The notes under the pieces were generated by a model. That model did no database searches, was not told where the DNA came from, and saw nothing but the letters and a program-made list of their open reading frames with translations. Positions 1 through 64,000 of a stretch of DNA of 64,000 nucleotides are shown one piece after another (within the stretch, counting starts at the first letter, position 1; every line of letters starts with the position of its first letter). Origin of the DNA: Candidatus Versatilivorator sp. GTDB lineage: Bacteria; Acidobacteriota; Terriglobia; Versatilivoradales; Versatilivoraceae. Location: the NCBI GenBank assembly GCA_965207735.1, contig OZ242296.1, forward strand, positions 1,536,001 through 1,600,000. The letters run 5' to 3'. A program made the position numbers and the translations under genes.

Positions 1-410
1 GACTCTCTCCCGTTTGAAGGGCGCTCGACGCAAGACAAACTCAGGCATTTGCGATCGGACTCTTTGCATCTGGAAGCTCTGCACTCCCTGGGATCTCTCT
101 TGTATCCATGAGCTTTGACAGGTAACCTGCGATTTCTACGACTCCGGTGTACCCAGCATCCCAAGAACGCTTACAGCGCGAATTTCGGCCCGAAAAGCAA
201 GTAAAGAGGCCTCCAGTTGGCCTGTGCTGCAACCTCTCCAGGTCTGGCAATCCCTAGTACCTGGAGTTTTAAATGCGATTGCCCCTATGTTGACATAGGT
301 AGGTCTTATCGGAAGTTGGAGGAGTTACTGAGATCGTGAACTTGTCGATGCTCTGCATCGCGACACCGAGGGGAAGTGGGACTGACCACAAGTAGTTCCT
401 ATGGCAGCTC

Positions 411-830
411 TTACCTGCACTCGAGAAACTCCCGTATCCGCTCCCCTACATCAGTACCCGTCTTTACCTCGCACTCCCACAGAATCATTACTTTCCAGCC
501 TAATTCATAGAGTTTTGCCACCTGTTCCGCGTCGCGGGTCACATTGCTTTTCAGCTTAGTTGCCCAGTAATTCAGGTTGGACCGGGGGGTTCGGGAATTC
601 TTGCAGGTGGTTGAGGGGTGTTGATGCCAAAAACAGCCATGAACGAAGATAACCTTTTGCAGGCGCGGGAAGACAAGGTCGGGTTTGCCCGGCAAGTCCA
701 TCCGGTGCAGCCGATAGCGGTAGCCCATCGAATGAACAAGGCGGCGCACCATCATCTCCGGCATCATTCCCTTGGACTTGATGTTGGACATGATTTCGCT
801 ACGCCTCTTGGAACTTACTGTGTCGGCCAT
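411..830 (-). CDS. vsr: Very short patch repair endonuclease Vsr
   Basis: MADTVSSKRRSEIMSNIKSK start, LPGKPDLVF, FVHGCFWHQH and LWECE are Vsr motifs; lies near a C5 methyltransferase. Confidence 0.95.
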   Translation of the reverse strand: MADTVSSKRRSEIMSNIKSKGMMPEMMVRRLVHSMGYRYRLHRMDLPGKPDLVFPRLQKVIFVHGCFWHQHPSTTCKNSRTPRSNLNYWATKLKSNVTRDAEQVAKLYELGWKVMILWECEVKTGTDVGERIREFLECR

Positions 831-1027
831 CGCCTAAGCTCGGATAGGGTTTCGTCGATAAACCAATCAAGGAAGCGAAAACGTGGTTTTGAGAATCATC
901 TCCTCAAGTTGGTCTGGTATGATTTGTCTCTTTTGGCTGTTATCTGTTAGAGACTTTACAGTTTGTGCAAATAGTGTCAGCAGGGTGCTGAGCATTGCGT
1001 CTCACTTCTACGAAAGCAAAAAACTCA

Positions 1028-2188
1028 ATGGAAAATCAATCTTCTGAAAGCACAATTGAGGGACGGCAGATCACGAGGATATCCCTGAACGAACTCTTGC
1101 TAGATCGTAACAACCCTAGATTTGGCCTACGGGGTAACGAAAAAAGCCAACAAGAAATTCTAGATCATATTGTAGAGAAATTTGGAGTAAACGACGTTCT
1201 GAGTTCACTGGCGGTGAATGGATATTTTGAGGCTGAGCCCATTGTCTGTCGCCGGATCCCCAAAACAAAAAGGGCTGTTGTTGTTGAAGGCAACCGACGT
1301 CTAGCAGCTTGCCTAATTATTCTCGGAGACAAGAGAGCGGCAAGCCAAGAGAAACGGTCGGCGGAATTTAGCGCTCTCTGGAATGAGAATAACCGCCCAA
1401 GGATCAACCCGGTACCGGCAATATTGTTCGAGGAGAAGGAACAGCAGAAAGCAATTCTTTCCTATCTGGGTGTGCGCCACATCGCGTCCTCACAGCCATG
1501 GGATTCGTATGCGAAGGCCGCTTGGGTTGCTCAGGTAGTCGAAGAAAGTGGTCTGGACATCCAGAGTGTTTCTCAGATGATCGGTGACCAGCACCAAACG
1601 GTGAACCGGCTTTTAGAGGGTTACTATTTGGTTCAACAATTGGTTCGGCAGGGCAGGTTTCATCCACAAAACAGTATTCGACGAGGCCGTGGAAGTGTTA
1701 CGGAATACCCGTTCTCATGGGTTTACACCATACTTGGCTATACGACAGTTCGTAAGTTTCTCGAGCTCTCTGATGGGGGTGCCCCACAAAATCCGGTCGC
1801 CGAAGACAAGTTGGACGGAGGCGGGTTGCTTTTTCGAGTTATGTTCGGCGACAAGTCGCGTGGCAGAAGTGCTGCTTTAGAAGATTCCCGTGAACTTGGC
1901 GACCTAGCAACTGCCCTTGCCAGTGATGAAAAGATTCGTCTTTTGGAACAGGGGAAGACGCTTGCTGAAATTGAAACTCTTACTAAGCCAGTCGAAAGGC
2001 GCCTGTCTGACGGACTTGACCTTGTGCGCGTCACGTTGAGGGATTTAGTTGCCAGTTTGTCTGAACAAGATATTCAGCAGAGCACTGCAACTAATTTCGT
2101 GAAGATTTCTAGCGGTAATCGCAAGATGGCCGTGGAACTCGATAGAAAGCTCAAGGAGATTGCATTTGGTGGGGATGACGAAGACTGA
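1028..2188 (+). CDS. ParB/Srx-like N-terminal domain protein
   Basis: LLLDRNNPRF and VVVEGNRRLAA (ParB GxRR motif); ATG at 1028 preferred over TTG at 995. Confidence 0.8.
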   Translation: MENQSSESTIEGRQITRISLNELLLDRNNPRFGLRGNEKSQQEILDHIVEKFGVNDVLSSLAVNGYFEAEPIVCRRIPKTKRAVVVEGNRRLAACLIILGDKRAASQEKRSAEFSALWNENNRPRINPVPAILFEEKEQQKAILSYLGVRHIASSQPWDSYAKAAWVAQVVEESGLDIQSVSQMIGDQHQTVNRLLEGYYLVQQLVRQGRFHPQNSIRRGRGSVTEYPFSWVYTILGYTTVRKFLELSDGGAPQNPVAEDKLDGGGLLFRVMFGDKSRGRSAALEDSRELGDLATALASDEKIRLLEQGKTLAEIETLTKPVERRLSDGLDLVRVTLRDLVASLSEQDIQQSTATNFVKISSGNRKMAVELDRKLKEIAFGGDDED

Positions 2189-3155
2189 CCCATATAGCCT
2201 TCGCCACCAAGCCCAGCGCTCGGCCAACCATGCCGATCAAGCCGAATTCTCTGCGCTAAAGAACGGTACAACGGTCATTGATACTGGAATTTATCATGGG
2301 CGTGTTGCAGGCGCGATGGACGATTTTGAAGCCCCAGATCTGGCTGTCCGCGAGTTATGGCATAACGAAGATCTAAAATTCGACAGCGCAGTAGGGAAGA
2401 TATACGAGGAGATCGAGCGTCGCAGCAAGACCATGGAAACAACTTATCCGTTTTCAATTGAAGAAGGATCATTAATTCACACACCAAGCAACAACTCAGT
2501 TTACGAATTTCTTTTGGCTATCTGTAATGCAGAGACTCTCACGGCGGGTGAACATGTATGGCTTCCCCGCTTGTTTGAGCGTCTTTCTGCTCGTTTGGTC
2601 GCAGCTTGTTTCGGCTCTGACACGCAATTTGTGCATACTGGAGCACCCAGAGATCCAGAAATCGGCACCTCCTTTAAGACAGCAATGCTGACTGTTGCTG
2701 AACGAACGTCGGAGTGGAACTGGGGCCCAGACGAGGGTCTGCCGGATGAGCCTGTCAACGGCGATGGTGGCTGCGATTTCGTTGTTTGGCCCGTTCCCCC
2801 AGACGGACGAAAGATAGGCCAGCTTTTCGTGCTCGGTCAGTGTGCTTGCGGTAACGATTGGCAAACGAAATTCAAGGATCTAACAATCAGGAGTCTATCT
2901 AAGTGGTTCAATCCACTATCGATTGTCGAACCAGTTCGATGTTTCTCAACCCCGTTCCATGTTACCGACGCAATGCTAAGAGAGGCGAGCCGTGAAGGGG
3001 GAATTGTCTTTGATCGCGCACGACTGGTTAGACTTAGCCGGCAAGTGGCAGAAGATAGGATTGAATCCGAAATTCAAAGCAAAATGAATCGTCTTATTGA
3101 ATTAGTGATCGGACAGCGCTACCAAATATCAGGAAGCGACTCTGCAACGGCCTGA
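2175..3155 (+). CDS. Putative Mrr-like PD-(D/E)xK nuclease-fold protein
   Basis: GDGGCDFVVW...VLGQCACGNDWQTK resembles the Mrr D..QxK core; start overlaps the stop of the ParB-like gene. Confidence 0.6.
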   Translation: MTKTDPYSLRHQAQRSANHADQAEFSALKNGTTVIDTGIYHGRVAGAMDDFEAPDLAVRELWHNEDLKFDSAVGKIYEEIERRSKTMETTYPFSIEEGSLIHTPSNNSVYEFLLAICNAETLTAGEHVWLPRLFERLSARLVAACFGSDTQFVHTGAPRDPEIGTSFKTAMLTVAERTSEWNWGPDEGLPDEPVNGDGGCDFVVWPVPPDGRKIGQLFVLGQCACGNDWQTKFKDLTIRSLSKWFNPLSIVEPVRCFSTPFHVTDAMLREASREGGIVFDRARLVRLSRQVAEDRIESEIQSKMNRLIELVIGQRYQISGSDSATA

Positions 3156-4072
3156 AATAATTGGGGAGGCACTGCATTTCCTATAGCTTCGTATTTCTGG
3201 CGCATCGTTCCGGTCTCAGGAAAGACTATATCGCTATCGAAGCCTTGCAGACACGCAGCCTCACGAAAAGAGAAACGTCTTCGAGGAGCATCTGACGACC
3301 AAACCCATTTATCAGTGTGGATGCGTAATAACTGGGGACTCAGTGGATGTAAAGGCATGTGTCGAGGATGGCTAACGATCGTCTTGCTCGGCTCTGACCA
3401 GTCGCGGCGCCTATTACGTGACATATAGTACCAATGGAATCCATCATCGAAGAATTCACCTTCTGGCCAAATTGTCATGCCAGCCAATGCTTCTGCAATT
3501 GTCTTAAATCTATTCTCCCCTTCTCGAGTGTGGGTCGGCTTTGGAAAGGAATAGCGCATGTCGATATCGCTCCTAATTCCAACGACAAATATTCTGACTC
3601 GTTCTTGGGCTACTCCGTAGCTAACCGCATTCAATAGATCATGTGACACCCTATATCCGGCCATCCGGAAACGAGTGATTTGATTGTGCAGGAGGTGTCT
3701 GAAATCACTACGCCGCATGCCCGGCACATTCTCGACTATGAATGCTTTCGGGCGTACCTGCCTGAGCGCACGATCAAATTCACGATATAAGTAGTTAATT
3801 CTTCTATTTGATACTCGGGCGCCCCCTTGGCTGAAGCCTTGGCAAGGGTAACATCCAACTAAAAGATCTGCCGTAGGGAATGACGGGATTTCGCCAACGT
3901 CTTTGCACTGAAAATCTGTTTCCGGCAAATTGGCTTCGTAGAGTTCTTTGGCAAACTGTGAAATATCGTTGGCGAATACAACTTCGAAGCCGGCACTCAG
4001 TAAGCCCGTATCAGAGCCGCCGCACCCGCTAAACAAGGAGACGGCTTTTGCTTTTGTCTTAGTTTTCAGCAA
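3119..4072 (-). CDS. DNA (cytosine-5)-methyltransferase
   Basis: SLFSGCGG (motif I), YPCQGFS (IV), ENVPG (VI), QERVRIF (VIII), IGNAVPP (X); exact start uncertain (TTG). Confidence 0.95.
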   Translation of the reverse strand: MLKTKTKAKAVSLFSGCGGSDTGLLSAGFEVVFANDISQFAKELYEANLPETDFQCKDVGEIPSFPTADLLVGCYPCQGFSQGGARVSNRRINYLYREFDRALRQVRPKAFIVENVPGMRRSDFRHLLHNQITRFRMAGYRVSHDLLNAVSYGVAQERVRIFVVGIRSDIDMRYSFPKPTHTREGENRFKTIAEALAGMTIWPEGEFFDDGFHWYYMSRNRRRDWSEPSKTIVSHPRHMPLHPLSPQLLRIHTDKWVWSSDAPRRRFSFREAACLQGFDSDIVFPETGTMRQKYEAIGNAVPPQLFQAVAESLPDIW

Positions 4073-4483
4073 CTCAGCAACTCTTATCTTGTTGTATTCT
4101 CTTTGAGAATCACCTTCTGATGGTCCTATCTTGAAGGTCCACCCCTCCTCTCCTCTGATAGTATCTCAATCACTGCAACAAATCATGGGGATAAAGAGCC
4201 GGGCTCGGGAAGAGCCGTTCTCTCATCGACCCAGGAAAATTCTCCGAGTTCCCCCTTTTCCACAGCCTCGACGGCGGGGCAACGGCGGGGATAATTCACC
4301 AAATTCCTCCCTCTGGCGTCGGACCTAAATTCGGAGGAGGGTCAATGCGCAAAGCGAATGCGCGCACATGGGAAGGACGCGGGATGCGCAGATCGGAGCA
4401 TCACCGACCCGACAGTGATCCATTCGACTGCAAGGCTCGGGGCGTGGTCTGCGGCCCCGTGGTTCCAATTCGATCCGGGCCAA

Positions 4484-4822
4484 CCGTAACTGTTCGGTCA
4501 AGCCGTGGCGCGCGTCGTCCTGCGCCGGGCCTATGGCTTCGCGCTCAATGGCGACCGAGCACCTGACGAAGTGCCACCCTTTCACCTCCGTGGGATGGAG
4601 ACACAGAGCCGAGAAGCGACCCGTGGTTGTCGGAACGATACGGTCGGAGCGCGTGGTAGGTAAGGACTTCGAGGCTGACGATCCTCTGCCGTTGTCCTGT
4701 CCGCGGGAGGTCTTGCCGCCGCTACGGCTGGCTCAAGCCCTACAGTAACCCAACGGGAATTGATCGCTACGGAGAGGATGCCGGTTCGACCACTCCACCA
4801 CAGCTTGACCGAACAGTTACGG
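4484..4822. mobile_element. 339-bp MITE
   Basis: Perfect 20-bp TIRs CCGTAACTGTTCGGTCAAGC (4484-4503, 4803-4822) flanked by direct repeat GCCAA (4479-4483, 4823-4827). Confidence 0.85.
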
Positions 4823-4957
4823 GCCAACCGTCCCTAAACGGCCACGAAGAGCCAGGGGAATCCGTTTTTTTCTGGAGGGCATAATGGTGGGCAGGACATC
4901 GTCTGGAAATCCATAAGTCCTTTGTATAAAATGTGTTACATCAATTCCCGATAACGT

Positions 4958-5095
4958 CCGAAGGGATCACTGTGGTGAGAGCGACCCTCCGAGGGGAGGT
5001 TAACCGTGAACTGCGGGGTGAAACGGCTAACCCTCCCCGATGGCGCACCAGCGTCCAAAAGGGTGGGGTCGCTCTCACCACAGTGATCCCTTCGG
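4958..5095. repeat. 30-bp perfect inverted repeat with 78-bp structured interior
   Basis: CCGAAGGGATCACTGTGGTGAGAGCGACCC at 4958-4987, reverse complement at 5066-5095. Confidence 0.9.
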
Positions 5096-5229
5096 GAAGG
5101 GCGAAATGAAGACCTGGAGCCAAGTCATTCTCGTCAACCTGGCCTTGACGGCCGTGGGCCTTCGGGTGTGGCTCGATCCCTGGCCCGCTTTGGGAGAAGT
5201 TCCCCTGCTTGACTTGGTTCACGCCACCG

Positions 5230-5312
5230 ATCCCTTGGGCCTAACTACACTCAGACCTCCAGATCCTCTCCCGGCCCTTGGTCCAGGTAACGCGCCCAGT
5301 CCCGGAAGCTGG
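5230..5312 (-). pseudogene. Relic of the 3' end of a second integrase copy
   Basis: Matches the integrase tail (ccagatcctc..., ccaggtaacgcgccca, gcccagtcccggaagctgg) with an internal deletion. Confidence 0.65.
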
Positions 5313-5916
5313 TCCGTCTGCAACCATTCGGGAATAGTAATCACAGTCCAGTTCCCCGCAGACGCGTGGGAATCCGAGCAAGAAACAGGCTCACCGGATG
5401 ATGGTGGAATGATCGACGATTTCCGTCTCTGGGGGTCAAGGCGGTGTCGTCAGATGGGCCGACACCTTTCCGAAGGGGGGGTGTCGGACTAACATGTCGG
5501 AGATCCTGCTACGCACAACGTCTTTCTCTCAGAGGGCGCGCGCTCGCCGTTGTGGTTCGGGACTTTCCCGAAACGCCTCATCAGACGCGGAACAACACGG
5601 ATTTCCCGCGTCCGCTGCGAAAAGGCGAAGCGAGGCTGCGCCTCGCGTGTCCCCCCCTCGCCCGGCGAAACGGCGCGCCGCACGAGAGGGGTGCTGGTGG
5701 AGAGAGCGCCCCCCCCTTTTTTCCCGCTGGTGCGCCACGGGCGCGGGAAAAGGTGTCGGCAAAGGTGTCGGCCCTTTGCCCCCCTTTTGGGGAGGTCGCT
5801 CTCTCAACAGTGATCCCTGAGGGAGGGCCGAAATGAAGACCTGGAGCCAAGTCATTCTCATCAACCTGGCCTTGACGGCCGGGGGTGTGCGGGTAGGCTC
5901 GATCCCTTGGGCCTCT

Positions 5917-7149
5917 TTACTCCAAGGGCTCCAGATCCTCCCCCGACCCCTGGGCCAGGTAACGCGCCCAATCGTCCATCAGGAGACGCCGGCGCTCGAA
6001 CAGGTCGGAGCGGGCATAGGCCGCCTCGACCCGATTCCGAACCACATGCGCAAGGGCGGCCCCGATCACCTCCCGGGGGTGGTCGGTCTCCTCGGCCGCC
6101 CAGTCCCGGAAGCTGGACCTGAACCCGTGCGGCACGGCTGCAATCCCCTGCTCGCGGACCAGCCATCGCAGCTCCTTGTCACTGAGCGGCTTCCCCTGCC
6201 CACGGGTGAACACCAGAGGACCGGCTCCTTTGCCCAGGGTCCGTGCCGCCTCGAGAATCTCCAGGACACGTCCACACAGCGGCACCCGGTGCTTCCGGTT
6301 GGCCTTCATCCGACTGGCCGGGACGGTCCATACACCAGCGTCCCGATCGATCTCCTCCCACTCGGCCCAGCGCACCTCACTCCACCTGGCTGCCGTAAGC
6401 ACCAGGAACTCGAAGGCCAGCTTGGCCACCTCCTCTGCCGTCGATGCCTGCACCGTCCGGATGGCCGCGGCCACCTCCCGATGCGGCAAGGCCCGCATGT
6501 GCTCGGTAACGTCATGTTGGGGACCCAGGACCGGGCCGATCCTGTCGCAGGGGTTGTCGATCCTGTACTCCATGGCTACGGCCCATTCCAGGACCGCACG
6601 CAGGCGCTGGCGCACCCGCCGGGCGCTGGAGGCCTTCCGGTGCCAGATAGGGGTGAGGATCTCAAGCAGGTCGGCGCTGGTGACCTCGGAGACCGGCATC
6701 TTGCCGATGCGCGGGAAGGCGAACCGCCTCAGGCTGGACATCCACTCGCGGTGGTGACGCCGGCCTCGCCATCCGTCCCGCTTCTGTTCCAGCACACGCG
6801 AGGCGGCTTCGGCGAAGGTGGGGATACCCTCGGTGCGTCGCTTCTCGGCAAGAGGATCTCCGCCCTCACGGGCCAGCTTGCGGTTGGCCAGGGCCTTCTC
6901 CCTGGCCTCGGCCAGGGAAACCAGGGCAAGGCTGCCGAGACCGAGCTCCCGGCGACGGCCACGGACGACGAGGCGTTGAATCCAACTGCGGGTTCCGCTG
7001 GGCTGGACGAAGAGGTACAATCCATTTCCATCGGCGTATCTTCCGGGCGGAGCGGAGCGCAGGAAGGCGGCCGAGAGGGCGTTGCTGGGGTGGCAACCGG
7101 TGGGTTTGGTCTTGGGTCGGAACGGAGCGAAGTCCGTTACAGTATCCAT
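5917..7149 (-). CDS. P4-type tyrosine integrase with arm-DNA-binding domain
   Basis: YADGNGLYL arm-binding motif; catalytic TAAR, HGFRSSFR, LAH, AAY; ATG at 7149. Confidence 0.93.
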   Translation of the reverse strand: MDTVTDFAPFRPKTKPTGCHPSNALSAAFLRSAPPGRYADGNGLYLFVQPSGTRSWIQRLVVRGRRRELGLGSLALVSLAEAREKALANRKLAREGGDPLAEKRRTEGIPTFAEAASRVLEQKRDGWRGRRHHREWMSSLRRFAFPRIGKMPVSEVTSADLLEILTPIWHRKASSARRVRQRLRAVLEWAVAMEYRIDNPCDRIGPVLGPQHDVTEHMRALPHREVAAAIRTVQASTAEEVAKLAFEFLVLTAARWSEVRWAEWEEIDRDAGVWTVPASRMKANRKHRVPLCGRVLEILEAARTLGKGAGPLVFTRGQGKPLSDKELRWLVREQGIAAVPHGFRSSFRDWAAEETDHPREVIGAALAHVVRNRVEAAYARSDLFERRRLLMDDWARYLAQGSGEDLEPLE

Positions 7150-7355
7150 CCCCCCATTATATGGGGGATGGCAGTGGATTGCAAGGGATGTTGGTGGCAA
7201 GACAAGCCACGGCAGGACTTATATAAGACACTCATAAATAAGACAGTTATAGACTCTACTGGACGGCACTAGACATCACTGGAATTTGAATGGCCGTTGC
7301 GGCGGCGGCAGCAATCCTCCGCTGCTTGACATCAAACGGCTCACCGTCCACTATT

Positions 7356-7512
7356 CCCCGGGCGCCAGCCCGGGGGCTCCAGCAAGCCGCGAAGCGGCGA
7401 CAGCAGGTAGCCGTGGGCGTAAGCCCATGGGGGTGGGCGTGGCCCATGGGGGTGGGCGTGGCCCATGGAAAACGTGACGCTAGAGTCGAGCCGCGTAGGC
7501 GGCGACAGCAAT
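7356..7512. repeat. REP-like family A cluster
   Basis: Hairpins CCCCGGGCGCCAGCCCGGGG, GCCGCG(A/T)AG(G)CGGC and GTAGCCGTGGGCGTAAGCCCATGG; related copies at 28073, 41862, 42098, 45681, 46283. Confidence 0.85.
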
Positions 7513-7538
7513 CATCCCGCTGCTCGATATAAAACGAG

Positions 7539-8447
7539 CTACCGTCCTTCCAGCAAACTCTTGCTCACCTTGCAGACCATGGTATAGGCCGGGTCGAAGA
7601 TGTTTCCCAGCTCGTATCGGACGCACTGGGACAAGAGCAGATTGGCGCCCAGCCCATCCAGGCCGTAGTCCTGCTGCAGCCAGCGGAGCATCTCGGTGGT
7701 GGCGTGCTGGGTGGCCTGATCCAGCGGCCGAGCATTCCCGACGGTAAAAATCCATTCGTCGTTTTCACCTCGCGGCCACCCGATCGACTTGCCCTTGAGA
7801 ACCCGCAGGGTGACGCGGACATCCATGGAAATCTCGATCCCGGTGCCCACGATCTCACCGTCCCCCTGCACGGCGTGTCCGTCTCCCAGAAAAAACAGGG
7901 CTCCCGGCTCGAAAACCGGAAAATAGACCGTCGTCCCCGCCACAAACCCCCGATAGTCCATGTTCCCGCCGTGCTCGGCGGAGGTCGCGGTGGAGATGGC
8001 CTGACCGCCCTTGGCCGCCACGCCGAAACAACCCAGCATGGGCTCCAGCGGGATCACCAGCTGGCCCAGTTTGGACTCCGGGCCGACCAGGGTGGCGGTT
8101 CCCTTCTCGGCCTCCACCCTCCACTCAGCCACCAGAGCCGGGGGCAACTGGCGCACGTAATCGGGATCCACCACGTTGGGCGCAACCGCCGAATAACAAA
8201 ACCCGTAGGCGCGGTTGGGCCGGATCTCCTCCAGGTCCACCGCCAGGGTATCGCCGGGCTCGGCCCCCTCCACGTAAAAGGGCCCGGTCTGAGGGTTGCT
8301 TCTGGGCGTCACCTGCTCGCGCCGGTGGTCGACCCCCCAGGCGTCCACCGTCGTGGTCACCAGCGCATCGCCGTCGCCCACCCGCAAAACCGGCGGATGC
8401 GGCCCCAGGGTGGTGTGGTATCGGGTGGGAGTGAAATGGTGCTCCAT
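7539..8447 (-). CDS. Acetamidase/formamidase family protein
   Basis: NPQTGPFYVEGAEPGDTL, HGGNMD, GDGHAVQGDGE. Confidence 0.92.
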   Translation of the reverse strand: MEHHFTPTRYHTTLGPHPPVLRVGDGDALVTTTVDAWGVDHRREQVTPRSNPQTGPFYVEGAEPGDTLAVDLEEIRPNRAYGFCYSAVAPNVVDPDYVRQLPPALVAEWRVEAEKGTATLVGPESKLGQLVIPLEPMLGCFGVAAKGGQAISTATSAEHGGNMDYRGFVAGTTVYFPVFEPGALFFLGDGHAVQGDGEIVGTGIEISMDVRVTLRVLKGKSIGWPRGENDEWIFTVGNARPLDQATQHATTEMLRWLQQDYGLDGLGANLLLSQCVRYELGNIFDPAYTMVCKVSKSLLEGR

Positions 8448-8585
8448 GGCTTGGGACTCCGATTCAGGTTCAGAACGATCCAGGGGCTCCGGCGCGGCTG
8501 GCCGGCCGTCTCACCCGGTTGGCTGACGCACCCGCGGCACAGCCCATCTTCCGTATGCCTTCTCGGACCCGGGACCGCAGCGGCC

Positions 8586-10613
8586 TCAAGGACCCGTCTG
8601 GGTCAGCCAGGCAAGGACTTGCTCCCGAGAACGCTCGTCCGACTCAATCTCCAACAGGTCGGCCTTGCCGGCCAGCTCATAGGCCTGCCGAAACCAATCG
8701 GTACTGAAGGACTCCCCTGCATTGTGGATCAGCAGCCGGGTGGCCGGCGCCAGCATGGCGGCGGTCTTGAAGTCCCCCGCCCGCCTCAGCACCGGAACGT
8801 AGAGATGCTCCAGGTAGGACTGGTCCTCCTCGCTCGAGAAACGGGACACGTCCACCAGGGTGCGGTTTAGCCGCGGAGCAAGCGCCCGGGCCAGCAGGCA
8901 CCACAGCCCTCCCTCCCCTACACCGACCAGATTCACCCGGGCCACCTCCGGCCGGCTCTCGAGGTAGGCGATGGCTGTCAGAATGTCCTGAACCCGATTG
9001 GAATCGTCCGTCCGATTGTAGGTAGTGAAGAACGGGTCGCTCATGTCCCGCTTGGCTCGAGCCGCGCCGGTGTTGAAGGCGTCAATGGACATCACCAGGT
9101 GACGCCGAGCCAGCAGCGGCCGGACCCAGGATGCGCCCGGCGCCTCAAGCGCTGCCTTGCCCTCGGGGTGAACCAGCAGCGTGGCCGTCAGATTCCTGCG
9201 CTTCCCTCTTGGAAACCACAGATCGGCCGGCACCTTGTCGCCACGGCCCCCGCGCCCGATATGAAACTCCCGGCTCGCACCCGGCTTGGGAGATGAAACG
9301 GGAACAGCCACCACTTGGCCGGGATCGGGATAGCCGACTGCCAGGGCGTGCCGCAGCGCCGGAGACATAAGCTCCCGGAACCGGGACAGGCCTTCGGAGT
9401 CCCGGGGCCGGAGCCCGTCGATCTGCCGCCGGTAGCTGTCCTTCAGAGAGGCCAGCATCTCCTCCTCGGTGACCGCGGATTCGGGAAGCTCTCGACCGAA
9501 GAAGACCAGCACTTCCGAGGGACTCCCCAGGCGAAAACGCCTCTCGGCAAATTGGCTGGCGTCGCTCTCCCCCAGCAGCCAGCGGCCGAACCAGGCATAG
9601 ACGGACTCCCGGCTCTCCCGGTTGAAGTTGTGGTCGGCCATGGCCTGCATGGTCTGCACCTTGTGGCCGGCGCCCTGCAGGCGATAGACGCTCTGGACGG
9701 CGGGAAATTCCACCCGGGGAGTCTCCCGTGTCCAATCCCCCGAGGCCGAGACCATCAACAGCGGCCGGGGAGCCATCAGGGCCGCGATCTCCATGTTGTT
9801 GGTGTCGAGCCTGAGGTTGGCCTGGTTCTCGCAGATGCAGCCGCCCTGCATGTAGTGGGAAATCATGTTGACCGGCGCCGACACCTTGACTCGATCGTCA
9901 ACCGCGGTCAGCAGGAAAGTCTGGGTCCCCCCTCCCGAGGCCCCGGTGCAGCCAATCCGGCCGGGGTCCACGTCGGGCAGCGACTGCAGGAAATCCACCG
10001 AGCGAATGCTGTTCCAGAGCTGAATCCCCAGCCAGCCGATGCCCCACAGGCTGAAGCTCCTGTCCAGAGGACGGCGATGGTCCTTGACCTGGCGGCTGTC
10101 GTTGTAGGCCAGCATGTCGTAGGCAAAGACCACGTGGCCCTGCCGGGCCAGGTTGATCGCGAGGCCCGGCATCGAAGCGAGGGACTGATTTACCAGCCGC
10201 CCGTAAGCCCAATGGCCATGGGGAGTCAGGATTCCCGGAAAGGGGCCCTTCTTCCCCAACGGACGGTAAAGATTCCCGGCGACAAAAAATCCCGGATAGC
10301 TCTCAAAGAAGACCTTCTCGATGGAATAGTCCCCCTTGGAGACCTTCCCGAAGATCCGCGCCTTGAGGGGACTCTTCTCCACCGGCGGACACAGCCCGGC
10401 GCTGACCTCTATCTGCCGCCGCAGATCCCCGGCCCGCTTCAACCAGGCCTCCTCGGTCAGAAACGGCTGGAAGGTGTAAGGCAGGTGCAGGTGGCGAATT
10501 CGCGTGACCCGCCGGTCGATCTCCGGTAGACCGGTCAGCCCCTGGCTCTCGGCAGGAGCGCTCAGCAACAGAAGGGCCAGACCCGCGAGCAGAAGATGTT
10601 TGCCAGAGATCAT
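8586..10613 (-). CDS. Secreted acetylxylan-esterase-like alpha/beta hydrolase (two hydrolase modules)
   Basis: Signal peptide; PHGHW; GCTGASGGGTQ nucleophile elbow; degenerate second module. Confidence 0.85.
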   Translation of the reverse strand: MISGKHLLLAGLALLLLSAPAESQGLTGLPEIDRRVTRIRHLHLPYTFQPFLTEEAWLKRAGDLRRQIEVSAGLCPPVEKSPLKARIFGKVSKGDYSIEKVFFESYPGFFVAGNLYRPLGKKGPFPGILTPHGHWAYGRLVNQSLASMPGLAINLARQGHVVFAYDMLAYNDSRQVKDHRRPLDRSFSLWGIGWLGIQLWNSIRSVDFLQSLPDVDPGRIGCTGASGGGTQTFLLTAVDDRVKVSAPVNMISHYMQGGCICENQANLRLDTNNMEIAALMAPRPLLMVSASGDWTRETPRVEFPAVQSVYRLQGAGHKVQTMQAMADHNFNRESRESVYAWFGRWLLGESDASQFAERRFRLGSPSEVLVFFGRELPESAVTEEEMLASLKDSYRRQIDGLRPRDSEGLSRFRELMSPALRHALAVGYPDPGQVVAVPVSSPKPGASREFHIGRGGRGDKVPADLWFPRGKRRNLTATLLVHPEGKAALEAPGASWVRPLLARRHLVMSIDAFNTGAARAKRDMSDPFFTTYNRTDDSNRVQDILTAIAYLESRPEVARVNLVGVGEGGLWCLLARALAPRLNRTLVDVSRFSSEEDQSYLEHLYVPVLRRAGDFKTAAMLAPATRLLIHNAGESFSTDWFRQAYELAGKADLLEIESDERSREQVLAWLTQTGP

Positions 10614-10723
10614 TGGTGCCTCACCCCAGTTGGACCGTCAACACAAGTCCGGAAAATTCTATCCCAGGAGAGAAACTATTGCGATGCCTGCGCCCGACTT
10701 CCCTGGTAGAGCCAGAATGCCTT

Positions 10724-13360
10724 TTATGGCCGCACCTTCAATTCGCTTGCCGAAATTCGCTTATGAATGTCAACCGCCACCTTCAGCACTTCCGCAGGGG
10801 CGCGCACTGACTCCCCAGAGCGCTGCCGGAGGGCAAGGATCAGGGGTCCCAGGGCACCGGCCTTGGTGCGATCTCCTGAAAGAATCTTGGCAACTTCGCG
10901 CTCAGAAGCGCCGACTGCGATGAAATGAATCCCGAGCCTGATCATGCAGCCAACCGGAACTTGATGGGTTGCCGGGAACAAAGCGTATGCCGAACGAAAC
11001 GCTTCCATGGCGTTCGCTGTTTCCCCACGCGCCATCATCGCGATCGCTCTCACACACCCTCTTTGTGACTCAATCCCGGCCTTCAATTGTCCCCGCAGCA
11101 AAGCGAGCTTCTCTTCAAGCTCCTCACACACCTTGTCGGCCTCTTCTATCCGGCCGGTCTCGACCAGACTCATGCTCTTGAACACCAGGGCTAGCGGCAC
11201 AACGTGCGGCTCCGTATCACTTTCTCCGGCGCCACCGACGAATCCAATCAACTCATCGTACGACTCTATTGCCCCTGCGAAATCGTCCATTGCACCTTGC
11301 ATGAACGCCCGATTCATGAATGCGCTGATTACCAAGCGTTTGATTTGAATGTCCTTAGTCGTTCGAAAACCGCCGATCACCTCATCGAGTGCTGCAAGAG
11401 CGGTCTCATCGTCGCCGAGTTGCAATCGCGCGATGAAAGCCTTTCGGGTCAACGCGATGGCGATTGTTTCCTGCAATTCGGCCGCCTCATGGCCTCGAAA
11501 ACGATCCAGAATGTTGTCGAACATTGAAACGGCAGTCTCGTAGTCACCGAGTTGCCTTTTGATTTCCGCCGTCAAAAGCAGGCCTGCTCCGACAAATTGT
11601 TGGAACTGGGGATGGTTGTATTTTCCGAACCAATCGACTAGCTCCCCTGCACTGGCGACGGCCTTGGGAAAATCGCCAAGTTCAAAATGCGAGGCCGATT
11701 TCCGATAAAGAATCAGCGCGGATCGAATAAGAATGGACGTGTCTCGGCTGCCTCGAAGCCGATCGAGAATCTCCGAGGCGACTGCAGTCACCTTCTCGAA
11801 ATCTCCCATGCCGAAATAGGCTTTAACCCTCAATTGCGCCAAAATCACCAAGTCATGCTCCTGGGAGGTCTTGGAACGATAGGTCCAACCCGCGGCAACA
11901 TACTGATCGATGCATTCGATCGCTCGCATCCATTCCCCAACCCGAAGTGCGGATTCAATCTCCTCCCGAAGACGGATTTGAGCCTCCGAACCACGATAAT
12001 CCAAGGCTGTCTCCGACACACGTTGCAGGCGATCCCAGACGATTCTTGAATCCAGGTCCGTTTCGACCGGTCGTTTGGTGAGAGCACGGTCGATTCCACT
12101 CAGCAAGGAGGGCGAGTCCTTCACATCGGACCAAAGCGTGTCAAATACCGGATTAAGGACGGAAGTGTCGTAAAACGCCACCATGAACCGGATGAGACTC
12201 TCTACCACCGCCGCTTCGTCACGCTCGCGACGAAGCTTGTAATAGATGCTGTAGAGGGGTTCTGCGGCGCAATAGAGCCGCTTCTTACTACCTGTCCAGC
12301 GGTCCGGCGCCACCACTCCGCGATCAATCAAACGCCCGAGCATGGTCGAGACCACACGAACGTCCATGCGGGCGCGCTCGGCGATCTCGCCGGTGCTTGA
12401 AGGCTGCCAGAGGTCCATGATTGCGATGTAAACCCGCCTCTCGCTCTTCGGCAAGGCTTCCAGATGGCCGCGGAAGTACTCGGTTTGTTCGTCGATCAGG
12501 CGGACGAGCTCTTCCATCAACGCACGAAGCGAGCGGTGTTTGGAGAAACCGGCCACGACCACCAGCAGCCGGGGATTTCCGCCCGTCAGGATCTCAAGCG
12601 GCCGGATTTCCCGCGCACTGACCCGATCTCGGCTGACCGCCTGCCACAAACGGTGGCATTCTTCGGTCGCCAACGGCGTAAGGTCGATGACTCGGAACAA
12701 TTCGAAAAAGGGTTCTTCCGCGTCGTCCAGTCCCTCGAACCGGCTGGTTGCCGAAGCAAGCATCATGATCTGGGACTCGGACTGGAGCGCTGCTCGAAGC
12801 TGCCAGCCGAAATCGTCGTCGACACTTCCGCAGAGCGTTTGCAGGTTCTCGACCATAAGCACGAGCTTCCGGCCGATGCGTTCCGCCGCGTTGAGAACCA
12901 CGGCGCGGGCACGGTCCCCCAGGGCTCGCTCGCGCCAGCGTCCGGATAAATCCGCATGCGTTTCTCGCAGCTCCCGGGCAAGTTCCGGATAACTTGCCGC
13001 ACTCTCTCTTGCCAGATGGAACAGCGTCTCCAACCAGAAGTCCGCCACATCGAATATTTCATGGCTCTCTTCCATGAATCGAACCGGCAACAGGAATCGG
13101 GAGAACTTGTCTTTGGTACGCAGCTCCGCCGCGGCGCGAGCCAGCAGCATCGTTTTTCCTCTGCCGCGCGGAGCAACGATCAGGACATGCTGGCAAGAAG
13201 GCGATTCGATGTTCCCCTGCAGTATTTCGAGCACGGTATCGAGCTCGCGGTTTCTGACTACGAACTGATCCACCACCTTTTGGTCGGACTGGAACATGCC
13301 CGGATTGAACTCTCGGACCAAATTCCCCGGGGGTCTCGCGCCGGGGATTTTCCTGGTCAT
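10724..13360 (-). CDS. STAND-like P-loop ATPase with HTH and C-terminal TPR repeats
   Basis: APRGRGKT Walker A, LMVENL Walker-B-like, TGGNPR GxP motif, GEIAERARM HTH, repeated TPR-like helices. Confidence 0.85.
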   Translation of the reverse strand: MTRKIPGARPPGNLVREFNPGMFQSDQKVVDQFVVRNRELDTVLEILQGNIESPSCQHVLIVAPRGRGKTMLLARAAAELRTKDKFSRFLLPVRFMEESHEIFDVADFWLETLFHLARESAASYPELARELRETHADLSGRWRERALGDRARAVVLNAAERIGRKLVLMVENLQTLCGSVDDDFGWQLRAALQSESQIMMLASATSRFEGLDDAEEPFFELFRVIDLTPLATEECHRLWQAVSRDRVSAREIRPLEILTGGNPRLLVVVAGFSKHRSLRALMEELVRLIDEQTEYFRGHLEALPKSERRVYIAIMDLWQPSSTGEIAERARMDVRVVSTMLGRLIDRGVVAPDRWTGSKKRLYCAAEPLYSIYYKLRRERDEAAVVESLIRFMVAFYDTSVLNPVFDTLWSDVKDSPSLLSGIDRALTKRPVETDLDSRIVWDRLQRVSETALDYRGSEAQIRLREEIESALRVGEWMRAIECIDQYVAAGWTYRSKTSQEHDLVILAQLRVKAYFGMGDFEKVTAVASEILDRLRGSRDTSILIRSALILYRKSASHFELGDFPKAVASAGELVDWFGKYNHPQFQQFVGAGLLLTAEIKRQLGDYETAVSMFDNILDRFRGHEAAELQETIAIALTRKAFIARLQLGDDETALAALDEVIGGFRTTKDIQIKRLVISAFMNRAFMQGAMDDFAGAIESYDELIGFVGGAGESDTEPHVVPLALVFKSMSLVETGRIEEADKVCEELEEKLALLRGQLKAGIESQRGCVRAIAMMARGETANAMEAFRSAYALFPATHQVPVGCMIRLGIHFIAVGASEREVAKILSGDRTKAGALGPLILALRQRSGESVRAPAEVLKVAVDIHKRISASELKVRP

Positions 13361-14601
13361 GGCGCTGTTTCTCCAGAGTCGTCATTGGTGCGCCGGCGTT
13401 CCAGCGGCACGTAGTGCCCACGGAAGCGAGCCGACCACCAGTCTCGAAGCAAACGCGAAGGAAAGCTGTAGCCTTCTTCGGTGCTTTCGAGATATCCGTC
13501 GTGAATCAGAACCTCGAGGGTGTCTGCAATCCGGACAGACGGATTGTCGGTGAGCCCGGAGGACAACGTCGCAAGTCGGCGCCTTGCCCCATCCGTAAAC
13601 ACTCCTTGAGTAGCAGTTTCCGCCAGGACGTGCATGGCGAGCGAATAGCTGTCGTTGTCGAGAGCTTCCTTGAGGCGCGTCTCGTAGTGGACGAGATCGG
13701 TCTGTCCCCAAGGCCCCAGGAGTGCGGTGCGATAGACCTGAGCGACATCTTTCACCGTCACATGCTTCCCCCCATGCATTGTCGAGAAATCTCTCAAGCG
13801 TGCGAAGAAGGACTGCACGTGATGGGGAATCCCGATGCCGAGTGCCTCATACACCGCCTCAGCCACCCCGCCCGCAATGTGCAATCGGTGGCTCCGCGCA
13901 AGCCGCTCGATGCACGCAACGCTCACCTCCCTGCTCCATGGCTCCAAGCGCAGGGGGAACAGATGATTGATGCGGTCAGGAATTCCGATCCTTCTCACCA
14001 AAGGGCTCAGCCCGATGCTGCCCGATACGATGAGAACGAGCGATTCCTCTTCAAGTGACTGCAGCACGCCCCGCAGCCAACTCAGAAACTCGTCGACGCG
14101 CCGCTTGTCGCCGTCGCGATTGAGCATGCGCTTGAGGAAGATGGGCAGTTCGTCAATGATCAAGAGCACCGGCTGCTCGTGGGATGCGCAGTTGAACAAC
14201 AATTGTTCTCCGTGACGTCTCCAGCTTCCGGCATCCAACCCGGCACGGATTTTCACGCTGAAGTCCAGCGCACTAATTTCTTCGACATTGCCTTTCAGCA
14301 CACGCGTCATCGTGCGTGCAAAGCGCGATGCGATGGACCCAACAGGATGCGCTGCCCTGGCGATTTCAGCAATTGCATCCTCTGCGCAAGTTGCACCCTC
14401 GACGTCCGCGAACAGAAAGATCCAACCCTCGGACTCGAGCCGGGATCCGAGCTCACGCAGGATGCTTGTTTTTCCCATGCGCCGCTGCCCGGTCAGCAAT
14501 ACATGGTTCCGCTCGCGAACCCGCGTCTCGAGCACGTCCAATTCGCGCTCCCGGTCAAAGAAATCTTTGCCGCATACCCAACGGCCGGTGGATGACCTCA
14601 T
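13357..14601 (-). CDS. AAA/STAND-like P-loop ATPase with C-terminal winged helix
   Basis: FFDRERE, GQRRMGKT, LIIDELP, GIPHHVQ; ATGA overlap with the downstream gene. Confidence 0.88.
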   Translation of the reverse strand: MRSSTGRWVCGKDFFDRERELDVLETRVRERNHVLLTGQRRMGKTSILRELGSRLESEGWIFLFADVEGATCAEDAIAEIARAAHPVGSIASRFARTMTRVLKGNVEEISALDFSVKIRAGLDAGSWRRHGEQLLFNCASHEQPVLLIIDELPIFLKRMLNRDGDKRRVDEFLSWLRGVLQSLEEESLVLIVSGSIGLSPLVRRIGIPDRINHLFPLRLEPWSREVSVACIERLARSHRLHIAGGVAEAVYEALGIGIPHHVQSFFARLRDFSTMHGGKHVTVKDVAQVYRTALLGPWGQTDLVHYETRLKEALDNDSYSLAMHVLAETATQGVFTDGARRRLATLSSGLTDNPSVRIADTLEVLIHDGYLESTEEGYSFPSRLLRDWWSARFRGHYVPLERRRTNDDSGETAP

Positions 14602-14637
14602 GATTCCGCCTTATTCATCAACCCACTGTACACGTTG

Positions 14638-14666
14638 AATGTAGATAACATCGAAAGCGTTGTCAA
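14638..14666 (-). promoter_or_regulatory. Sigma70-like promoter of the ATPase pair
   Basis: Minus strand TTGACA-N17-TACATT, 36 bp upstream of the ATG at 14601. Confidence 0.6.
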
Positions 14667-14988
14667 CAATATTGTTGTCAACAAGACCGTGTAGTTCATC
14701 CCGCTCTTGGCTGAGACCATGCTCACCGAAGAAAACGTTGAACCGGACCTGTAATTCCGCGCGATCTGCAATTCACTTCCGAAATCGGCCCGCTACTGGC
14801 CACCGGATAAGCTTGGAACCGCAAAGAAGCAGCCGAAAGAGTCCGCTCCCAACTGATCTCATGACTGACCAGTTGATCTCGGGTGGGGCGACAGCCTGGG
14901 CGGAGAAACTATTGAGATGAGGAGTTGAGTTACGGAGACATGAACGCGAAAATAGAGCCTTACTATTCGACGATCACCGGGAGTCAAA

Positions 14989-15537
14989 ATGACTGAAGAC
15001 CTTCAGAAGTTGCGTTACCCGATCGGCCAATTTGAACCTCCTTCCCGCGTAGACCAGGATCAGATCGTGAGGTGGATCAACGACATTGAAGCCCTCCCTG
15101 CCAATCTCAGGAAGGCCGTCAAGGGATTGACGGACACCCAACTGGACACGCCCTATCGTCCCGGGGGCTGGACGATCCGCCAGGTGATTCACCACTTGCC
15201 GGACAGTCATATGAACAGTTTCATGAGGTTTAAATGGGCCCTGACCGAGGACCGGCCCAGGATCAAGCCCTATTTCGAGGACCGCTGGGCGGAACTGGCG
15301 GACTACTCGGTGACTCCGGTCGCGGCATCACTGGATCTGTTGGACGGGCTCCATCGGCGCTGGGTGGCGCTCTTGCGCTCCCTGACCGGGAAGGATTTCG
15401 AAAGGACGTTCATTCACCCCGAATCCGGTCTGGTGAACCTGCCGGAAACCATTGGATCCTATGCCTGGCACGGACGGCATCACCTGGCACATATCCGGGA
15501 GGCGATCCGTCGGGAAGGGTGGAAACGTGAATGGTGA
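14989..15537 (+). CDS. yfiT: YfiT/BstA-family DinB-superfamily metal-dependent thiol transferase
   Basis: LRYPIG, TPYRPGGWTIRQVIHHLPDSH, YAWHGRHHLAHI. Confidence 0.9.
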   Translation: MTEDLQKLRYPIGQFEPPSRVDQDQIVRWINDIEALPANLRKAVKGLTDTQLDTPYRPGGWTIRQVIHHLPDSHMNSFMRFKWALTEDRPRIKPYFEDRWAELADYSVTPVAASLDLLDGLHRRWVALLRSLTGKDFERTFIHPESGLVNLPETIGSYAWHGRHHLAHIREAIRREGWKREW

Positions 15538-15661
15538 CGCAGTCGTTATAGGACAATCGGACAAAGTTGCTGCTGCATTTGTACTCAATTTCGTAAAGGA
15601 GACAACAGCCTCAATAGATATTCTTGACCGACTTGGTCAGGACTCACGTCCGATGCTCTAG

Positions 15662-17052
15662 CCCGAATTTCTCACCAAAGGCAGGAAGCATCGGTTCTCG
15701 GAATCTGGTAAAATACTCTTGTCTAAGGAGTTAACCAGATTCTTAAAGGAGAACCGATGCCGACACAGTGTACCACCAACCCCCTGGAGTATGAACCGCA
15801 CGGCCGCCGCCGTGTGGTAGCTGATTTCGACGGCGGTCCCATCACTTCCGATGCCGGCGCCCTGTTGTTGCACCGGGTGGATCGGCACCTGTCTCTCTCT
15901 GACCAGGTAGCGGCCTGCTTCACCGATCACCGCGACCCAAAGCGGATCCAATACAGCCTGCTCACCCTCATCGCCCAGCGCATCCGAGGCATCGCCCTCG
16001 GCTACTACAAGGGCTACTGCTATCTGCCCCTCTACATCTTCTCGGGCCGCCATCTGCTCTCGGCCCTGCTCAGACCCGCCAACATCGATGCCTCCGCCGG
16101 TGCTCTGCAGCAAGTCCAGCGCATCGTCTCCCGCCTACGGCGTGTCTGGCCTCAGGTCAAGATCCTGCTGCGGGCCGACTCCGGCTTTGCCCGTGAGGAA
16201 CTGATGGGGTGGTGTGAGCAGCATCAGGTCGACTATCTCTTCGGCCTGGCCCGCAACTCCCGCCTCCAAGACGCCATCGCCCCCGAGTTGGCTCAGGCCC
16301 AGGCCCTCTCAGACCAGCAACAGCAGCCCGCCCGGATCTTCACCGACCTCTCCTACCGCACTCACAAGAGCTGGTCCCGTGAGCGCCGCGTGGTCGCCAA
16401 AGCCGAGGTCCTGCCCCGTGGACCCAACCCCCGCTTCGTCGTCACCTCTCTGTCGGTCCAGGACGACCCCGCTCAGTTCCTCTACGAGAAGATCTACTGT
16501 GCCCGCGGAGAGATGGAAAACCGCATCAAGGAACAGCAACTCGACCTGTTTGCCGATCGCACCTCCACCCACTCCTTCCGAGCGAATCAGCTCCGGCTCC
16601 TGATGACCTCTTTCGCCTATGTGCTGGTGGAGGGCTTGCGCCGGCGGGCGCTGCAATCCACCTGCCTGGCCCGGGCCACCGTCGGTTCCATCCGACTCAA
16701 ACTGCTCAAGATCGGCGCTCAGGTCACCATCTCGGTCCGTCGCATCAAGGTCGCCATGGCTTCCGGCTGTCCCTACCAGAGGGAGTTCCGCATCGCCTGG
16801 GCTCGCCTTCCGCCCTGAGGTGCCCTGACTTGACCGTCACTCCTGGTCCTTGAAGACGCGGCCACCCGGCTCGGTGGCAGAGGTGTCGCTGTATTCGAGG
16901 GAAAATGCCGCCTGAGGGTCCTCGGAGAGCCTCACAAGCCTTCGCTGTTGGCCTTTGCCTGCCGATCCAGCCACCAACCTTGTTAAACTCGCCCTCAAAC
17001 GCCTCCATGGCACCTTTCACCGCTCTTTTGCGAACTCTGGTGAGAAATAGGG
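15662..17052 (+). mobile_element. IS1380-family element, internally deleted
   Basis: Imperfect TIRs CCGAATTTCTCACCA / TGGTGAGAAATAGGG; flanks CTAG / CCAG. Confidence 0.85.
15757..16818 (+). pseudogene. IS1380 transposase with in-frame internal deletion
   Basis: FDGGPITSDAG, LRADSGF, YCARGEMENRIKE present; GIALGY joins directly to YKGYCYLP. Confidence 0.8.
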
Positions 17053-17385
17053 CCAGCCATCGCCCAAAGGAGAGCAGCGACAAGTTCCCAGTTTTCTCGT
17101 TTTCTGGAAACTACGAGACTCTGGAGAGCGTCTGCAGATCCGTCGACAATGACTATGGATTCAAGCAGTAAATCCCACAGATCCAGACGTGGCTGACGGT
17201 GCAGACTGGGCTCACACCTGACAGCTATCATGACTAATGGCAATGGCCGATGCTTAGGCGATACGGGAGGGACTGCCCAACGACACCAGAAAAGATCGTC
17301 CGGCAGCTACTCAACCGAACATCCCTGGCAGGTAAAGTGTCTGGTGCTGGGCGACACCGTACACCTAGCTGCCAAAAACTGTCTA

Positions 17386-18443
17386 CTACGGCAACAATTC
17401 GAATGATTCATATGCCACTCGCTCACCACCAAGTTCCCTAACATGTTTGGTTTGGTACCGCTCAACGGTACGATGAAGTTGTTTCACCTCATCGCTACCC
17501 AAAACCGAAATTTCGGAATCCCGGTGGCCAAGTGAACCAAAGCTCGACCCTAACCGGAGACCAGCAGATTTCGATAGTAACCAGCGGTCATGAAAAGGAG
17601 CTTCCCCACTCTTTATGAAGCCCACCACTAGGACCTCAGTTTCCGGTGGAGAGTGTTCGCATAACCGTCGCCATGCAGTGGAATAGGCGTCTGACAAGCT
17701 ACTAGAACCGTTTCTCTGAGCAGCTTTCCCCGTTATCACGCGCACCTTCAAGTTCGGATCTATCTCCACTACGAGCATCACTAGTTCTAAGTCACTCGCG
17801 CGAAAGTAAGGGTCGACGATCAATACAAATTCTTCGGTGCTCGCTTTTATCCAATCCTTTAGGAATCCTATAGCCTTTTGTCGCTCCCCGCTCAGAATGA
17901 CAATTTGATTCTCATTGGTTCCAGAATCCTGCCACGTGGGGTTAAAACCCAAACGTCTACTTGACTCTGCCATCGTAAAGAAAAACTCTGCCCCCTTCAC
18001 AACGCCGTCGAACATAGATCTAAGATAGTTAACCGCCTCTGGAGTGCTCGAGTATTGCAATATTCCATTGGACAGCGCCCACGAGTACATTGGGTAGGAC
18101 GTAGACAAAGGATAGTTGCTGGCACAAGCAAGCATGTCCCGTAATCGTGGCATATACGTCGGAATCATCCTCCCTGCGTTTAGTGTTCCAAGCGCTCTCC
18201 ACGCCGCAGCTGCCAGTGTCGGATCATTCCTTAGCGAACCCAGGTCGATATTACTGCGGTGGTCTCCTATGTCCTTTCTTAGTTGGTGCGCATCTAGCTG
18301 TCTTTGTGCTCGTTTTTTGTACTCATCTCGAGCAGGATCGTCATCACACAGCACGGCCAAATTCATTGGTAAATCTGGATCAACTTTGTAAGCAAGATCA
18401 ACTATTGCGTGTTCCATAATCGCATTGCGACGATTATTGGATT
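17386..18443 (-). pseudogene. 5'-truncated large protein ending in a PLD-like nuclease-fold domain
   Basis: LIVDPYF and FHDRWLL...LGSSF motifs; lower GC; the frame is cut by the IS end at 18444. Confidence 0.6.
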
Positions 18444-19930
18444 GAGCCTTTTGCAAAATTCGCAGATAGCGGGAATTTTCACGTGGGGAAAGATCAAGGA
18501 GGGCAGGTGGAAGGAGGGGCAAGACCACTGTCTGTTGTATCATGAAGGTGTCTGAACCACATGATGAACGGAGGTGGAACTTGCCCCTTAGGGAAACCCT
18601 ATCACGACACTGGTTCCGGTTTCAACGAGAGCTGTTTCCCCTGCTGGAGGAAGTTTTGGGGCCTCTGGGAGAGCGTTACCAGCGGCTGGTGCAGGTATTG
18701 GAGTTGGTGCGGGTGGAGGAGTTGCTGCCTTACAGTCGGGGCTGGCGTGGCCGGCCGCTGGAGGATCGGGCAGTGCTGGCGCGAGCCTATCTGGCGAAGT
18801 CGATGCTGGAGGTGGCGACCACGCGGGGATTGGTGGAGCGGCTGAGGAGTGAGGGGAGGCTGCGGCGGCTGTGCGGCTGGGAGAGGGCGTGGGAGGTACC
18901 GAGCGAGTCGACCTTCTCGCGGGCCTTTGCGGAATTCGCTGAGAGCGACCTGCCGGGGCGTTTGCACGAGGCATTGCTGGAGGAGACGCTGAAGGGCCAC
19001 TTGGCGGGGCATGTGTCGAGGGACTCGACGGCGATTGCGGGACGGGAAAAGCCAGCGGCCAAGGCTGCGCCGGAGGCCAAGCGGAAACGCCGGCGGGGCC
19101 GGCCGCCGAAGGGCGAGCGACGGCCCAAGCGGTTGAGCCGGCTGGAGCGGCAGGGGTCGATGACGCTGGAGGAAATGTTGAAGGAGTTGCCCAAGGCCTG
19201 CGACATCGGCGTCAAGCGCAACGCCAAGGGGCATCAGGAGAGCTGGACCGGCTACAAGCTACACCTCGACGCCATTGACGGCGGGATTCCGGTCAGTTGT
19301 CTGCTGACCTCGGCCTCGGTGCATGACTCTCAGGCAGCCATTCCGCTGGCGACGCTGACGGCAAGGCGGGTCGAGAGTCTCTACGACTTGATGGACAGCG
19401 CCTACGATGCGCCGGAGATCCGGGCCTTCAGTGAGAAGCTGGGGCATGTGCCGATTATTGACGTCAACCCCCGCCGAAGAGCTACCTTGAAAGCCGAGCG
19501 GAAGCGGGAGGCACTGGCCCGGCGCTGTATCGGCCAAGTGACTCCCGAGGCGCGGCGCTACCGGGAACGCTCGACGGTGGAGCGGGTCAACGGACGGCTC
19601 AAGGAGGAGTTTGGCGGGAGGCAGGTGAGGGTTCGCGGCCCCGACAAGGTGAGGTGCCACCTGATGTTCGGCATTCTGGCCCTGACGGTGGATCAGTTGA
19701 TGCGCCTGACGCTCTGAAGACCGGGTTGCCACCCCCAACCGCACAGCAGGTTCGCCCGCCTCAAGGCCGGGAGAGGGTAAGCTGTGCCTGCGTCCGGCGA
19801 CCGCTGGCCATCCGGCCATCAGATTCGGGCTTTTTCCTTCAAAAGGGTCTTTGCAGCTGGGTAGTCACCGCCGGAACATCACTGTTGCCAGCCCAATGTC
19901 ATGCCCGATTCCGAATTTTGCAAAAGGCTC
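18444..19930 (+). mobile_element. IS5/IS1182-like insertion sequence
   Basis: Perfect 19-bp TIRs GAGCCTTTTGCAAAATTCG; single DDE transposase; family assignment tentative. Confidence 0.88.
18542..19717 (+). CDS. DDE transposase
   Basis: VPSESTFSR, RDSTAI, GYKLH, MDSAYD, RSTVERVNGRLK; start uncertain. Confidence 0.9.
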   Translation: MKVSEPHDERRWNLPLRETLSRHWFRFQRELFPLLEEVLGPLGERYQRLVQVLELVRVEELLPYSRGWRGRPLEDRAVLARAYLAKSMLEVATTRGLVERLRSEGRLRRLCGWERAWEVPSESTFSRAFAEFAESDLPGRLHEALLEETLKGHLAGHVSRDSTAIAGREKPAAKAAPEAKRKRRRGRPPKGERRPKRLSRLERQGSMTLEEMLKELPKACDIGVKRNAKGHQESWTGYKLHLDAIDGGIPVSCLLTSASVHDSQAAIPLATLTARRVESLYDLMDSAYDAPEIRAFSEKLGHVPIIDVNPRRRATLKAERKREALARRCIGQVTPEARRYRERSTVERVNGRLKEEFGGRQVRVRGPDKVRCHLMFGILALTVDQLMRLTL

Positions 19931-20139
19931 AATCGCTATCAATTTCATGTGGGTGATTGGTGTAATCGGAAGTTGCAGACGCAACCAGGCCAGAGCCTCA
20001 GCATTCAGGGAATAACTCTCGCTCCTGCTATTCGGCAGGGATTGCCCAGAGATTGCAAGGGAAAGACCAGGAACGCGGCTAATCCGACCATCCCTGGCAG
20101 GAGAACCGTCAGGAGATTATGGTCATCGTACCTCCCTAG

Positions 20140-22202
20140 CCCATCTTTAACACGTCTTCCAAGTATACGTTTATCATCAACAGGTTACGAAGGCCTCAAC
20201 GCGCAAATGGCACTACAAACGCGTTGAAACCGGTGATTTGAGGGGGAATCAGACGATCATCTTGCGGACCCCTCCGGGAGCGGGATCGACACCCAGGGCG
20301 TCGTAGATGGCCTTCTGATCGGGTTCGGCCCGTGTGGCCTTGCGGACGTGCAAGGCGCGGTCGTCCTGACGCCGGAAGGTCACTGTGACCCGCTGCTGAC
20401 CTTCCAGGATGCGCCGCAACGTGGTCCAACTGGAGGCCTCGCCCCGCCGCTTGAGGCGTTTGCGGATGACCTGCACCAGTTGATAGGCGATGACCGTCAG
20501 AAACAGGTGACCCTCCGAGCGCACCGGCTTGTGATGATAGATGGGGCGCAGACCCAGCTCGGACTTCAGGGAGCGAAACACCGCTTCCACGTCGGTCAGA
20601 GTAGTGTAGGTGCGCCAGAGACTTTCCTCGTCCCAGTCGGTCTGATTGCTGCGCAGGCAGTAGACCCCCGGATGAGTGGCCATCGAGCCCTGGCGGGGAC
20701 GGTGCTTCCATCTCAGCGCTGTCGCCTCGCGGCCGCTCTCATCGGTGAGGACCTCGATGCTGTAGTGTTGCCCCACCCCGCGGCTCTGTTCCTTCAGCCG
20801 CCCGATCCTCTCCCGGACCTTCTCGATGCCTTTGTGAGTCCGCGGCCGGCTCAACCCCTCGGAGAGTCGGGTAAGCCCCTGCTCGAAGCGCCGGCTGAAG
20901 CGCTTCACGATGCCCTTCTCCTTCTCAGCCCGCTGCTGTGAGCGGCAGTAGAGACGCACTTCCTGCCCGTCATCGGAGACCTCCTTGTGGAGCTGCAAGG
21001 GAGCCTTGGAAGCCGTCTCCACCGTCAAGGCCGCCTCGGCATCGAACTGCCTCCGGCCCTGGCGGCTGGCCACCAGGTAGCGATACCCTTCCTGCCTCAG
21101 CCACTGGATCCGGTCCTCGGTCGCCACCCCCCGATCCATCACCACCAGCGCCTCCAGCATCCCCTCCAGGGTGCGGGGCTCATCCACCCTACCGGCAAAG
21201 ACCTCCGAGCGGCGCACAAACCCCGCCCCGTCCAGCACCAACCCCAGCGTCAGCAGCCGACAGTCGCTGCGCTTGTCCTTCGAGTGACCCCGCTCGGCCT
21301 TGGGCTGATGGCCGGCCGCCCCTTCGAAGAAGGTGTTGGTCAGATCGAACAGGGTGACGGTCGGCTCCAGATCGAACAACCCCATGGCCCGGGTGAAGAG
21401 GTGACGCTCGATGGCCTCCCGATGCTTCATCAGCGCGTCCGAGGCCCGATACATCTGCATCAGACTCAGGCTCTCGAAGTCAACCTCCAGCAACTCGCCC
21501 AAGCCGCTGCGCCGCCTGAGCCAGCCCCAGGTGGCCCGTTCCGAGCCGGGTCGGGCCAGACGGCCTACCATGGCCCCCATCGCCGCTGCCCGCATCGGTC
21601 CGTTCAGCCCTAACTCGGTTAGCAGATCCCCCAGCCCCAACTGCTCCAGTGCCCAGCAGCCGACCTGCTCCACCCCCACGCTGCGCGGACGTGTCAAGGC
21701 CACCGAATCCACCTCCACCGACTGCAGGTCCTCGGAAGAAGCCTCCCCAGCGATGCCGGTCACGTCGGCTTCGCCCTCAAGCAAGCGCTGGGCCATGCGG
21801 CTTCCTCCTCCAACGGGGTGGAAGCCACCGGCAAGAGAGGTAACTGACCGGTGAGGATCTGATCGAGACGGCGGCACAGCAGGGGCCAGTCCTCACGCGG
21901 GATCGAGAAGTTTCGACCGAGGTTGAGGAGGGTCTGCTGGCGGACCTTGCCGGAGAGGCGATGGGAGCGGACGAGGCGATGGGTGAAGTAGGTGTGGCCG
22001 GAATGGAGGCTGCGGGTCTGGGTGCGTCGGATGAACATGGGAGGGACGGTACCAGAGGAGAGAGACGGGGGGGGCAAGCCCATCCCATACGATGATGGCA
22101 CTACATTCACCTCTCCAACCAAGAATCAACAACTTACGGGTAATCTTAGGCCACAACGGGGGTAAAATCCCTCCAATCGGCCATTCCTATGTTAAAGATG
22201 GG
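20140..22202 (-). mobile_element. IS1634-family element
   Basis: TIRs CCCATCTTTAAC / GTTAAAGATGGG with CTAG on both flanks (20136-20139, 22203-22206). Confidence 0.88.
20249..22038 (-). pseudogene. IS1634 transposase, frameshifted near 21797
   Basis: N-terminus MFIRRTQTR...QQTLLNLG in one frame; FDLTNTFFEG, GHSKDKRSD, MDRG, VEAVFRSLKSELGLRPIYH in another. Confidence 0.85.
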
Positions 22203-22452
22203 CTAGTGTCGTATCTCAGAAATACGATTACCAACTCCGATGGAGGTTCCACCGGGAAAGGGTCGGTAGGAAAGGCGCCATAGCGATTCACCGAACCGGC
22301 ACCGTTGTGCTCTTCCTCTCCGGAATCTCCATCGGCCCAAGGGGCTAGGCCGTAGCGTCCAGATGTGGTTGGCAAGGACATGATTTGTGTAACACGCCTC
22401 AGGTCGGTCAACTCATCGCACGCGTCCTGGATGGGCTCCGCAGGCAGTCCTC

Positions 22453-23592
22453 TCAATAAATGCCGGGAATGATTCGATACTTCACCCGCGCCTGATACTC
22501 TGCCCACTTTTCGGCACCGTATTTCTCGGCACAGCACCTGTCGTCGTCACGCTGACGGAAAATGAACTGCAGGACGATGAAGACAAAGTAGGTCCAGGCC
22601 CAGGGATTGGTGAAGTAGCCGAATGCCAGGGCAATGGACAGGGAAATGAACCCTTCGCCCATGTAGTTGAAGTGGCGGGCGACACCCCAAAGACCACTGC
22701 ACAGGATCTTGCGGTCACCGGCTTCGATGGTTTCAGGCTCGATGAGCCCGAGAAACTTGCGCTCGGGCCATCGTTTGAATGTGTATTTCTGCAAGTTCGT
22801 GCCGCGCGAGATACCCCACCCCAACAGGAACAGCCCAGCCGTTCCGATGAGCCAGACGTAGGTCCATGCCGGGGAGAATCCGGGGTCCGGGTAAGCGGCC
22901 ATGCCCCACAACGGGAGGATGAACAGCCACCCGTAGACCATGAGGCCACCCCAGAACATCTTGAAGCCGAGATTCTCATGGATCACATCGTAGGTGTATA
23001 GCTGGACGCGCTCAAAGATGAAGTAGTCCAGAACGTAGAATGTAAAGAACGCCGCGAACAGGAGGACGCCTGGATTGGAGTCCTGGCCAAAGAGTTTGTA
23101 GTGGTAGGCAGCCCCGGACAGGGCGTTGAGCGACAACATCGTGCCACCGACGACATAGAAATACATCTTGACGTCGAAGCGCTCACTGAAGAACGACAGC
23201 TCCTGGGTGCGCCCGAACCACAACGCTAGGATCGGATTCTTTACCTTGCCTTGCGGCTGGCTGAACACCGCCAGGAACGTAAAGATGGTGGTAAAGACCG
23301 TTCCGCCTGCCACCGCATAGATCGAGGACCGGTAGAACCACTCACGTGACATCCCGGTGAGCTCGAGAGCCCACACGACGAGCGCGATCGCAAACACCAG
23401 AATACCGTTCAGCCGATAGTTGCGGGGCTTGCCGGTCTCCAGATTGATGACATAGCCGGGAACCCGCTTTCCCGGCAGAATGAGCTGTGCCAGCAAAAAC
23501 ACGGCAAAGATCGCCAGCGGGGTGAAAAAACCCGCAATCGCTTCCGTCCGCGAAAGCTCGAAAAGGTGGCCAATACCAAGCCATTCAATCAT
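22453..23592 (-). CDS. ERG4/ERG24-family sterol reductase
   Basis: Multi-TM; YRLNG, YDVIHENLGFK, LCSGLWGVARHFNYMGE, RQRDDDRCCAEKYG, VKYRIIPGIY. Confidence 0.9.
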   Translation of the reverse strand: MIEWLGIGHLFELSRTEAIAGFFTPLAIFAVFLLAQLILPGKRVPGYVINLETGKPRNYRLNGILVFAIALVVWALELTGMSREWFYRSSIYAVAGGTVFTTIFTFLAVFSQPQGKVKNPILALWFGRTQELSFFSERFDVKMYFYVVGGTMLSLNALSGAAYHYKLFGQDSNPGVLLFAAFFTFYVLDYFIFERVQLYTYDVIHENLGFKMFWGGLMVYGWLFILPLWGMAAYPDPGFSPAWTYVWLIGTAGLFLLGWGISRGTNLQKYTFKRWPERKFLGLIEPETIEAGDRKILCSGLWGVARHFNYMGEGFISLSIALAFGYFTNPWAWTYFVFIVLQFIFRQRDDDRCCAEKYGAEKWAEYQARVKYRIIPGIY

Positions 23593-23636
23593 GACCGAAT
23601 ACCCCTTCCTCCAGTGACGCGGTCATCAGAACAAGC

Positions 23637-24557
23637 TCATTTTTCCGGGATACAACCCAGTCTCGTGAACGGAATCAGCTTTGGCACCGAGGCCTGGTAC
23701 TTGCTGTAGGCGGGGTATTTTTCGCCGGAAATCTGCTCTCCGAGTCGTGTGGAGCCTTGAAAAACCAGTATCAACAGAACGCAGCCCAGACCCGTCCAGT
23801 GCCAGAACTGGCCTGAAGTGGAGACGGCAAATGCGTAGAACGTCACCCACATTCCCATCTCACAGAAATAGCTGGGGTGACGGCAGAATCGAAACAGGCC
23901 GCTGTCCATGAACGGCCGCGCCACTTCGCCCCCCTCTTGAATCAGACGTTTCTTGTTCTGTTGAAACCGCCACATCTGCGCATCGGCGATGCTTTCGAAA
24001 GTCAGCAATGCCAGAAATACCACGACGGCAACGAAATCCAGCCAGCCCATGGGTCGCTCGGCATACGCCCAGGCCTGATGAATGGGCGAGGTGAACAGCC
24101 ACACAACCGCCATCGGACCGATTGCGATGACAATTACGTTCATCAGTTGAAATTGCAGGCTGCTCATCTGTTTTCTGAGATAGATCCACCGATAGTCTTC
24201 GCCGCCAATCCAGTACCCTCCCTTGCGGGCGTAGTTGAAGGTCAGTCGTATCGCCCACATGGTCGCCAACAGGGTCATGACGTTGACGCGAGCCGATTGA
24301 AACTCCAGATCCAAAGCAACGATCAGGCAGTACACCGCCGGGAGGACCGACCATAGCCGGTCCACCCAGGAATACTCTCTCGTGAGGATTGAGAGCACCC
24401 AGCAGGTTGTGGCCAGGACGGTGCACAGATCCAGTGCGGATCCGTACGGCGTGCCGACGAGCGGGTGATCGATGAAGTTGAGGGAATTCATGAAGTACTC
24501 CAATGCGACGTCGTCCTCCAAGGCCAGCCGCAAGGCCTTGAGATGGCTACGTGCCAT
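23637..24557 (-). CDS. DUF1295 / steroid 5-alpha-reductase-like membrane protein
   Basis: YSWVDRLWS, GEDYRW, ADAQMWRF, GLFRFCRHPSYF; true start may be the ATG at 24491. Confidence 0.88.
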   Translation of the reverse strand: MARSHLKALRLALEDDVALEYFMNSLNFIDHPLVGTPYGSALDLCTVLATTCWVLSILTREYSWVDRLWSVLPAVYCLIVALDLEFQSARVNVMTLLATMWAIRLTFNYARKGGYWIGGEDYRWIYLRKQMSSLQFQLMNVIVIAIGPMAVVWLFTSPIHQAWAYAERPMGWLDFVAVVVFLALLTFESIADAQMWRFQQNKKRLIQEGGEVARPFMDSGLFRFCRHPSYFCEMGMWVTFYAFAVSTSGQFWHWTGLGCVLLILVFQGSTRLGEQISGEKYPAYSKYQASVPKLIPFTRLGCIPEK

Positions 24558-24666
24558 GTTCACTGTTCAGTTAATATAGCAGTTTTCTTAAATATATGCT
24601 ATAAGAGTGATATTTACTGTACAGCAAAAATCCAGAATGTGGGTGCTTGACGCGGAGGTTGAGGAT

Positions 24667-25743
24667 ATGGAAGGACAGCTGCTTGACCAGTTCCTCGAAG
24701 CCCTGCGGGGGCTACCCGAGGTGCAAGCGGAGTTGGGTCCGCCCCTACAGTCCGATGGGCCGAATCGGAAATATGACGCCCGGGTTGACCTTTGGGTGGG
24801 CGGGAAGGCTGTCACCCTGCTGATAGAGGTGAAGAAGGCCCTCTATCCTCGCGACGTGCGGCAGGCCCTTTGGCAATTCCAGGAATTCGCACGTAGATGG
24901 CCGCAATCGGCGGAAGGACGGCTAACAGTATCCTTCTTGGTTGCACAATCGATTTCACCTGGGGCTAAAGACCTGCTGAGGGACGAGCGGGTTGGCTACT
25001 ATGACAGCGGGGGCAGCCTGTTTCTCCCTGCCGACAACATCTACGTGTACGTGGATAGGCCACCTCCGAAGACCTTCTCGAAATCCATACGATCCTTGTT
25101 TTCAGGCCGTCGTGCGCAAGTGCTGCACCGGCTCCTGATACGGCATGGCGAGTGGTTCGGAGTCAAGGAGATCGCGGAGCAGGCGCGGGTCTCGCCCGCG
25201 ACCGCCTCGCAGGTGCTTACGAAACTGGAGAGGTTCGATTGGGTCGTGTCGCGCGGGCAGGGACCAACCAAGGAACGCCATCTGCGAGAGCCTGGCGCTT
25301 TGCTGGATGCATGGGCCAAGCAACTGGCGGTGATGAGGCCCCTTGCAATGCAGCGCTACTTTGTGCCCTCGGTGCGTGCGGAGGGGCTGGCCCAGAAGTT
25401 CGCCGAGGTCTGCGCTGCCTATAAGGCCGAATATGCGATCACTCACGAGTTGGCAGGGCAACGGTACGCTCCCTTTCTATCGACTGTCTCCCAGGTGCGT
25501 TGTCGGCTGATGCCCGGCGCCGCGGCAAATGAAACCCTTAGCGTACTCCATGCCCACATCGTCGACCAAGGCGCGAACCTTGCGGTCATCGAGGTTAAGT
25601 CATCCGGCGAGTTGCTGTTTCGCGAGCTGGTGGACGGGACTTGGCTGGCGAGTCCCGTCCAAGTCTACCTCGACCTTATGCGCAGCGAGGGCCGCGCCAG
25701 GGAAATGGCGAAGCACCTGCGCCAAGAAAGGATCGGTTTCTAA
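24667..25743 (+). CDS. AbiEi-like type IV antitoxin / transcriptional regulator
   Basis: Central HTH GVKEIAEQARVSPATAS; LASPVQVYLDL...GRAREMA C-terminus; GAGG SD before ATG 24667. Confidence 0.75.
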   Translation: MEGQLLDQFLEALRGLPEVQAELGPPLQSDGPNRKYDARVDLWVGGKAVTLLIEVKKALYPRDVRQALWQFQEFARRWPQSAEGRLTVSFLVAQSISPGAKDLLRDERVGYYDSGGSLFLPADNIYVYVDRPPPKTFSKSIRSLFSGRRAQVLHRLLIRHGEWFGVKEIAEQARVSPATASQVLTKLERFDWVVSRGQGPTKERHLREPGALLDAWAKQLAVMRPLAMQRYFVPSVRAEGLAQKFAEVCAAYKAEYAITHELAGQRYAPFLSTVSQVRCRLMPGAAANETLSVLHAHIVDQGANLAVIEVKSSGELLFRELVDGTWLASPVQVYLDLMRSEGRAREMAKHLRQERIGF

Positions 25744-26500
25744 TGGCGAAACCCGTCACCTTCGACGGCTACACCGATCAGTACACGGTCGATTGCGAGC
25801 GCGTTCTCGTGACCCTGCTGCGCGGATTGGGCCCCTGGAAGGAGTCGGTATATCTGGTTGGCGGCTTGACGCCGCGATACCTGGTGTTGGCTAGGCCACC
25901 GGCCGTGCCGGCGCATGCCGGCACGCTTGACGTGGATATCGTCATCGATCTGCAAATCCTGGCCGACACCGTGGGCTATAGCACCCTCGAGGATAACCTG
26001 CGAAGGATGAGGTTCGAGCGGTCCACAAACGACAAGGGGCAGAAGCTTTCGTGGCGGTGGCAGACCCGTACCGAACATGGCGCGCTGATGGTGGTAGAGC
26101 TACTCGGCGATGCGCCAGAGATCGCCGGTGGCAAGGTTGAGCCGCTGCCCACGAAAGGGACAATCTCCGCGCTCAACATCCCGCACTCGTCCATTGTCTT
26201 CGACCTGCACCAAGTCACGGAGAATCAAGCAGAGCTTCTTAACGGCGCAGGCACCGCCATTGAGCAAGTCAAACACGCCAATCTGGTGAGTTTCACTTGC
26301 TTGAAGGCGTTCGCCTTCGATCAGCGCTTCGAGCGCAAGGACGCGCATGACCTGGTCTATTGCATTGAGCACACGCCCGAGGGTCTCGACAGCGCCGCGG
26401 AGATGTTCCGCAACGCCCTGGAAAGCAGCCACGGCACAGTGATCTGGAACGCTTTGGCAATTCTTCGCAATCGTTTCACACGGGACCAAAATGCAGCACT
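25743..26500 (+). pseudogene. AbiEii-like nucleotidyltransferase toxin, 3'-truncated
   Basis: YLVGGL, HAGTLDVD, KDAHDL NTase motifs; TAATG coupling; frame runs into a repeat element at about 26492-26501. Confidence 0.7.
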
Positions 26501-26616
26501 GGGGACGTTGTTGAATTACTGGAATAACTTCGATCAGCCGCTCCTAAATTGCTTTGATTCAATAACATCTCCTACGTGCTCTCTACCAGTTATTCCTGTA
26601 ATTCAACAACGTCCCC
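26501..26616. mobile_element. 116-bp element with 28-bp terminal inverted repeats (copy 1)
   Basis: GGGGACGTTGTTGAATTACTGGAATAAC ... GTTATTCCTGTAATTCAACAACGTCCCC; second copy at 46002-46116. Confidence 0.85.
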
Positions 26617-26937
26617 TATTCGCTTCCCATTCAGGACATCCGGGAAAAAATCATCGAGCAACTGGCGGCCACCGAGAAGGCAAGCCTGAACTAAAGTGAA
26701 TTAACCGCGACAGTGACTTGCAAAGCCTCGCCACGCTGATCCGTGCTCGTGACCCCCTTTTAACCCCGACCCCGGAGCCCTGGACGCCCAGACTGGGCGT
26801 CAGCGGCGATTCTTCGAATATTCCGAGAGCCGATCTATAGATCAGAAAACCGACAATCCTATCTGCACCAAAACCCAATCCGCGACGTGTTGTGAGCCAG
26901 ACATGCCGCGGATTGCCTCCTTGAGAAACTCCGCCTT

Positions 26938-27141
26938 TTAGGCAGGTGTGACGTTCTCGGCGCAGGGGCCCTTTGGGCCTTGGCCGATTGTAAACGTCAC
27001 GCTATCGCCTTCGCGCATCGAGTCGATTGGCGTGCTCGTGCACGCGGACTGGTGGAAGAAGTATTCGATGCCGTCGGGTGCGGCGATGAAGCCGAAGCCC
27101 CTGTCGGTGATGCGCTTGATCGTGCCGGTAGTAGATGCCAT
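26938..27141 (-). CDS. Cold-shock domain protein
   Basis: GTIKRITDRGFGFI, FFHQSA, GPKGPCAENV; 67 aa. Confidence 0.92.
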   Translation of the reverse strand: MASTTGTIKRITDRGFGFIAAPDGIEYFFHQSACTSTPIDSMREGDSVTFTIGQGPKGPCAENVTPA

Positions 27142-27388
27142 ACGTGAGTCCTCCGATTGTAGTTGGCCGAAATGGGCCGTGAATGCGTCGAGGGGCACTG
27201 CCAAGTTGACTACGGCAGTGCGCTCTGCCTCCTCATGGGGCCGCGCGCCCTTTTGTAGCTGCTTTGGTGAGGCTTGGAGCTTCAGGTTCGGCAGAACGCC
27301 GAGAGTCAGCGGCAGGTCCCAAGACAGTAGCTGACTGAGCTTGCCACATTCCCACCACTTTGGCAAGGAGAGCGCCCGGAATCCGGGG

Positions 27389-27565
27389 TGCGGATGAGAT
27401 CGCAGCGTTCGCCAATGCGGACGGCGGTGTGCTGCTCTGCGGCATCACCGATGCAGGCAAGGTGCAGGGCATGTCTCGTGAATAGATTATCGAGTTGGAT
27501 TCTATTCTGGTCGAGGTGAGCTCCGACGCCATCAAACCAGCCGTTCGCATCCGCACCCATCGCGC
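27389..27565 (+). pseudogene. Schlafen/AlbA_2 domain fragment
   Basis: ADEIAAFANADGGVLLCGITDAG...MSRE*IIELD with an internal TAG. Confidence 0.7.
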
Positions 27566-27699
27566 ACAACTGGGGGTTGAATCCGGTAAGGGGAGAAATC
27601 CTGCGCTAAGAGCCGGTCACGGTTTTCTCGGCCATCGGTATTCGCCTGTCAGGAAAATATGAGCCCAGCCGAGGGGTGAGATATGTGCCAGCAGCTTGG

Positions 27700-27985
27700 G
27701 CAATCAACTCCGCTGCTCGCACCTCTAACTTCTTGCACTGAATGGTGCTCAGCTTTCTGATTTTGTCATCTACGTTCACAGCCGTGATTTCTTTTCCTTC
27801 TTCTTCAAACGGGCCAGATGGGCCGTGAAACGCCCATCGGCCTTGCGGACCAGCCTGCGGCAGAACCGCTTTTCATTGCTCCCTTACTTGTCCCATACAA
27901 CCAGCAGGATTACCTCCTGCTTCGTGTCGAAGGCGAAGGCCACTCTACATTCGCCGTACGCCGCACTGAACCTCGGTTCCTTCAG
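27700..27985 (-). pseudogene. RelE/HigB-like toxin and XRE antitoxin remnants
   Basis: CRVAFAFDTKQEVILLVVWDK*GSNEKRF...RKADGRF then VNVDDKIRKLS...RAAELIA. Confidence 0.7.
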
Positions 27986-28388
27986 GTTCACGGGGCAGGA
28001 GTCTTTAGGCGGGACGTAATTAACCTGGCGGGTACGTGCTTGGCGTATTGCATATTGGGGGCGGAGCACCATGCTGCTGCCGCCTACGCGGCTCGACTCG
28101 AACCCCCGGCTGGCGCCGGGGGACGTTTGAACCCCGTAGCTCTTCAGCCGCATAGGTGGCGACTTTATTACGTGCTCGGGTACCCATTGTCATCCCCGAG
28201 GGATGTTTGTCTGGAGCACCCCTGTTTCACCCGGTATGATGCGCCGCGTCGTATGGGGCGAGGTCGCAGCTCACCACGTACCCCGGACAAGCCAAGTCTA
28301 CGCGAATTGCGGCGTTGCATGCCTGCATTGAGGTTGTGCTACCAGACCACAGCGCCCTATGCCTCTGGCCGCCAACCCCGCACCGCCC

Positions 28389-29783
28389 TCAGGGCTGCAG
28401 CAGCACGATGCCTTCTTTTTCGATCCGGGCGAACATCTTGCGGTACTCTTCGGTGCCATCGTCGTCCCAGTATTCGGTGGTGAGGGGGGAGTCGTAGCTC
28501 ATGGGGATGAGGCGCCAGCGGTCGGGGCGCACCATGAAGAGGGACTGCTCGGGGTCGTGGATGTTGTACATGCGGGCGCCGTTGGCGAAGCGGGTCTTGA
28601 TGATCCACTTGGGCTGCTGGGGCAGTTGCAGCTTTTCCAGCCGCTCCAGTTCCTCCCGGTCCAGGGTCACCCCCAGTCCGGGCCGTTCCGGAACTTTGAC
28701 GAATCCATTCACCGGATCGAGCCGCTCCTTGACCACATCCGACTTCTTGCTTTCGGAGGTGTTGACGAAGTGGAAGCTGGCCGTCTTGAAGGCCGACTGC
28801 ATGTGGGTCGTCATGGCCCGGGTGATGTTGCCGCCGACGTTCTGAAGCATGAAGGGGATGTTGGCGGCCGCGAACAGGCCGGCCCGCCGCCGGGCCGTTC
28901 CGATCCTCTGATGTCCCAGCATGTAGGCATCGGCCGCCCGCCTCAGCACTTCGAAGGTGGCTCCCAGCGGGGTGTGGTGATAGATGATCGGCAGCCGGCA
29001 GCGCTTGCGCAGCTCGGCGTAGCCCTCGATATCCCGTTCCTGCAGAGGATCCTCGAAACAGCCGGCGATGCGGTATTTCGAGATATTCTCCACCAACTCG
29101 AACATGTGGTCGTTGGTGCCGTGCATGGTGATGTCGTGGTGGATGCGGAACCCCTCGGGGGCTACCGCCTGCATGGCGTCCATCTGATCCATCACGTTCT
29201 CGAAGGGCGAGAGGTGGTACTTCATCCAGGTATAGCCCATGGCCGAGAAGCGCTCCACGGCCTGGGCCATGCGCTTGGGATGGGTCGAGACCGTCCAGGA
29301 TGCCACCGGCACCCATCGCCGGTAGCGCTGCCCGAAGAGCTTGTAGACGGGGACTCCAGCCGCCTTGCCCATCAGGTCGTACATGGCCGTCCCCAATCCC
29401 AGGGAGTTCTCGTCGCCCACCCAGTCGAAGGGGCTGGTGCCGATGTATTTCTCAATGGTTTCCTCGGGTTCCGGACTTCCGCTCTCACCCAGTCCGGTCA
29501 GCCCGGCGTCGGTGTGCACCACGTAGACGGTCCGTTTCCAGGGACCGTAGAAGTGGTTGAGCTCATAGGCGATCCAGTCCACGAACTCCTCGGTGATGTT
29601 GTGGACCTCGATGTCGGTGATCCGGATGGAGCCATGACGGGACTCGGCCTGCTTCTTGGCAGCCCACACCGGCTTCCAGCCGTTCAAGAGAAGGGCTCCG
29701 CCAAGACCGGCGAAAAAGCCACGTCGGGTGAGAACGCCGGTTTCGGCTTCAGGATTTCTTCCGGAAGAGTTGGAAAAGTGCAT
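28389..29783 (-). CDS. Mandelate racemase/muconate lactonizing enzyme family protein with Tat signal
   Basis: TRRGFF Tat motif; VHTDAGLTGLGE, YDLMGKAAGVPVY, VPERPGLGV. Confidence 0.85.
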   Translation of the reverse strand: MHFSNSSGRNPEAETGVLTRRGFFAGLGGALLLNGWKPVWAAKKQAESRHGSIRITDIEVHNITEEFVDWIAYELNHFYGPWKRTVYVVHTDAGLTGLGESGSPEPEETIEKYIGTSPFDWVGDENSLGLGTAMYDLMGKAAGVPVYKLFGQRYRRWVPVASWTVSTHPKRMAQAVERFSAMGYTWMKYHLSPFENVMDQMDAMQAVAPEGFRIHHDITMHGTNDHMFELVENISKYRIAGCFEDPLQERDIEGYAELRKRCRLPIIYHHTPLGATFEVLRRAADAYMLGHQRIGTARRRAGLFAAANIPFMLQNVGGNITRAMTTHMQSAFKTASFHFVNTSESKKSDVVKERLDPVNGFVKVPERPGLGVTLDREELERLEKLQLPQQPKWIIKTRFANGARMYNIHDPEQSLFMVRPDRWRLIPMSYDSPLTTEYWDDDGTEEYRKMFARIEKEGIVLLQP

Positions 29784-30155
29784 GGCCGACTCCATTCTTT
29801 TGACGAAAGCTGAAGAGAACTCATTATAGGCAGGTTCGCGTCAATATGACACAGTAGCCGAACTTCGGCTGCTCACAGATCAGATCTTAAATGGCAAGAC
29901 TGCAGGCACCATGCCCAACACCTCCCAACGATCCCTAGCAGGAACATTTTTATGTATTTACTCTCATGACACAACTATTACGACAATAAACATACATATG
30001 GATGGATGTATTCTTCATGTACTTATCAAAAAGTTAATTTTAGATAACAATAGGAGACTATGTCTACCTGTGTTACAGGAAAAATCATAATTTGGTAACT
30101 TTACCATTGACTTATCTTCCAGACATTTAGGAAAATGCCATTAGGAGGTCATGTT

Positions 30156-30692
30156 ATGGAAAAACAAGAGACTGGATTCGACGACGAGTTGACAGCAATC
30201 CAAACAGTCTTGAAGACACTGAAACCACTGGAACCGGACTCTCGCCAACGCTTAATCGAGTACGTCACCGCTCGCTTCGAAATCTCGACCGTGCGTGAAG
30301 GCCGAACAGATTTGGCGCCGGGAAAGGTTGAGGACAACGAGAACTCTCCCGCAGTTGAGAAGAAGACCACGCCACAGGTCAGTTTCGAAACGTTCGCAGA
30401 ATTGTTTGATGCTGCGCAGCCTCATGACAACGGGCAAAAAGCGCTAGTTGCGGGATATTGGGTGCAGGAATGCGATGGTGCTGACACGTTTAGTGGATTC
30501 TCGATAAATAAGGCGCTTAGAGACCTTGGCTATGGGATTCCCAATATCACTAACGCGTTTGACAGTTTGAAGCGGCAGACCCCAGCCTTGGTAGTACAGT
30601 TGAAAAAAAGTGGCAAAAGCCGACAGGCTCGAAAGGCCTACAAGATCACAAAAGCTGGGATTAAAGCCGTCGAGACTATGATCAGTGGATGA
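30156..30692 (+). CDS. Hypothetical protein, probable C-terminal winged helix
   Basis: AGGAGG SD; C-terminal YKITKAGIKAV wing pattern. Confidence 0.7.
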   Translation: MEKQETGFDDELTAIQTVLKTLKPLEPDSRQRLIEYVTARFEISTVREGRTDLAPGKVEDNENSPAVEKKTTPQVSFETFAELFDAAQPHDNGQKALVAGYWVQECDGADTFSGFSINKALRDLGYGIPNITNAFDSLKRQTPALVVQLKKSGKSRQARKAYKITKAGIKAVETMISG

Positions 30693-31428
30693 AGCTAGGC
30701 TTGCTCAGGCAATCGAATCACTCGTAGGGAGAAAGCTGGCACGGGACTTGGCAGCCGACTTCCTCAAGTTGCGCCTCGACGTCGCCGCCGGCACGCTAGA
30801 GCGGGCCTCCGCTGGCAAGTTTGTCGAATCATTCGTCCAATGCCTGCAACAAATTTCTAGCGGCAAATACGATGCCGCACCAAATGTCGACGACTATTTG
30901 AACAAGCGAGTCGAAGGCGATACAGCGCTCCCAGAAGGCCTTCGGCTTTGTAGCAGTCGGGTTGCGCGTTCCATCTACACTATGCGGAACAAGCGTAATA
31001 TAGCTCACAAAGGCGAGATCGACCCCAACCGCATAGACTTGGAATTTACCTACCACGGAGCGGCTTGGATCATGGCGGAACTGATACGTTGCGGGTCCGG
31101 CATCACAATGGAGGAATCTGGGGAATTGATAAGACTCATCAAGGCGCCAGTTGGAACGCTAGTAGAGGAAATCGATGGTGTCCGGATTGTGCACGCCAAG
31201 GTCTCAACCCGTATAGAGATGCTACTCCTGCTTCACAGTAAGCACCCCGATCCTGTGACGTCTTCGCAGCTTGCCGAATGGATGGGCAAGAACACCCCGA
31301 CGGTGAGAGCCCGCTTGAGCAACTTGCGCTCGGAACGCCTTATCGTTGGTGACGGGAAAAAGGGCTTTAAACTTACCTCACCAGGATATGCCACAGCCAT
31401 CGCAGAAATCGAGAAGCTTTCCAAGTAG
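30685..31428 (+). CDS. HEPN-like (R-x-H motif) protein with C-terminal winged helix
   Basis: IYTMRNKRNIAHKG; LAEWMGKNTPTVRARLSNL...FKLTSPG; overlaps the upstream stop. Confidence 0.7.
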   Translation: MDEARLAQAIESLVGRKLARDLAADFLKLRLDVAAGTLERASAGKFVESFVQCLQQISSGKYDAAPNVDDYLNKRVEGDTALPEGLRLCSSRVARSIYTMRNKRNIAHKGEIDPNRIDLEFTYHGAAWIMAELIRCGSGITMEESGELIRLIKAPVGTLVEEIDGVRIVHAKVSTRIEMLLLLHSKHPDPVTSSQLAEWMGKNTPTVRARLSNLRSERLIVGDGKKGFKLTSPGYATAIAEIEKLSK

Positions 31429-31694
31429 CAGAGCAGGACGGTACACACGAAATGGTTTGTCAGCCGAACCAGAATTCCTGGATCGAACCTCCTCCAGAAC
31501 GGGCAGCATTTGTCCAAAATTTCCCAACACCTCACTCCGCTACTACGCGTTGATCTGCGATCGGATAGCTTTATTTCACGGCGCGCCTGCCTCCATGGTA
31601 AAGTCGCGCCCACCCATTCCGGCGGTGCCTCCAGCGACTCCGTGCGACTCCGTGGCCCAAGGATCGCGATCTAGTCCAAGTCAGAGAAAGACCC

Positions 31695-32546
31695 GTGAGA
31701 TCCCTGACGATATCGGCCCTGCTGGTGTTCCTGGTCAATGCGTTTTCGGCCGGCGCCAGCGCGGCGGAGATCAAGATTGCCTCCTGGAACATATACTGGC
31801 TCACCTCGGAAGACCCGAATCATCACAGACGCAAGGCCAGCGACTACGTCAAGTTGGCCGATTACGCAAATGACCTGGACGCGGACGTCATCGCCCTGCA
31901 GGAAGTCGATGCGGGCTTTGTACGCAAGGTGTTCCCTCCGCAGCAGTACAGTATTGAATTATCGCGCCGGCACGACACCAGGCAACGCACCGGCTTCGCC
32001 ATCCGCAAGGGTATCCGATATCGGCGCCTGCCCGACTATCGGGAGCTGAGCACGAAATGGGGGTTGCGCTACGGCACGGTGATCGAGTTGGAGGTGGGCG
32101 GCAAGAATATCGATGTGATGTCGGTGCACCTGAAGTCCGGCTGCCATGACCGGGACCTGGACCGCCCCGGAACCAGGAGCTGTCGCGATCTCAAGTCCCA
32201 GGTGAGGCCGCTCGAGTCATGGATCGACCGACGTCTGGAGCGGGGGCGGGCCTTTGTTCTATTGGGTGACTTCAATCGACGCATGGATCGGAGGCACGAT
32301 GATCTCTGGCGTTTCATTGCCGATGGAAATCCAAAGCCGATATACCGGGTCAACGCCGGCCGGAAGCCCAAATGTTGGAACAGCAAGTTCGCGGAATTCA
32401 TCGATCACATCATTGTGGGACCGATCGCCGAGAAAGCCGTGAAGGCCCGTTCATTCGAAGAATTAACCTATGGCGAGAGAAGTTATTTCTATTGGCGCAG
32501 ACGTCTATCCGACCACTGTCCCATTTCCATAAGGCTGGACTTCTGA
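31695..32546 (+). CDS. Secreted endonuclease/exonuclease/phosphatase family protein
   Basis: Signal peptide; SWNI, ALQEV, VHLKSGC, GDFNR, IDHI, SDHCP. Confidence 0.92.
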   Translation: MRSLTISALLVFLVNAFSAGASAAEIKIASWNIYWLTSEDPNHHRRKASDYVKLADYANDLDADVIALQEVDAGFVRKVFPPQQYSIELSRRHDTRQRTGFAIRKGIRYRRLPDYRELSTKWGLRYGTVIELEVGGKNIDVMSVHLKSGCHDRDLDRPGTRSCRDLKSQVRPLESWIDRRLERGRAFVLLGDFNRRMDRRHDDLWRFIADGNPKPIYRVNAGRKPKCWNSKFAEFIDHIIVGPIAEKAVKARSFEELTYGERSYFYWRRRLSDHCPISIRLDF

Positions 32547-32565
32547 AGTCTTCTGGTAGTTGGTC

Positions 32566-32875
32566 GAGCCTTTTGCAGGATTGGTCAGGTAGCGGGATTT
32601 TTTGTGGGGAAGGGTTTTGATCGCTCGGAGCGCTGGGAGCGCGGGCGTCCTGCCCGCATTCCTGTAAAGACGCTGCCCCGGCGCCGGTGGACAGGCGTAC
32701 CGATCAACCCTGTGAAGCCAATCGCCACCACCCTGCCAAGTCTTGTGCGGGCGGGACGCCCGCGCTCCCGGGGGGAAATCCATGGCCGGCCAAGTGCAGA
32801 TCCGCCCAGAGCCCTGCGGAATATTACCGTTGCCACCCCAATGTCCTGCCCGACTACGAATTTTGCAAAAGGCTC
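32566..32875. mobile_element. MITE bounded by ends of the 18444-19930 IS, carrying REP family B
   Basis: GAGCCTTTTGCA ... CGAATTTTGCAAAAGGCTC; right part resembles IS 19870-19930. Confidence 0.7.
32635..32769. repeat. REP-like family B inverted pair
   Basis: GGGAGCGCGGGCGTCC(C/T)GCCCGCA at 32635 and inverted at 32746; also at 45913, 62491, 62614. Confidence 0.85.
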
Positions 32876-32910
32876 GGTGGTGAGAAACAGGTTCGACAGC
32901 ACGGCAGCCC

Positions 32911-33915
32911 CTATCCCCCCAAATTCTTCTCGTAGTCGTCCAACTGGTAGGCGTCCATCCAGTTGCCCGATGGCATCGGCTCGTTGGGCAGGACGTATTT
33001 CAGCAGTTCCACGGCCTTGGCCAGCGAGTCGTCCACGGTGAGGTAGGGCTCCTCGCACTCGATGCCGAGGGGGCCGTCGTAGCCGGCCCGACGCAGGCTG
33101 ACGATGAAGCTGCGCCAGAAGAACTCGTCGTGGCCGTATCCCAGCGTCCGATAGCTCCAGGACCGCTGATCCCACTCGTCGTAGTAGGCGCTGGAAACCA
33201 GCCCGTCGCGGGCGGCCATCCGCTGGTCCAGAGCCACGTCCTTCACGTGGCAGGTGTAGATGGCCTCGCCGATGGTCTCGACGAAAACGATGGGATCGAT
33301 GCCCTGCCACCACAGGTGGGAGGGGTCCAGGTTCATGCCGATGGTGGGCCCGACTTCCCGGCGAAGGCGCAGGAAGGTCTGGGTGTTGTAAACGCAATCC
33401 CCGGTGTGGGGCTCGATGCACAGTTTGACCCCGTAGTCGTCGGCGATGGCTGCGGCCTTTTTCCAGTAGGGGATGATTCTCTCCTCCCACTGCCAGCGGT
33501 AGGCATCCTTCCACATGACAAAGGCGGAGTTGATGATCCAGTTGGGTGTCTTGTCGTCGGGACCGCCGGCGGGAGTGCCGGCCAGCAGACTGATGTGGTG
33601 AACGTCCAGGCGGTCGGCCAGCTTGCAGGTGGCCACCAGGTCGGCGTGGGCGCCCTCGGCAATGGCCGGGTTGGGATGGATCGGGTTTCCATGGCAGCCG
33701 AAGGAACAGATCTGCATCTCCCGCTCATCCAGGCTGCGCTTGAAGGCCTCGAACGCGGCCGGGGATGCTTCCAGCTTGATCGGGTCGTAGTGGACCTTGG
33801 GGATGTGCCCGCCGGCGCAGGCCTCGACCAATCGGATGCCGTGCTTCTTGCAGGAGTCGAGCATCTCCTCCCAGGATCTCTCCAGCATGCTTGCCGCCAT
33901 CAATGCGATTTCCAT
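32911..33915 (-). CDS. Sugar phosphate isomerase/epimerase (AP endonuclease 2 TIM barrel)
   Basis: CHGNPIHP, IEPH, DPSHLWWQG, HVKD, GYDGPLGIECE. Confidence 0.9.
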   Translation of the reverse strand: MEIALMAASMLERSWEEMLDSCKKHGIRLVEACAGGHIPKVHYDPIKLEASPAAFEAFKRSLDEREMQICSFGCHGNPIHPNPAIAEGAHADLVATCKLADRLDVHHISLLAGTPAGGPDDKTPNWIINSAFVMWKDAYRWQWEERIIPYWKKAAAIADDYGVKLCIEPHTGDCVYNTQTFLRLRREVGPTIGMNLDPSHLWWQGIDPIVFVETIGEAIYTCHVKDVALDQRMAARDGLVSSAYYDEWDQRSWSYRTLGYGHDEFFWRSFIVSLRRAGYDGPLGIECEEPYLTVDDSLAKAVELLKYVLPNEPMPSGNWMDAYQLDDYEKNLGG

Positions 33916-33999
33916 GTTTGTCCTGTCCTTCCTTGGGTTTCGTCGAACCCTTTGGGAACCGACGTCCTTACCTGAATCAAACGAAAAAAGACAAAAGAA

Positions 34000-34136
34000 A
34001 AAGAGTTATCCACGAAGGGCCACGAAGAACGACGAAGGGCCACTAAGGCGTTGAGGTTTACCGCGACGGGGTACCAAGGTCACGAAAGAATGATCGATTT
34101 CCGATTGTTTCACCCTCGTCTGATCCGCCCGGCAGG
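34000..34136. repeat. About 140-bp dispersed intergenic repeat
   Basis: AAAGAGTTATCCACGAAGG...TGATCCGCCCGGCAGG; copy at 62246-62382, partial at 41765-41793. Confidence 0.8.
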
Positions 34137-34244
34137 TCGGAGGCGACACTTTTTTCAGACCCGGCCTGAAAGTCTCAGCCCGGAGCGTTCCGCCCGGTGC
34201 CTGCGCTATTCTCCAGTGTGCGGCGGCGCGGCTAAAAATGCCGG

Positions 34245-34481
34245 CTAATCCTCATCCATCCCATCTTCGTCGACAGGCTCGCCTTCAAGAATCTCCAAGG
34301 CTCTCTCGGCATCCGATTCCCTCACCTGGAGGCCCACGCCGCCAATGGCCAAGGGCCAGTACCAATTCATGCCGGCGATATGCTCATTGGTCAGAACGCA
34401 GTCGATTCCCTCTGCTTCCAACCGGGTCTTGGCCAGGTTGGCGTCAATGGGGTAGGGGAAGTTGGCGATGGTAATCAGCAC
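34245..34481 (-). CDS. DUF2007-like small protein
   Basis: ANLAKTRLEAEGI, GGVGLQVRESDAERA. Confidence 0.85.
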   Translation of the reverse strand: MLITIANFPYPIDANLAKTRLEAEGIDCVLTNEHIAGMNWYWPLAIGGVGLQVRESDAERALEILEGEPVDEDGMDED

Positions 34482-34561
34482 CTGGGGTGTTCTCCGTTGC
34501 TGAGTGAAGCCAAAACGTACTTTATCAGTCCAGCAGCAAGCCTACAATTCCTCAATATGGC

Positions 34562-34647
34562 GCAGGGGCGTCCCTTGTGGGCGCCTCCGACGCGGTGTTG
34601 ACCGGGCAAACGGGAACTACCGGGCAACCACAAGGATTGCCCCTACG
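34562..34647. repeat. GTAG-type REP inverted pair
   Basis: GCAGGGGCGTCCCTTGTGGGCGCC ... GGGCAACCACAAGGATTGCCCCTAC. Confidence 0.65.
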
Positions 34648-34802
34648 TTGGCGGGTTCAGCACGAGATGGTCCGTTCCCTCGGCTAGGTATAGATTGCGC
34701 GTCGCGGTATTATGGCCACCGGACGTTCCAGTCTCGGCGGCCGGCGTCAACCGAAAAGGACCCCGGGAAACCCGGCACGGTCCGCCAAGGTGCACACCTC
34801 TC

Positions 34803-36347
34803 ATGGCCACTAACGACACACAGACCGACTTTGAGATTGGCCAGGACAACATACGGTTCCTCGGTCTCGACATTCACAACCCGGTCTTCGCCGTATCCAG
34901 CCTTACCATCGTCGGATTTGTGGTCTGTGTGCTGGCGTTCCGGGAGGCCGCGGGCGCCGCTTTTGACGCACTGTACGCATGGCTCACTTCGACGTTCGAC
35001 TGGGTGTTCCTGGGCGCGGGCAACCTCTTCATCCTGTTCTGTCTGCTGCTGATAGTGACCCCGCTCGGTCGCATCCGCCTCGGCGGTCCGGATGCCAAGC
35101 CCGACTATTCCGTCTGGTCGTGGTTCGCCATGCTGTTCGCAGCCGGGATCGGCATCGGCCTGATGTTCTTCGGGGTGGCGGAGCCGATTCACCATTTCCA
35201 AAATCCTCCGCTCGGGATCGACGCCGCCGACACCGCCGCTGCGCAAAGGCTGGCATTCGCCTCCGCCATCTTTCACTGGGGCCTGCACCCCTGGGCGATG
35301 TACGCGATCGTCGCGCTGGCGCTCGCCTTCGCCGCCTACAATCTCGGCTTGCCGCTGACGCTGCGGTCGGCGTTCTACCCTGTTCTGGGCAAGGCGGTCT
35401 GGGGCCGGTTCGGACACCTGATCGACGTCCTGGCGGTGTTTGCGGCGCTCTTCGGACTGGCGACCTCGCTCGGCCTGGGCGCAGAGCAGACGGCGGCCGG
35501 GCTGGCCCATCTTTTCGGCGTGCCGGCCACCAACACCACCAAGGTGCTGATCATTGCCTTCGTCACGTTCATTGCGATTGCATCGGTGGTCGCCGGGATG
35601 GACCGAGGCGTCAAACGCCTGAGTCAGGCCAACCTGGTGCTGGCCATGCTGCTGCTCGCCTTCGTGCTGACGGTGGGGCCGACTCTCGACCTGTTGGCCG
35701 GGTTCGTAGCCAGCCTCGGCCACTATCTGGCGGCGATCGGACCGCTCAGCAACTGGGTGGGTCGTGACGACCTGGATTTCATGCACGGATGGACCACCTT
35801 CTTCTGGGCCTGGTGGCTCTCCTGGTCGCCCTTCGTAGGCATGTTCATCGCCCGGGTCTCGCGCGGCCGCACGGTGCGCCAACTGGTGGGCTGCATGCTG
35901 GTCGTCCCGACGCTGGTCTCCGCGCTCTGGATGAACGCCTTCGGGGCAACCGCACTGTCCAAATTTCTCGATGGCGGCGGTACCGCGGTGGTCGAGGCGG
36001 TGCAGGCCCAGCAACCGGAGATGGCCCTGTTCAGGATGCTGGAGACGCTGCCGCTGGCCGGTGTCACCTCGATTATCGGCATTGTTCTGATAATCATCTT
36101 CTTCGTCACCTCGTCCGATTCCGGTTCGCTGGTCATCGACACCATCACCGCCGGAGGCAAGCTGGACGCACCGGTTGCTCAGCGCGTCTTCTGGTGTGCA
36201 TTCGAAGGAATCGTCGCCATCACTCTGCTGGTCAGCGGCGGACTGGTGGCGCTGCAGACGGCTTCGCTCGTGACCGGATTCCCGTTCGCGCTGGTGCTGT
36301 TGGGGATGTGCTACAGCATCTGGAAGGGCCTGCGCGCCGCCCGCTGA
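34803..36347 (+). CDS. BCCT (betaine/carnitine/choline) transporter
   Basis: SWFAMLFAAGIGIGL, FHWGLHPW, WTTFFWAWWLSWSPFVGMFIARVSRGRT, TSSDSG. Confidence 0.95.
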   Translation: MATNDTQTDFEIGQDNIRFLGLDIHNPVFAVSSLTIVGFVVCVLAFREAAGAAFDALYAWLTSTFDWVFLGAGNLFILFCLLLIVTPLGRIRLGGPDAKPDYSVWSWFAMLFAAGIGIGLMFFGVAEPIHHFQNPPLGIDAADTAAAQRLAFASAIFHWGLHPWAMYAIVALALAFAAYNLGLPLTLRSAFYPVLGKAVWGRFGHLIDVLAVFAALFGLATSLGLGAEQTAAGLAHLFGVPATNTTKVLIIAFVTFIAIASVVAGMDRGVKRLSQANLVLAMLLLAFVLTVGPTLDLLAGFVASLGHYLAAIGPLSNWVGRDDLDFMHGWTTFFWAWWLSWSPFVGMFIARVSRGRTVRQLVGCMLVVPTLVSALWMNAFGATALSKFLDGGGTAVVEAVQAQQPEMALFRMLETLPLAGVTSIIGIVLIIIFFVTSSDSGSLVIDTITAGGKLDAPVAQRVFWCAFEGIVAITLLVSGGLVALQTASLVTGFPFALVLLGMCYSIWKGLRAAR

Positions 36348-36454
36348 GAAATGCGGGCAACGGATTGTAGAGGTGAGTGCCGCCCCTGCCCTGCCGGGCG
36401 GATCATTCGAAGAAGAAACTGCCGATCGTTATTGAAGACGAATTCTTTTTTTCT

Positions 36455-37219
36455 TTACACGCAGCCGGGGTATTCGCTGCCCTGCAGGAGGACATAGTTC
36501 GGCTGGGGCCGGCTGTCGTCGGTCCAGCGGGAGCGGGCCGACATGTAGTGGACGGCCAGGCCGCGCCGCGAGGTGGTGGAGCGGTTGGGCGTGGATCGAT
36601 GCAGCAGCAGGCTGTGGTGAAAAGAACAACCGCCGGCCGGCATGAGCAGGGGCGTTTCCCGGCTGAGGTCCATGGCCTCGTCGGGCACCTGCTTGTCCCG
36701 CCGGTCGCGCACCACCCAGGGCTGACTGTGATCCAGAACGCCCTGCCGGTGGCTTCCCGGAATTACATGCATCGGTCCCTTCTCCATGGTTACGTCGTCC
36801 AGGGCCGTCCAGCAGGTCACCAGGTCCATGGGCTCGATGGCGAAGTAGGCCGAGTCCTGGTGGTAGGGCTTCTCGACGCCCCCGGGCGGTTTCATGAAGC
36901 ACTGGCTGTTATAGAGCTTGATGTCGGGACCGAGGATGGACTCCACGATGGACAGTATCCGGGGGTGGCCGGCATGCGCCAGAAAAACCGGATCGTTATT
37001 CGCGGGGCGGTTCAGCTTGCGCACCGTTGCCAGCTCCACCCTCTCGGCGCCCGGCTCCAGCTCGATATCCTCCACCGGATATCCGGGAACGGCGCCTGAG
37101 ATCAGATCCTCGGTCCGCTGCCTCACCTGCTGCACTTCTTCAGCCGAAAGCAGACCCTCCACCACCAGGTAGCCCTGCTCCCGATACTGCTCGGCATAGT
37201 TTCCATTTTCCTTGACCAT
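36455..37219 (-). CDS. Phytanoyl-CoA dioxygenase (PhyH) family
   Basis: MKPPGG, YHQD, IPGSH, LHRSTPN..SRR. Confidence 0.92.
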   Translation of the reverse strand: MVKENGNYAEQYREQGYLVVEGLLSAEEVQQVRQRTEDLISGAVPGYPVEDIELEPGAERVELATVRKLNRPANNDPVFLAHAGHPRILSIVESILGPDIKLYNSQCFMKPPGGVEKPYHQDSAYFAIEPMDLVTCWTALDDVTMEKGPMHVIPGSHRQGVLDHSQPWVVRDRRDKQVPDEAMDLSRETPLLMPAGGCSFHHSLLLHRSTPNRSTTSRRGLAVHYMSARSRWTDDSRPQPNYVLLQGSEYPGCV

Positions 37220-37244
37220 GTCCTAGCCCTCTATCTCCGATTAT

Positions 37245-38807
37245 CTACCCCTTGCTGCCGTAGTCGATCTCCACGCTCATCTGCGCCAGGACCAGGGGTA
37301 CCGCCAGGCGCGGGTTGCGCTTTCTCAAAACCAGCTCCAACCGGTTGAATCCGCTCTTGAGGATGTCGGCCCGGAATGGCAGGTGGAGAAAGTCTCGACT
37401 GCCGAAAAGCGTCGGCTCCTGCCGAACCTCTTCCTTTTCTCTGGAAAGGACCACCCCGTTCAAACGGAACTGCAGGTCGTCGTCATCCATTTGCTGTTCC
37501 AGGCGCATGACCAGCCTGGCCTGGACCGACTTGCCCGCGGCGGTGGCCGCCGGCACGTCATCTCCAACGAAAAACCGGACCCGGGCGGGTCCTCCCACCT
37601 TTTCCTGCTGGATCTTCAGCGGAAGCTGGGCCTTGGGGTGGGACCGCCGCCACAGGGAGGCGACCTGCTCATCGATGAGGTAGCGCTTGTTGCGGTGCTT
37701 CAACAGGCCGGGGTCTCCGATCTCCACCAGTGACTTGCGCCAGAGCTTCGTGTCCCACAGGGGGGCGTACCAATTGAAGAGATAGATCCCATCCACGCCC
37801 TGTTTCCAGTAGTTCAAGGCCGTGGCCCGGGTCTGCTCGGCGGGATGATACAAGCCGATCTGGCCCAGCAGGGTGAGGTTGCGGCCGCGAAAGGCTTCCA
37901 CGTACTCCTGCATGGACAAGTCGGATTCATGGCCGCGGGGCGTTCCCGCCGTCACCACGTCCAGCAGGTCCTCCTTGATCCAGGTGGGGACGTCAAATCC
38001 AAGCTTGAAGGCGAGGTTGAAGGTGAAGGGGACCCTGGCGGCCAACCGGAAGGGTTTGCCTCGACTTTTCGAGGTCCGGTCCACCAGGGCTCGCACCCGG
38101 CGAACCAGTTGGGTAATCAGATGGCGGTTGCGATAGGCTTCCTCGGGCTTGAAAAACGCCGGATGGCGCAGGAAATCCAGCTCGATGCCATCCAGATCGT
38201 AGTCCTGGATGATCTCTTCGATGACCTTGTACTTGTTTTGCCGTACCTGCTCATAGGCGAAATCGAATCCGGTGGCAAAACTGGGATGGACGGCGTCTCC
38301 CAGCAGCAGTTCCGGGTGAGCCTTCTTGTATTGACTGTAGAGATCGACGGCGTTCCAACCCTTGGGACTGTCGTGGGCGTCATTCATCCGCACGGTCACG
38401 AAGAACTGGATGCCGATCTGGCGGCAGCGATCGGCCATGGCCTGAAAGTAGTCCTCCCGCTCCTTGAGAACGCTCTCCAGACCCTTGATGAACCGAAGGC
38501 CCCCGGCACTCTGGAACCGCTTCACATTCTCGCCGTACATCTCGGCAGTCCTGGTCCTGAAGTAGAAGACGTCGGCTTCACCAACGCTCCAGAACAGGGC
38601 ATCCACCTGGGTCCCGATAAAGCGGTCCACCCCTTTCTCCAGCAGCTCCTTGATTCCCGACACCCGTTGCATGGTGTGGCCGTCGTCGTTGTAGACGATG
38701 CGGTAGTTGCAGGGTGGGCGGTTAGCGCGGGAACGAGCGGCGCCCAGCACCGAGGGTCCGGCGGAAAGGGCCACTGCCGAATGGGAAAGAAACTTCCGTC
38801 GATTCAT
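37245..38807 (-). CDS. Tat-exported GHL10/DUF187-like glycoside hydrolase
   Basis: MNRRKFL; YNDDG, RMNDAH, DGIELDFLR, DGIYLFNW. Confidence 0.75.
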   Translation of the reverse strand: MNRRKFLSHSAVALSAGPSVLGAARSRANRPPCNYRIVYNDDGHTMQRVSGIKELLEKGVDRFIGTQVDALFWSVGEADVFYFRTRTAEMYGENVKRFQSAGGLRFIKGLESVLKEREDYFQAMADRCRQIGIQFFVTVRMNDAHDSPKGWNAVDLYSQYKKAHPELLLGDAVHPSFATGFDFAYEQVRQNKYKVIEEIIQDYDLDGIELDFLRHPAFFKPEEAYRNRHLITQLVRRVRALVDRTSKSRGKPFRLAARVPFTFNLAFKLGFDVPTWIKEDLLDVVTAGTPRGHESDLSMQEYVEAFRGRNLTLLGQIGLYHPAEQTRATALNYWKQGVDGIYLFNWYAPLWDTKLWRKSLVEIGDPGLLKHRNKRYLIDEQVASLWRRSHPKAQLPLKIQQEKVGGPARVRFFVGDDVPAATAAGKSVQARLVMRLEQQMDDDDLQFRLNGVVLSREKEEVRQEPTLFGSRDFLHLPFRADILKSGFNRLELVLRKRNPRLAVPLVLAQMSVEIDYGSKG

Positions 38808-38920
38808 TCTCTACTCCAGGTCATTGATTGCTCGCCGGCACCGACTGCCCGGATGGCGCTGCTTCCAGGCCTGGGGCCCGAACGGCCCGAAACCGCGTCG
38901 GCACCACCTGAACCGCACGG

Positions 38921-39709
38921 TCAGCACCCCCGCCTGAGGCCGTCGTCCTCGATGGGCCGAAGGGGTGTGAAATCGCGCTGGTTCTGGAACCAGGGCCGAT
39001 CGGTGCCGGTGCAGGCGTTGCTGACGGCATTGTAAATCAGATACATGATGGCCCGCCGCCAGGGAGAGACGTTGTTGGCCGATCCGTGGACGACGATGCT
39101 GTGGCAGAAGCAGACCGATCCCGCCGGACCGATCAGAGCCTCGATCCCGTTCTCCTCGGCCAGCCGGCGAAAGGTGGCCTCATCGATGTGGTAGAGGGAA
39201 TATCCCTTGGCGTCCCGGTGAAGCTGAATCGAGTCCAGAAACCCGTCCCGATGAGAACCCGGCACCACCAGCAGGGGCGAGTTGACCGGGGTGCAATCGT
39301 CAATGAACACGGCCACCATCAGGCAGCGGGGTTCGGGCATGCCGTCCACCACGTGCCAGGCGCCGAAATCCTGATGCCAGTCCCAGGAGGCCCCTCCCGC
39401 CATTCCCGGCTTGGGGTTGATGCGGCTCTGATGCAGGTAGACCTCTTCCTTCAGCAACTGCTGTGCCGGACCCAGCAACCGCGGCAACTGTGACAGCCGC
39501 CGGAAGGGTTCGGAGTAGAGGTGGGCACCGAAGACCAGCCGGGCGGCCTGGGGGTTGTCCTTTTCGGGGACGACTTCCGGCCCCGGGCGGCTGAGGATAT
39601 CGGGCATCTCCTGCTGCAGCGCGGCAGCCTCCCGGCTGTCCAGCAACCCCGGAAAGAAGAGGTAGCCGCGCCGGTTGAACTCCTCGAGCTGGCTCCGCGT
39701 CAGTTGCAT
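38921..39709 (-). CDS. PhyH-family dioxygenase, ectoine/proline-hydroxylase-like
   Basis: HQSRINPK, WHQDFGAWHVVDGMP, HGSANNVSPW. Confidence 0.88.
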   Translation of the reverse strand: MQLTRSQLEEFNRRGYLFFPGLLDSREAAALQQEMPDILSRPGPEVVPEKDNPQAARLVFGAHLYSEPFRRLSQLPRLLGPAQQLLKEEVYLHQSRINPKPGMAGGASWDWHQDFGAWHVVDGMPEPRCLMVAVFIDDCTPVNSPLLVVPGSHRDGFLDSIQLHRDAKGYSLYHIDEATFRRLAEENGIEALIGPAGSVCFCHSIVVHGSANNVSPWRRAIMYLIYNAVSNACTGTDRPWFQNQRDFTPLRPIEDDGLRRGC

Positions 39710-40821
39710 GATTTCGGTTTGGGAGACCTGGCCTCCGGCCCCTGGGCCGCCTCGGAAACGCCCCCGGCGAAGGTCTGTTCCGCCACCAGAACGGGAGCTT
39801 TCCGGTCGATCGATTGATGGATTGCCAGCGCAACCGCCAGCGAACGGGCGCCGTCGGCTCCATCCACCAGCGGGGACTCCCGCCCCCGCACCACCCGGCA
39901 AAAGTGCTGCAGTTGCAGGACGAGCGGATCCGCCTGGGCCACCTTGCGAAGAGACTGGAGCAGGGGATGTTGCCAGCCGGCCCGGGACGGGTCCCCGTAG
40001 CGCCACAGCTCCAACTGGGGGAAAGCCAGGGCGCCCTCGGAGCCCATGAAATGATAGCAGTTTTGGCTGGCGTGAAAATAGTCGGGGTTCTCTCCGCTGG
40101 AGATTTCGTAGGACCAGGGCGATGGGGTGGCGTCGGAGGCGATGATGGAGCCCAGGGCTCCATTGGCAAAGGAAAGCGTGATGCTCAGGGTGTCCTCGAC
40201 CTCGAGCCCGCGGGCCATGGACGCCGATTGGGCGTACACCTGGCGTATCTCGCCGCAGATGTAGCGCAGAAGGTCCAGTTCGTGAATGAGATTGATCAGG
40301 ATGGGACCGCCCTGCTGACGCCGGCGGCGCCAATCCACCTGGAAATACTCCGCCGGCTTCAGCAGCGCCCACATCATCGAGGCTGCAATCAGCCTCCCCA
40401 ACTCGCCGCCTTGAACCTGGGAGCGCGCTTCCCGAATCAACGGATTGTGACGCCGGTGGTGGCCCACCAGGACCCGGCAGCCGGCTGCAGCGGCCACCTC
40501 CACGATCCTCCGGGCGGCGGGCAGGGTGTCGGCAATGGGCTTCTCGATCAACAGGTCGACGCCCTTCCCGGCGCAGACCTCGGCCACGGCCAGGTGGGTT
40601 CCGTTGGGCGTGGCCACAATGGCCCCCTCGGGCTGCTGCTCCCCCAGCAACTCGGAAAGGTCCCGGTAGAAGGGAACCGCGAGTCGTTCGGCCACCCGCC
40701 GGCGAGTGGAATCCGCATCGCAGATCCCGACCAGGGAGCACCCCGCCTGCCCGCGGACCAGCCGAGCGTGTTTGCTGCCGATCAGTCCGGCTCCCACCAC
40801 TGCCAACTTCACTGGTTTCAT
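39700..40821 (-). CDS. Gfo/Idh/MocA family oxidoreductase
   Basis: GAGLIG, IEKPIA, GHHRR, INLIHELD. Confidence 0.93.
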   Translation of the reverse strand: MKPVKLAVVGAGLIGSKHARLVRGQAGCSLVGICDADSTRRRVAERLAVPFYRDLSELLGEQQPEGAIVATPNGTHLAVAEVCAGKGVDLLIEKPIADTLPAARRIVEVAAAAGCRVLVGHHRRHNPLIREARSQVQGGELGRLIAASMMWALLKPAEYFQVDWRRRRQQGGPILINLIHELDLLRYICGEIRQVYAQSASMARGLEVEDTLSITLSFANGALGSIIASDATPSPWSYEISSGENPDYFHASQNCYHFMGSEGALAFPQLELWRYGDPSRAGWQHPLLQSLRKVAQADPLVLQLQHFCRVVRGRESPLVDGADGARSLAVALAIHQSIDRKAPVLVAEQTFAGGVSEAAQGPEARSPKPKSCN

Positions 40822-40891
40822 ATTCGGTTGCTCAGACTTCGCGGTGATCCCGGGTGCTGTCCCATTTCGGCACGACCGGCCCGTTTCGGCT

Positions 40892-41632
40892 TCAGGCGGG
40901 ATTCAGGAAGTCGTGCACCACCTCTCCGTACCCCTCGGTGTAGTCCTGCTCCACGTAAAAGGCGCCGTAGTACTCCCGCGGCGTGAAGTCGGCCAGGTTG
41001 TAAATGGGCGAGGGGTCGCACTGGATCACCCCGTCCCCGGCCCTGCAGATGTGCACGTCGACATCGGAGGTGACGTTGGCGCCGTCGATCAACTGAAGCA
41101 CGTCGGCGCCGCGGCCGTCCACCCGGGGAATCGCCTTGAGGCGCCAGGAGGGCGTGAGGTTGGGCAGCTCGTCCACTTCGGCGCTCCGATGGAAGGTGGA
41201 ACGAATGGCCAGCACCGAGGCCCCCGCCAGGCGCGTATCGGTATAAGCCACCCGTTCATCCATGCCGCAATCGAACTCCGCGAACACCTTGGGAGTGCCG
41301 TAGATCTCGCGTCCTGCCGGGATGCTGGACCGGGAATTCAGAAAGGCCACCGGGGCAAAATACCCGGTTTCTCCCTTGAAGGTGCACTTGACCGTCAACA
41401 CGCTCTCGTCGAAGGCCCCGTAACTGGAAGCCCAGGGGATGGAGATTCCGATGGCCACGCAGTAGCCGTCCTCGGCCGGCTCCAGGCAGGCAGGGAGCAC
41501 GCGGTCCACGGCGGCCGTATCTGCCCGGAAGAATACGAACTGAAAGCGCGCATTGCGGTAGCGCACCGGCGGAGGAGGATAGTAGGGAGAAAACGCCGGC
41601 ATGCTGGTAATTTGATCCATGGGAATGGTCAT
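40892..41632 (-). CDS. Acetoacetate decarboxylase family protein
   Basis: AGREIYGTPK with Schiff-base Lys. Confidence 0.88.
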   Translation of the reverse strand: MTIPMDQITSMPAFSPYYPPPPVRYRNARFQFVFFRADTAAVDRVLPACLEPAEDGYCVAIGISIPWASSYGAFDESVLTVKCTFKGETGYFAPVAFLNSRSSIPAGREIYGTPKVFAEFDCGMDERVAYTDTRLAGASVLAIRSTFHRSAEVDELPNLTPSWRLKAIPRVDGRGADVLQLIDGANVTSDVDVHICRAGDGVIQCDPSPIYNLADFTPREYYGAFYVEQDYTEGYGEVVHDFLNPA

Positions 41633-41861
41633 GGCTGGCTCCTGGAGCAGGAAGTCGTTTCAGGGCATGATTTTGCCGGAACTTCGACGGCCGGATCTTA
41701 TCCCATCCGCCGGAACCGGCGCAAACGCGGGTGAGGGCGAGCTTCAGATGAACAAGCGGGGAAAAAAGAGTTATCCACGAAGGGACACGAAGGGGTTGGA
41801 GGAGTCTCAAGAGGGATCCGCCAAGGGTCGGAAAGGGCGAGTCCCCTACTCTTCCTGGATG

Positions 41862-42184
41862 ATTGCTGTCGCCGCCTACGCGGCTCGGGGGCTTTTGACA
41901 CCCTGCTCCATGGGCTTACGCCCACGGCTACCTGCTGCCGCCGCCTTCGCGGCTCGACTCGAATCCCCGGGCTGGCGCCCGGGGAAGTTTTTCTGGAAAT
42001 CCTGCCCCCCGGCAGTGTCGTAGTCTAAGGGAGAGCTGCGAAGCTGCAGTGGACGTTGGTCACTTGACACAACGCCTGTTACAGGCCTTCCTTATAGAGC
42101 AGCGAAGCTGCGGTCTCGTGTAGCCCCGGGCGGAAGCCCGGGGTCGTCTGAATCCAGCGCTAACGCAGCCGCGTAGGCGGCGAT
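41862..42184. repeat. REP-like family A cluster
   Basis: GCCGCCTACGCGGC, CCATGGGCTTACGCCCACGGCTAC, CCCCGGGCTGGCGCCCGGGG. Confidence 0.85.
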
Positions 42185-42513
42185 TTAGTAGCGCCCTCCC
42201 GGAACCCTCGGCGTTTCCAGAACGGCGCCCTCTTCGCAACGCTGACCTCGGCTTCCGGGACGCCGCGTTGGCCCCCCTCCGGATCGACCGCGGGCTTCGC
42301 CCTGGTCTCTCCGACTCCCCCTCAAGGGGGGAGTGATTCTTGAGGCTCGCACGGGACTTCTTGCCCGATTCCTTGGCGGGATGTAAGTCATGTTTGCGGT
42401 TTATTGTGTAAAGGATTTTCCCGCTTTGTAAAGCTTCTGCGACTCCCTTCAAGAGGGAGTGATTGGACCCTAGACCTAGCCTGAGGTTTCATGGGGCCAA
42501 CCCCCTGGGATAG

Positions 42514-43854
<1,341 letters not shown>

Positions 43855-43977
43855 TACCTGCAAAATATGTGTCCGATGCCTGCGGCAGAGGGTGCGCCAT
43901 CAGACCTGCCGGTAGCCCTCAAGCGCTCGAACGACGCCGCCAAGGCTTCGCTGCCCGTACTGCTGATAGTTACTCAC

Positions 43978-44420
43978 GGGACGCCGCGTTTGCCCCCCTC
44001 CGGATCGACTGCGGGCGGAGCCTTTTGGTAGTCACTCTCGGGGCGCCGAGCTTGCCCCCCTCCGGCTCGACTGCGGGCTCCGCCCTCTCGCCGACTCCCC
44101 CTCAAGGGGGGAGTGATACTTGAAGCCTGTAGAGGGCTTATTGCCTGATTGCTGGGCAGGATGTAAACCATGTTCCCGGTCTACCGCATAAACTCCGTCC
44201 CCTCTTCATAACACGGTATCACTCCCCCCTTGAGGGGGAGTCGCAGAAGCCGAGCCGGATGGCGAAGGCTGATGCGGAGGGGGGCCAACGCGGCGCCTCC
44301 GAACGGCAGCGCCGAATGGCGAAGGCTTGTGCGCCGTGGCGGTAACCGCCGGCGTGCGTCGGTTGCGGAGGGGGAGTCGCAGAAGCCGAGCCGAATGGCG
44401 AAGGCTGATGCGGTGGGGGG
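43978..44420. repeat. Family C palindromic repeat cluster
   Basis: ACTCCCCCTCAAGGGGGGAGT-type hairpins at 44094 and 44221 (also 42314), plus repeated GGGGGAGTCGCAGAAGCCGAGCC...GGCGAAGGCTGATGCG units. Confidence 0.8.
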
Positions 44421-44436
44421 CGAACTTCTCCGAACC

Positions 44437-45600
44437 TCACTCCCGCTCTGCCCGCCGCCGTCCGATCACTCCCTCTCCTCGCAGCCGGTCCAGCTCCGTC
44501 TCGCTGAAGCCCCAGTCCTTCAAGGCATCCCGGGTGTGCTCGCCGGGCTTGGCCGGGGGGCGCTGGATCCGGCTGGGGGTGCGGCTGAATCGCGGCGCCG
44601 GGGCCGGCTGCACCACGCCCTCCACCTCCACGAAGGTCTGCCTCTCCCGGTTGTGGGGATGCTCCGGAGCTTCGCCCATGTCGAGGACCGGGGCGAAGCA
44701 GACGTCGCTTCCCTCCAGACGGCGGCGCCACTCTTCCCGGGTGCGGGTGCGAAAGATTTCGGCCAGGCGCTTCGACATCCGCGGCCACCGGGATCGATCC
44801 TCCAGCCTGTGCAGATCTTCTTCCTCGGCTCCGATCCGTCTCAGCAGTTCGGCCCAGAACTTGGGCTCCACCGGGCCGATGGCGATATGCTTCCCATCCT
44901 TGGTTTGGTAAGCCCGGTAGTTGGGGGCGCCGCCGTCCAGGGTATTTGCGGCTCTGCGATCGGTCCACTGCCCGGCTGCCCGCAGGCCGTAGACAAAAGT
45001 CATCTGGGAGGCCGCGCCGTCGACCATGGCCGCGTCGATCACCTGCCCTTTGCCCGACGTCCCGGCCGCCAGCATCCCGGCCACCAGGCCCAGGGCCAAG
45101 TAGACCCCGCCTCCACCGAAATCCCCTACCAGGTTGAGAGGCGGAACCGGTGGCCCCTCCCCGTCTCCGATCCCGTGCAGAGCCCCGGTCAAGGCAATGT
45201 AGTCGATGTCGTGGCCGGCGGCCCTCGCCAGGGGACCGTCCTGCCCCCATCCGGTCACCCGCCCGTAGACCAGCCGGGGATTGCGGGCCAGGCAGACCTC
45301 GGGTCCCAAGTCCAAACGCTCCATCACCCCGGGCCGGAATCCCTCGATCAGGGCGTGGCTGCGAGCGATGAGCTTGAGCGCCGCCTCCCGGCCCTCCCGA
45401 TGTTTCAGGTCGATGGCCGCCGATCGCCTGCCCCGGCACAGCAGGTCGTAGCGGTGCTCCGTAAGTATCCCCAGGTGGGACTCCTCAATGCGGTCGATGC
45501 GCAGCACCTCGGCTCCCATGTCCGACAGCAGCATGGCCGCCATGGGCGCCGGTCCGATGCCCGCGAATTCCACGATCCTGTAGCCCGACAAGACTCCCAT
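44437..45600 (-). CDS. CaiB/BaiF CoA-transferase III (alpha-methylacyl-CoA racemase-like)
   Basis: FAGIGPAP, EGFRPGVMERL, AGHDIDY, NLVGDFGGG. Confidence 0.93.
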   Translation of the reverse strand: MGVLSGYRIVEFAGIGPAPMAAMLLSDMGAEVLRIDRIEESHLGILTEHRYDLLCRGRRSAAIDLKHREGREAALKLIARSHALIEGFRPGVMERLDLGPEVCLARNPRLVYGRVTGWGQDGPLARAAGHDIDYIALTGALHGIGDGEGPPVPPLNLVGDFGGGGVYLALGLVAGMLAAGTSGKGQVIDAAMVDGAASQMTFVYGLRAAGQWTDRRAANTLDGGAPNYRAYQTKDGKHIAIGPVEPKFWAELLRRIGAEEEDLHRLEDRSRWPRMSKRLAEIFRTRTREEWRRRLEGSDVCFAPVLDMGEAPEHPHNRERQTFVEVEGVVQPAPAPRFSRTPSRIQRPPAKPGEHTRDALKDWGFSETELDRLRGEGVIGRRRAERE

Positions 45601-45808
45601 GAGCCTGCCCTCGTCTTTCTCCGGTCCCGGCAAATACCGGTTACGTGACCAGCACGTTGCCTATTGGGAACGGAGCACCGTGTTGTCGCCGCCTACGCGG
45701 CTCAACTCTAACGCCAAGCTTTCCATGGGCTTACGCCCACGGCTACCTGCTATCGCCGCATTCGCGGCTTTCTGGAATCCCCGGGCTGGCGCCCGCGAAA
45801 TGATCATT

Positions 45809-46147
45809 GAGCATTCTGCAAAATGTGGAGTCGGGGATGATGTTGGGGTGGCAAAGGTAGTGATCTGCCGGCTCCGGACGGATCTGCACCTGGCGGGCCA
45901 TGGATTTCCCCCGGGAGCGCGGGCGTCCCGCCCGCATTCTTGTAAAGGCGCTTCCCCGGCTCCAAAGGGCGGGTGAACCGGCCAACCCTGGGACGCGAAT
46001 AGGGGACGTTGTTGAATTACTGGAATAACTACGATCAGACGCTCCTGAATTGCTCTGATTCAATAACGTCTCCTAAGCGCTCTTTGGCGTTATTCCGGTA
46101 ATGCAACAACGTCCCCGGCGCTGCACGACGAATATTGCAAAAGGCTC
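45809..46147. mobile_element. Composite MITE with IS-derived ends, REP B and nested 115-bp element
   Basis: GAGCATTCTGCAAAAT ... ATATTGCAAAAGGCTC ends. Confidence 0.65.
46002..46116. mobile_element. 115-bp element with 28-bp TIRs (copy 2)
   Basis: Homologous to 26501-26616. Confidence 0.85.
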
Positions 46148-46367
46148 GTAATGTTCTGCCTTTTTCAATATCGGCTGCGACCTGGTGAGAAATGCGAGTT
46201 CCCCACAAAAAGCACAAGAGTCACAAAACGATTTTTCTAATATCGTTCCGCTCTTTTCGTGTTTTTGTGCCTTTTGTGGAGCTTTCCATGGGCTTACGCC
46301 CACGGCTACCTGCTGCCGCCGCTTCGCGGCTTAGTGGAAGCCCGGGCTGGCGCCCGGGGATGTCCTT

Positions 46368-48593
46368 CTACTGGGGCAACGGCCGCCAGCGGATGGCCTG
46401 CATCCGGGCCGGGAGGTCCTTCCCTTTGCGCTCTCCCACGATGGTCAGGATCATGCCCGGTTTTCCGTCGGCCAACTCGGGTGGAAGAACACAACTGGCG
46501 GAGTACCCGGGTTTGCTCACATGGTCGTTGATGTACCACATGCCCTTCAGCGTCTGTCCCTCGGTTGGGAAACTGCGTTGCCGGCTTTCCTCGAAGGTGA
46601 ATACTCCGCCGTCGGCGTTCTCCAGGGCGGTCAACACCTCCTCCCAGTTGGGAGCCGCCACGGTGTTCAGATAGTACAGTTCCTCTTCCCAGGTATTACC
46701 GCCGTCCCGGCTGACCTTGGCCCGCTCGCCTCCGTGCAGCGCCGGCAGTCGGTGAACGTACATCAGGACGATGCGGCCGTCGGGGAGCTGGACGGCCGAC
46801 CCGTGCATCTCGTCCAGCAGGTGGGTCACCGCCCGGGGGTTCTTCCAGGTGATGCCGCCGTCGTCGGAGTCGGCCATCAGCAGGTTCTTTTCGTAGGAAG
46901 ACAGGCGGTTGCGATGGTGATCGTAGTAGCTGGTGGCCCACTGCCACAGCCGCCAGGAGGACTCGTTTCTGTAAAACTTCTCCCACTCGCCCGGGGCTCG
47001 GGAGGGATTGTGGCGGGCCACCGCCAGCAGGCGCCCCGATTCGAGCTGAATGAGAGCGGGTTCTCCTCCCGGAACTATTGGGTAGCCCTCCGACCAGGTG
47101 TGGCCGCCGTCCTCGGACCGATAGGCGTAGACCGTGTGGGGGACTCCCGGGCGGGGATGGCCGATGGGCCAGACCAGAGTCCCGTCTTTCAGTTGGGTGA
47201 CCGGGCCTCCCTGAGACCCGGTCACGGGGATGAATCCCAGGGCCGTCCATGTGCTCCCCTCGTCGTCGGAGCGGTACACCCTCAGTCCGCCCGGCTCCCG
47301 GGTAGCGTTGAGAAAGGCGCCGTCGGGAAGCACCGACAGCAACGTCTTGCTGGCGTGGATGATTTCCCAACTGCGCCCCCCGTCCCGGGTGACGGCCACC
47401 ACCCCGGCCTTGAGCCCGGCATAGATGGCCCCCTGCCGGGTGACCGTCAGGTTGGCTTGAGGATCGGCAAAGAAATCCTCTTTGTCCCCCCAGGGAATCC
47501 ACACCCTCTCCGCCGGAAGCTGGTGAACTCGCCCCCGGCGGGAATAGGTCACGGCCTGAAGATCCCGGTGCATGACCGGATGAACCACGAAGAGATAATC
47601 CTCCAGCCCGATGGGGGCGCCCGAGCGGGAGCGGACTCGTGCCTTGAATTCCCCCACCCGCTCAAAGCGGTAGCTCAGCTTCCGTTCCCCATACCCGGCC
47701 GGCACCGGCTCCTGCAGGCGCTTTTCCAGGACTCTCTTCCCTTCCAAGGTCTCGACATTCAGCCTGACTTCCCCGCTCCAGGTGGACCCGCTGCTGTTGT
47801 AGCTGGCCAGAACCAGTTCCAGGGGCTCGTCCACCAAATGGACCATGGGCGGCCTGCGGCGTCCCGCCAACACGGCTTCCACCGGATAGCGCGTCCCGAA
47901 GGCGGAAGCCCGCGGTCCCTCCTCGAGCTGAACGGCGTCCACCCAGGCCCTGCCCGGACCCTCACCGCCAACCACCAGGTCGACCACTCCCTGCGACACC
48001 AGGTGCTCCACCACGAAGGTGAACCGGTACCGTTTCCACTCCCCGGACACCTCCATGGCTTCACTCTGGGCATCGGGGCCGGAAAAGGCCAGATATTGAC
48101 CGGCGGATGCCGCCGGGTCCGCTTCCCTCCAATCCAGCGGTCGGGTCCAGAAGCACAGCCTCACCCAGGCGTCTGGAACCTCGCTCCGCACATAAGCCGA
48201 GAGCGTGTAGACCTGGCCGCCCCGGACCGGCACCACCGGCGAGGTCAAATGTCCCGCGAAATCCTCTCCGGCCGGGTCCAGAGTAACCTGTGCCGCGTGG
48301 TCGCCCTCCACCGCCTCGGCAGCAACTCTTCGGGGCGGCCAGTTGCCGGGCTGCTGGTGGCTGGCGGCCAGGTTGATGGTGAGGGGATTGAGGATGTCTC
48401 CCCAGTTGCCGGGCTGGCGAGGTTCCTCGCCCAAGGGCAGCTCGAAGCTGGCGTTGGGCAGCAGGTTCCCTGCCTGAACGGGCCCTTGCCCCGAATCGGA
48501 GGCGCCGTCCGGGACCGAAATACGGCAGGCCAGCGAACCGGCCAGCAGGCCGCTCAGCCCCACCACTGCAATCATTGGTCGAATCCAGTGCAT
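46368..48593 (-). CDS. Exported sialidase-like (BNR/Asp-box) protein with N-terminal carbohydrate-binding-like module
   Basis: NLLPNASFE...WVDAVQLEEG module; Asp boxes TRDGGRSW, SDDEGSTW, SEDGGHTW, SDDGGITW, SRDGGNTW. Confidence 0.8.
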   Translation of the reverse strand: MHWIRPMIAVVGLSGLLAGSLACRISVPDGASDSGQGPVQAGNLLPNASFELPLGEEPRQPGNWGDILNPLTINLAASHQQPGNWPPRRVAAEAVEGDHAAQVTLDPAGEDFAGHLTSPVVPVRGGQVYTLSAYVRSEVPDAWVRLCFWTRPLDWREADPAASAGQYLAFSGPDAQSEAMEVSGEWKRYRFTFVVEHLVSQGVVDLVVGGEGPGRAWVDAVQLEEGPRASAFGTRYPVEAVLAGRRRPPMVHLVDEPLELVLASYNSSGSTWSGEVRLNVETLEGKRVLEKRLQEPVPAGYGERKLSYRFERVGEFKARVRSRSGAPIGLEDYLFVVHPVMHRDLQAVTYSRRGRVHQLPAERVWIPWGDKEDFFADPQANLTVTRQGAIYAGLKAGVVAVTRDGGRSWEIIHASKTLLSVLPDGAFLNATREPGGLRVYRSDDEGSTWTALGFIPVTGSQGGPVTQLKDGTLVWPIGHPRPGVPHTVYAYRSEDGGHTWSEGYPIVPGGEPALIQLESGRLLAVARHNPSRAPGEWEKFYRNESSWRLWQWATSYYDHHRNRLSSYEKNLLMADSDDGGITWKNPRAVTHLLDEMHGSAVQLPDGRIVLMYVHRLPALHGGERAKVSRDGGNTWEEELYYLNTVAAPNWEEVLTALENADGGVFTFEESRQRSFPTEGQTLKGMWYINDHVSKPGYSASCVLPPELADGKPGMILTIVGERKGKDLPARMQAIRWRPLPQ

Positions 48594-48699
48594 TCCGGAT
48601 CTCCTCGTTCCGCCCGCTCCGCGGGCAACATTCAATTCAGCAGTCCCACGACCTGGACAACTCCAAACGGGGGCCGGCACAACGCACCCCTCCCCGGAT

Positions 48700-51600
48700 C
48701 TATCCCTGGCCGGAAACCCTGTTCCCGGGCAGGAACCAACTGTAAAGCGCCGGCAGCAACAGCAGCGTCAGGATCGTCGAGCTGATCAGACCGCCAATGA
48801 CCACTGTAGCCAGTGGGCGTTGCACCTCGGCCCCGATCGAGGTTGCCGTCGCCATGGGCAGGAACCCGACACTGGCAAGTACCGAAGTCATCAGAACCGG
48901 TCGCAGTCGGGTGACGGCGCCCTCAACCACCGCCTCGCGAATCGAACGCCCCTTTTCCAGCAGGGAGTTGTTGGTCGAAACCATCACCAGGCCGTCCAGC
49001 ACGGCCACTCCGAATACCGCGATAAAACCGATCGAGGCCGAAACATTCAGGTTCATTCCCCGCATCCACAGCGCCGCGATCCCGCCGACGGAGGCGAACG
49101 GAACGATGAGCAACACCAGTAACGATTGCCTGGCCGATTGAAAGGTGAGGTACAACAGCACAAAAATCACCAGCAGGACCGCCGGCAGGACCAGCGACAG
49201 CCGCTGCATGGCCCGCTGCTGATTCTCGAACTGGCCACCCCAACTCATGTAGTAGCCTGCCGGCAGATCCACGGCCGCTTGAATGCGACCTTGAGCTTCG
49301 GCGACGAAGCCGCCCACGTCTCGCCCGCGGACATTGCACTGCACCACGATGCGGCGCTGGCTGTCTTCACGATGGACCACCTCGGGCCCGCTGGAGCGAC
49401 GAATCTCGGCGACGCGGCCAAGCGAGACCTGCTCGCCTGCCGGCGCTGACAGGAGAATGCTTCCGAGCGCATCGCGGTCCCTGCGATAAGACTCAGGCAA
49501 CCGCACGGCGATCTGAAAGCGGCGGCGGCCATCGATGACTTCCGTCACCGGCTTGCCGCCCACCGCCGCCTGCACCACGTCACGCACGTCGGACACATTG
49601 AGGCCGTAACGGGCCAGTTCCTCTCGGTCCACCACCACCTGCCACTCGGCCGCGCCGGAAAAGACCTGCTTCTGCACGTCGGCGGCGCCGCGCACCTGCC
49701 CCAGTACGCGCAGCACCTGGTCGGCCGAACGGTCAAGCGTTTGCTCGTGGGGACCGAAGATCTTGACCGCAACGTCCGCACGCACGCCGGAAATGGTCTC
49801 GTCCAGGCGCATCGCCATCGGCTGAGTGAAGTTGTAAACGACTCCGGGAATCGTCGACAGTTCCGCCGAGAAGGCTTGGGTCAATCCTTCCTTGGTGTCG
49901 GCCGTGCTCCATTGTTCACGCGGCTTCAGGTTCACGTACACATCGCTTTCGTAGATCCCCATGGCCTCGGTGGCCAGGTCGGGCCGCCCCAGCTTGCTGA
50001 CCACCCCCGTCACTTCGGGAAACTCGAGCAACGTCCTTTCCACTTCGAGCCCGATGTCCACCGATTCCGACAGGGAGACGCTGGGAAGCCGAAGCACCTG
50101 AACCAGCACCGACCCCTCGTCGAGGCGCGGCATGAATTCAGTGCCGATGAAACGCAGCGAACCCAGGGCGGCGGCGACAAGCAGCGAACCCGCGGTGACC
50201 ACAAGCACCCGGTGATCCAGCGCGCGGTCAACGATGCGCCCGTAGACCTGCCGCGCGCGGTCCATATAAGGCTCCCTGGACTTGCCGGCGGTGCGTCCCA
50301 GCAACAGCCGGGAAGCCGCCGGCACCGCCGCCAGGGCCAGCACCAGCGAGCCCAGCAACGCCGCGCACACGGTAACGGCCATGGGGCGATACATGCGCCC
50401 TTCCAGCCCCTGCAAGCTCAGGATGGGAACGTAAACGGCGATGATGATGCCGACGCCCATCAGGATGGGCCGGGACACCTGGTGCGCCGCGGAGCGCACC
50501 AGGCCCAGATTCGCGGCTCCGGCCAGTGGCAAGTAAGGGTCCGGACGCGCATTCAGGCGCCGCACGTAATTCTCGACCATGATCACCGAGCCATTGACGA
50601 TCACGCCGAAGTCGACCGCTCCCAGGCTCATCAGGTTGGCGGTGACGCCAAACCACCGCATGATCAGGAACGCGGCCAGCATCGACAGCGGAATCACCGC
50701 CGCCACGATTAGCGAAGCGCGAAGGTTGCCCAGAAACAGGAACAGAATCGCCACCACCAGCGCCCCGCCCTGGAGCAGGTTGTAGCGCACCGTGCGTATG
50801 GTCCCGTCGATCACCACCGACTGGTCGTAGAAGGGAACGATCCTCACACCCTCGGGAAGCGAACGGCCAATCCCGCCGAGCGCCTGCTTGACGCGCTCGA
50901 TGACCGTCTTGCTGTTCTGGCCCTTGAGCATGATCACCATGCCCGAGACCGTCTCCCCCTCGCCGTCGCGGGTGACCGCCCCTTGCCGCGGCATCTTCCC
51001 GACCTTGACCTCGGCCACATCACGCAGATAGACCGCGGTTCCCTGGTGGGCCGCCAGGACGATCGTCCTCAAGTCCCGCTCGCTCTCCACTCGGCCCAGG
51101 CCGCGCACGGTGTACTGCTCCGAGGCGTGCTCGACGAATCCCCCTCCGAAGTTATCGTTGTTATCCCGAACGCGCTCGAACACGTCACGCAGCGTCAGTC
51201 CGTGAACGTGCAGCCGGTAAGGATCCACTTCGATCTCGTACTGCCGGGTGTGGCCGCCCCAGGTGTTGATGCCGACCACGCCCGGCACGGCCTGCAGTTG
51301 GTAACTGATCTCCCAGTCGTGGAGCGTCTTCAGTTCCATGGCGCTGTAGCCTTCCCCTTCCAGCGTGTACTGATACACCTCGCCGAAGGGCGTCGCCAAC
51401 GGCCCCAGGGCCGGCTCCAAGCCGGCCGGAATCCGGTCTCGCGCCTGGTTAAGCCGCTCGTTGACAAGTTGCCGCGCGAAGTAGTTGTCCACGCTGTCGG
51501 CAAAAACGATGGTGACCATGGAAAGGCCCAACTTGGAAATCGAGCGTACTTCCTCGGTATCGGGAAGGCCCATCATGGACGACTCTATGGGAAAGGTCAC

Positions 51601-51792
51601 CAGCTGCTCGACCTCTACCGGCGCCATGCCCGAAGCTTCGGTGATGACCGTGACCTGGTTGTTGGTGAGGTCGGGAAAAGCGTCGATGGGAATTCGGTAA
51701 AGAGCGCTGAGGCCGGCCGCGACAAGCACCGCCAAACCCAACAGGACAACCCCGGGGTGATCGAGGTGGTAGTCGATGATGCGCCTGAGCAT
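48700..51792 (-). CDS. czcA: CzcA/CusA-family heavy-metal RND transporter
   Basis: IPIDAFPD, ANLMSLGAVDFG, FMPRLDEG, RLRPVLMT, QRPLATVVIGG. Confidence 0.93.
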   Translation of the reverse strand: MLRRIIDYHLDHPGVVLLGLAVLVAAGLSALYRIPIDAFPDLTNNQVTVITEASGMAPVEVEQLVTFPIESSMMGLPDTEEVRSISKLGLSMVTIVFADSVDNYFARQLVNERLNQARDRIPAGLEPALGPLATPFGEVYQYTLEGEGYSAMELKTLHDWEISYQLQAVPGVVGINTWGGHTRQYEIEVDPYRLHVHGLTLRDVFERVRDNNDNFGGGFVEHASEQYTVRGLGRVESERDLRTIVLAAHQGTAVYLRDVAEVKVGKMPRQGAVTRDGEGETVSGMVIMLKGQNSKTVIERVKQALGGIGRSLPEGVRIVPFYDQSVVIDGTIRTVRYNLLQGGALVVAILFLFLGNLRASLIVAAVIPLSMLAAFLIMRWFGVTANLMSLGAVDFGVIVNGSVIMVENYVRRLNARPDPYLPLAGAANLGLVRSAAHQVSRPILMGVGIIIAVYVPILSLQGLEGRMYRPMAVTVCAALLGSLVLALAAVPAASRLLLGRTAGKSREPYMDRARQVYGRIVDRALDHRVLVVTAGSLLVAAALGSLRFIGTEFMPRLDEGSVLVQVLRLPSVSLSESVDIGLEVERTLLEFPEVTGVVSKLGRPDLATEAMGIYESDVYVNLKPREQWSTADTKEGLTQAFSAELSTIPGVVYNFTQPMAMRLDETISGVRADVAVKIFGPHEQTLDRSADQVLRVLGQVRGAADVQKQVFSGAAEWQVVVDREELARYGLNVSDVRDVVQAAVGGKPVTEVIDGRRRFQIAVRLPESYRRDRDALGSILLSAPAGEQVSLGRVAEIRRSSGPEVVHREDSQRRIVVQCNVRGRDVGGFVAEAQGRIQAAVDLPAGYYMSWGGQFENQQRAMQRLSLVLPAVLLVIFVLLYLTFQSARQSLLVLLIVPFASVGGIAALWMRGMNLNVSASIGFIAVFGVAVLDGLVMVSTNNSLLEKGRSIREAVVEGAVTRLRPVLMTSVLASVGFLPMATATSIGAEVQRPLATVVIGGLISSTILTLLLLPALYSWFLPGNRVSGQG

Positions 51793-51835
51793 GTGGCTGA
51801 TTCCGGCGGGCTCCGCGACCCGACCGCCGCGGTGG

Positions 51836-53113
51836 CTATTCTTCGATCATTTGAGCTTTCAGCAGCTCGGACTTGAGGTGAAAGGCGCCGGTGACCGCCA
51901 GCTTCTCACCCGCCTGCAGCCCGCTCACGATTTCGATACCGGACTTGGACCGTCGGCCGACCCGGATCCGGCGGGCTCGAAAGGAATGCTCTCCCTCCGA
52001 CACGAACAGGACATCTCTCCCTTCCACGTTTTGCAGCGCCGCAAGCGGCGCCACCACCGCTTCCCTGCTGCCGCCGGCGCGTATGGTGAGGGTCGCCAAC
52101 ATCTCTGCCTTGAGCTGCCGTCCGGGATTTCTCAACTCGCAGCGTACCTCGACGGTTCGCGTCTCCGGCTCGAGCGCGTCACTGATGTAGCTGATGCGAG
52201 CCGGGAAAATCTTGCCCGGATAAGCCCGCACCGACACCTCCACATCCAGTCCCTTCCGCAGCGATGAGAGATGCTGTTCCGGGACCTGAGCGATGACCCA
52301 CAGGCTCCGCAAGTCGCTGATGACGTATAGCGAATCCGACGGCGTTACCACGGCGCCCGGACTGACCATTCGCTGAATGACGGTGCCCGTGACCGGGGAA
52401 CGCACCTCGATCAAGTGGGCCTCTTCATGGGCGCCCCGGCCCTCGACGGCGTGCTCATCGGCCGCGCCGGGCAGTCGCTCGGGGGGGAGCCCCAAGTAGC
52501 GAAGGTGGTTTTCGGCGCGCTCTATTCCGGCCTTGGCAACCTCTAGAAACATCTCGGCGCTGCGAAACTCGGCCTCGGCCTCCTGCACCTTCTGCAGGGA
52601 GCCGGCCTTCAACTCATGAAGGCGGGAAGCCCTCTGGTAAAATTTCTCAGCGAACCGAAGCTCCGTCTGCCGTCGTTCCAACTCGGCCCTGGCTTCCCAG
52701 TAGGAGGATTCAGCATCATGGATCTCGTGGCTGTGGAGGCGGGCCAGCACCTGTCCTTTTTGGACGTCGCTGCCCACCGACTCGCAACAGCCGACAACGA
52801 TGCCCTCGGTAAACGAGCCCACGCGCGCGGTGGCGTTCTGGTTGACCGTGACTCGCCCCGACACCTCCAGGTCCTCTTCGACGCTTCTGATTTCGGCCTC
52901 TCCAAGTCTGATGTCGGCGATTCGCATCGCCTTCCGGTCGAGACGAATCAAGTCGGGGTCGGAAGCTGCCTGAGCCTCGACTTTCTCCGTTATGGATGCC
53001 GGTTGGGAGCAACCACCCAGCGCGATCATCAGAATCGCGGGCGCCGCCTCCTGGAGTACTCGCCGGATTGCAGGTTCCGGGGATCGCATCCTTGCTGGTG
53101 TCCACTGAAACAC
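51836..53113 (-). CDS. czcB: RND periplasmic adaptor (CzcB-like)
   Basis: VRSPVTGTV, ETRTVEVR, GLQAGEKLAVTGAFHLKSE; start uncertain. Confidence 0.9.
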   Translation of the reverse strand: MFQWTPARMRSPEPAIRRVLQEAAPAILMIALGGCSQPASITEKVEAQAASDPDLIRLDRKAMRIADIRLGEAEIRSVEEDLEVSGRVTVNQNATARVGSFTEGIVVGCCESVGSDVQKGQVLARLHSHEIHDAESSYWEARAELERRQTELRFAEKFYQRASRLHELKAGSLQKVQEAEAEFRSAEMFLEVAKAGIERAENHLRYLGLPPERLPGAADEHAVEGRGAHEEAHLIEVRSPVTGTVIQRMVSPGAVVTPSDSLYVISDLRSLWVIAQVPEQHLSSLRKGLDVEVSVRAYPGKIFPARISYISDALEPETRTVEVRCELRNPGRQLKAEMLATLTIRAGGSREAVVAPLAALQNVEGRDVLFVSEGEHSFRARRIRVGRRSKSGIEIVSGLQAGEKLAVTGAFHLKSELLKAQMIEE

Positions 53114-53115
53114 CG

Positions 53116-54444
53116 TTACTTGACCCTAGCGCCAAAACGCGCTGCTGCTGTTTGTGTCCCCTCCGAGGATAAAGGCGGAATCGATGTTCCCGTGACGGTC
53201 TCCAGATCCAACCAACTCAATCGGTGGTCGAACACCGCCTGCGAGTGGAACAGGGCGATCTCGTCCCGGGCGCGCTGGGCGTCAAGCACCTCCAGCAATT
53301 CGACCCCACCTTCCTGGTAAGCCGCATGTGCGATCCGATAAGTCTCCCGCGCGCGATCGAGCACACCGGTCTCCATCAAACGCAATAACTCCCGGCTTCG
53401 CCGTACCGCCAGCACCGCGGCGGCCACCTCCGCGCCGATGCGCGCTTCCACTGCCCGCAGGGCTGCCTCCCGACGGCGGACCTCGGCCAGTGCCTCCTCG
53501 ATCTTACCCGAGTTCTTGTCTCGAACCGGCAATGAGATCGAAAACCCGCCCATGAGAGTGTTGAACCCGGCCGTACGCTTGTAGCCAAGAAAAGGTCTCA
53601 CATCGGGCCGAGCCAGCGACCGTTGCAAGGCCAGCTCCGCACGGGCGTGCTCCAGACGAGCCCGACCGATCAGGATCTCCTGTCGTTGGATCAAGGCAGC
53701 CTCCAACACCCTCGAAGTGGCCTCGGGGGCGTCCGAGCCCCGGTTGACCGGCCGCCCCTTCGTCTGCCGCACTTCAAAGTCCGTGTTCAAGTCCGGGATC
53801 CCCATTGCCTCCAGCAAGGCAATCTTCCTGCGACTCACGTCCATCTCGGCACCGGAGATGACCAGTTCAGCCCGCCCGGCTTCGACTCGAACTTTGATCA
53901 GGTCCACCTCAGCCATGGAGCCCAGCCGTACCTGCACCTGGTGGTAGTCTTCCAGGCGTTTCAGGGTGTCACGGCTGCGCGCCAGCATTTCTACGTTGTT
54001 CACCGCGGCCAGGACTTCCCAGTAAGCCCTCTTGACCCTCTGCCGAATCCTCCAGGCGACCCGTTGGCCTGTGTGCTCGGCGATGCGTTCGTCGGCCTCG
54101 GCGAGCTGGACGCGCCGACTTCGCTTGCCCGCCGTTTCGACGGGAACGCCGACCCAGGCAAACACATCCAGGCTGCGTGAGGCCGAAAAACCCGGGGTGC
54201 CGTGGAAACGCCAGTTCTCCGTTTGAAAGGAAAACACCGGGTTTGGCTTCATCCCGGCCTGGCGTGTCGAGCCGGCTCGCGCTTCGATGGCCGCCTGGGC
54301 AGCCTCCAGGTCGCCGTGGCGCGAGAGCGCGATCTCAATGGCCTGGTCGAGGTCGAGAGTTTTGGGGAGCTGCTGACCCCGCAGGCTGAGTGTCAGACCT
54401 GCGCAGGCGAGAAGCGTGCTCGCTATAAGGTTCTTCAGATTCAT
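53116..54444 (-). CDS. czcC: TolC-family outer membrane factor (CzcC-like)
   Basis: Signal peptide; KPNPVF, AYQEGGVELLEVLDAQR; first gene of the CBA operon. Confidence 0.88.
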   Translation of the reverse strand: MNLKNLIASTLLACAGLTLSLRGQQLPKTLDLDQAIEIALSRHGDLEAAQAAIEARAGSTRQAGMKPNPVFSFQTENWRFHGTPGFSASRSLDVFAWVGVPVETAGKRSRRVQLAEADERIAEHTGQRVAWRIRQRVKRAYWEVLAAVNNVEMLARSRDTLKRLEDYHQVQVRLGSMAEVDLIKVRVEAGRAELVISGAEMDVSRRKIALLEAMGIPDLNTDFEVRQTKGRPVNRGSDAPEATSRVLEAALIQRQEILIGRARLEHARAELALQRSLARPDVRPFLGYKRTAGFNTLMGGFSISLPVRDKNSGKIEEALAEVRRREAALRAVEARIGAEVAAAVLAVRRSRELLRLMETGVLDRARETYRIAHAAYQEGGVELLEVLDAQRARDEIALFHSQAVFDHRLSWLDLETVTGTSIPPLSSEGTQTAAARFGARVK

Positions 54445-54674
54445 CGCCGTTTCCGTTCTGTTTGCTGGCGTAGCCCGTTTGGCCCGTTATGTTTCGCCGA
54501 GGTCGACGGTGTGGGTGGTCAGCGTGAAGGCTACATTTGGGCTGCCAACGAGGAGAGATGGGGGACAGATGCCAATAGGTCAGTCTAGCATCGATCATCC
54601 CACCGGGCCAGAGTGGCCTGACCCGATGCCTGACGCGAGCGCGGACGCCAAATTTGCGAGGAATGAAATGGGGG

Positions 54675-56450
54675 CTACCGATAATCCACTTGCAGTTCCA
54701 GCTTCTCGAGGAACAGAGGGTCCGAGGCTTGAGGCGACCGGCCGGTCACCCGAACTCCCACCAGGTTGGTTCCCGTGGCGAACAGATCGGGATCCAATCC
54801 CGGAAACACCAGCCAACCGTCCTCCTCAACCGGTTCCTCCAGCAGCAGGTTGTTGATCCTCACCTCGATCCGTTTCCGGATGTCCTCCAGCGGTGAACTG
54901 TTGTAGAGGTGGTTGATACGCTTGAAGAGGGCGATCAAGGCTCTGGGGATCCGATTCGGCCCCGGTGGGTCGGGCTTTACCGAGGTGTTCATCTTCTCGA
55001 TATGGAGTCCGGCCGCGGCGTCGTGGAGAATGAGCCGCAGACTGATGTCCCGAATGTTTCGAGATTCCTGCCCCAACGGATCGGCCACCCAGAGCTTCAA
55101 GAGGGTGTCGGCCTTCCCCTGGTCGTCCAACGCGGCCGGCAGTTGGGCCAACATGTTGGTATTGAGAAAGAAGCGAGGGGTCTCCCATCCGACTGTCCCG
55201 GGCGCACCGCTCCCTCCACCGCCGCGGCGCTGCACCACGAAGGTCTTGTCCTTGCGGCGGAGCCTCTCCGGATCGCCAATCTCCCGGTAGAGGCGCCGGT
55301 GCACCGGGGCCATCCTGAAATCGTGCAGCAGCGCGCCGATGCGGTCCGCGTCCTCCTTCATGGCATAGGTCCAGTTGAAGCAGTAGATCCCGTCCACCCC
55401 CTGCTGCCACCAGTTGGCGAACACCCCGCGCAGCACCTCGATGGGGGGCCAGTCGTAGCCGTCGGAGGTATGGTGCTCGTCCGATCCCCCCAGCAGCTTG
55501 ATGGGGGTTCCGGCGGTAATGCGGCGATAGGCCGCCACGTCGCCCTCGAAGGAGCGGCAGCCCAGCACAATGATGTCGAGCAACTGCCGGCTGGTCCAGG
55601 TCTCGATATCGATGCCGTCGATGCGGCAGCCTTCGATGCTGGCCGGCAGCCGGGCTGCCAGCAGGATGGGGCGGCCCCGCTGCTTGGCCGCCTCCAGGGT
55701 CAGGCGCCGGACCTTGCTCATGAAGTCTGTCAGATGGTGGCGGTGTTTCCACTGCTGGCCCAGGGGAAGCGTAATCGGACCTCGGGCAAAATCGATCTCG
55801 ATCCCGTCGAAATCGTAGTTTTCAACCACCTCGCGAAGAATGCTCAACTTGTAGTCGCGGATCTCCTGGTTGCGAAAATCCCAGAAAATCTTGCGGTCCG
55901 GAGCCCAGGGCCCGGCCAGCAACCACTCTGGGTGACGTTGCTTCATCGGAATCTCGCGGGTCACGACCAGATCGTTGTCCGAGCCGTTGACCCGGTAGGA
56001 GTAGAAGGCCTCCAGACCCCGCTCCTTGGTCGCCTCCAGGAAGATTCGCATGATGTCGACGCCCTCCTCCACCCACTTCCGGTAGCCCTCCTGGTCGTAG
56101 AGGGGCATCACCTTGCTGGGATAGGGAGACTGGTGGCCTTCGCCCCAGTTCCACCAGATGCTGTCGATCTGGCTCTCCGGGTCGTCGGCAAAGGTCAAGC
56201 TGAGCTTCACCAGGTCGCTAGGAGCGATGTCAGTGAAATTGAGGTCCCCGTGGATGGCGTCAAAATTGACCACTACCCGCCGGCGCCGCTCGATCTGGGC
56301 CAGGTGTTGGGGGGAGAGGACGAATCTTTCGCCCTCGACAACGGTGGCCTCTTCGCCTGCACATCCCGCCGCCACTGAAAAAAGCACCGCCAATACGACC
56401 GCGGCCACGGCACCTCCGGGTCTCACTCCGGTCTGTCTGTTCATGGGCAT
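54675..56450 (-). CDS. Exported GHL10-like glycoside hydrolase (probable lipoprotein)
   Basis: AAGC lipobox-like; YDFDGIEIDFAR, DGIYCFNW; paralogue of 58714-60549; start uncertain. Confidence 0.72.
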   Translation of the reverse strand: MPMNRQTGVRPGGAVAAVVLAVLFSVAAGCAGEEATVVEGERFVLSPQHLAQIERRRRVVVNFDAIHGDLNFTDIAPSDLVKLSLTFADDPESQIDSIWWNWGEGHQSPYPSKVMPLYDQEGYRKWVEEGVDIMRIFLEATKERGLEAFYSYRVNGSDNDLVVTREIPMKQRHPEWLLAGPWAPDRKIFWDFRNQEIRDYKLSILREVVENYDFDGIEIDFARGPITLPLGQQWKHRHHLTDFMSKVRRLTLEAAKQRGRPILLAARLPASIEGCRIDGIDIETWTSRQLLDIIVLGCRSFEGDVAAYRRITAGTPIKLLGGSDEHHTSDGYDWPPIEVLRGVFANWWQQGVDGIYCFNWTYAMKEDADRIGALLHDFRMAPVHRRLYREIGDPERLRRKDKTFVVQRRGGGGSGAPGTVGWETPRFFLNTNMLAQLPAALDDQGKADTLLKLWVADPLGQESRNIRDISLRLILHDAAAGLHIEKMNTSVKPDPPGPNRIPRALIALFKRINHLYNSSPLEDIRKRIEVRINNLLLEEPVEEDGWLVFPGLDPDLFATGTNLVGVRVTGRSPQASDPLFLEKLELQVDYR

Positions 56451-56636
56451 GGCTCCAAAAGGCGGCCGAATCACCCTCGAAAAACTCGCGGCGCCACTTG
56501 AATGGATTACTTACATCGATGGACAGGACATACGGGATTGCCTTCGCCAGTCCGGCATCCTGTAGTCCCGGGCATCATTTGAATGAGTGACCGACCTCGG
56601 ACAACATAATGTGCAGGATTCAATCATGTGCAGGAT

Positions 56637-57581
56637 TCAATCGCCGGCCGCTGGAGGGGCATGACCCTGCCGTTTGAAACCGTGTTTTTTCAAAAACTCG
56701 CGGGTGGAGACATGAATTCTGAGGATCTCCTCTCGGCTGAACCCCCCGTGCTTTCCCCCGGGAATGGTCACCAGCTGGTTGGGGACCCCGGACTCATCCA
56801 ATGCCCGGTGCAGGCGAAGGGCGTGTTCGTAGGGGACCACGGTATCGGCATCGCCGTGGATGGTCAATACCGGCGGCAGTCCCGGCCGGACGTAGTTCAG
56901 GGGCGAAACCCGCTTCGCGATTTCATGCCGGTCGCCCTGGCTGCCCAGCCAGGTCACGGCGTAGGACTGCATGTTCTTGCCTTCCAGCAGGTCGTCGACA
57001 TCGGTGATCCCGAACCAGTTCACGATGGCGGCCGCCTTGAGATTGTCCTCGCCCAGGCAGCGCCGGTCGAGGCTAGAGGAGGCGGGCAGCATCCCGGTGA
57101 TCAGGGAGAGATGGCCGCCGGCCGACCTTCCGGTGAGCACGATCTTGTCGGTATCGAAGTTGTATCTGTCGGCGTTCTCGATGACCCAGCGCAAGGCGCA
57201 GCGGCAATCCTCGACGGCGCCCGGAGCCAGCGACACCCTGGCCAGGCGGTACCCCACGTTGACTACGGCCCAGCCCATTTCCAGGTAGGGCAGGAAATAG
57301 AGCGGGCGCACATTCTTGTTGCCTCCGACCCAACCGCCGCCGTGAATGTAGACCACCGTGGGCGTCGGCGAAGCGGCCTGCCTCGGGCGGTAGATATCCA
57401 GTTTGGCCTCCCAGTTGTTGGCCACGAGGTAGGTGACGTCGGCCGTGACGCTGTACGAACTGAACAGGGTGGCCGCCCAGGCTTCCCTGTCCGAGATCTT
57501 GTCCCCGCCCCGAGCCTGCGGAGCAATCGCCAACAGAATCACCAGCACCAACACGCTCTTTAACCGATTGGACTTAGACAT
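56637..57581 (-). CDS. Secreted alpha/beta hydrolase (esterase/lipase, BD-FAE-like)
   Basis: IHGGGW, GRSAGGHL, IHGDAD, GKHG. Confidence 0.92.
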   Translation of the reverse strand: MSKSNRLKSVLVLVILLAIAPQARGGDKISDREAWAATLFSSYSVTADVTYLVANNWEAKLDIYRPRQAASPTPTVVYIHGGGWVGGNKNVRPLYFLPYLEMGWAVVNVGYRLARVSLAPGAVEDCRCALRWVIENADRYNFDTDKIVLTGRSAGGHLSLITGMLPASSSLDRRCLGEDNLKAAAIVNWFGITDVDDLLEGKNMQSYAVTWLGSQGDRHEIAKRVSPLNYVRPGLPPVLTIHGDADTVVPYEHALRLHRALDESGVPNQLVTIPGGKHGGFSREEILRIHVSTREFLKKHGFKRQGHAPPAAGD

Positions 57582-57644
57582 CTCTCTTGCCTCCTCGGGG
57601 ACCGCCGCTAGAATTCCTGCCGCCTCATCCACTTCCGCCGCCCT

Positions 57645-58661
57645 TCAGGACAACAGGTTCCAGATGCGGGCCGCATTCAGGCCCAGGATTTTCTCCACAT
57701 CTTCCGGACTCAGAAAAGTCATTTCCTCCCGAACCAGGGCCAGCTCCTTGGCCAGGGTGGGCCGCTCATAGTGGGCCCGGGCGGCGCCGGGGTACCCCGT
57801 CCCCCACAGAAGCTGGTCGGCTCCGAACTCCTCGTAGACCCTCTTCACCCAGGAGTAGGCTTCCCGGAACGGATACTGGGCTTCGGAAACCGAGGTGAGT
57901 TCGGAGACCTTGACCCAGACGTTGGGGTACTTGGAGAAGGCCAGCAGTTTCTTGAACTCGGGAGTGGGATCTTCCACGGTCAGATCGATCTGGGAGAGAT
58001 GATCGATACAGACCTTCACTTCCGGATGGCGGCGCACCATCTCTTCCAGTTTGGGAAGCTGTCGAGTGGAAATAAAGAAGTTGAAGACCGCACCCAGTTC
58101 GGCGGCCTTGTTCCAAAGCCTGTCCGTATCGAGGTGGTTGAGCCATCCGTCTCCCCCCTTGGCTCCGTCGAGGTAGTAGATAGGGCTGAAACGCATTCCC
58201 GAGAAGCCATGCTCCTTGACCCAATACTCGAGCCGGTCTGCCACGCCGGGATCGGTGGGGTCGATGAGCCCATGGGCCCGAAGGCGGTCCGGGTGTGCCT
58301 TGAGGCCGTCCGCCACGTAGGAGTTATCCCAGCCGTGGTAGATCACCTGCACCAGGATGCTGTGAGTCACGCCGTTGCGGTCCATGTCCTCGATGAGCAT
58401 CTCGGTGGTGCCTTCGGCGGGAATGTCGGCGTATTCAAAGTCGGGAATGTAGGGGTGCGGAAAGGGATAGCGGACAGGATCGTTTGCCCAGACGTGCATG
58501 TGGGTGTCGACGACCGGGAGCCGCGCAGGAGCCGGCCCCTCCTCGGAACGGCATCCCGCAGCCAGCATCGCACCGGCCCAACCCAGCGCTGCCGCACAGC
58601 GCCCGGTGGATTCCAGAAACTCGCGCCTGTTGACCGGTTGCATCGGATCGCCGTTGCTCAT
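57645..58661 (-). CDS. Tat-exported amidohydrolase (Amidohydro_2)
   Basis: NRREFL; DTHMHVW, IDHL, WGTGYP. Confidence 0.88.
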   Translation of the reverse strand: MSNGDPMQPVNRREFLESTGRCAAALGWAGAMLAAGCRSEEGPAPARLPVVDTHMHVWANDPVRYPFPHPYIPDFEYADIPAEGTTEMLIEDMDRNGVTHSILVQVIYHGWDNSYVADGLKAHPDRLRAHGLIDPTDPGVADRLEYWVKEHGFSGMRFSPIYYLDGAKGGDGWLNHLDTDRLWNKAAELGAVFNFFISTRQLPKLEEMVRRHPEVKVCIDHLSQIDLTVEDPTPEFKKLLAFSKYPNVWVKVSELTSVSEAQYPFREAYSWVKRVYEEFGADQLLWGTGYPGAARAHYERPTLAKELALVREEMTFLSPEDVEKILGLNAARIWNLLS

Positions 58662-58713
58662 TTCCCCTCCCGAGCCTGACCCGGTTGACAATCCCCGGCC
58701 GGCTTCACCCAGG

Positions 58714-60549
58714 CTACCGAACGACTCCGGCCGGCCCGTCCGCGGCCGCCTGCCGGCGCGGCAGATAGTCGACCCTGACCTCGAGTTTCTCCACCGTCAT
58801 GGCCGGGTCGTCGGCCTTGCGCCCCTTCGCCAGTATGCCGATCAGGTTCTCTCCCACCGCGAACAGATCGGGGTCGGCCCGGTAGATCACCCACCCTTCC
58901 TTCGCCATGCCCTTGTCCAGAAGCGCCCCGTTTACCCGCACTTCCAGTCCGGCTTCGATTCCCCGCCTGGGGGGCGAGGTATACAACTGGGGGTTGTCCC
59001 AGAAAGGATTGATCGACGCCCTGTCGATGGTCTGTTCAGCCGGCAGCCCACGGGTCGCCGAGTCCGAAAGCAGCAACGCCAGGGCCAGATCCCCGATCTG
59101 TGCGGCGTGATCGGCGACGCGGTCCCCGACCCGCAGCTGAATCAGGGTGTCCACCTTCCCGGAATTGTCCAGCCGGGCCGGCAACTGGGCCAGCATGTTG
59201 GTGTTCTGGTATGCGGAACGGGGCGTACGCCACTCGTGCACGTCGGGCCCCCCGGAGCCGCCCCCGCCTCTGCGTTGCACCACGAAGGTCTTGTCCAGGT
59301 ATCGAAGAGTTTCGGGGCTGCCCAGTTCCTTGTAGGCCTGCTGGTTGACCTGGACCCGATCGGAATCGTCGAAGTAGGCCTGGTGGACGAACATCCCGGT
59401 CCTTTCCCTGACTTCCGGCGAGGCGACGGCCCAGTTGAAGGCCTGCAGGCCGTCGATGCCCTGCTGCCACCAGTTGGCCGCCACACCCCGCTGGACCTCG
59501 ATGGGCGGCCAGGAGTAGCCGTCGGTGCAGTGATGATCGTCCAGAGTGGCGTAGACCTTGATCGGCTTGTTCCCTATCAGGTGACGGAAACGCTCGATCT
59601 CGAGCTCATAGGACCGCACTCCCAGTACCAGGATATCCACCAGGTTGTCTCGAACCCAAGTCTCCACGTCCAGGCCGTCGAATTGGCAGCCGACCAGGGT
59701 GTCGGGGATCCGGGTCGCCACCAGGAAGGGGCGCCCGCGCCGCTTCTCCACCTTCAGGGTAACGGCTCTCAGATCGCGGAGGAACTGGCTCACTGCCCGC
59801 CGGTTGGCCCACATCCGGCCGGCAGGCAGGTTGTTGGGTCCGCGGGCGAAATCCACCTCCAGTCCGTCGAAGTCATAGTCCTCGGCCAATTCCCGCAGGA
59901 CGCTCAGCTTTCGAGCCCGCACCTCCGGAATGGCGAAATTCCACTTGGCGTTACCCCACTCGTCCTTCACCACCCAGTCGGGGTGAGCCTCGGCAAACTC
60001 CTTGCCGAACTCGGTGTGGCTGGTGCCGTCGCTGATCCGGTAGGAATAGAAACTCTCGATCCCCCGCTTCTTGGTTTCCTCCAGGTACACCTTGGCGATG
60101 TTGATCCCTTCCTTCTCCCACCGATAGATGGTCTCCACGTTGCCGCCCATGTAGTAGCCCTGGGCCAGGGCGCTGTCCCGGGCGGTCATGGGCCGGGCCT
60201 TCATGGGAAACAACTGGTCCAGGCACCACCACTGCCCGTCAATCTGGCTGCCAGGCTCATCGGTGAATCCCAGTTCGTAGGTCATCAGATTGTCGATGCT
60301 GACCTGTCGCTGAATGGCCGCCAGCAGGCCGTCGGCCGGATGGTTGACCACGATTCTCCGCTTGGCCTTGACCGCGGCAATGTGCTCGGGAGACAGCTTG
60401 AACTCCCGGTCGGCCGCTCTGTGGCTCTGGGAGGAAACCAGAGCCAGTCCGGCAAGCAGCCCGGCCGCGGTCAGCGCACCCAGGACCCGGTGGCCCTTGG
60501 CTGCCGGGCGGCGCTGGTCTCCGACAGCATGAGTCCGTTTCTTGATCAT
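58714..60549 (-). CDS. Exported GHL10-like glycoside hydrolase
   Basis: YDFDGLEVDFAR, DGYSWPPIEV, DKTFVVQRRGGGGSG shared with 54675-56450. Confidence 0.72.
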   Translation of the reverse strand: MIKKRTHAVGDQRRPAAKGHRVLGALTAAGLLAGLALVSSQSHRAADREFKLSPEHIAAVKAKRRIVVNHPADGLLAAIQRQVSIDNLMTYELGFTDEPGSQIDGQWWCLDQLFPMKARPMTARDSALAQGYYMGGNVETIYRWEKEGINIAKVYLEETKKRGIESFYSYRISDGTSHTEFGKEFAEAHPDWVVKDEWGNAKWNFAIPEVRARKLSVLRELAEDYDFDGLEVDFARGPNNLPAGRMWANRRAVSQFLRDLRAVTLKVEKRRGRPFLVATRIPDTLVGCQFDGLDVETWVRDNLVDILVLGVRSYELEIERFRHLIGNKPIKVYATLDDHHCTDGYSWPPIEVQRGVAANWWQQGIDGLQAFNWAVASPEVRERTGMFVHQAYFDDSDRVQVNQQAYKELGSPETLRYLDKTFVVQRRGGGGSGGPDVHEWRTPRSAYQNTNMLAQLPARLDNSGKVDTLIQLRVGDRVADHAAQIGDLALALLLSDSATRGLPAEQTIDRASINPFWDNPQLYTSPPRRGIEAGLEVRVNGALLDKGMAKEGWVIYRADPDLFAVGENLIGILAKGRKADDPAMTVEKLEVRVDYLPRRQAAADGPAGVVR

Positions 60550-60719
60550 GGCAATAAACCTCCCATCCCTCTACAAGTCACAAATAACTCCTACCCCTTT
60601 CGAGGATCTGTCCCAACCCCTCTTGCGCTCCTACAAGATCGTTACGCATCAACGATCCAAGAGCCGCGTCCCGGCCGTGAGGGACCGCATGCCGAATAAC
60701 GCGACCTAAGCGCGATGCC

Positions 60720-61166
60720 CTACTTCCGTCGCGAGTCCCGATACAGCTGAATATAGTCTTCGACCGGGGTTGCGGCGATGGTTTCGCCGATGACCTCCAG
60801 GGGCAGGTCCTCCAGCCTTTTGAAGCGCACGCAGGACTTGCCCATATCCAGTTTTTTGCCGCTGGCCCTGAACTTTTCTTCAAACCCTGCTCTGGTTCCC
60901 TGGTGGCTGTAGACGCACATCAGGTAGAGCCCCATATGGTGCTTCTGCGAAGCCAGACCGGCAAACATCAGCGGCTGCTTGTTGTAGGTGTCGGGACAGC
61001 GCGCCAGCGGAACTTCGTAGCAGATCATGCCCCAGTTCATGGTCTCGACGTAGCCCGGCGGCAGATGGTCCAGTATCACCCGTCGCACGGCCCTCAGGGC
61101 GTCGGCACGCTCCTCGGAAAGCTCCTGCAGGTACTCTTCAACGGTGGCGGCGCTGCTTCTTGCCAT
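60720..61166 (-). CDS. DUF1801 family protein
   Basis: LPPGYVETMNWGMICY, LDMGKSCVRFK. Confidence 0.88.
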   Translation of the reverse strand: MARSSAATVEEYLQELSEERADALRAVRRVILDHLPPGYVETMNWGMICYEVPLARCPDTYNKQPLMFAGLASQKHHMGLYLMCVYSHQGTRAGFEEKFRASGKKLDMGKSCVRFKRLEDLPLEVIGETIAATPVEDYIQLYRDSRRK

Positions 61167-61234
61167 GAATGCACCCTCTCAGGACCAACATTCCCCTGTA
61201 GCGGCAACTCCGCACCCTACACCCGGGCAAGCTA

Positions 61235-61609
61235 TCAAGCCAGCTTCCTCCAGGCCTCCCAGACCAGCAATCCCCAACCCAGCAGAAAGCACAGGCCCCC
61301 CAGGGGGGTGACAGCTCCCAGGCTTCGAACTCCGGTGAGGCTTAGCGCGTAAAGACTTCCGGAAAAGAGAAGGATTCCTGCCAACCAGAGCCAGCCGGCC
61401 CACTGAAAGACGGCGCCGCCCCACCGGTCCATGGCCAGGGCCAGCGCCACCAACCCCAGCCCATGGAGGATCTGGTAGCGGACTCCGGTCTCAAAGACCG
61501 CCAGCAGATCGGCGGAAAGGCGCTGCTTGAGGCCGTGGGCGCCAAACGCGCCGGCGGCAACCGCCAGACCCACCATCAGGCAGCCCATCCCAAACCAGAA
61601 TCTTGCCAT
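61235..61609 (-). CDS. DUF423 (YgdD/TMEM256) membrane protein
   Basis: AGAFGAHGL, FSGSLY, TPLGG. Confidence 0.92.
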   Translation of the reverse strand: MARFWFGMGCLMVGLAVAAGAFGAHGLKQRLSADLLAVFETGVRYQILHGLGLVALALAMDRWGGAVFQWAGWLWLAGILLFSGSLYALSLTGVRSLGAVTPLGGLCFLLGWGLLVWEAWRKLA

Positions 61610-61731
61610 TGCGGAATCTCCTCGAAAACGCTCGTCGTCCCGCGGAAACCGGCTGCCCGGCGCGCCCTCCGGGGCGCCTCCCGCGTTTTTCCCCGCCCCT
61701 GGGAATCCCTCTTCAGCGGAACGGCCTTCTC

Positions 61732-62160
61732 TTATTCCGCGCCCCCGCCGCCGGACGGCCAGAGGCGCCGCAACTCCGAAAGGGGCATCTTCTCCAGCCA
61801 GCTCTTGGACCGGCGCTTCAGGTAGACCCGGGTGCCATCCCCGGCAGGCTCCATCCAGAAAGCCTCCCACCGCTCAGCGCCCAGTTCGTTGAGCCGTGCC
61901 TGGCTGGATTGGGGACCTTCGTGCGGCAGGTCCACAATCTTGTATTCCCAGTCGCCGATCCGGTGCAGATCCTGGCGGGCCCACTCCAGGGCATCCTTGG
62001 GGACCTGCTGTCCCGACTCCCGGGCCTGCTGGTAAAGTTCCTGGACCCGCTGCTTCAGGGCCGCCACCCGGTCATCGGGCGAGGCCGGGAGGTCCGGGTC
62101 CGAGGCGCAGCCTGCCAGGGGCGCCGCCAGCAACAGGAGCAGGAATCCGGATCTGATCAT
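61732..62160 (-). CDS. Hypothetical lipoprotein
   Basis: LAGC lipobox; WEYKIV...LNELGAERWE (DUF4177-like). Confidence 0.7.
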   Translation of the reverse strand: MIRSGFLLLLLAAPLAGCASDPDLPASPDDRVAALKQRVQELYQQARESGQQVPKDALEWARQDLHRIGDWEYKIVDLPHEGPQSSQARLNELGAERWEAFWMEPAGDGTRVYLKRRSKSWLEKMPLSELRRLWPSGGGGAE

Positions 62161-62792
62161 GGGACCTCTATTGTCTCCATCCCGACCCAAAAGTCCAACC
62201 CTGATCCGCGAGAGCAGCTTGTCGGAAACAAAAGAAAAAAGACATAAAGAGTTATCCACGAAGGGACACGAAGAACGACGAAGGGGCACTAAGGCGCTGA
62301 GGTTAACCGAGACGGGGTACCAAGGTCGCGACGGGATGGTCGATTTCTGGTTGTTTCACTCTCGAATGATCCGCCCGGCAGGGCGGGGGCAGGGCTCGCG
62401 GGCAAACGGGAGTTTCCCAGAGGGCGCCGGTCGGCTTTCAGAGAAGTCGCCCCCCGGATACGCTGCACCGCACCATTGGGACGACCCACCCGGGAGCGCG
62501 GGAGTCCCGCCCGCACACGACTTGGCACCATTGTAACGATCCCCACAATGGCCGGTTTGGTGCACTGTGAGATGAAGTGGCCCTGAATCGCAGGCTGTTT
62601 GCACGAACAAGGTTGCGGGCGGGACGCCCGCGCTCCCGGGGGGAATTCTCCCCTGACGTCGTCGCAGTAAAGGAGGTCCATCGGTCTTTGTGTTAATTCG
62701 TCTTCATTCGTGGTTCATCTTCATTAGGGGCGCCTCCCGGCGCTGATCCGAAAGCGATGGAAAGAGGCCGGCGGCTGTACTAAGATCACGGC

Positions 62793-64000
62793 ATGGCTCT
62801 ACGGATTCTCGGTCTGTGGCTGCTTCTGGGACAGCTGGCTGTCGCGGCGGTGGTCGGCGTGGAAGTTCGGGGCCGGTCAGAGGTCCTGCACGGCCGCGGC
62901 TTCGGCGCGGCGGGCACCTACGAGAAGATCCATGGAAGGGTCTTCTTCGAAGTCGACCCCCGGCTGGAACAGAACCGAATCATCTGCGACATCGACCTGG
63001 CGCCTCGCAACCGGCGAGGCAAAGTGGAGTTCTCCTCCGATTTTTATCTCATCCGACCCACCCTTCCCGGCAAGGGCAACGGGACCGTCCTCTACGAGGT
63101 CTGCAATCGAGGCCGCAAGGGGATGCTGGGCATGTTCAGCCGGGCGACTTCATCCCGGGAACTGACCACCCCGACGGAGTTTGGAGACGCGCTGCTGCTG
63201 GACCACGGCTTCAGCCTGGCCTGGCTGGGCTGGCAGTTCGACGTGCCCCGGGTTTCCAATCGTCTGAGGCTGTACGCTCCGGTGGCCAGGCAGGGCTCTA
63301 CACCCATCCGAGGGCTGGTTCGTGCCGAATTCGTTCCCGAAACCAGGGTCCGAAGCTTCCCCCTGGCCGACCGGAACATGGAGCCCGCCTATCCCGCCAT
63401 CGACCCGGATGACCCCGACCTGAAGCTGACCGTCAGAGACCTGACCGACGGTCCCAGAAAGATCGTCCCGCGCAAGCACTGGCGGCTGGCCCGGGAGGAA
63501 AACGGAAAACTGGTCGCCAGCAGCGGGCAGGTCTTCATGGCCTCGGGATTCGAAGCGGGGCGAATCTACGAGCTGGTCTATGCGGCCGAGAATCCGACAC
63601 TGGTGGGACTGGGCCCGGCGGCCACCCGCGACTTCATCGCATTCCTGAAGTATGGCGGAGCCTTCAAGGAGGGCGGGGCGGCGCCGGGGTTGGGGTCCAG
63701 TGTTCGGAGAGCCATCGGCTTCGGGACGTCCCAGAGCGGGCGCTTCCTTCGAACCTTTCTCTATTACGGGTTCAATCAGGACGAGGGGGGCCGCCGGGTC
63801 TTCGACGGAGTCCTGTCCCACGTGGCCGGCGCCAGCCGGGGCAGCTTCAACCACCGGTTCGCCCAGCCCTCCCGGGACGCCCACTCCTTCATGAACACCT
63901 TTTATCCCACCGTCATCTATCCCTTTGCCGACCTTCCGCAGCCGGACCGTGAAAGAGGCCTCAAAGAGGGGGTGCTCGACCGCAGCCGCCGGCAGGAGTC
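62793..64000 (+). CDS. Secreted alpha/beta hydrolase domain protein (partial, runs off the window)
   Basis: Own translation: signal peptide, DIDLAPRN, GWQFDV, GTSQSGRFLR, FNHRFAQPSR. Confidence 0.85.
   Translation, partial: MALRILGLWLLLGQLAVAAVVGVEVRGRSEVLHGRGFGAAGTYEKIHGRVFFEVDPRLEQNRIICDIDLAPRNRRGKVEFSSDFYLIRPTLPGKGNGTVLYEVCNRGRKGMLGMFSRATSSRELTTPTEFGDALLLDHGFSLAWLGWQFDVPRVSNRLRLYAPVARQGSTPIRGLVRAEFVPETRVRSFPLADRNMEPAYPAIDPDDPDLKLTVRDLTDGPRKIVPRKHWRLAREENGKLVASSGQVFMASGFEAGRIYELVYAAENPTLVGLGPAATRDFIAFLKYGGAFKEGGAAPGLGSSVRRAIGFGTSQSGRFLRTFLYYGFNQDEGGRRVFDGVLSHVAGASRGSFNHRFAQPSRDAHSFMNTFYPTVIYPFADLPQPDRERGLKEGVLDRSRRQE

Follow-up and report, generated by a model that had tools for sequence, protein, structure and literature searches.

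The four-gene cassette at 411-4072 of the window (the whole 64,000-nucleotide stretch of DNA analyzed) raises the question of whether a ParB-like protein and a separate nuclease, encoded beside a C5 cytosine DNA methyltransferase and a vsr gene, could act together as a restriction system. The cassette is probably a restriction-modification (R-M) defense locus: its methylase would label self DNA, while the products of the two central genes, A and B, would constitute an NTP-gated two-subunit restriction module; this module is likely to be both unnamed and widespread. The cassette and the adjoining integrase gene are summarized in Table 1.

Table 1. Features of the cassette and its neighboring integrase (positions refer to the window)
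Feature	Coordinates	Strand	Description	Profile match
vsr	411..830	-	very-short-patch T:G mismatch endonuclease	Pfam PF03852, E 2.9e-26
Gene A	1028..2188	+	386 aa, ATG start; predicted ParB/Noc/KorB-like DNA clamp	
Gene B	2175..3155	+	326 aa, ATG start; predicted winged helix and PD-(D/E)xK core	
C5 cytosine DNA methyltransferase	3119..4072	-		PF00145, E 4e-60
Tyrosine integrase beside cassette	5917..7200	-		PF22022, PF13356, PF00589

All four ORFs of the cassette, with their overlaps and motifs, are real, and the gene order, the convergent overlap and the divergent vsr described in a sequence-only reading of the locus are confirmed by the coordinates. The reading frames of A and B overlap by 14 nt, the methylase gene converges on B with a 3' overlap of 37 nt, and 197 nt separate A from vsr. 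Homologues of A measure 385-390 aa, in line with its ATG start; the TTG at 995, where the ORF finder began, is an extension. As that reading had also noted, the cassette lies in lower-GC DNA (49.2% vs 61.9% for the genome) beside an integrase. A second integrase copy occurs just upstream of the window, and the same genome (G000) holds 17 more copies that are 1000 nt or longer, with 81-98% identity; the integrase, being one of many genomic copies, is thus not cassette-specific. The cassette itself is mobile, and a Zorya II trio lies 2-5 kb from the window copy.

To characterize the product of gene A, we compared its AlphaFold2 model (pLDDT 84) with known structures. Foldseek returned ParB/Noc (E 1e-4), while VIA gave Z 8.4 to KorB and PadC, aligned Spo0J over residues 36-295, and matched the DNA-binding domains of KorB and SopB to about residues 143-302 (Z 4-6). 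The protein is predicted to carry the whole ParB/Noc layout: a ParB/Srx-fold NTP-binding domain with the landmarks R31, E87-G-N-R-R91, H151 and W158, a helix-turn-helix (HTH) region at about 178-207, and C-terminal helices. The model accordingly displays the features of the ParB/Srx superfamily, namely the fold with Box II GxxR, an HTH and a C-terminal region. EGNRR and the other motifs are invariant in 90/90 representatives. The GNRR motif reported earlier is located at A88-91, and the ParB/Srx fold proposed with it is borne out by Foldseek, VIA and the invariant GxxR box. The description of A as an NTPase stands as regards the fold but is too narrow, the predicted protein being a full ParB-like one that includes an HTH DNA-binding domain. 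A Pfam search with A gave no match, the PADLOC PD-Lambda-5_A model matched only its N-terminus, and searching PDB sequences with the A and B profiles yielded nothing significant. The nucleotide of a ParB fold (ATP, CTP or GTP) cannot be told from sequence (PMC12704722). The recognition helix of the HTH varies between clades whose methylases have a nearly identical target region, a combination that fits poorly with simple one-site recognition by this helix.

The product of gene B is predicted to consist of an N-terminal winged-helix-like domain followed by an MspJI/FokI-like PD-(D/E)xK core. In its AlphaFold2 model (pLDDT 86), winged helices match residues 5-109 (VIA, Z about 5.5), the top Foldseek match is MspJI (E 1.6e-3), and VIA gives Z 7-8 (maximum 8.2) to AF1548, MspJI, N.BspD6I and FokI, which are tied within 1 Z unit as the closest folds; the predicted likeness to nucleases is therefore modest. 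The core residues read E135...D201...Q222-C-A...K232, with the lysine relocated. The DGGCD and QCA motifs noted previously correspond to B197-201 and B222-224, but the lysine placed six residues later (WQTK) is in fact B232, which follows the Q by 10 residues and the last residue of QCA by 8. D201 and Q222 are conserved in 90/90 representatives and K232 in 88/90; catalytic-type residues are retained at 20-25% identity. Among 128 relatives of B, 125 have a lysine at +10 after Q and the other three have a canonical QCK without the +10 lysine, K224 and K232 being mutually exclusive in 128/128. The label 'Mrr-like' holds for a predicted PD-(D/E)xK core near MspJI/FokI and does not hold for the literal Mrr motif or the Mrr models: Pfam, including Mrr_cat, matched 0/55 B members, and one PADLOC methyl-directed model matched only one of 55 (E 0.0066). 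No SRA domain is present in the B model.

The pairing of A and B is obligate and the two genes co-vary, which supports the coupling first suggested from the sequence. In 136/143 loci with B, A is the gene immediately upstream, an arrangement not due to chance; of the seven exceptions, six are cut off by the end of a contig, and in the other an insertion splits B. Across 90 representatives, the rank correlation between A and B identities is 0.83, and 37/50 supported splits of the B tree are shared with A. Over 52 loci, the correlation is 0.73 between A and B, against 0.29 and 0.20 for the two genes with the methylase. No A-B fusion was found among 7,992 candidate proteins of 619-2000 aa (weak evidence), and diversity in the broad alignment was too high for pattern scans.

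The modification partner, by contrast, is exchanged. In an HMM census of 28 loci, it is C5 in 8, Dam-like in 9, N6/N4 in 5, dnd in 3 and none in 3; a DNA methylase thus adjoins the pair in 22 loci and dnd genes in three more. Two of the nine Dam-like partners were checked and are PD-lambda-5B-like (L140, E 3e-105; L169, E 1e-110), and at locus L165 the pair sits between dndBCDE and dndH. Among the 143 loci, 12 (DNA examined) lack a modification gene, including several complete Bacteroidetes neighborhoods, and only one of five genomes with a modification-free pair has dndC elsewhere. The C5 methylase is consequently not obligatory to the pair, whose link is with DNA modification in general: the proposed association with a C5 methylase and Vsr is present in the window, and other gene neighborhoods have Dam-like or N6/N4 methylases, dnd genes, or no modification gene. 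The best reading is that the self-mark is swapped while the putative restriction module A+B stays.

The window methylase is intact, with motifs I, IV, VI, VIII and X present (FSGCGG14, PCQ76, ENV114, QERVR156, GNAV298), and falls in a GCYPCQ clade in which the target-recognition region is HaeIII-like; in the PDB it matches M.HaeIII best (E 2e-48) and keeps MSRNR. Its start codon is uncertain, with a TTG at 4072. Vsr scores 135.9 bits against TIGR00632 (cut-off 97.85). Proteins of this type repair T:G mismatches arising from deaminated 5mC, and here Vsr is an optional accessory of the C5 methylase, found near 16/102 loci with this methylase clade. Avoidance tests on 159 kb of module DNA and on the whole genome made no target site stand out: in the codon-shuffled depletion test over the module DNA, deficits were mild and non-specific (CCWGG 211/302, GGWCC 181/232) and GGCC fell outside the 25 lowest sites, and genome-wide GGCC reached 0.94 of expectation.

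The B family comprises 2,571 clusters at 50% identity (E <= 0.001) and occurs in 16/301, 10/401, 3/401 and 2/401 sampled genomes of four groups. E. coli versions, including that of phage Wphi, occupy the P2 gpA-gpQ slot, where they were catalogued unnamed; this slot is a validated anti-phage hotspot (PMC9122126). Among GenBank phages, 13 carry a Wphi-type B and none an Erwinia-type B. Plasmids yielded four distant A matches, no B match, and no methylase match at E 1e-60. Since the B family has no Pfam or PADLOC model, carrier genomes are scored as orphan-methylase.

As had been stated from the sequence, no named defense system matched the cassette in PADLOC, Pfam and profile comparisons. Searches of the openly readable literature (ParB with methylase, restriction, Vsr, P2 or PT; three E. 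coli accessions; Wphi) returned no account of the pair. One of the closest systems is PD-lambda-5 (a ParB/HEPN protein and a methyltransferase; Vassallo et al. 2022), a validated defense that PMC9519451 describes as combining RM and Abi in compact form. Its ParB-like N-terminus is of the same subfamily as that of A (PADLOC E to 1e-13), and both have a methylase partner and occur as prophage cargo, some A-B pairs using the PD-lambda-5B-like methylase. However, the match of A is confined to the first 150-215 residues, without the HEPN part, whereas a true member at L169:7423-8907, used as a control, matches PD-Lambda-5_A over its full length (E 3e-170). In addition, the effector of the cassette is a separate PD-(D/E)xK gene and its methylase is C5, with DruM as the best PADLOC model (E 2e-107) among the best 25 of 64 PADLOC families listed; the cassette is thus not a PD-lambda-5 member. 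Druantia type II does not fit either, as A, B and vsr match no Dru model, nor do Ronin and the ECOR17 GmrSD doublet. A-family proteins align along most of their length with the first 350 positions of PDC-M38A, but the C-terminal half of this 715-position model is an ABC/AAA_21 ATPase, which rules out an A-B fusion, and B profiles found no match; PDC-M38 was rejected. ParB/Noc/KorB CTP-dependent clamps (PMC12704722) share the layout predicted for A, with an NTP pocket at the N-terminus, an HTH in the middle and helices at the C-terminus. A differs in having a nuclease and a methylase as partners; its window neighbors are vsr, B and the methylase, without the adjacent parA of ParABS partition.

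Type II R-M systems are resembled in the intact C5 methylase nearest M.HaeIII, the convergent nuclease gene and the optional vsr, and the cassette does hold both an intact methylase and a linked predicted PD-(D/E)xK core. Yet it has an obligatory 386-aa ParB-like partner, which disfavors the usual type II form (cleavage without NTP or a helper subunit), and the same pair occurs with adenine/N4 methylases or dnd genes. It is very improbable that B on its own is a conventional type II restriction enzyme and that A serves the mobile element only by controlling transcription or as a partition-like factor. The predicted fold of A does resemble KorB/VirB-type regulators, and B, like SdaI or FokI, appears to have a winged helix of its own; A, though, accompanies B almost without exception, is coupled to it in translation and co-varies with it, and has no parA beside it in the window. 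Type II controller genes, moreover, are small and optional.

A different possibility, which we consider unlikely, is that A+B form a two-gene counterpart of GmrSD/BrxU with a PD-(D/E)xK core, a type IV-like nuclease that would depend on modification and cut foreign-modified DNA, the methylase shielding the element from other restriction systems as at the MspJI locus. MspJI, the best Foldseek match of B, cuts methylated DNA although its locus has a C5 methylase and vsr (PMC2938202); GmrSD likewise combines a ParB-fold NTPase with a nuclease (PMC12373910); methylase-free pairs exist; and the pair between dndBCDE and dndH need not use the PT mark. Against this, a modification gene, from unrelated methylase classes, adjoins the pair in 25/28 census loci, a pattern that a pair independent of it would not readily produce; the B model has no SRA domain, and the methyl-directed profile matched a single member, as noted above. 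MspJI is the top Foldseek match of the predicted B core, though tied in VIA with FokI, N.BspD6I and AF1548, and B has the D...Q motif in common with MspJI/Mrr, but the D...(Q/E)xK motif of that group (PMC2938202) is replaced by QCA with lysine B232, the N-terminus is a predicted winged helix, and a ParB-like partner is present, which places B outside it. GmrSD, BrxU and SspE (DUF262 and HNH) would share with A+B the linking of a DNase to an NTP switch of ParB fold; A nevertheless has EGNRR instead of DGQQR, lacks a Pfam match and reaches only Z 3.8 with BrxU, while the cassette nuclease is PD-(D/E)xK, not HNH, on a separate gene, and a cognate methylase is usual. More doubtful again is an abortive-infection or guard module, in which A would sense nucleotide levels, phage DNA or methylase inhibition and release B, which would degrade host DNA. 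The RM-plus-Abi description of PD-lambda-5, the proposal that ParB-fold proteins are nucleotide sensors or effectors in defense (PMC10853773), and the fusion of A-like domains to an ABC ATPase in PDC-M38A speak for it, but the winged helix predicted for B is of a DNA-binding type and its predicted core of a restriction type, not that of an RNase, and the methylase target region, being invariant, points to an unchanging self-mark.

The R-M reading is favored by obligate pairing, methylase exchange, conserved catalytic-type residues, defense hotspots and Zorya II proximity, and is further supported by the N-terminal domain shared with the validated PD-lambda-5A and the PD-lambda-5B-like methylase of some pairs; the modest nuclease fold match, MspJI among the closest folds, the modification-free loci, the variation of the A recognition helix and the lack of a target site in the avoidance tests count against it. 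Under the R-M reading, the methylase would mark self DNA, A would recognize or load at unmarked sites through its HTH, bind NTP (ATP, CTP or GTP) and close as ParB does, and then recruit or switch on B, which would cut unmarked DNA, with Vsr presumably repairing T:G mismatches from deaminated 5mC.

We tentatively raise the further possibility, short of an even chance, that A+B represent a new class of restriction enzyme, in which a ParB-type, NTP-closed sliding clamp on unmarked DNA carries or activates a separate nuclease and is portable across marks. If so, the module would have been paired anew with 5mC, Dam-like m6A and N6/N4 methylases as well as with phosphorothioate marks, and a partition-protein switch, not a helicase or AAA+ motor, would drive restriction. 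Should A be a clamp, the ParB nucleotide switch would extend from segregation and transcription to immunity, and the re-use of one nuclease with different self-marks would be accounted for. Wphi would offer a testable natural copy: E. coli W, described as restriction-minus (PMC3032704), carries the intact trio in its Wphi prophage, which makes a safe and immediate test possible.

The four open reading frames of the cassette lie where the sequence-only reading had placed them. The vsr gene diverges from gene A across a gap of 197 nt, genes A and B overlap by 14 nt, and B meets the C5 methyltransferase 3' end to 3' end over the 37 nt originally noted; the lower GC content is likewise confirmed (49.2% for the cassette vs 61.9% for the genome). 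One integrase copy flanks the cassette on each side, and since the genome contains 17 more copies of this integrase, each at least 1000 nt long (81-98% identity), it marks a mobile neighbourhood and not a dedicated recombinase of the cassette. Stretches of the DNA separating the methylase from the integrase are repeated between 4 and about 50 times in the genome, and together the integrase and this flanking DNA look like a proliferating integrase-bearing element bracketing cargo genes. A complete Zorya II trio immediately precedes the left integrase copy, 1.9-5.0 kb ahead of the start of the window, which makes the cassette part of a defence island. A tblastn search of the genome detected no C5 methylase besides that of the window.

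Coordinates of the cassette, its surroundings and related loci from other genomes (L handles)
Feature	Position	Strand	Remark
vsr	411-830	minus	ordinary member of its family
Gene A	ATG start at 1028		386 aa
Gene B	ATG start at 2175		326 aa
C5 methyltransferase	3119-4072	minus	ordinary member of its family
Recurring DNA	4400-5950
Integrase	5917-7200
STAND-type NTPase-like ORF (by eye)	10724-13360	minus	878 aa; P-loop APRGRGKT; repeat-like helical C-terminus
zorA, zorB, zorE	G000:C1:1531000-1534100 = window -5002 to -1897 = L178:11002-14104		window genome; L178, upstream flank
Second vsr homologue	G000:C1:2650117-2650440		43% identity
A-B pair	L165:1257-13559		between dndBCDE and dndH
A-B pair	L166:1445-8650		beside dnd genes
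A-B pair	L167:418-7504		beside dnd genes; DndE-HerA fusion
A-B pairs	L056, L057, L058, L059		Bacteroidetes; amid housekeeping genes, no methylase nearby, all catalytic-type residues retained
A-B pair	L169:4472-8907; L177:6389-10914		adjoined by PD-lambda-5A-like gene
Second ParB-like protein (DNPR motif), accompanied by a different C5 methylase, an SNF2-like gene and vsr	L015:11288-12541		Bradyrhizobium; near A-B pair; ORF starts only
Distant trio, intact	L075:5001-8039		prophage Wphi of E. coli W, a safe laboratory strain

Gene A matches no Pfam family. In Foldseek its AlphaFold2 model, built from 78 sequences (pLDDT 84), resembles ParB and Noc, with 11 rows reaching E 0.001 or less. VIA pairs the model with KorB, PadC, sulfiredoxin and pNOB8 ParB (Z 7.5-8.4), and it also aligns residues about 135-330 with the DNA-binding domains found in ParB, KorB and SopB (Z 4-6). 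The proposed ParB/Srx fold is thus supported, and the notion of an NTP domain alone gives way to a predicted full layout of NTP pocket, HTH and C-terminal helices, as PMC12704722 describes for canonical ParB. Residues R31, E87-G-N-R-R91, H151 and W158 are invariant in 90/90 representatives. The same paper holds that the nucleotide bound by a ParB-fold protein is unpredictable from sequence; the sequence GYFEAEP in Box I of gene A is similar to the ATP binders shown there, which hints only weakly at ATP.

Gene B has a Pfam match in none of 55 members, and a profile search places its family at 2,571 clusters at 50% identity. The structural model (pLDDT 86) carries a predicted PD-(D/E)xK core with MspJI as top Foldseek match (E 1.6e-3); in VIA, AF1548, MspJI, N.BspD6I, FokI and PaqCI fall within about one Z unit of each other (Z 7.1-8.2), and residues 5-109 align weakly to winged helices (Z about 5). 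D201 and Q222 occur in all 90 representatives, K232 in 88 and E135 in 82. Among 128 aligned proteins, 125 have K232 and lack the canonical-position lysine, and the other three have QCK and lack K232; this mutual exclusivity supports K232 as a putative relocated catalytic lysine.

All catalytic motifs of the C5 methylase are intact. Among solved structures M.HaeIII matches it best (E 2e-48); the two share MSRNR plus the following T and R, and two differences lie further along the target region. Because all 83 distinct GCYPCQ-clade enzymes in the collected loci share HW(Y/H)Y.SR(N/D)R, the clade likely has a single target. Avoidance tests revealed no target site.

The pair was collected in 143 rows with B, comprising pattern-scan loci (59 GTDB loci, 13 + 37 viral loci), six annotated records and 28 loci of the HMM census; a large share of the phage rows hardly differ from one another, and two rows seem to repeat loci already collected. 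In 136 rows A stands immediately upstream of B, the seven exceptions being six at contig edges and one with B split by insertion. A-B covariation is strong and exceeds that of either with the methylase, as a description and not a test, kin being non-independent. The modification partner is exchanged: 102 rows carry a GCYPCQ C5 methylase (86 downstream and convergent, 10 downstream and co-oriented, 6 upstream), 12 another or truncated C5, 9 a D12 adenine methylase, 5 an N6/N4 methylase, 3 dnd genes and 12 none, two of which end just after B and two of which lie on short contigs. The window's clade is over-represented in the pattern scans by their design, and the HMM census, which found B in 16/301, 3/401, 10/401 and 2/401 genomes of its four groups, is the less biased set. 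Its 28 loci (the census minus four centre genomes) comprise 8 C5, including one methylase 3.4 kb away and one broken, 9 D12, 5 N6/N4, 3 dnd and 3 none, as classified with Pfam on 72 proteins, made up of 70 out of the 92 neighbours listed and two others. A link of the pair to C5 methylases holds for part of the loci, and an obligatory C5 does not, with only 8/28 census loci having one. Both D12 enzymes checked match PD-Lambda-5_B. At locus L169, the PD-lambda-5A-like gene and the pair flank one PD-lambda-5B-like methylase, which possibly serves both. The dnd-linked pairs could represent an unreported phosphorothioation-linked restriction module; the 14 kb covered at L166 and L167 show no full dndFGH.

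The A-B cassette is real, widespread and unnamed, and probably defensive. Most likely, the methylase would mark self DNA, A would bind DNA and NTP in ParB fashion, and B would cut unmarked DNA once A has loaded, with Vsr repairing 5mC deamination. Gene layout, pairing, residue invariance and exchange of the partner are directly observed and the folds come from models, whereas complex formation, NTP use, recognition and cleavage are what we infer. Three points count against this self/non-self scheme: PMC2938202 describes MspJI as a methylation-dependent nuclease beside a C5 methylase and vsr; the A recognition helix varies between clades sharing one methylase type; and some pairs have no methylase, just 1/5 of the genomes concerned having dndC at another site. 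The Bacteroidetes pairs are candidates for a modification-dependent branch.

Marking by the methylase with cutting of unmarked DNA remains our preferred reading, under which the cassette would be a variant form of restriction-modification with a ParB-like partner and a putative NTP switch; a new clamp-based mechanism is less likely than not. In its working the cassette would come closest to a type II system to which an NTP switch has been added. It lacks features that define PD-lambda-5, a ParB/HEPN protein paired with a methylase, but is a sister of that system. It also lacks features that define PDC-M38A, GmrSD, Mrr/MspJI and Druantia. The passages searched in PMC10853773, PMC12839542, PMC3091744, the PADLOC PDC preprint, DefensePredictor and the Ronin preprint do not describe the pair.

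A close orthologue occurs in 37 of 5,426 complete E. coli genomes; in both records examined it sits in a P2-like prophage, with gpA on one side and the portal gene on the other. A related methylase is present in 226 E. coli genomes, and each of the four further records examined has a trio of ParB, hypothetical protein and methylase at this prophage site. The methylases of these trios are still 59-61% identical to that of the window, whereas A and B have diverged much further. One of these trios is that of Wphi (mth, gp96, gp98); according to reports from the 1960s, Wphi lysogens restrict some phages. Table S5A of Rousset et al. lists these trios as 'hypothetical + DNA_methylase + hypothetical' and 'ParBc + DNA_methylase + hypothetical', and the validated P2 systems in the section consulted are others. 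E. coli W, called restriction-minus by Archer et al., carries the intact distant trio.

What the first reader, a model, noticed from the sequence alone, without database searches (positions are those of the whole stretch)
10724..14601. Translationally coupled pair of STAND-like ATPases with a TPR sensor but no visible effector
Seen: a 414-aa ATPase-wHTH with canonical IIDE Walker B overlaps (ATGA) an 878-aa ATPase-HTH-TPR protein whose Walker B reads MVEN; both have GxP motifs. Known: Avs/NLR-type proteins carry an N-terminal effector on one STAND-TPR chain. Here both chains begin almost directly at the NTPase. Inference: a sensor/helper heteromeric NLR-like system whose output may be DNA binding or NTP depletion.
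Basis: partly seen in the sequence, partly recalled or inferred. Interest (0 to 1): 0.7.

Follow-up and report, generated by a model that had tools for sequence, protein, structure and literature searches.

The report
Effector-less paired-ATPase immune sensor cassette
Two overlapping genes for ATP-binding switch proteins, one ending in a fast-changing repeat array, travel together across many bacterial phyla with their own palindromic control site, and here they sit in a slot that close relatives fill with anti-phage systems, so the pair is likely an unnamed immune sensor that would have to act without any recognisable toxic domain.

Summary
Observation confirmed: a 414-aa ATPase (A) overlaps (ATGA) an 878-aa ATPase-wHTH-TPR protein (B). 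The pairing is ancient and near-obligate. B follows A in 80 of 80 close loci, 15 of 15 loci in a 251-genome sample, and 23 of 23 testable loci of a clade only 25% identical. Their trees are congruent across nine phyla. B's 43-aa repeat array runs from none to many copies; no effector domain was found. Against defence: neighbours of distant copies show no PADLOC enrichment (2 of 112 vs 1 of 85). Best reading: a self-repressing NLR-like immune sensor in which B senses and binds the operator, and A is the active ATPase of a predicted mixed oligomer acting on DNA. No library or paper searched names the pair. The scan found this cassette before in five other genomes.

The parts
13357..14601 (-). 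Gene A, 414 aa: AAA+/STAND-type NBD-helical domain-winged helix. Canonical Walker A (RRMGKTS) and Walker B (DE), conserved R177, GIP motif; no sensor and no effector domain
10724..13360 (-). Gene B, 878 aa: NBD-HD-WHD (Walker B EN, GGNPR), helical arm, TPR-like array, conserved C-terminal cap
13357..13360 (-). ATGA stop/start overlap (translational coupling inferred)
   Evidence: same -4 overlap in 49 of 78 related loci
12224..12448 (-). MarR/TrmB-like winged helix of B (residues about 305-379), predicted operator-binding domain
11096..11983 (-). TPR-like array of B (residues about 460-755, 43-aa period), hypervariable in sequence and copy number
10733..11092 (-). Conserved C-terminal helical cap of B (ends in a V-R-A-P-x-E-V motif), kept even when the array is absent
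14659..14682 (.). Palindromic operator: CAAC-N6-GTTG unit (14664-14677) flanked by two GTTG-W-CAAC junctions, 15-bp period, overlapping the -35 box
14638..14666 (-). Sigma-70-type promoter-like site: TTGACA, 17 nt, TACATT
   Evidence: 1 found, 1.5 expected in shuffles, so weak alone; TTGAC[AG] in 77 of 79 and with a -10 in 49 of 79 upstream regions
8586..10613 (-). Flanking esterase-family gene; one conserved border of the variable slot, not part of the cassette
14989..15537 (+). Flanking DinB-family gene; other conserved border of the variable slot, not part of the cassette

Best explanation
This is a horizontally spread two-gene cassette that likely works as a self-repressing, NLR-like anti-phage sensor, in which B is predicted to sense and to bind the cassette's own operator while A would be the active ATPase of a mixed A-B oligomer that itself carries out the response. 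Shown: the pairing, the domain anatomy, the hypervariable repeat array, the operator over the promoter, and the defence-hotspot slot. Inferred steps: (1) at rest, B (probably with A) binds the CAAC-N6-GTTG repeats through its MarR-like winged helix and keeps expression low; (2) a foreign protein binds B's TPR array and opens its NOD, whose Glu-to-Asn Walker B would hold ATP rather than turn it over; (3) open B nucleates a mixed AAA+ oligomer with A, using the conserved helix-3 arginines (A R177, B R189) as contacts between subunits; (4) with no enzyme domain available, the output is most likely an ORC/Cdc6-like clamp on DNA that stalls replication or transcription and arrests the infected cell. 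Step 4 is the weakest.
For: Pairing: 80 of 80; 15 of 15 A loci in 251 genomes and 15 of 17 B genes; 23 of 23 in the distant clade. Congruent trees: 34 of 42 supported A splits are in the B tree, random maximum 3 shared splits. Sensor pattern: mean identity A 0.67, B core 0.71, B repeats 0.31; B is 235-1745 aa against A 403-416 aa. Operator: 67 of 79 against 3% background; kept in 9 of 12 distant paired loci and absent before both solo B genes; present before 5 of 5 second-copy B genes; top site in the genome. B's winged helix matches MarR structures. Folds: A is nearest SSO1545/PAB2304, then ORC/Cdc6 including the DNA-bound Cdc6/Orc1 heterodimer 2qby; B is nearest the STAND-TPR protein PH0952. 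Slot: 7 of 10 resolved genus relatives carry PADLOC-matching defence genes there. Nearest neighbours: 10 of 40 Pfam-assigned are TA/RM/Abi, against 0 of 39 in control regions. Precedent: the bNACHT01 clade lacks the usual effector fusions, yet bNACHT01 is antiphage and needs Walker A.
Against: There is no experimental or structural evidence that A and B bind each other. Neighbours of 24 distant loci show no PADLOC enrichment at E<=1e-50 (2 of 112 vs 1 of 85). The close-clade enrichment falls to p=0.11 under the most conservative counting, and the control came from one phylum only. Many copies sit among housekeeping genes. Four B genes lack the whole repeat array yet stay in frame, which is odd for an essential sensor. 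Two solo B-like genes exist. B keeps two acidic residues after strand 2 (F-x-E-E) that might supply a catalytic base, so B may not be slow. The canonical box-VII arginine finger is not conserved in distant A or B.
Confidence: 0.4

Rival explanations
1. A MalT/PH0952-like signal-transducing transcription regulator with no defence role: B senses a small molecule or a host (e.g. sponge) ligand, A modulates it, and the only output is transcription.
For: B's nearest structure is PH0952, described as a predicted transcription factor. B has a MarR-like winged helix and a real operator. Distant copies show no defence enrichment. Two laid runs are labelled sponge metagenome.
Against: The operator is almost private to the cassette: one strong site and two weaker ones in a 5.3-Mb genome, so there is no regulon. 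No target gene recurs beside it. Patchy presence and swapping with defence systems in one genus are unlike a metabolic regulator.
Confidence: 0.22
2. A sensor-only module that hands its signal to an effector encoded elsewhere, such as a neighbouring defence system or a conserved host protein.
For: No effector domain anywhere in the family examined. It sits beside AbiEi, IetAS and type III RM in relatives. Operator copies occur without the cassette in G279's slot and in a TA-rich island of this genome.
Against: No third gene recurs across unrelated loci. The cassette moves between nine phyla as two genes, which makes a fixed partner in trans less likely. The orphan operators can be scars of lost cassettes.
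Confidence: 0.18
3. Same sensing as the best explanation, but the output is runaway ATP hydrolysis by A that drains the nucleotide pool.
For: A keeps a complete catalytic set in 102 diverse sequences (K44 100%, D150 100%, E151 99%, R177 99%) and has no other recognisable domain.
Against: STAND/ORC-type ATPases are generally slow switches (established knowledge, recalled). No result here bears on rate. The retained winged helices point to DNA.
Confidence: 0.12
4. A toxin-antitoxin-like or selfish addiction module.
For: Autoregulated, translationally coupled two-gene operon, patchy and horizontally spread.
Against: Either gene can break first: A broken with B intact in L170 (G273), L050 and L117, and a 428-nt deletion in A in two further runs; B broken with A intact in L065 and L083. 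Some single frameshifts could be assembly errors. No terminal repeats or transposase.
Confidence: 0.08

Closest known systems
PH0952 of Pyrococcus horikoshii (STAND with TPR sensor, PDB 6mfv) and MalT
   Same: Top Foldseek match for B (E 1.2e-8, low TM-score 0.24/0.31). Same NOD-arm-TPR order and GxP motif.
   Different: PH0952 has a separate N-terminal ArsR-like effector domain and B has none. B is coupled to a second ATPase.
SSO1545 (2fna) and PAB2304 (2qen), PF01637 ATPase_2; Orc1/Cdc6
   Same: Top fold matches for A (E 2e-11 and 7e-11), then ORC/Cdc6 and RuvB. AAA+ plus winged helix, no sensor.
   Different: About 19% identity. A scores just under the PF01637 cut-off (32.5 vs 33.2). A is coupled to a TPR-bearing partner.
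nSTAND2 two-gene operon (Kaur et al. 2021, PMC8195603)
   Same: Mobile bacterial two-gene operon in which both products are STAND NTPases, proposed to form a hetero-multimer.
   Different: There, one partner has eroded NTP motifs and carries a GT4 or HEPN effector. Here both Walker A motifs are intact, there is no effector, and one partner carries TPRs.
CARD-NLR / LypABC (PMC13236601)
   Same: Two ATPase-domain proteins that interact, one an Orc1-like ATPase with TPR repeats, under transcriptional repression.
   Different: LypA and LypC carry CARD, trypsin and nuclease domains, and the repressor is a separate protein. None of these is present here.
Avs/AVAST and bNACHT (PMC13581612; bioRxiv 10.1101/2022.07.19.500537)
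   Same: Conserved NTPase with a fast-diverging C-terminal sensor. The bNACHT01 clade is the stated exception to effector fusion and bNACHT01 is antiphage.
   Different: Avs are single chains, usually with an effector domain, and bNACHT01 is a single gene. No Avs or bNACHT model matched A or B in PADLOC.

Membership tests
STAND NTPases (definition from PMC6468293) | NOD core: NBD-HD fused to a C-terminal WHD, with GxP | tested here: met
   AlphaFold2 models and Foldseek for A and B. GIP in 79 of 79 close A; GG[SN]PR in 78 of 79 close B.
STAND NTPases (definition from PMC6468293) | Arm plus repeat sensor after the NOD | tested here: met
   Met for B. A has none.
STAND NTPases (definition from PMC6468293) | Effector domain at either end (usual, not universal) | tested here: not met
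   None in A, B, 29 B homologues, or the longer A-like proteins examined.
STAND NTPases (definition from PMC6468293) | Ligand-triggered ADP/ATP switch and oligomerisation | not testable with these tools
   Needs biochemistry; the complex predictor was unavailable.
Avs/AVAST | Single chain with effector, STAND and TPR sensor | tested here: not met
   Two chains and no effector. No Avs model hit in PADLOC 2.0 at E<=0.01.
Avs/AVAST | Recognition of a phage protein and anti-phage activity | not testable with these tools
   Experiment needed.
Defence-associated STAND clades of Lee et al. 2026 (PMC13581612) | Listed among the 589 clades or 198 defence clades | tested here: inconclusive
   Six accessions of family members were absent from the 7 readable supplements. 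Three larger supplementary files could not be read.
nSTAND2 paired operon | Two adjacent STAND NTPase genes | tested here: met
nSTAND2 paired operon | One partner with eroded NTP motifs fused to a GT4 or HEPN effector | tested here: not met
   Both Walker A motifs are intact; no GT4 or HEPN. No nSTAND2 model among the hits; whether this Pfam copy holds one was not checked.
CARD-NLR / LypABC | CARD-like domain, trypsin protease and a separate effector gene | tested here: not met
   compared
PF01637 ATPase_2 (archaeal ATPase) | Score above the curated cut-off | tested here: inconclusive
   A 32.5 vs 33.2 bits, B 23.2. Many close homologues carry PF01637 in precomputed annotation.
Orc1/Cdc6 initiators | AAA+ plus winged-helix fold | tested here: met
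   (TM-score about 0.4-0.55)
Orc1/Cdc6 initiators | Conserved box-VII arginine finger | tested here: not met
   A R210 is kept in 78 of 79 close sequences but not in the distant set; none is fixed in B. The expected position is recalled, not taken from a call.
[quoted passage not shown] 2004) | Membership of that family (recalled as adjacent paired STANDs; only the name was seen, in PMC8195603) | not testable with these tools
   The original paper was not found in the library. Weak AAA_35 matches to B and in Atlas neighbours of A are a lead only.

The most novel reading that the evidence does not exclude
A bacterial paired-NLR immune system with no toxin domain at all. A pattern-recognising STAND-TPR protein and an ORC/Cdc6-like partner assemble on DNA on sensing an invader, so that the NOD's own winged helix is the effector, and the same surface represses the cassette's promoter at rest. 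It would link the ORC-type DNA-loading ancestry of STANDs directly to immunity.
Probability: 0.2. Interest if true: 0.85.

Novelty: new variant of a known kind. Interest (0 to 1): 0.58.

Why it matters
Known bacterial NLR-like receptors signal through a fused or adjacent enzyme. This large family (840 clusters at 50% identity match A at E<=1e-30; pairing not checked for those) keeps two NTPases, a variable sensor and an operator across about 25% identity, with no effector found. It is a compact, cloneable test of how an effector-less STAND pair can act, and of whether DNA binding by the NOD winged helix can be an immune output.

Tried and rejected
Complex prediction of A with B could not be run (tool unavailable), so there is no verdict. 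Search for a conserved third gene: none beyond lineage-shared housekeeping flanks and extra B copies. Effector-fused forms: one 1092-aa A-B fusion and one 700-aa A-TPR chimera. The first is a single-member cluster and both are best read as frameshift or deletion products, so I did not use them as evidence of binding. Phage carriage: no match in 50,697 phage records or IMG/VR contigs (only two patterns, so insensitive). Autonomous mobile element: no terminal repeats above 7 nt and no conserved downstream motif. Host regulon or SOS-type box: rejected because the site is nearly unique in the genome and is shared across phyla. Positive selection in the repeats: dN/dS stays below 1 where measurable, so I claim only relaxed constraint and repeat turnover. 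Expression: one RNA run holds contigs of relatives over both genes, but DNA carry-over is not excluded; not counted. The 270-aa membrane ORF behind the second genomic operator has one weak homologue in 300 other genomes; no support for it as a trans effector. An N5 spacer was tried first and was wrong; N6 is the enriched spacing. A-versus-B profile comparison aligns only the Walker A region, so they are not a recent duplication. The Atlas search of B's C-terminal cap returned no answer, and one literature search failed.
Full report
Observation. The two ORFs exist as described on the minus strand: A, 14601-13357, 414 aa, and B, 13360-10724, 878 aa, sharing ATGA. Both match AAA_16 above its cut-off; B also matches TPR models and weakly TrmB/MarR. 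At E<=0.01 PADLOC gave A only weak partial hits (mad8 2e-7, PDC-S01) and B none; NCBIfam gave A nothing and B two sub-threshold TPR hits. AlphaFold2 models (pLDDT 87.8 and 82.1) show A as NBD-helical domain-winged helix and B as the same core followed by an arm, a helical repeat array and a cap. Foldseek places A nearest PAB2304 and SSO1545, then RuvB and ORC/Cdc6. It places B nearest PH0952, then SAMD9 and Avs3, with low TM-scores. A profile of B's core matches ORC4 at Walker A and MarR regulators at the winged helix.

Pairing. Of 174 related stretches in GTDB genomes the best 80 were kept, and all 80 have B directly downstream. After dropping two loci with a broken A, the overlap is -4 in 49 of 78; A is 403-416 aa and B 235-1745 aa. 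To avoid one-sided bias I searched A and B profiles in the same 251 genomes of the phylum. A gave 15 loci in 11 genomes, each next to B. B gave 17 genes in 12 genomes, 15 next to A and 2 alone in one genome. The window's genome holds a second pair, about 25% identical. That clade has B downstream in 23 of 23 testable loci out of 34 fetched. A Clostridium plasmid carries the same arrangement. Trees of A and of B's core for 78 pairs agree: 34 of 42 supported A splits occur in the B tree, 4 conflict with supported B splits, and shuffled labels share at most 3 splits. The rows span nine phyla at 61-85% identity to the query (quick tree, unrooted). An A profile finds 840 clusters at 50% identity with E<=1e-30. 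Of the best 150, 101 are 380-445 aa, 47 are shorter and 2 are longer, neither with an effector.

Catalytic anatomy. A keeps R40, R41, K44, D150, E151, R177, S195, P259 and R309 in 97-100% of 102 diverse sequences, which fits an active ATPase (inferred). B keeps Walker A, but its Walker B is EN or DN, with the asparagine in 16 of 16 of the distant set. It also keeps two acidic residues after strand 2, so 'slow or non-hydrolysing' is likely but not certain. Both proteins have a conserved arginine in the helix after Walker B (A R177, B R189). I read it as a candidate contact between subunits; the canonical finger position is not conserved in distant members.

Sensor. Over 2080 pairs from 65 loci, mean identity is 0.67 for A, 0.71 for B's core, 0.31 for the repeat region and 0.48 for the cap. 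In the 14 closest pairs dN/dS is about 0.1-0.3 for the cores and mostly 0.3-0.65 for the repeats. The period is 43 aa in 66 of 71 close B proteins with a measurable array, distant clades also use 34-42 aa, and four B genes have lost the array in frame while keeping the cap. Pfam on 29 long, short and distant B proteins gave AAA, winged-helix and TPR-type matches; other hits were scattered low-score matches inside the repeats, and none was a whole effector domain.

Upstream of A a CAAC-N6-GTTG palindrome recurs at 15-bp period over a TTGACA box. It is present in 67 of 79 upstream regions against 180 of 6010 background windows; other spacers reach 0-6 of 79. It persists in 9 of 12 distant paired loci examined and is absent before both solo B genes. 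It precedes 5 of 5 second-copy B genes. In the second clade it is strict in 7 and relaxed in 19 of 29. In the whole genome the cassette's site scores highest (37.4), with two weaker sites (25.7, 18.8) above a shuffled maximum of 12.9 (one strand). The site therefore belongs to the cassette, not to a host regulon. B's MarR-like winged helix is the likely reader (inferred).

Context. The cassette lies between an esterase gene and a DinB-family gene. In 13 other genomes of the genus this slot could be resolved in 10. The cassette is intact in one (G274), decayed in two (G270, G273) and absent in seven. Seven of the ten carry PADLOC-matching genes there: AbiEi-AbiEii (G271); IetAS and type III RM (G270; IetS also scanned in G273); Mokosh-like helicases (G269, G279); a DrmD-like helicase (G274); weaker RmrA and QatC matches (G276). 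G275 has an AbiEi-like ORF seen by eye, and G272 and G277 had no hit. G279 keeps the operator without the cassette. Across the close clade I scanned 124 of 151 nearest ORFs: 40 had a Pfam match, 10 of them TA, RM or Abi by my classification and 3 mobile. In 92 control ORFs from 20 arbitrary regions of six genomes, 39 matched and none was clearly defence, with up to 3 arguable. Fisher p is 0.001 at face value and 0.11 at the most conservative count; kin are not independent. Against: 112 ORFs around 24 distant loci gave 2 PADLOC hits at E<=1e-50, against 1 of 85 controls. That threshold would miss small TA genes. No phage copy was found and there are no terminal repeats. Broken alleles go both ways, which argues against a toxin-antitoxin pair.

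Mechanism. I commit, at 0.4, to a self-repressing NLR-like defence sensor. B binds the operator and senses through its repeats; on triggering, B and A form a mixed oligomer in which A hydrolyses ATP; and the output is an ORC-like grip on DNA that arrests the cell. Pairing, anatomy, operator and slot are shown. Binding, ligand, oligomer and output are inferred. My overall odds for a defence role of any mechanism are about 0.65-0.7.

Literature. Searches: (126 failed); none of the listings named this pair. Read: PMC13581612 (abstract, sections 5, 15, 44; six accessions absent from 7 readable supplements; three large files unreadable, and these may list the family). Passages only: PMC8195603, bioRxiv 10.1101/2022.07.19.500537, PMC13236601, PMC6468293, PMC7159879. 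Leipe et al. 2004 was not seen. My recollection that its Npun2340/2341 family is a pair of adjacent STANDs is a lead that could lower novelty. Subscription journals are largely outside the library.

Verdict. A real, widespread, unnamed effector-less STAND pair: a new variant of a known kind. Five earlier notes of this scan describe the same cassette in other genomes and gave the lead to the operator, which I tested here. What this locus adds is the within-genus defence hotspot, the two-sided co-occurrence count, the operator's link to the paired state, and the negative result for distant neighbourhoods.

Noticed in passing
G000:C1:454089-456759 (L081:4889-8759, minus strand): Second, about 25% identical copy of the cassette in the same genome (409 aa + 882 aa with 42-aa repeats) with a degenerate operator; its clusters hold 125-130 members.
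   Followed up: partly
G000:C1:445017-445045 (L207): Second-best operator-like site in the genome, in an island with MazF, RelB-YafQ and a DUF3800 remnant, before a 270-aa membrane ORF with almost no homologues. A DUF3800 gene also follows the Clostridium plasmid pair.
   Followed up: partly
L013, L015, L027, L066, L080, downstream of B: Latescibacterota loci carry a second full B gene with its own operator: one A, two sensors.
   Followed up: partly
L163:925-2078, also L165, L167, L169: A recurrent two-gene unit (phosphoribosyltransferase plus a 192-aa unassigned protein; a SLOG/DprA-like resemblance is recalled only) fills the same hotspot in four genus relatives and has no PADLOC match.
   Followed up: no
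L168:2617-5807: XRE-IrrE peptidase gene, a 221-aa ORF and a QatC/QueC-like gene in the hotspot of G276; possibly an undescribed defence unit.
   Followed up: no
window 17386-18543 (minus): 385-aa ORF with a sub-threshold VPA1262 domain match and weak PDC-S05 hits, starting at the edge of a transposase-like ORF; probably an interrupted defence gene.
   Followed up: no
window 995-4072 and 5917-7200: Low-GC region with a C5 DNA methylase and two unassigned ORFs, followed by a phage-type integrase.
   Followed up: no
window 22453-24563 (minus): ERG4/ERG24 sterol reductase-family and DUF1295 genes in a bacterium.
   Followed up: no
window 13986-14415: A 428-nt deletion in A is seen in two other runs, and a matching deletion in G273 with B intact: a circulating A-null allele.
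   Followed up: partly
P0178 and P0290: An A-B fusion (1092 aa, single-member cluster) and an A-NTPase joined directly to a B-type TPR array and cap (700 aa).
   Followed up: partly
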